Assembly (NCBI RefSeq): GCF_006345805.1
Contig: NW_021835008.1
Span: 1-43,543 of the forward strand
DNA from: Octopus sinensis
Taxonomy: Eukaryota
Length of the DNA stretch: 43,543 nucleotides
Direction of reading: 5' to 3'
Shown: positions 1 to 43,543 of the stretch, in pieces
Position numbering within the stretch: position 1 is the stretch's first letter
How the letters are laid out: each line of letters opens with the position of its first letter
Position numbers and translations under genes: made by a program
Notes under the pieces: generated by a model
Told to the model about the DNA's origin: nothing
What the model saw: only the letters and a program-made list of their open reading frames with translations
Database searches by the model: none

Positions 1-146
1 AAATTATGATTCCTAAAAATCATTAATATGTGTGTGTGTTTATATATATATAATATGTCTGTGTTGTGTGTGTGTGGTGTGCCGCGTCTGTGTGTGTCTG
101 TGTGCGTGCGTGAGTGCGTGTGTGTATCTATGTGTGTATCATTGCG

Positions 147-343
147 TCTGTGTTTTCCTCCCATCACCGCTTGACAGCCGGTGTTGGTGTGTTTACGTCC
201 ATGTTACTTAGTAGTTCAGGAGAAGTGACTGATAGAATGAGTACTAGCCTTTAAAAAATAAGTCCTAGGGTTTATTCAGCTCTGCAACGTTTCAATGTAT
301 GGCCGCAGTCAAATGACTAAAACAAGTGAATGAATAAAGGAAT
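147..343 (+). mobile_element. Octopus-type tRNA-derived SINE (family A), degenerate 3' half
   Basis: Colinear with the 3' half of the full copy at 17790-18207 (gcttgacagccggtgttggtgtgtttacgtcc...ggccgcagtcaaatgactaaaacaagt). Confidence 0.85.
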
Positions 344-368
344 ATATATGTGTGTGTGTGGGCATAAA

Positions 369-402
<34 letters not shown>

Positions 403-569
403 ATAAAAATATATGTACGTATGTATCTGTTGCTTTATATTTCTACATTTGAAGTTATGCAATGGCATTGAAGATTTTGTATAAAGCAGTCAAGTATTCG
501 TAAGTATAAATTCGCTAGAATACGCACGCACGCACGCACACACACACTGACGAATAAGGAATCTCATCT

Positions 570-1200
570 AATGAATTATGTTCCCTGCCGTTGACTACAA
601 TTTTGCAAACTGTGCCAAAGTGAAGAAAATATTAGCAACTGGATATGTCAGTCTGCTACGTACATGCATGATGACTGCAAACCCGTGTTCGAGTATTGCT
701 ATCGCCCGATCCAAAGTTCCACACATGCAAAAGCTGCGACCAGCCATTTTTTGTGATAGACCTTACATTTTTTGAAACCGTTGCCTCTGCATGACGATTC
801 TATACTAGGATTTTCACTAATCACATCCCACTCTCTGAACATGGACAACGTAAACTCACAAAGAACTCGTCTACATCATTGAATATTGTCAGTGTTGCAG
901 ATTTCTCAACAGAGTTTCCCTCTCCTAGAGAGATGTTGTAATAACAGAGGGACACTCCACTCCTAGTAGACGAACTGCGAGTCTGGACACCAACGCCGAG
1001 CATACATACATGCATACATACACTGGTACACATATGGTTGTATGGCCATTGGTTACTCATGAGCCGTTCCGTTTTTGACAGGTCTTATTTATATTCTTGT
1101 AGGATGTCCAACAATCACTTTCCTCACCAAACAAGCTTGATGGGGTTGCCGGCTTAGTCGCTAACGAACCGACCATGCAGCAGTGGGTACTGGTTTACAT
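570..1200 (-). mobile_element. RTE-associated 5' region fragment, same family as 8074-9093
   Basis: Reverse complement of 1035-1200 (atgtaaaccagtac...gcgactaagccggcaaccccatcaagcttg) aligns with 8100-8260. Weaker similarity continues (ctaggagagggaaactc vs ctaggagaaggtaactc). Left boundary uncertain. Confidence 0.65.
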
Positions 1201-1230
1201 ACATAAAAGAATGCATGCATGCACGTGTGT

Positions 1231-1610
1231 AGTTGCAAAGAATATTTCCAATAGTATTCGTGGGAAGGACTGCCCGAACATATACATCGAATGTATGTCA
1301 GAACCAGCAGATATCCACACCTCTAAAATCAAGAAGTACTGGTAGAACAACCAAAATAAAAACATAAATTCGATGCAAAGATAACAGATTTGATATTGTT
1401 CTGTGGAACAGGAAACACAAGTCATGCACTGTTGTAGAGGTCAACTGGCCGGAAGATGTGAATGTACAATCAGATGTCCGGGAGAAGGAGAAAATTTATG
1501 GTGAATTAATGCGGAACTCACAAATCTTGTACCCACACTGTAAATTCTCGTTTGTACCCAACATCACAGATGTATTTGTTTATGTACCAACAAATTTGCG
1601 CAAAAACCAA
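1231..1610 (+). pseudogene. Restriction-like endonuclease domain remnant of an R4/Dong-like (RLE-clade) non-LTR retrotransposon
   Basis: Manual translation across stops and shifts: VAKNI...YW*N..IKT..CKDNRFDIVLWNRKHKSCTVVEVNWPEDVNVQSDVREKEKIYGELMRNSQILYP..KFSFVP. This resembles the NRPDIV...E..P.D.N...EK..KY..L PD-(D/E)xK pattern. Includes ORF 1458-1643. Confidence 0.7.
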
Positions 1611-2451
1611 CAGACAGAGAGAATCAGACAGACAGATAAATAGACAACTAGAGAGAGAGAGAGAGAAAGAAAGAGAGAAAGAGAGACGTTGATGCTCATT
1701 TTCATATTATAATATATACTTCCATTTTAATTTCAAGGATTACACATAGTCGGTGTCTTACTAAAAACATCGTTTACAAATGCACATTATCCGCATTCAG
1801 CTCTAACTATATATATATATCAGCTCATTGGGCAACCACCAATCTAGCTTCAAGTCCTAAACAATCCACATGAAAGTCTTTTTCTCACCGTATGCATAAG
1901 AAAATAAACATAATAATTCTACGTTATGACAATTATAACCATAGAAATTATACGTCAGACCAATTAATATATCTAACTATTAAAAATGTTAAACATTTTT
2001 AGAGAAATTATACACATTATGTTGTATGAAAAGCAATTACAATTGATGGGCTTTTTTAGACTGAAATATACAAATGCTATTCTAAATTTGTGAGAACATT
2101 TCAGTGTACAATTACAATTCAATGATATTAATTTAGAATTAAGTATATCATACATTTCCTCAAAACAATGATCACATTTAAAATTACCAGTAATATACGA
2201 AGATGCGTAACTAATACTGGACCAGTTAAAATCCTAATTAATGTTCCTATCTTTTAAATTCGAAATACATTTATTAAAATTCTTTAACACCACTTTCAGA
2301 TACAAACACACACATACATACACACACACATACACGCTCTCTCTCTCTGTCACTTTCTCCCCAGTCCTCGCCCTCTTGTACCATCTTATATCCCTCCTCA
2401 CCCCTACACACTCAATATTACTATAAAAAGAGACAAAATTCCTGCAAAATT

Positions 2452-2491
2452 CAATTTGACAACATCACTAGAGTGGACGAAAGCGCTATTA
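2452..2491 (+). ncRNA. Degenerate hammerhead-like motif (U3-A8 core)
   Basis: UUGACAA-caUCAC uaga GUGGac-GAAA-GCGC-UA; palindromic stem III AGCGCU; stem I poor. Confidence 0.4.
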
Positions 2492-2586
2492 TATATGATA
2501 TATGATTTATAAAAACATGTAACATACTAATTAATATCTGTAAATATTAAGCCATCCAGATTTCTGAGTACCTCATTTCTTCTAAT

Positions 2587-2618
<32 letters not shown>

Positions 2619-2642
2619 ACATATATATATATTTGTATATAT

Positions 2643-2763
2643 TGGCCTGCTCGCTTAGCCAGGGGGCTGGCGTCATTTGAAGTCTAAAACAATGCGAAGC
2701 GCATTGAGACCAGCGATGTGTAGCAACATCTGATAGCCTGGTCGGTCACGTTGATCGCGTGAT
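2643..2763. repeat. Short interspersed repeat fragment between (TA)n tracts
   Basis: GC-richer 120-bp island flanked by TA runs; recalled as an abundant octopus repeat; not classifiable from this window. Confidence 0.4.
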
Positions 2764-2771
2764 ATATATAC

Positions 2772-2810
<39 letters not shown>

Positions 2811-2908
2811 AACTAAACCAGAAACGCGAAATGATTGCAAAGGTTCTTCGTTGTCTTCGTGAAGCAGTACGGCAAAACAATCCGATTTGTGAGCAGCACA
2901 ATATATAT

Positions 2909-3826
2909 AATGGTTTAGTGAAAAATTATCCGACCAAATGACAAATAATATAAAAAACTCATCATTTTGATTTGGTTTCCCTCAAAGTATTCGCCTTGGG
3001 TGTCTAAACACTTCTGCTATCGTTCCTGGCACTGCTGGAAGCATTTCTGGAAATCACTTTTGGGATGGAGTCGATCTATTTTTATTTTATTTTTATTGTT
3101 ATTTTATCTAGTTTCTGCTCATGAGCTGTGGCCATGCTGGAGCACCGCCGTGGAACTTTGCTTAATGTCATCTGTTGACTCAAATCTTATCCTGTTGAAT
3201 GTTTTTTTTTGACGTTTAAGAATAGCTGAGAGTCACAAAGAGCCAAGTCTGGAGAGTAGGAACCCTCATGAACAAGTTGTGAGTTTTGTTTGACGAGAAA
3301 TGCTTCGACGACGAGGGCGAGTGAGCGGGTGCGTATTCATGGTGGAGTTACAAGTTCTTTGCTGCTCACAAATCGGATTGTTTTCGCCGTACTGTTTCAC
3401 GAAGACAACGAAGAACCTTTGCAATCATTTCGTCATTTCTGTTAGTTGATATTCTGCGACAACGTGCCTCACCGTCCACTGAGGTGTAGCCATCTTTGAA
3501 CCAGTCGTAACACAACTTCATCTCTGCTTTTCAGATTGCATCATCTCCAAAGACCTTTTGAATCTTCTCGATAGTCTGGGCTTGCATTTAACCAAGTTTT
3601 TGGCAGAATTTGATATAGTATATTTGCTCTATGCGCTAAAAAAATATCACGCAGCACTCTCATCACGTCTGTACTCAATGAGTCAATGCGGGCGAGTGAC
3701 ACAGCCTACAAACATGAACATTTTGGGACATGCTCAGGAGGGAGGCGGCCACCTAATACTCGTGCGGATTTTCCTCACGCATTATCATTTTGTGCAAAAA
3801 AATTAAGATTGAATACTTTTTGACTA
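2909..3826 (-). mobile_element. Internally deleted mariner-family DNA transposon (transposase pseudogene)
   Basis: Minus-strand translation gives N-terminal KFCQKLG*..TIEKIQKVFGDDA..WFKDG..RNDEMIAKV joined directly to LRCLRETVRRK..LHHEYAPAH..YSPDLALCD..FQKCFQQCQER*QKC..QGEYFEG. Degenerate TIRs (tagtgaaaaattatcc / tagtcaaaaagtattc) in TA context. Confidence 0.85.
3078..3150 (-). mobile_element. 5'-truncated SINE family A tail inserted in the mariner
   Basis: gctgtggccatgctggagcaccgcc matches the SINE 3' end (4965-4987, 18148-18170), followed by a T-rich tail; it interrupts the transposase frame. Confidence 0.7.
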
Positions 3827-4334
3827 TATATATATTGTATTCAATTAGAGGATAAAATGGCTTCATTAAGGCATAGTAATATTCAATGAATTACTTGTTC
3901 ATTGCCTGATACTTTTTGTGAATAATAACATTTAAAAAACAGTAGGTCTAAATATCTAAATATTTATAAAACAATAATCTTGGTTTATAAATATTCAAAA
4001 GGAAATTTACAAAATGGAAATGTAGCATTAATGTAATACATTATCTGCAAAAACCCATCATTTCTCCTCTGTGATGAGATTTTGTCTAATGCCATGATTT
4101 AGTTAATGTAATTTAATCTTTTAGCCTAAATTGAAACAGCTGTAGGAGAATATGTTGGAGTTTTGCAGATAAATTTTCTTATATATATATCAGCCCGAGT
4201 GGTGAAATAATACGAGCACACATATACATAACGAATTTGATTTGATTTTAAACAGGCAAATTGGAGAGGACATATTCTCGTAACCAATAATTGCAGCCTG
4301 CGCACGAACTGGCAATAGTATATATGTAAACATG

Positions 4335-4367
<33 letters not shown>

Positions 4368-4441
4368 ATATATATATATATAATATATAATATATACTTA
4401 TATATATACTTTTTAAAAAGCAGCAAAAATATCACAAAAAC

Positions 4442-4477
4442 TATTACTCAGAGTTTCACATTCTCGTTCGTCGGACA
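4442..4477 (-). ncRNA. Minimal type I hammerhead-like motif (U4C core) in a PLE-like non-coding repeat (~4410-4820)
   Basis: RNA: UGU-CCGACGA-ACG agaa UGU-GAAA-CUC u GAG-UA-AUA. A related copy at 40100-40270 lacks the motif core. Confidence 0.6.
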
Positions 4478-4917
4478 TTTTTGTTTAGATTGGAACAAAA
4501 ATAAGGTATCGGCAAACATATAAGGATACACATTTGAAAATGGTTTTGTTTAAGTGGTTTCAGCCTTTCAACTAACGGTCTTTACAATGACCAGTTGCAT
4601 GTTAGGAACAAATTTCGGTATAAAATCATCTTATAAGACCGAAGAAAACCTTTAATCAAAAATAGCTTATAAAGACGGTCAGATTCTAAATACCCAGGAT
4701 AAAAAATTTTTTGCAAAATAGTAATCAATTAATACATTAAAATTTATATCCGCTTAAAAAATATTTTCGCGTTGGATTACGTATACATTTCGCAGTATAT
4801 GCACACACCAAACCATCTATAATATATATATATATACACTAAAAAACATAGACGCATGTACATAGCTACAGACATATACATACATATACAGGCAAGACAA
4901 ATATATATATATATATA

Positions 4918-5146
4918 TACTCTTACTCTCTTTTACTCTTTTACTTGTTTCAGTTCATTTGACTGCCGCCATGCTGGAGCACCACCTTTAGTCGAGCAAA
5001 TCGACCCCGGGACTTATTCTTTGTAAGCCCAGTACTTTATTTTATCGGTCTCTTTTGCCGAACCGCTAAGTGACGGGGACGTTAACACACCAGCATCGGT
5101 TGTCAAGCGATGGGGATGGGGGCCAAACACAGACAGACAACATATA

Positions 5147-5200
<54 letters not shown>

Positions 5201-5353
5201 ATACATATACGACGGGCTTCTTTCAGTTTCCGTCTACCAAATCCCCTCACAGGCATTGTCGGCCGAGGTATAGCAGATGACACTTGCCAAGATGCCACGC
5301 AGTGGACTGAACCCGGAACCATGTGGTTGGTAAGCAAGCTACTTACCACACAG
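4918..5353 (-). mobile_element. Octopus-type tRNA-derived SINE (family A), near full length
   Basis: Reverse complement ctgtgtggtaagtagcttgcttaccaaccacatggttccgggttcagtcc (A/B boxes), internal TA/CA microsatellite, AAAGAGT-repeat tail; matches 17790-18207. Confidence 0.92.
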
Positions 5354-5619
5354 TTAGTTGTTACAGCGAAAGAAAGAAAAGAAAGATAAGCAAAAATCAG
5401 AAAATATGGGGAGGAGGAAGAAAAGGGCGGAGAAGAAGAAAAAGAGAAGAAAAGAGAAACAGAGAACTAACGAGAGAAAGGGAGTGGGTGGGAAATAGAC
5501 AGGGTCAGGGAGTGCAACATTGTGACGTACAAAAGTAAGCAACAACGTCTGTATGCTTGGCATAGCAACGAACACATAACAACGCACACATATAATTACA
5601 TGTATATCTACATGAGTAG

Positions 5620-5760
5620 GGCTTATTGTTTGTAAGCCTAGTACTTTATTTTATCGGTCTCTTTTTGCCGAACCGCTAAGTTATGAGGACGCAACTAAGC
5701 GGTTCAGCATCTGTTATCAAGCGATCGTGGGGGACAAACACAGACACACAAACACACAGA
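5620..5760 (-). mobile_element. SINE family A fragment
   Basis: ttgtaagcctagtactttattttatcggtctctttttgccgaaccgctaag is near-identical to 5020-5070. Confidence 0.85.
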
Positions 5761-7450
5761 CACCCCCCACACACACACCCACACACACACAGACACACAA
5801 ACACAAACACACATACACACACACACACATAAACACATATGAGTGTGGGCATTGACAGATGTATTTATGTCCATACATTCGAGTACACATACACTGTACA
5901 GCTACCATTTATGTCTTCATATGATAAAAGAAAACTGGTTACCTAATTTCAGTTGTTAGAGTGATTAGGTATCGATTTCATACGTTCACCAGTTCATTGT
6001 GAGTATATATATATATGAAATTATGTATGTATCTATATACATATATATATATATATATTGTCCATGTTCGTGCATGTTTATGTGCGCAGCACAGCTATAC
6101 ATTTGTATTTCATTTATTTATTTATATAGTTTCATTTATTTATAGTTCTATAATTAGCTCGCTGATGCTTGAAATCATTTAAAGCATGATACACTAAATT
6201 GTTATAAATTGTTTTGCCTTCCATTTATTCGCTGTTTATTACTGATATTTTCCTTATTCCCATTTGCTTATAAATATTTAATTGTCATAGAACAGATTTT
6301 AGATATGCGTCCAAGGATTTTCATTTCATATGATTAAATATTAAATAAGAAGGAAGTTAGAAGCCGTAAGCAAATTTTATTAAAGAAATGACCACAGTAC
6401 ATACATAAATAATGTACCTAATAGTGGCATCGTTTAAATTTAGAAGACGATTGACTGAAATCGCAATGTTTTTAACGCATCCATGGCAGAGGAAATACAA
6501 CAAAATAAAGTAAAATACCGTGGATGCCAACACACTTTTATATAACGATATTTAAGTAGGATTTCTATGCTAGAACTATGTTGAATGGTAAACTAAATAG
6601 GGAGATTTTCGAAATCTTTCAAAGTCTGCCTGTTCTTCTTGTTGCCATAAATTAGTATTAATTTGCAATAATTTTGCTGTATTTGAGAAACGCTTTTACG
6701 TAAATACCTCCATAACATATATTATAGATATAATATTATAGAAACGGTATAAATATACATGACCGTTTTGGGAGCACATATGCAGGAAATTTCCTTATTG
6801 TATTCCTATTATCAAATCGAAGAACCTCACCAACAATAATCTACCTGGCATATAGGCTTATACGTAGAGCTATCCCAATCATTCTTGGCATTTCCGCTAC
6901 TCCCACTCAAATTTCAATGAAATCTTTCGAGAATAGTTATTCCCTCCTTCCACATGCCATCCTTTCGAAGTGAAGGTCAGTGAAGCCTCTACTAAAGAAA
7001 TAAGTCCTCATAACACTCAAGCCTCATCCATCATACAACCTCTTTCCCTGTTGCTAGAAGGACAGAAGAAAGTTGCTATCCCAGTTTCGCAGTCAGCTTG
7101 GTTCCAACTATCTCTGTAATCTATTGTAAATTATGTTGTTGTTGTGGATGGATCTGCTCGGCATCACGCAGATTTTGTTCTTTCTCGAATATATCACCGA
7201 CAAAAAACGCCAACTTTTCTGCTAACTCCGTCTTTAGCTGAAGTATAGCTCACCTTGCCTACGACGTCCCGCTTACAGTTGGCACTTTTAGTTACACTCT
7301 GCAGCTCTGAGTTATAGGAACTCTCTCGTTCTGCTACCGTTTGCAGTAAACGATATCCAAATCTGGTAGAGTTTTCAGCATTAAGCATACATACATACAT
7401 GCATACACACACACATACATATATATACATATATGTAAATATATATATAT

Positions 7451-7526
<76 letters not shown>

Positions 7527-7939
7527 TCATATATGTACGAGTTTGTGAATGTATATATTAATATATGGAAGTACACTTGTATGTACATGCAAATATTCTC
7601 CTGGTTGTAGACCAACATTCACTTCTGTTCATGCCAATTTATCTCTATGAAATTCTCGCATTCATTAGTGTTGTGACGATAGCAAAACTTATTCATTCTA
7701 AGAACTTAATCTAGTTGAAACTTCGGGATCCCTAAGATCCGCCAAAGTATCCAATCACTGGCGTCCCTTATGTCTAAAGTGTAGACATTCACGAATAGAT
7801 TGAACATCCATTAAGACCAACGTACAGTGGCACAGCTGTCATTGCTGTGACTGTGCATCAAATTATGTATATGTGATAAACTTGCTACCAAACCTATCAC
7901 AGAAATTTCTCTGCTCCAGAGCGAGTTGACGACCATTAT

Positions 7940-8070
7940 ATATGTATGTATGCGTGTATGTATTTGTGTATGCATGCATGCATGTATGTATGTATGCATG
8001 CATGCATGTATGTATTTATGTATGTATGTATGTATGCATGTATGTATGTATGCATGCATGTATGTTTATG
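7940..8070. repeat. (TATG/CATG)n microsatellite
   Basis: Direct tandem repeat. Confidence 0.95.
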
Positions 8071-8073
8071 TCA

Positions 8074-9092
8074 GGTCACTTTCGAGTGCTACTGGTAACA
8101 TGTAACCCAGTACAACCTGTTGCATGGTCCGGTCGTCGGCGACTAAACCGGCAGCCCCACCAAGCTTGCTTGTTGAGGAGGGTGTTTATTGGACACCCTG
8201 CGGGATGAAAAACAAAACCCGTCAAAGGGCGGAGGAACTCTTGAGTGTCAACGGCCATCCAATAAATGTCTTAAGGCTGTATCATGCACGGGGACATAGA
8301 AATAATCGGACTGAATACCCGATCGCGCGGTTAAACCATTGGGAGAGAAGGACTCCTAGCCTTTGTTAGGGCATCCTTCTAGGAGAAGGTAACTCAGGAA
8401 ACTGGGATAACTCCGACATAAAACCTGCGGCTCAGTGGTTACCGATGATGTTGACTTGTTCTTCTTTACGGATTATGGCTGCTCTTGCTTAGTGAGTGGG
8501 ATTGACTCAGTGCACAGCCTTTCCTCACTTTAAAAAAATATTCTTGCACAGGCATTGCACGATGACAACATTGTTCATGATTGTCGATGGTGCTATGAGT
8601 CTCAACTGAATGGCTGGCTGTAGCCTTAAAAAGCAAATAAAAGTCATTCGATCATAGCACCAATAACAGTTAAGCTTCGTGCAATGGCCATACTCGATAA
8701 CGAGGGGGCAGCCATGATGTATACGAATAAATGACAATGACCTTTTTGTGTGCACAGTCTGTGAGAGACCATGCCTGTCTTAGGCTGGCCTCATCTGCAA
8801 ATGCATGGAAAACGAACCTCCACCAACTATTCTGCCTTTATGTATATGCTCACCTTTGAATGCAGTGTGTGCCAGAAGTTTTGAAAATCCATTGGAGGCC
8901 TCAAAAGACATGTTAAGATCCACAAAATGCAGAACTTATCTGCAGCTCTTGGTGGTCCAAATCGGAGGTGCAATCTATGTTGGTGACTTTTCAGAACATT
9001 GTCTGGTTTAAAAAAAAACACATCAGACGCCATGATCGGGGTAAGGTGTAGGTGTGGAGATGGTCAAACTCTGTATAAGGAGCAGACAACCA

Positions 9093-9093
<1 letters not shown>
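8074..9093 (+). mobile_element. Internally deleted (non-autonomous) RTE-clade retroelement: 5' region fused to a 3' end encoding C2H2-like fingers
   Basis: 5' part shared with 570-1200(-); 3' part (8740-9090) shared with 12440-12785. Translations include VCERPCLS*AGL, FECSVCQKF*KSIGGLKRHVKIH and CNLCW*LFRTLSGLKKHIRRH. Ends in (TA)n. Confidence 0.7.
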
Positions 9094-9133
<40 letters not shown>

Positions 9134-10197
9134 TACGTGTGCATTGTGTCATGAGAAAGGGAGGAACATCCAGGAATTTAACATAGAGATATTATTATTT
9201 TACACTATGGAACCACAGAATAAAGATATCCTTCCAAATTTCAGATAAATTCGAGTGGAATTTTTATTGAAATGAATTGAAAACCAAGTTGACCACTGAG
9301 GCTTGTGTTAGATGGAATTTCAAATTACTCGGCGAAGGATAGATTTATTTATATGAAATATTCATTATAGAAGGGTAATTTCTGTGTAATTATTCGATAG
9401 GTTTGACTGTGAGTTTAACAGCAGCTTCACTGAAATCACATACTTCTGTATGCGTTATAAATATTTGGAGCCGAACGAATTGTTAAAATATTGAAATAGC
9501 AGAGTAAGGGAAGAAATTATTAAAACTTAAGAAAAAAATTTTAATTGATTTTAAATAAAATACTATGTAAGATATATCAAAAATTATATTGATAAAGACT
9601 GTAAAGTCATTTTTAATAATACGAAATATGGGAATTAAAAATAGGGGATCATTAAAAAAGTATAGTGCTTTGTTAGAAAGAATTTAGTAAGATCTATAAC
9701 AATGTCCAATACTCTGCTAAACGCCAAGTGTGATGTCAAGTTAAAATGTCCTCTATGAAGTGCGAATGTCTTCTATGAAGTCGAATGTCGTTCTTTCGAA
9801 AATTAACTAGGAAGCTTTTGGTATAAGCCTGCAATCAACATCTGCTACCATATCTATCTGCGATGCTCCACTTAATACTTTAAATACACTCGTTTATGTA
9901 GCCTGCAGTCTTTTATTAATTGGCAGTTATAGCTTGAATTTTGTTTTATAGCAAAGAAGGTTTTGGATAATGGCTTTTAAGTTGTTGAGCCTGAGATGAC
10001 TAAAGCGATTTTGGATGACACTGTAAGATTATTTCTTAGGCGTAATTTCTGCTTCATATATTCATATACAGTAGTTTCTGAATTATATAATCATTTTATT
10101 AGACTCGAATGTATAAACATGTGCTTGTGCGCACGCGTGTTTATGTACGTGTATATATGTATGTAGACAAAACAAACAACACACACCACACACTAAC

Positions 10198-10245
<48 letters not shown>

Positions 10246-10284
10246 TATATTATATATATAGTGAGAGAGAGAGAGAGAGAGAGA

Positions 10285-10475
10285 GAGATACAAAATGATA
10301 ACAGAAAAACAACAAAAAACTCAATAAAACAGAGTGAATGATATATTTGATTGACGCTCCATGAAAAATAGGAGTTTAAGTGACGTTTCGAGCATGGCTC
10401 TTCGTTGGAAAGAGGAAAATTGTAGAGAGAAAGGAAAAAGGGGGCAGGTAGTCTGAAGAAAATCACGAACAACTA
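10285..10475 (-). mobile_element. Short non-coding repeat with decayed hammerhead motif (10381-10410)
   Basis: RNA CCAACGA-A-GAGC cau GCUC-GAAA-CG-UC; same architecture as 34259-34293 and 19687-19724. Confidence 0.55.
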
Positions 10476-11236
10476 TATATGGCCAAGAAATGAAAGGTAG
10501 TTGTTTTTTTAAAAGCAGAAGACAGCAAAAATGGTTATTGTGTGAATGTGTGTGTGAGAAAGAGTGTGTGAGTATGTAGGATACTTGTGTGCGTGCAGTG
10601 TATATTTCTAAATATGATTTTTAACTGTGTGACTGGCGTGTTTGTGGGGGATGGTAGTGTATGTATATGTACGTTTGAGTTTGTGTGAAAAACTGAATCT
10701 AACAAGTTAGTAAAGCAGAACAATAGTACGAGTTAGCGGTACACGGACGCGGGATCGAGAGGCTGTGCGTGTACGTCAGTGTTTGTGAATTGGTGCATAT
10801 GTGGGAAATAACCAGCCAGTATAGACTAAACCTATGCAGATACTCTAACGTCAATTTGAAATAGTTTCATATATTAAAGTCGAGTCGAAAATTTCGCTGC
10901 TACACACCACTTCTAAGCGTGACACGTGATGTATGTATGTATGTATGTATGTATGTATGTATATATGTATGTATGTATGTATCTGTATATGTCTTTATAC
11001 GTATTTTTAAACCAGTGCTTACTATTGCATAGCAATACTGCAATTGAATACTAGGTATGGGTGGGCGTAAATTGGAAATTTACCTAGAATTTATAAGGCA
11101 AATAAAAAAAAGTGAGAGGATATAAAATCGACAAACATCAGCCAGTAAACATTCCATTATATCTATTTTTTAAATGATAACAAACATGTGTTTAAGTGGT
11201 ACAAGTAAACGAATGAAAGCAGCCAATAAATACGTA

Positions 11237-11274
<38 letters not shown>

Positions 11275-11323
11275 GGGGTGTAGAAATGAAGGAATAATAA
11301 TAAATGAGTGCGCTGATACAAAT

Positions 11324-11452
11324 CACTTACGGCCGTTTCTACCATGCCTCAGAATCTTCCAAGTCATCCTCATCCCGTCAGCGATATACAGGGATGAACA
11401 AACATTGGACAGAGATTGGATGATGGTTGAGCCTCAAGAGATCTTCAGAGTG
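11324..11452 (-). ncRNA. Type I hammerhead-like motif with ~100-nt stem II expansion
   Basis: RNA CACU-CUGAAGA-[102 nt with nested hairpins, e.g. UCAUCCC...GGGAUGA]-GAAA-CGGCCG-UA-AGUG; palindromic stem III ACGGCCGU; element flanked by (TA)n. Confidence 0.65.
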
Positions 11453-11907
11453 TACATGTGGAAACTAACATGTGGAAATTCAATTAGAATAATAGAGCAG
11501 GGTAAAATAGAATAAGATAGAATAAAATAGGTGAAAATGAAAATAATGTAATGTAATGTAATAGACATCGTAAGGAAAGGTAAGAACTGCATTTCAAATT
11601 GTTATTATCATCCATGATATTCCATCTGGTAGTAAGTAAATAAAATCACTCTCATGAGATACATCCCTAGATTACGGTTTACATCGTGTTTCCATTATAC
11701 TGAGGGAAATAGTATTATGTGGTGGGGATCAGAAATTAGAGGCTAACCGCAGGAGATTCCGAAGTTGTCCGGAGGCCGAGGCTGAAGCCAATTTTATTGA
11801 ACGAATTTACTCTTTAATATGTCGAGGTATTTTTATGTAATTTTTGTAAATATACTTTTTAAAATGCGATAGTGTTATTTTCATTTTTGCGTAATTACAA
11901 CGAGGGT

Positions 11908-11954
<47 letters not shown>

Positions 11955-11987
11955 TAATATATATATACATATATATATAATAAACAT

Positions 11988-12246
11988 TGCAGCGTGGAGG
12001 TGTTTATAAGTCATTTACAGAAACACACAAAAGCCGTTCGATTCACTTCAACATTTAAATTTAATTCGTCAAAATATTTTCCTTTGCGACTGACAAAACT
12101 TCATGCAGCACAAAGTTTTGTTAGTGAACAGTTCGAGGTCTGAAAAGCGAGGAAAATATTTGACAAATTAAATTTTAAATGTTGAAGTGAATCGAACGGC
12201 TTTTGTGTGGTTTCTTAAATGACTTACAAACACCTTCCACGCTGCA
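11988..12246. repeat. ~260-bp fold-back (two ~96-bp inverted arms) carrying a G3-C8 hammerhead-like motif at 12117-12167(+)
   Basis: tgcagcgtggaggtgttt...aaaatattttcct mirrors aggaaaatattt...aaacaccttccacgctgca; motif UUUGUUA-GUGAACA-gUUCG..CGAG-GAAA-AUAUU-UGACAAA. Confidence 0.85.
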
Positions 12247-12321
12247 TTTTTTTCGTTCCAGCACACGATCTCAGATCAAGTCACTCGCTATGCAAGTACA
12301 TCTCCGTAATATATATATATA

Positions 12322-12783
12322 CGTCCTTGCTTCGGATCGAACTAGATGGCAAACAAAAGTGTCAAGTGGAGTGAGAGCGTGTGAGAAGGCTGACACATGC
12401 ACGACCCAAGAGAGATTTAAAGAATGTTATGATCGAGAAGGTGGACCTTTCGTGTGAAGAGTTTGTGAATGACCACGCCTTTCTTTTCTTGGGCTGAAAT
12501 CTCATTCGTGGGCACATGAAAACAAACCTCGACTAACTTCTCTGCCTATATATCTGTGCAAACCTTTCAATGCCGTGTATGCTACAAGGTTTGTAAATCT
12601 AACGGAGGCCTCAAAAGACATTTTAAGATCCACAAAGATCAGAACGTAACTGCAGCTATTGGTGGTCGAAATCGGATATGCAATTTACGTGAGTGCCTTT
12701 CCAATTCATTGTCTGGTTTAAAAAAGCCACATTAGACGCCATGATGGCTCTAAAGTGTAAGTACCAGAGGTAGTCAGATTCTG

Positions 12784-12786
<3 letters not shown>
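12322..12786 (+). mobile_element. RTE-clade LINE 3' fragment with C-terminal C2H2-like fingers
   Basis: VLASDRTRWQTKVSSGVRACE (RTE A.DR..W motif), then FQCRVCYKVCKSNGGLKRHFKIH and SLSGLKSHIRRH; homologous to 8740-9090; flanked by (TA)n. Confidence 0.75.
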
Positions 12787-12822
<36 letters not shown>

Positions 12823-13010
12823 TTATATATATAAGTAGATACATGGTACAACAAGGCACCGATATTTACTGGAAAATAGCAATCATAGTAAATACGACGC
12901 TATTGTATAGCTTCACTGTATGTATACTAGCAAAGACGCGTGTGTGCAACAAACATGAAAAATTTGTCTTACCTCTAGGGAGAACATTCGATAAATGGAC
13001 AACCTAGAAT

Positions 13011-13092
<82 letters not shown>

Positions 13093-13230
13093 TATATATA
13101 AATGAATACATAAATACATATATTTATACATACGGCCATATATGCATATATTCATACATAAGGCTGTACATACATATACTCATACAAGCATCCATCCATC
13201 CTTCCATACATCCATACATTCATACATACA

Positions 13231-13261
<31 letters not shown>

Positions 13262-13429
13262 TGGTGACCGGTAATAACGACCGATAATAATGATGCCTCA
13301 GTCCTATACTCGGATGTGTGTAACTAGTGCTCATATGATAGCAGATGTAAAAAAATTTCAAGCAAAGCATCCCCTAAATCATCTCTAAATTCACATCACA
13401 GCATAATTCAGAATTCTCCATGAAGGTCT

Positions 13430-13820
13430 GGGGAGAAAACAGATGTGAAATATGCAGTAATAGTGCCTTAAAATATTTGGATATTACCTCTCATATAAAA
13501 TTTAAAAGTGGATTCTCCTTCTAAATGATGTCATTATGAACTGTAAAACACAGAAATTATGCCGTATAATCCACCCGAATTTGCAAAAAAGTATTATACT
13601 AGCGATACTAACAATTTTCATTATTAACTAGGAAATATCTATAGACGACACATCACCAAAAATAAATACGTAAGATTCCACTAAGCAAACATTTTTAAAA
13701 AATGCAGAAACAACAAATTCAAGATCTTTCTTTTTCTAAAAATACCCAAGGGATTAACCAAAATATCGAAAGTCAATGGAGCTACATTTTATAAAAAAAA
13801 TGTCTACTAAAATTGAACGT
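13430..13820 (+). pseudogene. Highly decayed PLE GIY-YIG endonuclease remnant (Neptune-like)
   Basis: Frame-shifted pieces RCEIC, MNCKT, KIPLSKHF.KC..KFKIF, MELHFIK, LKLN occur in the same order as in the better-preserved domain at 17230-17640. Confidence 0.55.
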
Positions 13821-14669
13821 GTAAAAACTATATATATAAGATGTGGAAACTTCTTTTAAAAAAATTACTTTCCGAGACGAAACTAAACTAGATTAATATT
13901 ATTATTAATAATGTTCTCATTGCTGCTAATAAAGTAACTGGGAAAATTCACTTAAACAACAAATACACACACACACACACATACACACACGCATGCGCTT
14001 AAACACATTTAAAAGCTTTCTCAAACAATTTAATAGATTGTCTTTCCTACAGCTGGCTAACATGACAACTGACCTAAAATGTTGTCTGCCACACAATGAC
14101 TAAAAGAAATTTATTGCAAATGTTAAAAAAATTTACCTCTTTGACTTGTCGTCAATTTCACTCTTCTCAGAAAACTCCCATTTCTTTCTTTCTTTCCTTC
14201 TTTCTTTCTTTCTGTCTGTCTTTTTCCTTTTCCCTCTAACCAAGCATCCAACGATCTGCCATTTACACTGTGTTTAAAAATTCATCAAATACACATGCCT
14301 ATACACACATATAGTATTAAAATGACAAAGAACATTTCAAATAACCACTCTTAAAATATCCATTTTCCAAAACCCAAGAAAATAAATTCAACTCCAATTT
14401 TTTTTCCAATTAAGTGATATATATAAATTTTAAGAATTTTCTATAGAAAAAACATTCAAGATGAACCTCTCAACGAGATGAAATTACTTAACAAGTAATT
14501 CTCCAAATCCTGACAAGCTTCTTTTGATTTACACACACACTCACACAAACACACACACACACACACACACATGCACACACGTACACGCACGCACATACAC
14601 ACACACACATATATATATAATATATATATATATATACATATATAAAATTATACATATATATATATACGT

Positions 14670-14765
14670 AGGCGGGTGGTTCTGGGTTCAGTCTTATTGT
14701 GTGACACCTTGGCCATGGTCTTCGCCTCGGAGTGACCAAAACCTTGTGAGTGGAAAATGGAATCG
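14670..14765 (+). mobile_element. SINE family A 5' fragment
   Basis: tggttctgggttcagtc...gaccaaaaccttgtgagtgga. Confidence 0.7.
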
Positions 14766-15120
14766 TATACGCACAAACAAACGCACACATGCACATATAA
14801 CCTTACTCTCGCTAAATATTCTAAATGACCTGAGATACTCATCCTTCCTTGTTTTTTTTTTGTCCATTTTCCTGTAATATAATATATACCTGCTAATTCG
14901 GAAGCCCACTACAGATCCCCAGCTCCCGCCTCAGCTGTGAAATTGGAACCCAACGGATGACAAATTATAGCATTTAGCGCACCTATTGGTTTACATCATC
15001 AGTGACGTAAAACCCTTAATATTCCCTATCTGTCTGTCTGTTTCTCTCTCTCCCTTATATATAATATATATTTATACACACACAACCACACACACACACA
15101 CACACACATATCTATATATA

Positions 15121-15167
<47 letters not shown>

Positions 15168-15193
15168 GAATATATATATATATATATACGTAC

Positions 15194-15330
15194 GTGCAGG
15201 CCTGGTTCTATAGTAAGAAGGCTGTTTCCCTATCACATGGTTCCGGGTTCAGTCCTATTGTTTGAAATAATCTTGAACAAGTCTTTTAGTCTCGGGTTGA
15301 CCAAAGCCTTGCGAGTGGATAATGAAATCG
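15194..15330 (+). mobile_element. SINE family A 5' fragment
   Basis: cacatggttccgggttcagtcc (B box)...gaccaaagccttgcgagtggat. Confidence 0.75.
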
Positions 15331-15730
15331 TACACGCGCACACACACACACATACATATGTATGTACATATAATATTGTTGGTTGTAGATAGTTACACAG
15401 TGACCAATGTTTTGCAATGGATAGAGAATGCAGCAACAAAACACGTGATTTGTGGAATTATGGAAACGTACATAGAAACGCTTTAAAGGATTTATGAATT
15501 TCCATCAAAACGTTCACGTTATTACTATATTAATATATTTATATATATATATTACGTTTATATATTTGTTGTGCAAAATTTTTTATGTGAAGTCGTGCGT
15601 TGAAACAGACATTGTTGTATTTCGGAATGGTCATTTTGCCAGTTTAGCCAAAAGAAACACACGTACTATATATTTGGTGTTACTTTGCTTCAGTGTTATT
15701 TATTTTTTACATTAAACTTAATCTTATTAC

Positions 15731-15775
15731 GGCCAGAGTTCTTTCGTCACACTCCTGTGACCGCATCAGTGGTCC
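15731..15775 (-). ncRNA. Hammerhead-like motif (A9C variant)
   Basis: RNA CCA-CUGAUGC-g-GUCAC aggagu GUGAC-GAAA-GAAC-UC-UGG. Host repeat (15587-15650) is related to 37711-37775. Confidence 0.55.
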
Positions 15776-15917
15776 TTTGTTTTCTTCTTTCTTATTTCTG
15801 TCTCTCCTTACTAATCGTCAGCCATTTTGTATTTCTATTGTGTGTATAAGTCAAAAACGGGAAATATGTCTGCCGGTTAGAGAACATGGCTATTTAAATT
15901 TAAAATTATATCTATAT

Positions 15918-15958
<41 letters not shown>

Positions 15959-16332
15959 TGAATGTATATTGTGATGTATAATTTAAAGAATCTAGTTATG
16001 TAAAACCGAAACAATGCGAAAAAATACAAAGTAATTGAAAAGAAAACAACAAATTTGCATTTCTATATTTCGGAGTGAAGAGCGGCGGCGCTTGTTTGGA
16101 ACATTCGGGAAAGCGATGGCTGGAAAGAGATTCTTGCTAAGTAGTGTGGTAGCGGAATGTGAGTCCAAAATCTGAGTCTTTTAAATTATCATTTGCTAAT
16201 TTCTTTCAATCATCTCGTATTAATTATAATTCAAAAAACAAATTATCAGTACGTAGGCTTCCAAACTAGGAAACGAAAATAAGAGTAAGGAGAAGTTCCA
16301 TCTACCTTCCACTCTTGATTAGAAAGCTTTTA

Positions 16333-16363
<31 letters not shown>

Positions 16364-16452
16364 GTATAAGGGTGAAAAGGAACACACGAGTTTATATAAT
16401 GAAAAAACAAGTAAAAATAGAAAATGCTAAAATAATTTTATAGTGAACATTT

Positions 16453-16490
16453 CAGTACCGGTTTCGGTCATTTTGAGACCTTTTCAACTG
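16453..16490 (-). ncRNA. Minimal type I hammerhead ribozyme (U3-A8 core)
   Basis: RNA CAG-UUGAAAA-GGUC ucaaaau GACC-GAAA-CCGG-UA-CUG: all three stems pair; palindromic stem III ACCGGU; GUA triplet. Confidence 0.8.
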
Positions 16491-16835
16491 TAACGATTAA
16501 ATAATAAATTTAGAAAAATTAGAAGAAAAGTTTTTTTAAAAGAATATTTCTGTAGTGTTCAGATTTAAGTGGCATTCTGCCTTTCTCTGACTCCCTTGTT
16601 TGCACTTGTGTGTTCGAGGTAGTTGTGAGTTCTTGGTAGGGTAGTAGAGGGAAGGCTGGTGAGGAAAGGGGGGTGGGAGAATCTGGGAGTGCCTGATGGT
16701 CGTATTTTTGAATGGTCAGTGGCGGCTGGCAGTCTCAGTTTCAATTCAGGAGAATATTTATATTGACAGGCTTTTATAGAATTAGCGTAGGTGTTATACT
16801 AAAAAACATTAGTGACAAACTTAAGGGGTAGGGGT

Positions 16836-17085
16836 GGAGAAGAAGAAGAAGAAGAAGAAGAAGAAGAAGGAGAAGGAGAAGGAGAAGATGACGATGATGG
16901 TGATGGTGGTGATGATTATGACGACGATGATGATGATAACGATGATGATGAAGAAGAAAGAAGAAGAAAAGAAGAAGAGGAGGAGAAGGAGAAGATGGTG
17001 GGGATGATGGTGGCGATGATGATGATGCCGATGATGATGATAACGATGATGATGAAGAAGAAGAGGAAGAAGAAGAAGAAAGAAA
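16836..17085. repeat. (GAA)n/(GAT)n compound trinucleotide tract
   Basis: Direct observation; lies inside the PLE 3' region. Confidence 0.95.
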
Positions 17086-17229
17086 AAACAGAGAAGGAGA
17101 ATATGAATGGGTGTAATATAGCTATGAAGGGGCTGATTAGTAATGGATTCTATGGAGTGTAGTATTTGTGTGTGTATATATATTTTTTTTCTTTTATTCT
17201 AAAGTTGAGGTATATTAATTGTTTGTCGT

Positions 17230-17770
17230 AGACCCGTTAAGAAGTGGCTTGTATTTTGTAATAAAGAGATTTTCTTTACTTATTCGTTGTCTCGAGGTTG
17301 TATCGTCCCTAAATTGGTAGAGGGGGAAAATTCTGAAGTTTGGGTGTTTTTTTGTTTGCGCAAGTATCTAGTGTTGGCTAAAAGCTATTTTTCTTGTTTT
17401 GGGGAATTTTTATCTGGGATCTGTGCAGGGCCATTCGTTTACGCAAACCATTTTCTGTTTGGCCTATGTACTGCTCTTGACACCCGGAGCAGGTTAGTGA
17501 GTATATTAGGTTCTCCGAAGCACATGTGAAGTTGCTTTTCACTGTAAAACGTTGTCCCTGTTTGAAGGAGAACTCAGAACCCTCGATTAGATAGTCGCAT
17601 ATCCCGCAATTGGGTCTTCCACATTTTTTTACTGTCGGCTTCTGTGTTGAAGAGTGAATTCGGGCTTGTGTAAGGAGACTTTTCATGGATCTAGGCTGTC
17701 TTTTGCTTTTTATGATCGTGTGTGTTTGGAGGATTGTGTTCATTCTGTGGTCTTTTTTTAGGAGGGGTAT
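17230..17770 (-). pseudogene. GIY-YIG endonuclease with Cys-rich linker (PLE ORF C-terminus), frame-shifted
   Basis: ORF 17378-17833: KKCGRPNCGICD...FTCASENLIYSLTCSGCQEQYIGQTENGLRKRMALHRS; continues out of frame as RKIAFSQH.DTCA..PNFRIFPLYQF..KENLFITKYKPLLN. The ORF's first residues derive from the adjacent SINE. Confidence 0.9.
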
Positions 17771-17789
17771 GTAGATATATATATATATA

Positions 17790-18205
17790 GGCGCAGGAGT
17801 GGCTGTGTGGTAAGTAGCTTGCTTACCAACCACATGGTTCCGGGTTAAGCCCCACTGTGTGGTATTTTGGGCAAGTGTCTTCTGCTATAGCCCCGGGCCG
17901 ACCAATGCCTTTTGAGTGGATTTGGTAGACGGAAACTGAAAGAAGCCTGTCTTATATATGTATATATGTGTATGTATGTATGTGTTTGTATATATGTTTG
18001 TGTGTCTGTGTTTGTCCTCCTAGCATTGCTTGGCAACCGATGCTGGTGTGTTTACGTCCCCGTAACTAGCGGTTCGGCAAAGAGAGGCGATAGAATAAGT
18101 ACTCTGGGCTTACAAAGAATAAGTCCGGGGTCCATTTACTCGACTAAAGGCGGTGCTCCAGCATGGCCGCAGTCAATGACTGAAACAAGTGAAAGAGTAA
18201 AAGAG

Positions 18206-18207
<2 letters not shown>
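17790..18207 (+). mobile_element. Octopus-type tRNA-derived SINE (family A), full length
   Basis: GGCGCAGGAGTGGCTGTGTGGTAAG (A box)...GGGTTAAGCCCC (B-box variant), internal microsatellite, AAAGAGT tail, flanked by (TA)n; at least nine relatives in the window. Confidence 0.93.
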
Positions 18208-18241
<34 letters not shown>

Positions 18242-18619
18242 AATATATATATATAAGAGCAGCTGCATTTACATAGTTGAGAACCTAATTTTTGTAGCCA
18301 TAGCAGTAGCTTTTGAAGTTACTTTACGATTAGACGATTAATGCTTTATATAAATTTAATATTTGTAATATCACAATTTTGCAACTCAGTAAATAATATC
18401 AAGTAAATTTTAGTTGGCAGATTGAACAGCGACATTAATATGCACAGTGTAGAACTACATTCTTTGTGTTTTGTTAATTACACGATTATATTTATTTTAT
18501 ATGTCCATCCCTGAACGCTCTTTCATTTCACAATTATAAAATGAATTTCACAAATGTAATTATTGAATAAGAACGAAGCAACAAAATATAATGCGTGTAT
18601 GCGGATGGATATGTGTGTG

Positions 18620-18672
<53 letters not shown>

Positions 18673-19408
18673 TTGTGTGTGTGTGTGATTGTGTGTGTGA
18701 AATTCTCGTATCTTTCATCTTCTGTTTGTCATTAACCAGATACATAATCGAACACAGTGAAAGTGATGGTGCTTTACCAAAAAGCTACCAGGTATAACAC
18801 ATTCGATGTATTATCTAGTAATGTATACACGCAATCTTTTAGGCTTATGAGTATATGTCAATTAGTGTGTTGAGTAAAGCACGTTCACAGTTTGGATTAC
18901 CTGGGGGGGTCATCCACGGGTGAGGTACATATCTGCTGGGTTTACGTCAGGGATTCTACAGTGTTAATTGAGGTAATAATAATTGAAGTAAACCGAAGAT
19001 AAATTTTGCACTAGAATTTATTCAGTATGGCGATCGTTTCGACCCATCCTACAGCTGTCCTTTGTGGAGAGGATTTTGTGTATCTAACTGTGTTGCATCA
19101 TTCTGTGCAGTTTGTGTCAGATCAGGTACATTACATAAAGAAGATGCCCCACATGATATACTGCGATGTCCTAGTTATGGTTTTAATCCTAGGTTATATA
19201 TCCACGGACAACAGGAGCAAGTAGCAACGCAAATAGAGCAGGCAAGAACACGTATGTGTGTGTGTACATATATATGTGTGTGTATGAGTGTATGTGTGTG
19301 TGTGCGTGTATGTGTGTGTGTGCGTGTGTGTGTGTATAATCATATACATGTATGTGTGTGTGTGTGTATAATTATATACATGTATATATATATATATATA
19401 AATGTATA

Positions 19409-19485
19409 TACTAATACATTTGTTTGTTTGTACTCACCTGCCTTCGTCTTTTGTTTATTTTCGTAAACTTTCCCTTTATATATAT

Positions 19486-19523
<38 letters not shown>

Positions 19524-19557
19524 AAGGGAAAGTTTTTGTTTATTTTCGTAAACTTTC

Positions 19558-19594
<37 letters not shown>

Positions 19595-19776
19595 GGAAAG
19601 TTTACGAAAATAAACAAAAGACGAAGGCAGGTGGAGTACAACAAACAAATGTATTAGTATGGCGCTCAGGAATAGAAATAGAAAAAGTCTTTACGTTTCG
19701 AGCCTACGCTCTTCGACAGAAAGATACGCAGAAAAAAACAAGGAGAGAAAAATATGCGTGTAGGAGCTAACGATCT
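19409..19776 (-). mobile_element. Cluster of short hammerhead-bearing repeats converging on (TA)n
   Basis: Main copy 19590-19776 with motif CUGUCGA-A-GAGC guag GCUC-GAAA-CG-UA (19687-19724). Inverted partial copies at 19409-19476 and 19525-19558. Same family at 34457-34660 and 35464-35508. Confidence 0.8.
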
Positions 19777-19786
19777 ATATATATAT

Positions 19787-19833
<47 letters not shown>

Positions 19834-19879
19834 AAGTTACGTACTCCCTCATCGTTAGATGACGTATAAGGTACGAATG

Positions 19880-20127
19880 GTCTTATTGAACAACCACACA
19901 GATGATTTGTTTATAGTGATCAAATGTTTGTGTAGACATAAGTTCACTCCTTCCCTCAGTTCGACATTACTCGTACAGGTGCAACGAGTGTCACAATGCT
20001 AGATATCGAAGAGAGAACGTGAAATGAAAGGTTTAGCTCAAAAACATAACGTAACGCCGTGCCTGGAATCGAACCCACTATCTCGCAATCGTGGGTGTAA
20101 AACCCTAGCCACTCAGCCAGGCGTATC
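19880..20127 (-). mobile_element. tRNA-derived SINE (third family), degenerate
   Basis: A box TGGCTGAGTGG (20109-20119) and B box GGTTCGATTCC (20065-20075), followed by non-tRNA body. Confidence 0.7.
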
Positions 20128-20319
20128 ACATGAATGTTATAATACTTAATTAATTAAAATTATTAGCTCATTAAATTAGTTAGCCTCACTTTTGATATTT
20201 TTAGTCGCCTTAATCCTGACAATACATTTGTCATAATAATGATAATACTTTTATCGTAATTTTTCTCTTTTTAATAAAAATACATAAGTATTGTAAGTGT
20301 AATTGTTTTGTTTTCATAA

Positions 20320-20397
<78 letters not shown>

Positions 20398-20494
20398 TGA
20401 TTAAAACGGTAAGATAAACAAAAGAAAGAAAGAGACCTCAATATTATGTAAATAGAGGAATATCTATACAATATGTTACATTACTCGGTAGTCA

Positions 20495-20556
20495 AGATAA
20501 AACTCTGAGTTTCAGATGCCGAAGTGGAAATCCACAAACCATCTCTTCGGTTATCT
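20495..20556 (-). ncRNA. Type I hammerhead ribozyme (U4C core)
   Basis: RNA AGAUAA-CCGAAGA-GAUG..GUGG auuu CCAC..CAUC-u-GAAA-CUC a GAG-UU-UUAUCU; 6-bp stem I. Confidence 0.7.
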
Positions 20557-20747
20557 GGCTATTTGAAACGTTATGAAAAATACCGTTAAAAATTAAGGGA
20601 AATTACTCTGTTATAACTCTGCTTTGCCTGCGTACTTATACATCGCTCGCATTTTTCGTCATAAAAATTAATATAAAAATACATAAAAATATATAAAAAT
20701 ATATAAAATATATAAATCTTCTTGGGTCATAACACAGAAAGCATGTT

Positions 20748-22225
20748 CTATCCGTTTTCTTTAGGGGACCAAAAACGTAACAGAAATTTAGTCACATGTG
20801 GGCATGATCCGAAAAGCTCTGTCCTTGTATTTAGACATGTGGTAGGGCTAAGCTGCTTTTCCAGATAAGCCATCTCTCCATGTCGCATAAACCGCACCTT
20901 CCGTGCCTTTAGTGTAGGGCTTACATCTGGCCAAAATCTTCCATTGTATGTTATAATCGACACCTTATCTCTTAAAGATCAATATGATTGGATAATGTGT
21001 CGCTTTCTTTTGTTCCAGTGCCTAAAGCTCAAAGTGTGGTTATTGAACCTGGCCTTGAAATTACCCTCTGTCAGGCCCACGTATTTCTTCGTCGAAACGG
21101 TTTCTTTAGTGGTTATAGAGTTTACGGTAGCTTCATATATGATGGTCTTGGACATGCAGCTCCATTTGAGCGGCACAATTCTTTATTCCTGCATGAACAG
21201 CTGTTTTCTTCTTGTGTTTTTTTTGTATGTTATGATTGATTATGTTTTTAAAAATGGTAGTTGAACTAAAACTAATTTTTAAATGTGTCTATTGAAGAAT
21301 TTCCTATAAGCATGGTTAACTGGAAAATGTCTATCTATCAGTGCTAGGAAATATTTACCTATATTGAAGGCCACCTCGGGTGAGTAAGGGGCGTAAACCA
21401 GATGACTTCCTATTTCTATTATTCCTTTTCTTACTGTTGGGCTGGTGATAGGTGTATATTTATTTTTTTTCGCTAAAAACCACTATCTTTTAAAGCTTTA
21501 TTATAAAGTGGGGGCAACGCTATTGAAGATGTCCTCATTAGATGAGAGGCTAGAAATCCTCTACTAATATTTTTACTAAATTTGAATACTATAGGGGGAT
21601 GGCATGAACCTACATTAATATAATTAGTTATCATTGGGCCTCCTATAAGGCTTATAAATATTATTATTAAGATCTAAGGAAACGTCTAAGAAATTGACAA
21701 CCGTCAGGTTAGTGTCTATAGTTTATACTAGTCCGAAGTGTTTCATTAACTGGATAATATCCTTCCTAAAACGATCTTGTGCTGGTCCATTTGTATTAGC
21801 TGTTAAGGCGAGGGCATCATCTTTGTAGATGGCGAAATGTACGTTAGGGAATGTCTTACCGAAGGTATCTAGGAGAAAAGAGTCCAAATAGATCACAGAT
21901 GCCTGCCCCATCATATGAACCCATGCTCACATCGAAAGCGCCTCCGTGTCGGTGTTTTTTACCCACTTTGCATTCTCACTGAAAAGTAAGGTCTTTCTAG
22001 CATGGAAGATTATATCCTTATCATTGGTACTAATTTCTATGAAGTCACTAGCGAAGATTAGGGCTTTATCTAGCAGTTCTTTAGAGATAGAGGCATAAAA
22101 AATCAACAATATCGAATTGTGTAAACCTCGCTTTTTTCTTATTCTTAATAGCTTTAAACCAGTCTACGACTTCTATACTATTGGACCATTGCATAGCCTA
22201 GTATCGGTCTTAATTTTCGTATTTA
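20748..22225 (-). pseudogene. PLE reverse transcriptase + GIY-YIG endonuclease, multiply frame-shifted
   Basis: FDI..FYASISKELLDKAL; MGSYDGA; AIYKDDAL (RT catalytic motif); VNFLDVSLDLNNNIYKPYRRPN; IWF.PYS..NIGKYFLALIDRHFP; CSCRNKE.CPL..CMSKTIIYEATV..KYVGLTEGNFKARFNNH; WKILARCKPY..RCGLC; LNTRTELFGSCPH. Confidence 0.92.
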
Positions 22226-22338
22226 TTTTATTTTATTTATATATATTATAAAAAACATATGCACACACTCACACACTCTCACCGATACACACGCACACAC
22301 AACACACACACACACCCCACACAACCACACATACATAT

Positions 22339-22380
<42 letters not shown>

Positions 22381-22385
<5 letters not shown>

Positions 22386-23182
22386 ATTAGGGTTCAGCAA
22401 AAATTTGCTTTACCACACACCGAACTATTAGAAATAGCAGCCAAAGAATTTAGCTATTTCCTCTACTTTAAGAGGAGTCTCCCAGATAACGTATACTCAG
22501 AAACATTACACGTAGGTATAGAGGGAAAAATAAGGAAAGTTCACTCGAAAGATTGATTACTTGTGAACGCGTTTCTGGGTTAGTTAGATATAGAGATGCT
22601 AGAAATACATCCCTATTTCAACATTCCTTTCATCAGCCCAAGATTTCATTAAATTTAAATTTGAGAGCACTAAAAATCGAACTTACCTATCAGATTTGAG
22701 TAACCCCAGACGAACCACCTTCGACTTCCAGTACTAACGAATTCAAAAAGTACAAATGAGGCTTTGCATTCTTCCCCTTCCACCCACGTGAGTTATAGAG
22801 CAACAAATTCCTACAGAGGGATCTGTCGTTAATTATCAGGGAGAGGATTATATTGTCAATAATAATAAGGGTAAAATTAATTAATTAATTAGTAATTGAT
22901 GATTTTACCAAGCAGTGCTCAGTATGTAAAAGGAGCATTTACGGTAAATTTATTTTATATTAGGGTTCAGCAAAACAGATACTCTTCTCATAGTAGAGGA
23001 AATAGCTAAATCCTTTGGCTGCTATTTCTAAAAGTTCGGTGTGTGGTAAAGCAATTTTTTTGCTGAACCCTAATTATATAAAGTAATGTTTGAATTTACC
23101 GTAAATGGTCCTTTTTACATACTGAACACTGCTTGGTAAAATTATTAATTACTAATTATTAATTAATTAATTTTTACCCTTA

Positions 23183-23185
<3 letters not shown>
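22381..23185. mobile_element. Rearranged non-coding repeat (573-bp permuted unit plus inverted copy) containing a hammerhead
   Basis: attagggttcagcaaaa recurs at 22386 and 22959. 22381-22478 is inverted at 22981-23080, and 22867-22950 is inverted at 23094-23182. Flanked by (TA)n. Confidence 0.85.
22560..22642 (-). ncRNA. Type I hammerhead-like motif, canonical core, expanded stem II
   Basis: RNA CUUGGG-CUGAUGA-[54 nt]-GAAA-CGCG-UU-CACAAG; palindromic stem III ACGCGU. Confidence 0.65.
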
Positions 23186-23229
<44 letters not shown>

Positions 23230-23485
23230 GTATATGTATGTATATACAGAGAGAAAGAGAGACAGAGAGAGGAGAGAGAGAGAGAGAGAGAGGGAGAGAA
23301 GTGAGAGAGTGAGTGAGTGAGTGAGAGAAGATGTTTGAATGATTCGATATCGGAATCTCCTTTTCTGATATCGTTTATGTCTTAATGAGTGAAATATATA
23401 TGATGGTTAGGAGTCAGTTTGTTGGATTTCTAGTATGCATATTACTCGTATGCACATATGATTAGTAGCAGCCCAGACACAAATG

Positions 23486-23519
<34 letters not shown>

Positions 23520-24545
23520 CATGCGCGTGTTGGCACACATATTAAATTTTTTTTTTATTATGTGTCAATGTCTAAAGATATTACGTGGTACTTTTTATCT
23601 GATAAACATTTCTATTTTTCCACTAGCCTTCGTAACCGTGCTTCAGTCATCATTACTAATCTTCGCTGAAATGTTTTTTTTTTTTGTATTTTCCTTTCTT
23701 CATAATTAGGCAAATCTGTCCTTAAATCATTGTATATTTCACCCGGACTTTGCTCGATGGATACATACAGGATTCATGCAGAAGTTAACTTGGTACATCT
23801 CAATCCTATTCATACAATTTACCATAAAAGATAACATGAATGTGTGCGGGGGAAAGAAAAGTGCTGCCAATTGGTTTGAGAATTTAAGGTCAGAAAAACA
23901 TTTCAACAAGACCGTAAAATGTTGATCAAAGGAAAATATTCGATATTATTAGCAATGCTGAACATATTCAACACATTTTCTTTTCTTATTACACACATAA
24001 TTAAACAATAACATAAGAATTTTGGGAACTGTTTGGGTTCGATTATGTTTGAAAATAAATTTCCAAATTAACATAAGATATTTTAGATTTCTAATAAACA
24101 GAACTTACCGAAATTTATATAAAACAAATACATTGTATCCTCTCGAAATGTCTTGATTTTTTCTAAAACTTATCTCATAGTTTAACAATTCCTACCTCTT
24201 TATTTAACTTACCAATATATAGTTCAGCTAGCATTATTGTGCAGGATGCATCGATTCCCATTATATATTCTTTGGTCCGGTGAATACATTTTATGTGAAA
24301 CTCACTTTATAAATAATATTTTCAGCAGCAAATCTAAGTGAATATATCAATCTGCTAATAAATCTAAATTATGAATTAAGAAATTTGCTTCAGTGTATCC
24401 TAAATCAAATAAACATTTACTTGTTATAAGTCAAATACCAGTCATTATAAAGCAATCAAATTACTCTTAGTGAGCAGCCTCGGTTCTCTTCGTCTCACAC
24501 AAATCAAATCCTACCGAGTAAGGTGCATGTAGTCCTTCATATATA

Positions 24546-24770
24546 TATTTCTTTACTACCCACAAGGGGTTAAACATAGAGGGGACAAACAAGGACAGGC
24601 AAACGGATTAAGTGAATTACATCGACCCCAGTGCGTTACTGGTACTTAATTTATCGACCCCGAAAGGATGAAAGGCAAAGTCGACCTCGGCGGAATTTGA
24701 ACCTAGAACGTAACGACAGACGAAATACCGCTACGCATTTCGCCCATGACGCTAACGTTTCTGCCAGCTC
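24546..24770 (-). mobile_element. Octopus-type tRNA-derived SINE (family B)
   Basis: Reverse complement gagctggcagaaacgttagc...ggttcaaattccgccgaggtcgactttgcctttcatcctttcggggtcgataaattaagtaccag...gggtagtaaagaaata; relatives at 25703-25908, 25942-26133 and 28933-29045. Confidence 0.88.
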
Positions 24771-25702
24771 ATTATTGAAAAGCAAATGGAGTAGACGTGG
24801 TCGCAAGAATATTGATCATAGGTTTGCTAAACAACGACAACAACAACAGACGCAGCAATAACGGCAGCAGCAACGAACTATACAACAACCGGTATCTATC
24901 TTTTCTTTTCCCTGTTTCCAACACCTTTTTATGTTTATCTGTTATTTTTTTATTCATCTTTTTCGCTGTTTTTCCTCTTTTCTTTATGTTTGTTTCTTTT
25001 TCAACACTTCCTCGCTACCTTACCAGTGTAGTTTCCAATACATATTCAGTGCTCTTTCAGACTGCACTTTTGAAACACACTCACTCACGCTTTAAGATGC
25101 TTTCTCATATATTAACGTTTTTTTTTTCTTTTCTGTTTAAAATTCTAAAATTTTTAAAATAAATTTTAAAAATACATTCGAAATAATGAACAATCTCCTT
25201 GACCACTAAATTCTTCATACTTTTTTTACGATTTGTTCGATCTAAATGATGTATTACAGTATCCCTGTTTTCATTTATCATGGCTAACCAAACATTAACG
25301 AGAAAAACGGCATTTTCTATATTCATTGCTTGCAAGTCATTAAAATTTGGCAATTATGAAAACGAAGGTACACAGAAATACTGTAAACTATCAGACTCTT
25401 TTGGGTGTTTTTTTTCATTCAAATTTAATTTGCGCGGCTGCCAAACTCCACTTAATGAATCTTAAGAGCGTTTTTAACTTTATTAATACGGAGAGTGATT
25501 TCAAAACACGACAATTGTCTGATAAACTATTCTTCGTGTTGGCAGGCATAAACATAAACTGTTCACTGAAATTTCGGAAGGAAAATACATATGCAGAAAG
25601 CTGTAGCGGACTGGACTGAAGGTCTTATAGGTTTCCGTTTCGTTCATATATTGTATAAGTTCATATTTCACCGGATCAAAGAAACAATATCGACTAATTT
25701 CA

Positions 25703-25908
25703 ATTTCAAATTTTGGTACAAGGCCAGGAATGTTGGGGGGAAAAGATAAGTCGATTACATCAAGTCCAATACACAACTGGTACTTATTATATCAACACCG
25801 AAAGGATGAAAGACAATTCCACCTCAGCGAAATTTGAAATCAGAAAGAAGAGACAAACGAAATACGCTAAGCATTTTTTCCGGTGTCCAAACAATTCTGC
25901 CAGTTCCT
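25703..25908 (-). mobile_element. SINE family B, degenerate
   Basis: taagtcgattacatc...aactggtacttattatatcaacaccgaaaggatgaaagac. Confidence 0.8.
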
Positions 25909-25941
25909 TAATATATTGATTAATATTGGTGTCAAATTTTA

Positions 25942-26133
25942 AGGCGGCGAGGTTGCAGAATCGTTAGCAGACCAGCGAGATTTCGTCTGTCTTTTCGTTC
26001 TGAGTTTCAAAATTTCGCTGAGGTCGACTTTGCCTTTCTTCCTTTCGGTCTCGTTGAAATAAGTACCAGGTGAGTATTGGGGACAATGTAATCGACTTAC
26101 CCTTCCCCCCCCCCAAATTGCTGGCCTTGTGCC
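25942..26133 (+). mobile_element. SINE family B, degenerate
   Basis: aggcggcgaggttgcagaatcgttagca...gaggtcgactttgcctttc...aagtaccag...tgctggccttgtgcc. Confidence 0.82.
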
Positions 26134-28151
26134 TTCTCTACAATTAGTTTTCTAATCACGAGAGACAAAACCAAGTTATTAGTTTGATAGAAATATTGCT
26201 TCATTTTACAAACTGAATCCAATTTCCTTAGAAATTTCCTTTATCATCATCCTTCCAAATTCAAGATATCATATATCTGGAACACTTACAGCGCAACAAA
26301 AACATGTAGTAAAGTATTTTGAGTTGCAATCAAGGGTTTCTTGGTTCGATTCCACTCTGTAGCAGGTTACTTCTACCAAAGTCTTGGGTCGACTTTATGC
26401 TTTTGAGAGAAATTCAATCTACAGCACTGTATGGGAGCATCTCAAATGGAGTATGTTTATGGCATAGGTTATTTGCATAATCGGAAATATTTGTTATATG
26501 ATATTACTATGATCTCTTTCTTCAAAAGCATGTCACTGGCTAGTCTGACTTACCGCATCTTCCTTTAAATTAAGCAAATCATCAAATTTAAGATTATTTT
26601 CTACTTTCTTTTTTCTGTGTGCAAGGGTCGAAGTAGAACAAATGCTGTGCTGATAAAGACTGTTAATGTAGAAATACGTTTAGCAGGTATTCTCTTGTTA
26701 CCAAATTATTAAATGCCTCTTTCTTGATGGCATGGCAGCTTAAGAGGGTTTAATGCTAAAAGCATGAAATCATCTTCTCCCATTTGAATTTGTTCCCACT
26801 TGCCAAACAGTCGACTATTTTAATTTCTCTGGGAGCATAAATAATTTCAATGAATTAAGAACGCATGGTGTATGGTATATAATATAATACTATTTGTCTA
26901 TGCTTTACAAATATATGCCACTGGCTACTATGTGGTATTTCTCTTAGCTCATTTTCTTTCAAATATATAAGGCTTTCTTCTCAAAGGAACATACAATTGG
27001 TTATATTCTACTTTAATCCGTTTTATGGAAGATTTTTCATATCTCCTATTTCGTCTACTGTATTCAGTTTGGAAAGTAATATTCATAATTTCACTAATGC
27101 ATATTTATCCACTACTTCCCACTTCTGCTAGAAGCATTGAAAACGTTCATCGTCTTGCTCCACGGGATTTTCTTAGTTCTTCTTTGTATTAACTTTCTTT
27201 CATACTACCATTCCATAATACCTCTCCAAGAAACCGGAAATTCAAGATCTAGAGTTATTGCTTATCATAAACCACCAAATGTGTATACGAGGGCTTTCTC
27301 CTGGTCCTTCTGTTCTTCTTAGATATTTACTGCATTCAGATTTCTCGTTCCTGGTTGTTTATGATCGGTGTTGCAATTCTTACCCTGTAAGGTGTAGTAC
27401 GTCAGCAAGGATGTCTTTTAATCATAAGGTGACATGTATGCCGCAAAAACATGATACAGCAAAGCATGACTTCCGAGTCAATAACAGATTGTAATGCCAT
27501 TTCAGCCCTACCGCCTTATTCTAGAGAGGTTAGATGATCACATTTCATTTACACATCAGTGTAAGTCTGTTCTATGAAAAGCTTTATAAAACATGATAAC
27601 CATTTTGCAAATGTCAATATATTATGTGTATGTGTATTGAGGTTCTAGCACCTTCAGTTTCTCCATTACATTTCGTTGATCAAGCAATCTAAATGCATCA
27701 AGCTAAACCTGCATACACAAGATGAAAAGAGACCTTGGCGAACATTCATGAATAATAGTTATACCACAGCGTCTCCTTTAGCTGCACAGAAACGCTATTA
27801 ATGAACAATCAGGATAATTTTACCGCCCCCCCCCCCCCTACTAACTTCCCTTTAAGTATGAACAACATGCACTAGAAATCTCAGGATCACTTCTAATCTA
27901 GGTGTCGGTATAATAGTAAAGCTTTCCTGTCAGTCATACACCCTCAACATTGCGAAACTCCTTGAAAATGAGTGAATTATGTCTTCGGAGCCAGAAAATA
28001 CTTGAATCCTCAACAGCTACTAACACTCTACTAGCGTTCTATATATTTCAGGAACGACGCACATCTCGAAGTGTGTTGCTGGCAATCTCAAAGATGTCTT
28101 AGACAACATACAGGGGACGGCCACTCGACTGCTCAAAAAAATTAACTAATG

Positions 28152-28435
28152 AGTGGTAAGAATCTTGCTTTCCAACCACGTGGTTCCGGATTCATTCCCA
28201 TTCCGTGGCATCTGTGCAGTTCTCTTCTACTATAGCCTCGGGCCGACAAAGCCTTACCAGTGGATTTGGTAGACGGAAAATTAAAGAAGCCCGTTGTATT
28301 TGTGTGTGTGTCTTTTAATCTGTGCATCCGCCCCTCCCCAAACACACATACCGCTTGATAATCGATGCTGATACGTTTACGTCCCTGTAACTTAGCGATT
28401 CGTCAAAAGTCTAATCACTGAAACAAGTAGAATAA
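28152..28435 (+). mobile_element. SINE family A, degenerate
   Basis: gtggtaagaatcttgctttccaaccacgtggttccgg...tcttctactatagcctcgggccgac...gtggatttggtagacggaaa. Confidence 0.85.
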
Positions 28436-28932
28436 TACTTCAGATATAGGAGACGTTTTGTCTGCTATACCTTCAGTCATTGCAAGGCATCTGATATTTG
28501 AAGCTTGTTTCTCTCATGCTTTACCCATTCAAGTATGCACAACAAACTCCCATCATTTGGATTTACAAAAATGTATCCTTTACGCAGTTCAGATACTACA
28601 TGTTCATTAATCTCTCTTATACTATCTGTTCTCTGGAATTACGTGCGAGATCGTTTCTCTTCCAGACCCCGACATGCAGCTGTTCAAGTATAACATTAAT
28701 ATTATCATTACCGCGCGCCGCGACCGACCTCCTTCTCAAGATTAAAAAAAGGATATATGAAAAAATAATTTCAAATGCACGGAAAACACAGAAAGAATAT
28801 TAATAGAAATATTAAGCATTTTTAAAAGTAATTTCTGTATCAAATATAACCTTCTTTCAACACAAACTCTCGGATGCTGCAGAGATGTTGCGATTCCTTT
28901 TATACTACGGATATTTATAACACTGTGATACT

Positions 28933-29045
28933 GATTTCAAATTTGGCACAAGACAAGCAAATTCGGAGGAGTCGGGTAAGAACGAAAAGCAAAGTCAACC
29001 TCGGCAACATTTGAAATCAGAACGTGCACATGGACGAAATAACCC
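28933..29045 (-). mobile_element. SINE family B fragment
   Basis: gatttcaaatttggcacaag...gcaaagtcaacctcggcaacatttgaa. Confidence 0.65.
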
Positions 29046-29130
29046 AAACATTTGCATATGAAAGAAAATAAACCTCCAAATTTTTATCGTAAATTTTACT
29101 TTATCAATATTACACACAACAACACACACA

Positions 29131-29132
<2 letters not shown>

Positions 29133-29172
<40 letters not shown>

Positions 29173-29176
29173 AACA

Positions 29177-29231
<55 letters not shown>

Positions 29232-29256
29232 ATACTACTACTAATACTAATACTAC
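29133..29256. repeat. (CTA)n trinucleotide microsatellite
   Basis: Direct tandem repeat; source of the poly-L and poly-S ORFs. Confidence 0.95.
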
Positions 29257-29644
29257 CAAACATACGCGAGCACAAACTCAAATATATATGAAATTAAATA
29301 TTAAAATCATTTGTTTTCAAAACAGTATCGTTTAGAAAAAGCAAACACACACACACACACATATGTGTATACACACACACACACACACACGGCCTTAAAC
29401 TCGCACATATGCATACATACACACACGCACATATATACATATATATATATGAGTACGTGTGTGCGTGTGCGTGTGTGTGCATGTGTGTGTGTGTGTGTGT
29501 GTGTGTATGCGTGCGTGTGTGTGCGAGTGTGTAAAGTGAGAGAGACGGAAATAACATATGAAGAACAGATAAAATGTAAAGTGATTTTTATTAATCACTA
29601 TGATCCTTTTGACAATTCGTGAATCGGTCGTTTGCGGATGAGAT

Positions 29645-29698
29645 TCTCTACAACTGGTTGTGGTGCATTATTCGGCACAGTTGTGCCTCGTCAGGAGA
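29645..29698 (-). ncRNA. Hammerhead-like motif with insertion after GAA
   Basis: RNA UCUC-CUGACGA-GGCAC aacu GUGCC-GAA-[uaaugcacc]-ACAAC ca GUUGU-A-GAGA. Confidence 0.5.
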
Positions 29699-30125
29699 CA
29701 TTTCAAGAGGTGCCTCGCCCATTGATTCCAGTTTCGCTTATAATTCATTTCGCCATTTGCCTACAGCTTATAATATATACGTATATATTGTGCATATAGC
29801 TGCTGCATACACTCGTTAAGATGTCACGCATTGGTTGAAAGAATACTCATGAGTGTAAGAAAAAGTACACATATGTACACATTGCTCTGTATATGTATAT
29901 GTCTAAGTATGTATGCATATGAATGTCTATGTATGTGTTTATGTGTGTTTAGTGTGCGGTATGTTTGTATATAGCTTCGTGTTTAACGCTTTCTGCTAAA
30001 CGACATGTTCCGTCCCACTACGTGAAATTTTGAGTTCGTCCACCATACAGTGAAAATATTCTTGTTACCGGATATACATCAGGATAATACTACACTATGC
30101 GTAGAGTATGTGCATATATATATAC

Positions 30126-30168
<43 letters not shown>

Positions 30169-30208
30169 TATATATATATAATATATATATATAGGGAGAG
30201 TGAAAGAG

Positions 30209-30708
30209 AGATTAGTCGTATACTGTCAACTTAATGTGATAGTCCTATGAAGGGAATCACATCACTGCTATTTATCCCAAAGAAGCATCAAGGCTTCCTG
30301 TCGGCCTTGACACATTTCCTGTGTCCTTATTTTTACAAGGGGGTGATAAGCACCCCCATCCAGCTAAGCCTGCATCCAGAGACATGTTTCTGCATATTTG
30401 CTCGTCATCAGTCTGGAGTAGCATGGCCTACTTGTTGGAGATGCCTGTTTAGTCCTTGTAAATATATAAGAATTCTAGTGAAATAAATCCACCGATTACG
30501 AAAATAGAAATATTACATTTGTAAATATCTCGGAGATATAAGCAGTAGTGGTACGATAGAGTAGTTGTATACTGTCAACTTAATGTGACAGTCCCGTGAA
30601 GGGAATCACACCACTGCTATTTAGTCCTAGGAAGCATCAACGCTTCCTGTCGGCCTTGACACATTTCCTGTGTACTCATGTTTACAAGCTAAGCTTGCAT
30701 CCAGAGAC
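30209..30708 (-). mobile_element. Retrozyme-like element: ~1.5 tandem units around a canonical hammerhead
   Basis: 30209-30383 is directly repeated at 30558-30708 (offset 349, or 325 after a 24-nt indel); hammerhead at 30375-30417; 3' end near (TA)n. Confidence 0.8.
30375..30417 (-). ncRNA. Minimal type I hammerhead ribozyme, canonical core
   Basis: RNA UCCAGA-CUGAUGA-cga GCA aaua UGC a-GAAA-CAUG-UC-UCUGGA; perfect 6-bp stem I; palindromic stem III ACAUGU; GUC triplet. Confidence 0.8.
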
Positions 30709-30852
30709 GATTTTTGTAATTTTTTCAATACTTATACACATCCTGATAACCTCGGTATGTACATATCAAACTTGAGCGCAATCAGATGGGGGATGCCCGA
30801 GATCCTAGAAGACACACAGACAGACAGACAGAACGGATTTTATTAATATATA
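30709..30852 (-). mobile_element. Possible non-autonomous Helitron 5' segment
   Basis: Reverse complement tatatatattaataaaatccgttctgtctgtctgtctgtgtg...caagtttgatatg resembles the 5' ends of animal non-autonomous Helitrons; matching 3' end not found. Confidence 0.4.
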
Positions 30853-30938
30853 TAATTATTTTATTTATTAGGGAATAAAAATTCCAGCATCACACGGGAT
30901 TCAAATAAAATGAATTATTCTCGATAAGGAAATATATT

Positions 30939-31094
30939 TTATTTAGAGATACAGTCCCCATGCAATTCATCAAATCCTAACAGACACCACACCATATCAT
31001 AGAATTTTATCTTATACTTTAAAATGAAATTCTATGATATGGTGGTGTCTGTTAGGATTTGATGAATTGCATGGGAACATCTATCTCTAAATAA
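30939..31094. repeat. ~155-bp near-perfect palindrome
   Basis: ttatttagagata..cccatgcaattcatcaaatcctaacagacacca..ccatatcatagaattt mirrored after a ~13-nt spacer. Confidence 0.92.
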
Positions 31095-31132
31095 CAACAC
31101 ACACACACACACACACAACCACCACACACACA

Positions 31133-31165
<33 letters not shown>

Positions 31166-31279
31166 CACACACTATATATATATATATATATTATATACAT
31201 GCATATACATATATGTATACGTATATAATTGAATAAGATAGAATAAAAAAAGGTATACAGTTGAACAGTTATTTTTTAT

Positions 31280-31382
31280 TCACTACTTATGTTTCCATGC
31301 AACATAATTCTTCATATACACAGAATTTGATTAAGCAACAATTTACCTGCATAATGGGAACCAGTTATTTTTCTTCAGATGA
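31280..31382 (-). ncRNA. Type I hammerhead-like motif, expanded stem II
   Basis: RNA UCAU-CUGAAGA-[76 nt]-GAAA-CAUAAG-UA-GUGA. Confidence 0.6.
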
Positions 31383-31447
31383 TATTCAATTCACATGTGT
31401 TAGCATCGAAGTCGAGGGTTTTGTAATTAACGGTACAGCTACTGAAT

Positions 31448-31553
31448 ATCACCTGACGAAATACAAATAGATCCCATTATACAGGTAAACAGTTGCATAA
31501 TCAAATTCCTGTATATATGAAGAACTATGTTGTATGGAAACATGTGTAGTGAT
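31448..31553 (+). ncRNA. Type I hammerhead-like motif, expanded stem II
   Basis: RNA AUCAC-CUGACGA-aAUACAA...UUGUAUg (77 nt)-GAAA-CAUGUG-UA-GUGAU. Confidence 0.7.
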
Positions 31554-32241
31554 TAAAAAAATAACTGTGCAACCGTATTCCTCTTTGTTTACTGTTTCTT
31601 ATTCAATTTTATTTTCATACAGGACGAATAACGAAATCTAGACTCAGGAAGTATATCGTAATACTACCTGCTGTTCGGTATTTCTAAGGGTGAATCATCT
31701 CTATTCTATACTCTGCTACGTTTTTAACGGAATATACATCATATATATATATATATATTTACATATATATATATTTACATATATACACCGAAGGCTGTGT
31801 GATTTCATTGTTTTTCTTCTTTTTTTGCCATATTGTTGTCGGTGGAGACTTATTTTTGTAGTAAAAGGATATAGTAGTCTTTTGGCTGCTATTTCTAAAT
31901 TTTTCGGTATGTGCTTTAAGCAACTTGTTGCAAAACACCCATATTATTATAGTTATATATATATATATATATAAAGAGAGACAAACAACTACTTTTAAAT
32001 CACTGAGCAGGAAATATGAACTAACAGTACCACATATTAAAGTCTATTGCCAACACAACGTGACAGTCCTACGCAGTACAAATCTAGGTTTTCCTGCGGC
32101 TAAAAAGTAATAACATCGTTCCGCATTGGACTACCACGTTGCGTTGGTAATACGTTTTACTAGATACATACATATATACATACATACATATATGCATACA
32201 TACATACATACACACACACACACATATATATATATATATTC

Positions 32242-32291
<50 letters not shown>

Positions 32292-32312
32292 TAATTCTAT
32301 ATATATTACAGG

Positions 32313-32344
32313 TAGATAGAAGATAGATAGATAGATAGATAGAT

Positions 32345-32378
<34 letters not shown>

Positions 32379-32416
32379 GATAGATGATTGACAGATAGAT
32401 AGACAGACAGGCAGAT
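32313..32416. repeat. (GATA)n/(GACA)n microsatellite
   Basis: Direct tandem repeat. Confidence 0.95.
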
Positions 32417-32453
32417 AAAATAGAAAATGGATTGAATGTCATTCTTTATTTTA

Positions 32454-32559
32454 AATCACTACTATTGTTTCGATACATTTTTACACCAATATAATATAAT
32501 TGCTATCCTTTATGATATAATTTCTATCCTCTATTAAAGATGCATTTCTTCAGGTGATT
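32454..32559 (-). ncRNA. Type I hammerhead-like motif, expanded stem II
   Basis: RNA AAUCAC-CUGAAGA-aAUGCAU...AUGUAUc (75 nt)-GAAA-CAAUAG-UA-GUGAUU; perfect 6-bp stem I. Confidence 0.68.
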
Positions 32560-33848
32560 GCTTTACATAATCCCTTCGTTCGATCTAACGAGAACCATAC
32601 TATCATTTCACACAGTGTGAGAATGAAGTCACAAAACAACGTACTATGTTTAACAATTTCTTTAAAAATTTGCAGACAAAACATAACCCAGAGATATAGC
32701 GAGAGACAAGATACAATTGTAATCAAATGTACTGAAACAAAAAAGTTAAAAAAATAACACAGATAAAAATTTGTCGAGTTGACTATAAATTACAACTCTG
32801 TCTTTATCTGCAGATTATAGGAAATAAAAGTAAAAGTGAATAAAGATAAACGTTTAGAGATAATAATGTGATACATAGAGAATACTAGGGTGCACATATG
32901 GAAACGCTACTCTAAACGAACAAACTGAATAATGAATGGTTTTCCTGAAGAAAATTAAATTCGTTAAAATTTTACAACCGAACTACGATAAGCCTACGCA
33001 GACGTATAAGTGATTAGGAACCCATTTCACTAATGATTTGAAGGTTGAACAACAAACCACGAGAAGAGTACACATGCATATGAGTGGTTGGGGGAGCATG
33101 TATGAAGGGTCGTTGATATTCATGTTTTAAATAGGAAAGGATAATATTTTGCCCTATTTTTTTTTCTAAAAATATCATGGATCGACAGGATCGCTTGAGA
33201 AAATCAATTACCATATAATATAAAAGAGAAATATGTAAACATTAAATCAGAACAAGTGTAAGTAACATATAGAAAAACCACTCTAAATTACAAGGCATTC
33301 TGGTAGCTAAGGGAATTACCGCACTTCGTAAATACGATTAATTTTTTGATGAGAGAAAAATTTACTTTGACGTAGTTTAAAGAAAAATTAATTGTATGTA
33401 ATAATATCATTGGAACTATAATTTGTGCAAAAGCCAAACCGTTGTCCAGAAAAGAAATGGACTACATAGCGCCGTGAAGAATAATAAGTTTGCAAGTACA
33501 CATCATAAAATAGTATGAGAGTACCGCGTTGTTTTCAAACATTATTAAGAATAGCATCGATTCGCAGCACATTTTAAACTGTAATGAAATGGGGCTTTTG
33601 TGGGAAAATATTTTTCTTAGAAAATGTATCACAAAGGAAGAGTTCAGTACCACGTGACAAGCCGATGAAGTACCTGCTAATCTTACTTCTTTATACTAAT
33701 GCTTCAAATACACACTCAGCCAGATCCACATGTAAATCTAACTGACAGTATATAGTAACTTTTCAAACCACTGCGCATACGCAGATTATACCCGGCGACA
33801 GAGAGGATGCCGGTAAAAATTTTGAACAAATTTGAAATCGAAAGGCTG

Positions 33849-33917
33849 TCCCACTGATGAAACAGGCCTTCAGCAAATATTTTTTTGCTGGAAATAGCTA
33901 GAAACCATGGTCTGGGA
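33849..33917 (+). ncRNA. Type I hammerhead ribozyme, canonical core
   Basis: RNA UCCCA-CUGAUGA-[40 nt incl. CAGCAAA..UUUGCUG hairpin]-GAAA-CCAUGG-UC-UGGGA; palindromic stem III ACCAUGGU; GUC triplet. Confidence 0.78.
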
Positions 33918-34126
33918 AATAATTGAGATGATAAACGATTTTAATTTTCATTCCTTTCGATAATTTATCCATTTTTGTGGTTTTCAGTTTTCTACTGCTC
34001 TTTCTAGCACAAGGCTTTCCTCTTTGGAAGCATCTTATTGTATTTCTATGTGAATAATCTATAGTCTAATGACTAATTCGTTTTTGTGCTAGGTCACTGT
34101 TAATAATAATTTCTTATTACCTATTG

Positions 34127-34182
<56 letters not shown>

Positions 34183-34186
<4 letters not shown>

Positions 34187-34391
34187 AATGTGGCCTCGTG
34201 TGTACCGTTGGCGATTTTTTTTCATCTGTCTTCCCTTCTCTGGATCTTCTTCTCCTATGTTTCCGACGAAGAGCTCCGCTCGAAACGTTAAACCCTCCTT
34301 CTTTCCTTCTTTCCTGAGCGTCCAATAATACTATATTTGTTCTACGTCCTCGCGTTGTTGTGTTTTTTTTTGTTCTTTCTTGTTGGATTAA

Positions 34392-34395
<4 letters not shown>
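34183..34395 (+). mobile_element. Short non-coding repeat in (TA)n with hammerhead motif at 34259-34293
   Basis: RNA GUUU-CCGACGA-A-GAGC ucc GCUC-GAAA-CG-UU-AAAC; (TA)n on both sides. Confidence 0.78.
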
Positions 34396-34440
<45 letters not shown>

Positions 34441-34456
34441 GTATGTATATGTATAA

Positions 34457-34660
34457 TGGGAAGGTTTACGAAAATAAACAAAAGACGAAGGCAGGTGGAG
34501 TACAAGCAAACAATTGCATTATTGTATTAGTATGGCGCTCAGGAAAGAATAGAACGAGTCTTTCAAGTTTCGAGCCTACGCTCTTCGACAGAAAGATACG
34601 CAGAAAAAAACAGGGGAGAAACAAGGAGAGAAAAAATGCGTGCAGGAGCTAACGATCTAT
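34457..34660 (-). mobile_element. Short repeat, same family as 19590-19776, decayed hammerhead at 34558-34596
   Basis: gtttacgaaaataaacaaaagacgaaggcaggtggagtacaa...gtttcgagcctacgctcttcgacagaaagatacgcag is shared with 19600-19735. Confidence 0.85.
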
Positions 34661-34686
34661 CATATATAAAAGATAGATATATAAAA

Positions 34687-34754
<68 letters not shown>

Positions 34755-35198
34755 GTATTATTTATATTATTATTTAATTGAACACCGCGTATCCATTTCC
34801 AAGTAAGTCTCAACCTTTTTGATGCGACTCTACTATCTACTGTATTCTTCTCCCACCGTTCAATATTTTCCTCTCCTCTCGTCTAACGACCCTCTGTGTT
34901 TGTTTTCGTTTGGTTTCCTTGTATGTCTCCACTGTCCTGTTTTTATTCCCCATTTTGACCCTCCATAAATCCAAAATTTAATTTGGAATGTGTGAGAGCA
35001 ACTGTCTTCGAAGACTCATTTCGTTGAATGCTCGAAATAAGGAGTAGATATACATCCGACAACTGATGAAGGGTCGTCCTCTCTGTTTTTACTTGTCCTG
35101 TTTTCCATTTTTTTCACTTGTTGTGTGCGTATTTAACTCGTTTTTTTCGTACATCATGTTGTTTGCACAGTTGGTAACTTTCTGTAGCAATATACGCA

Positions 35199-35272
<74 letters not shown>

Positions 35273-35382
35273 ATATATATATATGCGTATATTGCTACAG
35301 AAAGTTACCAACTGTGCAAACGCCACGCATTCATTTGCAACTGGTAAACACAGACACACACACATATATATATATATGTAGG

Positions 35383-35465
<83 letters not shown>

Positions 35466-35509
35466 CGGGAAGCTTATGAAAATAAACAAAAGACAAAGGC
35501 AGGTGGAAT

Positions 35510-35570
<61 letters not shown>

Positions 35571-36799
35571 CATACAACATATATATATGTATGTATGTAT
35601 GCATATCTAGGCTAATAGATAGACAGATAGAAAAGATATAGTCAGACTCACGACCTATGCTAGTGACTACAGTGTTCAGAAAGATAGAAGATTACTATAC
35701 GATGAAGCTGTATGCCATATTTGGTTTACTACGCAATACATACACATCTCTCTGACTTGCCAATTACTTTGATAATCTTTGCCAAGTTGCTGCTACTCTA
35801 CACTGTCGCAACCAATTTAATAATTCTCTTTTCCTTCTTTGCCAATTTGCTAGTTGTCCAAACTTGTTTGGCAACTTGCCGGATCTCCAAATGAATTGTG
35901 CATTGATGTATCAAGAGAATACATGCATACATACAAACATACTTACACACACACATACATAGATGCATACAAATATACATACACACATGCATACATTCAA
36001 ACATATGCACACACACACACATAAACTTTTTTTGTGTGAGTGCATCTATTTTATGGATGTACATATATACAAAGACACACACAAACAAATACACGAACAC
36101 ACACACATCCACAGTCATATATATGTGTACATATACAAACATACGTACACACATACATACACACAAATATATATATGTATCTCTATGTGCGTATTATGTG
36201 TGTATGTATAGATCTGTGCATCTGCATAAGCACATATGTATGTATACATATAATGATTTTTGTATATGTATATAAATATGTGAGTATGTATGTAGAATTG
36301 GATGGATGGATAAATACGTGTATGTATAAATACTCACGGTGCAGTGTGATTATTAGCAGGTAAAGATCTACCCAATCACCGTTTCTTAAAAAAAGTACTG
36401 ATCCGATGTTGTCGTTTGGCGAAAGTTGCAGAAGCATTACGGTATTTATTCTGGATCTTAGTTTTCTGTTCTGAACTCCCATTTCGCTACTGATTCAAAC
36501 TATTTCTGTCCTAACACCGCACCACATCGAATATTTTTCATGGCGTGTAGATAAGAGATTTGCTGGTGTATGGGCTATTGCTACTTTCCATAATGTAATC
36601 TCTGACTACATCTCAGCAGGCAGTAGCCCATACATAACAAACACAGACTAAGAGAGTTTGGAGGGTCGTGGATGTAAATTCATCAAGTAGAATCTCCGTA
36701 GGTTCCCATCAGAAGCAACCGATATTACGTTTTCCGGCTTGTTTCTAAAACGCGACCAACGGAGACTATGGATATTATCAGTCATCTACTTCTTTGTAT

Positions 36800-37006
36800 G
36801 TCTTTAAAATTCCTACTGATTGTCTTAAGCTTGAAGGAGTCTTTCTAATCAAATGTCCGTGGTACCGGAGCCATCACTTATTAATGCGGAGAAGTAGCAG
36901 TTCAACATGTAAACTCTCACTGATCTCGGAGCTATACACTCTGTCTAGTAACGTTATTTCAGAAATCCTTCGGAAGAACCTCATTTTGGTTGCTTATATT
37001 CGTGAC
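36800..37006 (-). pseudogene. Old RTE-clade LINE 3' coding remnant
   Basis: Minus-strand translation SRI*ATKMRFFRRISEITLLDRVYSSEISESLHVELLLLRINK*WLRYHGHLIR matches the RTE post-RT pattern EMRFLRR...DRVRS..IR...LRW.GHL.R. Confidence 0.7.
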
Positions 37007-37136
37007 ACCATCAAGAGTGATACCGGAATGGACATAGCCAATCTGAAAGAAGCGGCCCAGGATAGAACTGACTGGAGGACACTGATCCAACGAGTAACCG
37101 AGAGTCGACTTCGACTGAGCGGATAAATAGATAGAT
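37003..37136 (+). mobile_element. 5'-truncated RTE (BovB-like) 3' end
   Basis: DTIKSDTGMDIANLKEAAQDRTDWRTLIQRVTESRLRLSG*, nearly identical to 41231-41352; short (TAGA) tail. Confidence 0.9.
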
Positions 37137-37710
37137 ATATTCGTGATCATGCGTTTCTGATCATTACCCAAAATTCATAACCGTAAGGATAAACAACAAT
37201 AAAAATAAATCGAATTGAAGATAGCGTGATTGACTTTTTTAAGAATCTGAGGATCGAATGCTGAAGCTGGCTCATTGCGGTGCCACCATTAGCAATTCTA
37301 TTATCTTATTCAACCTCCTGCTTTCTATAATGTTTTGCATATCTCACATCTCTCAGCATCGATGCATTAAAACCTTCGTAGTCTAACTCGCTACAAGTCA
37401 TCAATTCGTTCACTACCTTTTTAGCAACAGGTTATAAAATCCGAAACATTTTTCCACGCTCAGAATTATCGAAACCTAAACTAAACTACCCACGTCAGTT
37501 AATAGTTGATAGGACATGATATACCTTCCAAAATATATGATTCTCAAAATTGAACTGTATCTCGTACCTGAATCTTCTATGCATCCTAAGAGTGCATAGA
37601 TGCTCTACTTGTTTCACATCTCTGCTTTTGTATTTTACCTGTACGTGCATAAACACACACACACATACACGCACATTTCGTTTTTGTATTTCGTTTGAAA
37701 GATTCTTTAT

Positions 37711-37880
37711 GTGAATTCGTGTGTTGAAACATATTTTATTGTGTCTCGGGAGAGTCATTCTGTTTTAGTGCCTTATTACTTAAAACACTTGCAGGTTCGA
37801 TTTCCACTCATTTACTTGTTTTTTCCAAAATTTCCGTTGCGTCTTGCAACATTTTCAATAGTCGTTGACTCTACCCGTTT
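37711..37880 (-). mobile_element. Short repeat with decayed U3-A8 hammerhead-like motif (37825-37863); inverted relative at 39680-39755
   Basis: RNA CUA-UUGAAAA-uGUUGC aagac GCAAC-g-GAAA-UUU-UGG; plus-strand copy actattgagaaggtggcaacacgcaac at 39724. Confidence 0.5.
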
Positions 37881-38531
37881 ACACAGGTGTGTTCTTTTTG
37901 TTTGTTTGTTTGTGCGAATGCGTGTACGTCAGTGTGCGTGTGTACACATATATGTATGTATATATGTATGCATGCATCAGGCTAGTTCTCCTAGCTAAAT
38001 TTTAGCATAAAAAATTGTGATTTGATCCAGTAGGAAAGCGTTTACATAAACAGTTGTTTCAACGTTATAGGACAGTAAGTAGCGCCACCACTCAAGTTTA
38101 GATCTAAATATCTTTTTTATTTTAAAAGTAAAATATATTTATCTTAACTTCAATGATAGGAAGCATGAAGAATTTCATAGTTATTCAAAAAGTTGTGAAG
38201 TAAAATATCATGAAAAAGATATAAGTAAGGCAAAAATTGGATTTAGGTATAATCAATATTTTTATATTTTAATTAGGAGCTCAATTCGATGAGTTTCATG
38301 GTATGAATCTAATGCAATGAAGTTTAAAAAGAAAAAGTTATGAATTTTTGTTTCTAAAATTTGAGGGTGATAATACAGTTCTATACTTTTTTATGAATAT
38401 AGTTCTATAAGGGACATTTAATATGTCACCGGTGTCATTGAGGTAAGAAAATATTATCAGCGACACTTCTAATTGACACGTTTGACATTATTAATTAGCA
38501 TAGTAGCATAACCTGGAAAAAACATTGATTA

Positions 38532-39396
38532 CATGGGAAAATGCGAGCAAGAGAAATATTATTCTTAAGATTATAAACTTGGAAAGTTACAGGACAAGTT
38601 TTTATAGATGGAAAAGTTCAGGGCAACTTAATACACCTGGCAAAGTACAGAATAAGAAACATTTTACTTAAAATATTGCAGCTAATGATAAAATTTTAAT
38701 ATTAAAAATTAATTGATTTTAATTTACAAAGTAATATTATAAATAAGAAAGGTACCATTATTTTGTTAAAATATCCATACTTTAGCTATATTGGTAAGAA
38801 TTACCAATATAACTAAAGTTTTATGCAAAGTAAAATATTATATATGGTAGTCAAGTTTCATTATGTAAAAAATAGGCATTGGGTCAAGACTAAAACTGTG
38901 AAGACTTGGCAATAACTTAGGCAATAACCCAAGCAAATTTTACAGTGAAGTTTTTGTTATAGGTAGATTTTACTGTAATATTTAACTAATTTCTTTATTC
39001 CTATATTTATTGTACTAATTGTGTACTACTATTATTTTTATAACCTATTTTCAGATTTCTAATTGTTAATCAATAATTAAAAAATTGAATTATTTTAAAT
39101 TGCAAAATATATCTTAATTGAGGTACATTTTATTTTTAATAGAAGTAAAAAGTAATAACATGTAGAAATAATTACTTGTAATAGAATTTTTAGGTTAATA
39201 AAAGCTAATATTTTCTAAATCTAAATATTTCATTTCAAATTTTATCCTCAGCTGCAATATTTTAAGCAAAAAATTTCTTATTCTGTACTTTACCGGATGT
39301 AATAACTTGTTCTGAACTCTTCCAAGTGTTATAACTTGTCCTGTAATTTTCCAGGTTTATAATCGTAAGAATATTATTTCTCTTGCTCACATTTTT

Positions 39397-39401
<5 letters not shown>
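38532..39401. mobile_element. Non-autonomous DNA transposon with ~170-bp terminal inverted repeats
   Basis: catgggaaaatgcgagcaagagaaatattattcttaagattataaacttgga...aaatattgcagct mirrors 39235-39401. About 30-bp subterminal repeats (GGAAAGTTACAG-like), TA flanks, internal hairpin 38779-38819, no ORF. Confidence 0.8.
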
Positions 39402-39469
<68 letters not shown>

Positions 39470-39924
39470 GTAGGTAAATGGATATGTAACGAACAGATAG
39501 ATGAATAGACAGATAGGTACACAGGTAATATGGACAGACAAGCACACACACATACATACGCAAATGAAGGCTGAAACACAACCATATACATAAACACTCA
39601 TATTTCACGTACACAGTGACACATGGAAATACAAATTCATACTTATCATACGCACAAACCCATGCGCATAAATACACACAAACAAGCAAAAAGAAACGCA
39701 GCTTTGATAACAGAGATTCAACAACTATTGAGAAGGTGGCAACACGCAACAAAAATGGATATACGCATGCTATAACGGAATCCTAACATGGATCATTTGA
39801 TCCAGCCTTAGCTGTGGTCTTGGAACCTAATGGTCGATCAACTATAACACTTACCCAGTGTAGATCTCAAATGAACTAGAACCCTCATATTCTTTATGTA
39901 CATATGTATGTATATATATATACA

Positions 39925-40053
39925 CTAGCAATACATCCCAGAGTACCCAGGTGTTATGACCTACAAGCACATTTCTATACAACATAATTTATTTTTTACT
40001 TCCAATACGTAAGGGAAATTTCATTCCCGGGCAACGCCGGGTGCCTCTGCTGG
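39925..40053. mobile_element. Mini element with Helitron-type 3' termini
   Basis: Plus strand: CCCGGgcaacgCCGGG hairpin (40026-40041) then CTGG|T. Minus strand: decayed hairpin (39937-39951) then CTAG|T. Confidence 0.55.
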
Positions 40054-40281
40054 TATGTATGCATATATGTATACACAAACACACATATGTATATATACGT
40101 TATTAATAAATCTGCAAAGACATCAGTTTCGAACAGTTTTGGTTGGGAATGGAACAAAAAATAAGGTCATATGTATAAATACACAATACATTGATAGACA
40201 CATATTTGAAATTGGTTTGTTTCATTGGTCGTTTCAACCAACGGTCTTTCAATAACACTGGTTATATCAAATTAAAATTAG

Positions 40282-40336
<55 letters not shown>

Positions 40337-40347
40337 TATATATATAT

Positions 40348-41351
40348 CATGACAAGTTATGGAAATGTCTGGAGGAAATGGGAACACCTTTACACCTTGT
40401 CCAGCTTATTAGTTCACTCTATCGAAACCAAGAAGCTACAGTACGGACACCATATGGCGACACTGATTGGTTTGAGATTGGAAGAGGCACTCGGCAAGGT
40501 TGCATCCTGTCACCAGCAGCCTTCAACATGTACGCTGAAAATGTCACGAGGAATGCAGGCAGGGAGAATAGCAGCATTGGAATGAGGATTGGAGGAAGAA
40601 ATATTAATAACATTCGCTATGCAGATGATACAACCCTGCAGGCAGAAAATAATAAGGATCTAGAGAATCCTGCTAGTCAAGAAAGAGAGTGGGAAATTTG
40701 GGCTGTACCTCAATGTCAAGAAAACGAAGATCATGTCAAAAGCAGCCACAACAGACATCAGCATCAAGATCGATAATGAAGAGATCGAAGTGGTTGATGA
40801 TTTCATCTTCCTTAGCTCCAAAATAAATCGAGATGGTGACTGCACTCCAGAAATAAGACGGCGGATAGCACTAGGCAGAGAGGCAATGGTCAGCATGAGC
40901 AAGATCTGGAAGAGTAGAGACATCAGACTCACTACCAAATGCAGATTGGTGAATGCAATCGTCTTCCCAATAGCAACATATGGATGCGAGACCTGGACAC
41001 TAAAGAAAGTTGACCAGAAGAGAATAAATGCATTCGAGCTTTGGTGTTGGAGATTTTTACGGATTCCATGGACAGCGAGGCTCACCAGTGGAGAAGTTCT
41101 TAACTAGGATCACCAAGCATAGATTGACATATTTTGGTCATATTATGCGGAGAAAATCCCTGGAGAAGGATATCATGCTCGGAATGGTCAGTGGCAACAG
41201 AGGAAGAGGCCGACCAAGAACCCGCTGGCTTGATACCATCAAGAGTGATACGGGAATGGACATAGCCAATCTGAAAGAAAGCGGCCCAGGATAGAACTGG
41301 CCGGAGAACACTGATCCACCGAGTGATCGAGAGTCGACTTCGACTGAGCGG

Positions 41352-41352
<1 letters not shown>
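40348..41352 (+). mobile_element. RTE-clade (BovB-like) LINE, 5'-truncated RT pseudogene
   Basis: HDKLWKCLEEMG..GRGTRQGCILSPAAFNMYAE..GGRNINNIRYADDTTL; TKCRLVNAIVFPIATYGCETWT; AFELWCWR; LTYFGHIMR; GRGRPRTRWLD; WRTLIHRVIESRLRLSG across frameshifts; (TA)n on both sides. Confidence 0.95.
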
Positions 41353-41382
<30 letters not shown>

Positions 41383-41425
41383 TATATATATACACATATA
41401 CATAATATATATATACATACATAAT

Positions 41426-41497
<72 letters not shown>

Positions 41498-41810
41498 TAT
41501 ACATATATATATATATATGTGTGTGTGGATATCGATGTTGACGATAGAAAAATCTCCGTTCCCCAGTATCACTGTATCCGTTTCTATTGTAATGTGGGGT
41601 GGGAGTCAAATTCTTCATTGATCAATAACAAGAAAATACACTGTATTTAGACAGCTTCTTTTCTTTTCCTTCTTTTCTTCTTGTTAATTTATTGATTTAT
41701 TGGCTTATATATTTTCGACACATTCTAGGCCTTGACATCCAGCCAGCCATTTATCTATCTGTCTGTATCTGTATTCTTTTGGGTTTTTTTATTTTTTTAG
41801 CCTTTTATTT

Positions 41811-41995
41811 GTTTTATTTATTTGACTGTAGCCATGCTGGTGAACCGCCTTGAAGGGTTTTAGTCGAAAAAATCGACATTGCCATTTTTTGAAGCGTAGC
41901 ATTTATTCTATTGGGATCTTTGGGCGTAAAGATAGCTTACGAGGAGGTAAACTCACCAACACAGGTTGTCAAGCGTGGTGGGGAACAAATACAAA
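41811..41995 (-). mobile_element. SINE family A 3' half, degenerate
   Basis: tttgactgtagccatgctggtgaaccgcc...caccaacacaggttgtcaagcg. Confidence 0.75.
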
Positions 41996-42013
41996 CACAC
42001 ACACACATATATA

Positions 42014-43224
42014 GAAGGGTTGGCAAAATAGTGGAAACAGCTAGCATCATAGCATAATCATTTTGAAATATTCGCCAAACGCTTGTTTATGTTTTTATTT
42101 ATTATTGGGTTGCTTAATATGTTTCGCTAAAATTACTTTCCAGATATCATCAGAAAAAGGTAATTAAAATTCATTAAAATTACAAATCTATTAGACTTTC
42201 AAAGAGGTCAAATTATTGGTGCACGTATGGCAGGCGCTAGCGTAACGAAACTAGCTGAAATGCTTAGTGTATCAAGAAGCACTGTCTTGAATGTAATGAC
42301 AGCCTTTAAGAAAGATGGAAAAACCTTCTCGTCGAAACAAAACTCCTGAAGAAAACCAAAACTTTCAGATAGGAAGCGCCGGACTCTTACGCGAATTGTT
42401 AGAAAGGATCACAAAAGTATAGCTCCCAAAATGACTGCAGAGCTTCATGGCCACCTCAAGAATCCAGTTTCCACAAAAATTGTTCGCCATGAGCTGCACA
42501 AAGCCGGATTTACCGGGAGAGCTGCAATCAGGAAACCACTACTTTCAAAAACAAACGTTGCAAAGTTGCAAAGTGTTTAGGGTGGAGTAAAACCTACAGA
42601 ATTGTGCCTAGAGTAGTGGAAGAATGTTACTTTCTCAGACGAGTCATCCTTTACCTTACTTCCGACCACCGGCCGAGTATACGTGTGGAGACAGCCAAAA
42701 GAAGCATTTGACCCAAATTGCCTTCTTCCAACTGTTAAACATGGAGGAGAATCTGTAATGATCTGGTGTTGTTATATATTGGGAATCCGCCGGTCCAATG
42801 ATTTCCCTTCGTGCCTGAATTAATAGTTAAGACTATTTAAGCATTTTATTTGATCAAATTCATTCTATGTTTGCAGAACTGTTTCCGGAGAGAAGACCAA
42901 TTCACGCAGCTAAAGTTGTTACTGAATGGCTCGTGGAACATTCTAGTGAAGTTGAACAATTTATCTGGTCATCACAGTCCCCAGATCTCAATATTATTGG
43001 ACATTTATGGTGTATTTTAGAAATCCTCCACCATCATCCTTACAAGAACTGAAGACTGTTTTAGCTGAAGTATGGAGAAAATTCCTTTGGAAACAATTCA
43101 AACTTTGTACGAGTCCATACCTCGTAGTATTCAAGCTGTAATTACTGCCAAAGCGGTCCTACCCTGTATTACAATAAGTTTGCTTGACATTTTAAGATGT
43201 TTCCATTATTTTGTCCAACCCCTG
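42014..43224 (+). mobile_element. Tc1-family DNA transposon with both TIRs
   Basis: TA|gaagggttggcaaaatagtggaaaca ... tgtttccattattttgtccaacccctg|TA. Confidence 0.93.
42179..43167 (+). pseudogene. Tc1 transposase pseudogene
   Basis: LLDFQRGQIIGARMAGASVTKLAEMLSVSRSTV (HTH); RKPLL; WKNVTFSDESSF; PTVKHGGESVMIW; PIHAAK; SPDLNIIGHLW. Contains stops and frameshifts; the second catalytic Asp region appears deleted. Confidence 0.92.
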
Positions 43225-43232
43225 TATGTATG

Positions 43233-43288
<56 letters not shown>

Positions 43289-43322
43289 TGTGTGTGTGTG
43301 CGTGTGTGTGTGTTGTGTGTGT

Positions 43323-43460
43323 GTCTGCCAAATCTACTCACAAGGTGTGGTCGGTCCCTGGCTATAGTAGAACACACTTGCATAAGGTGGCACACACTGA
43401 GACTGAACCTGGAAATGTGGTTGGGAAACAAGCTTCTTACCATACGGCCACGCCTGCGCT
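43323..43460 (-). mobile_element. SINE family A 5' fragment
   Basis: Reverse complement gcgcaggcgtggccgtatggtaagaagcttg...ccaggttcagtctc. Confidence 0.85.
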
Positions 43461-43543
43461 TATACATACATACATTCATACGCACATACATACATACATA
43501 CATACATACATACATACATACATACATACATACATACATACAT

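What the first reader, a model, noticed from the sequence alone, without database searches (positions are those of the whole stretch)
30209..30708. Direct repeat whose 5' end coincides with the predicted hammerhead cleavage site
Seen: on the minus strand the element begins at about 30708 (GUC|UCUGGAUGC). After 325 nt it reaches a complete canonical HHR cleaving between 30381 and 30380, then repeats the same ~170 nt. There is no ORF. Similarity between the copies stops only 3 nt upstream of the scissile bond. Inference: this fits reverse transcription of a self-cleaved or circular ~325-350-nt RNA (retrozyme or mini-PLE), although the adjacent Helitron-like insertion could also have truncated it there.
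Basis: partly seen in the sequence, partly recalled or inferred. Interest (0 to 1): 0.75.

Follow-up and report, generated by a model that had tools for sequence, protein, structure and literature searches.

The report
Decayed Penelope-spread hammerhead repeat copy
This is an old, partly decayed copy of an abundant protein-less 351-base repeat carrying a predicted self-cutting hammerhead RNA motif, likely pasted into the genome by Penelope-type retrotransposon enzymes, and its start at the ribozyme's cut site is likely a chance deletion junction, because other copies do not start there more often than chance.

Summary
The repeat and hammerhead motif are real; the cleavage inference fails. The stretch is 1.5 units of a ~351-nt non-coding family (3,063 candidate places). 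5' ends do not pile up at the cut site: 5 of 94 arms end within ±2 nt (3.5 expected) and 83 read through. The upstream neighbour is itself cut short at the junction and there is no target duplication, so the end is likely a deletion junction. The 325-nt spacing comes from a private 24-nt deletion, and this copy's stem II is decayed.

The fixed ends are the 3' ends, at two sites ~55 nt apart. Of 53 classifiable back-to-back insertions, 50 pair one short with one long arm; 21 of 49 carry a 10-14-nt target duplication. This is the Penelope footprint and fits priming from both strands of one cut. Verdict: a new member of the known animal non-LTR retrozymes. Self-cleavage, a circle and the partner enzyme are untested.

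Side find: a 1.7-kb zinc-knuckle element without RT repeatedly inserts just upstream of these hammerheads. The scan noted both patterns earlier in other genomes (unchecked notes, read after my own tests).

The parts
30206..30708 (-). Whole element copy: GTC + one unit (with a 24-nt deletion) + a second partial unit ending at the family's short 3' site
   Evidence: family search
30381..30705 (-). First unit, cut site to cut site (325 nt; unit positions 18-41 deleted after 30689)
   Evidence: alignment to a 351-nt unit from L003
30206..30380 (-). Second, partial unit (positions 1 to ~175)
30375..30417 (-). Type I hammerhead motif: stem I 30417-30412/30380-30375, CUGAUGA 30411-30405, extra C 30404, decayed stem II 30403-30392, extra A 30391, GAAA + palindromic ACAUGU + GUC 30390-30381; predicted cut 30381|30380
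   Evidence: sequence; activity untested
30460..30470 (-). TATA-like stretch of the unit (inferred promoter)
   Evidence: in sister copies the target duplications of the zinc-knuckle element begin 15-40 nt downstream of such a stretch; inference
30434..30442 (-). Position equivalent to the insertion hotspot of the 1.7-kb zinc-knuckle element (possible transcription start); empty in this copy
   Evidence: inference
30558..30570 (-). Internal copy of the short 3' site (S, unit ~173), AC-rich stretch after a 7-bp hairpin at 30591-30572
30506..30514 (-). Internal copy of the long 3' site (L, unit ~228)
30206..30221 (-). True 3' end of the insertion at site S (likely start of reverse transcription)
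   Evidence: 114 of 264 arms end at unit 165-179
30114..30205 (.). TC-rich then (TA)n microsatellite at the 3' junction, common in this family
30708..30853 (-). 5' part of an unrelated high-copy repeat (1,088 candidate places), truncated at the junction; shares the G at 30708 with the element
   Evidence: (11 of 11 other copies continue with sequence absent here), loose ends at 30708 in 4 of 4 runs; its class was not tested

Best explanation
The stretch is an old 1.5-unit copy of a dispersed, non-coding ~351-nt hammerhead repeat, likely a non-LTR retrozyme copied into the genome by a Penelope-like RT/GIY-YIG protein acting in trans, and its 5' end at the GUC is likely a chance deletion junction. 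Mechanism: (1) inferred: the unit is transcribed, possibly from its TATA-like stretch. (2) inferred: two hammerheads pair through their palindromic stem III and cut slowly, giving a self-paired monomer that is probably circularised. (3) inferred from footprints: the enzyme makes a staggered cut of about 12 nt in AT-rich DNA and starts reverse transcription internally, at site S (unit ~173) on one strand and site L (unit ~228) on the other. (4) shown: copying stops at scattered points and usually runs through the cut site, giving 5'-truncated partial tandems. (5) shown as structure, inferred as process: the two arms are joined head to head, often at short microhomologies, or only one arm is kept. 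The window copy is a single S arm whose upstream end was lost together with the rest of the neighbouring repeat.
For: Two fixed 3' ends: 114 of 264 arms at unit 165-179 and 100 at 220-234, 173 loci. S+L in 50 of 53 classifiable head-to-head pairs, p=3e-12; 30 of the 83 pairs had an unclassed arm. Sister family E: 12 of 17 pairs (best-scoring hits). Target duplications of 10-14 nt around 21 of 49 two-arm insertions vs 0.8 in shuffled pairings; solo 13 of 84 vs 1.75. Junction microhomology of 3 nt or more in 12 of 30 vs 4.8% by chance. No excess of 5' ends at the cut site. Neighbour truncated, no duplication in the window. Stem III palindromic in 139 of 168 motifs vs 80 (max 98) in column shuffles; stems I and II change compensatorily between subfamilies. 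Four reference units fold as circles with z -5.6 to -6.7; the window unit -2.4 (25 shuffles). Coding RT+GIY-YIG elements exist in the genome. Same architecture and internal two-site initiation on both strands are described for Penelope-like elements (PMC8557442, PMC3846280, PMC11167929).
Against: No coding Penelope-like element shares sequence with the unit: 30 GIY-YIG loci, 4 of them or their family extended; only 30 of 147 matches were looked at. No RNA evidence: cleavage and circle untested. No pile-up at exactly one turn (hazard 0.30 vs about 0.2). The extra C/A at the base of stem II could lower or abolish activity. 28 of 49 pairs show no duplication (many sit in microsatellites). Higher within-locus identity (0.93 vs 0.89) is inflated by subfamily mixing and does not separate a circle from a tandem precursor. 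A deletion made during insertion cannot be told from a later one.
Confidence: 0.8

Rival explanations
1. One reading: this copy was reverse-transcribed from a ribozyme-cleaved RNA and its 5' end marks the cut.
For: Similarity begins 3 nt upstream of the predicted cut. Five arms in the sample end within ±1 nt of a cut site (L082, L125, L272, L291, L306).
Against: Five is what chance gives (3.5 expected, P=0.28); 83 of 94 arms read through. GTC would lie on the upstream cleavage product. The neighbour is truncated at the same junction and no duplication flanks the copy. In the anole Poseidon element no reads began or ended at the cut site (PMC11167929).
Confidence: 0.07
2. The template is a linear, uncleaved read-through or multimeric transcript, or linear RNAs joined by template jumps; no circle exists and the ribozyme is mostly idle.
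For: HHR cleavage is dispensable for Penelope-type insertion in vitro (PMC11167929). No pile-up at one full turn. A mild excess of 5' ends near unit 290-304, close to the putative start. 8 of 9 Xenopus retrozyme dimers did not cleave (10.64898/2026.07.22.740005).
Against: Palindromic stem III and compensatory stems are kept across subfamilies. Arms up to 2.6 units exist (L003), but no long arrays were seen among the first 100 listed sites. The cut-site junction matched a strict pattern in 52 of 65 arms that cross it, and most misses are point changes. This rival changes step 2 only and is compatible with the Penelope steps.
Confidence: 0.35
3. The unit is the terminal repeat of a coding Penelope-like element not yet found, and copies are its stubs rather than an independent retrozyme.
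For: All footprints are those of Penelope terminal repeats; only 30 of 147 GIY-YIG matches (5,029 candidates) were examined.
Against: Long arms run into another unit, not into an ORF. The only shared upstream extension found (3 of 173 loci) is the zinc-knuckle element without RT. Two coding families carry their own minimal U3-A8-type motifs, unlike this one.
Confidence: 0.12
4. The inverted arms come from self-priming on an antisense template (model in PMC3846280) instead of priming from both target strands.
For: Microhomology and palindromes at head-to-head junctions fit fold-back.
Against: Fold-back does not by itself explain why the two outer ends nearly always use different fixed sites, or a target duplication abutting both ends. 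A purified Penelope-like protein cuts and extends both strands (PMC11167929).
Confidence: 0.15

Closest known systems
Metazoan non-LTR retrozymes (Cervera and de la Pena 2020, PMC7229834; Li et al. 2026, bioRxiv 10.64898/2026.07.22.740005)
   Same: Non-coding 150-450-nt unit, GC under 50%, type I HHR with weak palindromic stem III, target duplications longer than 4 bp, self-paired circular fold; the mussel units are 350-390 bp; axolotl HHR_Amex2 has a mismatch at the base of helix II.
   Different: Here copies are dispersed 5'-truncated fragments, partial tandems and inverted pairs, not long arrays in the sample. Extra C/U and A flank stem II. Cleavage and circles are untested here.
Insertions of endonuclease-bearing Penelope-like elements (PMC8557442, PMC3846280, PMC11167929, PMC4209133)
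   Same: 5' truncation, partial tandems, adjacent inverted arm, tail at one end only, 8-10-bp duplications, AT-rich and microsatellite targets, two internal RT start sites, HHR with a base between positions 9 and 10.1.
   Different: No RT or GIY-YIG gene; tail about 55 nt instead of 30-40; no sequence match to the coding families examined; the one-short-one-long pairing is counted here (50 of 53) whereas the passages read call the tail optional or often one-sided.
Canonical metazoan type I hammerhead (definition in PMC4209133)
   Same: 6-bp helix I, intact CUGAUGA and GAAA, GUC cut triplet, 1-2-bp helix III with palindromic loop.
   Different: Helix II is 3 bp plus a C.A mismatch (U-A in one subfamily), and is further decayed in the window copy.

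Membership tests
Non-LTR retrozyme | Type I hammerhead with conserved core in each unit | tested here: met
   87 of 92 parsed motifs have CUGAUGA; covariation. Variant base of stem II.
Non-LTR retrozyme | Short (150-450 nt), GC under 50%, non-coding unit in direct repeats | tested here: met
   351-359 nt, GC 0.40-0.45; tandems up to 2.6 units; no ORF
Non-LTR retrozyme | Target duplications longer than 4 bp | tested here: met
   Family level: 21 of 49 pairs, 13 of 84 solos; absent in the window copy
Non-LTR retrozyme | At least two complete hammerheads in tandem (Li et al. criterion for an active element) | tested here: not met
   Window copy has one; met by other loci such as L002, L003, L013, L015
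Non-LTR retrozyme | Highly self-paired monomer | tested here: met
   Predicted only: circular fold z -5.6 to -6.7 for four units, -2.4 for the window unit
Non-LTR retrozyme | Self-cleavage, as monomer or dimer | not testable with these tools
   Needs an in vitro assay
Non-LTR retrozyme | Accumulating circular RNA | not testable with these tools
   Only assembled contigs were available
Penelope-like element (insertion footprint) | 5' truncation, partial tandems, inverted adjacent arm, one-sided tail | tested here: met
Penelope-like element (autonomous) | Encodes telomerase-like RT plus GIY-YIG endonuclease | tested here: not met
   No ORF in the unit; no shared flank into such an ORF
Penelope-like element (derivative) | Homology to the terminal repeat of a coding element in the same genome | tested here: inconclusive
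   None found, but only 30 of 147 GIY-YIG matches examined
Canonical type I hammerhead | 4-bp helix II joined directly to CUGANGA and GAAA | tested here: not met
   C.A in 61 and U.A in 28 of 92; window stem II decayed

The most novel reading that the evidence does not exclude
A Penelope-like enzyme copies a small circular ribozyme RNA from two fixed internal start sites, one onto each strand of a single 12-nt staggered cut, under a near-strict one-short-one-long rule. The same RNA family is in turn parasitised by a 1.7-kb RT-less zinc-knuckle element that homes by position, not sequence, to the spot between its TATA-like box and its hammerhead.
Probability: 0.35. Interest if true: 0.7.

Novelty: new member of a known kind. 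Interest (0 to 1): 0.4.

Why it matters
The locus itself is an ordinary dead copy. The family is useful because the link between animal retrozymes and Penelope-like elements rests, in the papers read, on shared ribozymes, co-occurrence and sequence similarity. Here a protein-less retrozyme-type unit shows the full Penelope insertion footprint with countable rules (two start sites, one per arm, about 12-nt duplication). That gives a concrete substrate and prediction for the existing in vitro Penelope assay, and shows that ribozyme cleavage does not set the 5' ends of genomic copies.

Tried and rejected
Rfam gave no hammerhead hit and only spurious hairpin or microsatellite matches. An apparent pile of 5' ends at unit 349 was an alignment artefact of a subfamily with a longer stem III loop and vanished with four references. 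The 30 loci were left out of the 5'-end tests because best-score ranking favours ends like the query's; arms anchored on the GTC pattern were used only at their second cut site. Duplicate loci were dropped (L005, L065, L085, L031, L041, L042, L049, L050). No excess of copies of exactly one turn. The neighbour's missing part is not on the other side of the element, so it is not a simple split host. The flank comparison missed the shared extension later seen in L104, L114 and L310. No RNA holder listed; contigs of three runs guessed to be RNA carry family sequence but cannot show expression, ends or circles. One search used a structure string that was out of register for stems I and III; only its stem II rows are valid. 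The L189 match to the unit is a sister-family insertion 700 nt from a coding element, not its terminal repeat. The zinc-knuckle protein: no homologue found, only sub-threshold zf-CCHC, model pLDDT 42 and only weak RRM-like fold hits. Lunse et al. 2017 on Penelope hammerhead variants was not held and was seen only as a citation in PMC6765202; it may describe the stem II variant. No supplements were read.

Full report
1. Observation. On the minus strand 30708-30689 matches 30383-30364 (19/20) and, after a 24-nt gap, 30688-30555 matches 30339-30206 (119/134). A type I hammerhead motif lies at 30417-30375 with the cut predicted between 30381 and 30380. There is no meaningful ORF. Unit positions below count from the first base after the cut in a 351-nt unit of locus L003.

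2. The family. The window lies in G000 (2.72 Gb). The element has 3,063 candidate places, the best at 82-91% identity. Exact motifs give 124, 305 and 1,391 matches, with 0 for reversed controls. A more distant sister family, E, has 3,272 candidate places.

3. The ribozyme. The family form is stem I, CUGAUGA, an extra C or U, a 3-bp stem II, an extra A, GAAA, a palindromic stem III and GUC. The extra pair is C.A in 61 and U.A in 28 of 92 parsed motifs (120 found). Among 168 motifs from all loci, stem III is a perfect palindrome in 139 (80 expected, maximum 98 in 500 column shuffles), in several different spellings, and stem I has all 6 pairs in 103 (58 with shuffled partners). This points to selection for dimeric cleavage (inference from PMC4209133). 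In the window copy stem II has decayed, so this copy is probably impaired.

4. Copies were sampled with a pattern at unit 56-85, which does not depend on the 5' end (88 loci). Of 72 arms reaching the cut site, 3 end within ±5 nt against 7.1 expected, and 68 read through. Adding unforced passes from 85 more loci gives 5 of 94 within ±2 nt (3.5 expected, P=0.28), 6 within ±5 nt (8.2 expected) and 83 reading through. At the window junction, the upstream repeat (30853-30708) continues in 11 of 11 other copies examined with sequence that is missing here and not found downstream. The two elements share one G, and no target duplication flanks the copy. The 5' end is therefore best read as a deletion or chimeric junction that happens to fall at GTC. 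Whether the neighbour is Helitron-like was not tested.

5. What is fixed is the 3' end. In 173 loci, 114 of 264 arms end at unit 165-179 (site S) and 100 at 220-234 (site L). The window copy ends at S, followed by a TC/TA microsatellite. There are 83 head-to-head pairs; both ends could be classed in 53, and 50 of these join one S and one L arm (p=3e-12); 30 pairs had an unclassed, mostly shortened arm. Sister family E shows the same two sites and 12 of 17 such pairs, from best-scoring hits. A 10-14-nt duplication (mode 12) flanks 21 of 49 two-arm insertions, against 0.8 in shuffled pairings, so a pair is one insertion event. Junctions between arms show 3 nt or more of microhomology in 12 of 30 cases against 4.8% by chance.

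6. Mechanism. Partial tandems, an adjacent inverted 5'-truncated copy and a tail at one end are the described footprint of endonuclease-bearing Penelope-like elements (PMC8557442 and PMC3846280, passages). A purified Penelope-like protein cuts and extends both target strands and starts at two internal sites that define the tail, independent of hammerhead cleavage (PMC11167929, parts 1-2 of 4). I infer that such a protein, supplied in trans, primes from both ends of a staggered cut, at S on one strand and L on the other, and that the two copies are joined. The genome holds coding RT+GIY-YIG elements with open frames of 780-883 codons, but none of those examined shares sequence with the unit, and two families carry their own minimal motifs. 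The partner is unidentified. Because copies read through the cut site, the template is either a circle or an uncleaved multimer. The stable circular fold, arms of up to 2.6 units and private variants shared between tandem units in L003 and L015 favour a circle, at roughly 60 to 40; no pile-up at one turn was found.

7. Comparison. The unit matches metazoan non-LTR retrozymes in size, composition, ribozyme type and long target duplications (PMC7229834, passages and parts 2-3 of 6), which a 2026 preprint derives from Penelope terminal repeats (10.64898/2026.07.22.740005, parts 1-3 of 5). It is not an autonomous Penelope element. A base between positions 9 and 10.1 is a described Penelope-hammerhead trait (PMC4209133, parts 1-2 of 4), and mismatches at the base of stem II occur in nature (PMC3088659, passages). 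Seven paper searches returned no description of this family, of a counted short-plus-long rule in a retrozyme, or of the element in section 8; the library lacks most subscription papers, including Lunse et al. 2017. PMC6765202 and PMC2377424 were read as passages.

8. Side finding, absent from the window copy. Three of 173 loci share a different sequence upstream of unit ~296. It is the 3' end of a ~1.7-kb element with one ORF of about 460 codons (CX2CX4HX4C knuckle, charged helical region, no RT seen), ending in AATAAA and a short tail, often in head-to-tail arrays. Of 45 loci, 32 could be scored; 29 have a flanking duplication of 8 nt or more, 21 of these lie 15-40 nt after a TATA-like stretch, and 22 of 32 have a hammerhead core within 120 nt downstream. 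The sample was seeded from retrozyme-linked copies, so these shares are biased upward. Elements 92-95% identical sit in hosts only 59-70% identical, and host labels need 11 changes on the tree (minimum 4, shuffled mean 14.8), which favours repeated insertion over co-descent. A LINE ORF1 origin is a recalled resemblance, not shown.

9. Earlier scan notes, read after my own tests, report the same footprint, the long-plus-short pairing and a LINE targeting the same spot in other genomes. They are unchecked and are not counted as support.

10. Verdict. Real feature, known kind; the highlighted coincidence is not informative. Interest 0.4, carried by the family-level insertion rules.

Noticed in passing
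L418:1357-2940 (+), L419, L368, L384-L423; first seen in L104, L114, L310: A 1.7-kb RT-less element with a ~460-codon zinc-knuckle ORF inserts with 8-21-nt duplications just upstream of the hammerhead of several diverged subfamilies, 15-40 nt after a TATA-like stretch; young head-to-tail arrays with intact frames exist (L414); composites are moved with S and L inverted arms (L373, L382).
   Followed up: yes
L189:145-420; L193-L222: Sister family E (3,272 candidate places) with the same hammerhead architecture, other palindromes in stem III and the same two 3' sites.
   Followed up: partly
L265-L268; L223:1-1260; L224:1590-3033: Two coding Penelope-like families (RT, CxxC linker, GIY-YIG) each end near a minimal hammerhead-like motif of the U3-A8 core type with a palindromic stem III.
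   Followed up: partly
window 30937-31094: Long near-perfect hairpin (inverted repeat) that draws sub-threshold microRNA-family matches in Rfam; likely a fold-back or MITE-type repeat.
   Followed up: no
window 31272-31560: Nested inverted repeats (31272-31328 with 31504-31560, 86%; 31323-31388 with 31443-31508, 83%), MITE-like.
   Followed up: no
window 30708-30853; L152-L162: High-copy short repeat (1,088 candidate places) that starts and ends in (TA)n, with variable internal length; class not tested.
   Followed up: partly
L253-L262: Further, unrelated motifs with the same extra bases around stem II on contig C1, without long ORFs within 4 kb; possibly more families.
   Followed up: partly
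L044, L073, L124, L270, L305: A third, minor 3' or break point at unit ~265-269, where the unit's own TA-rich stretch expands into a microsatellite.
   Followed up: no
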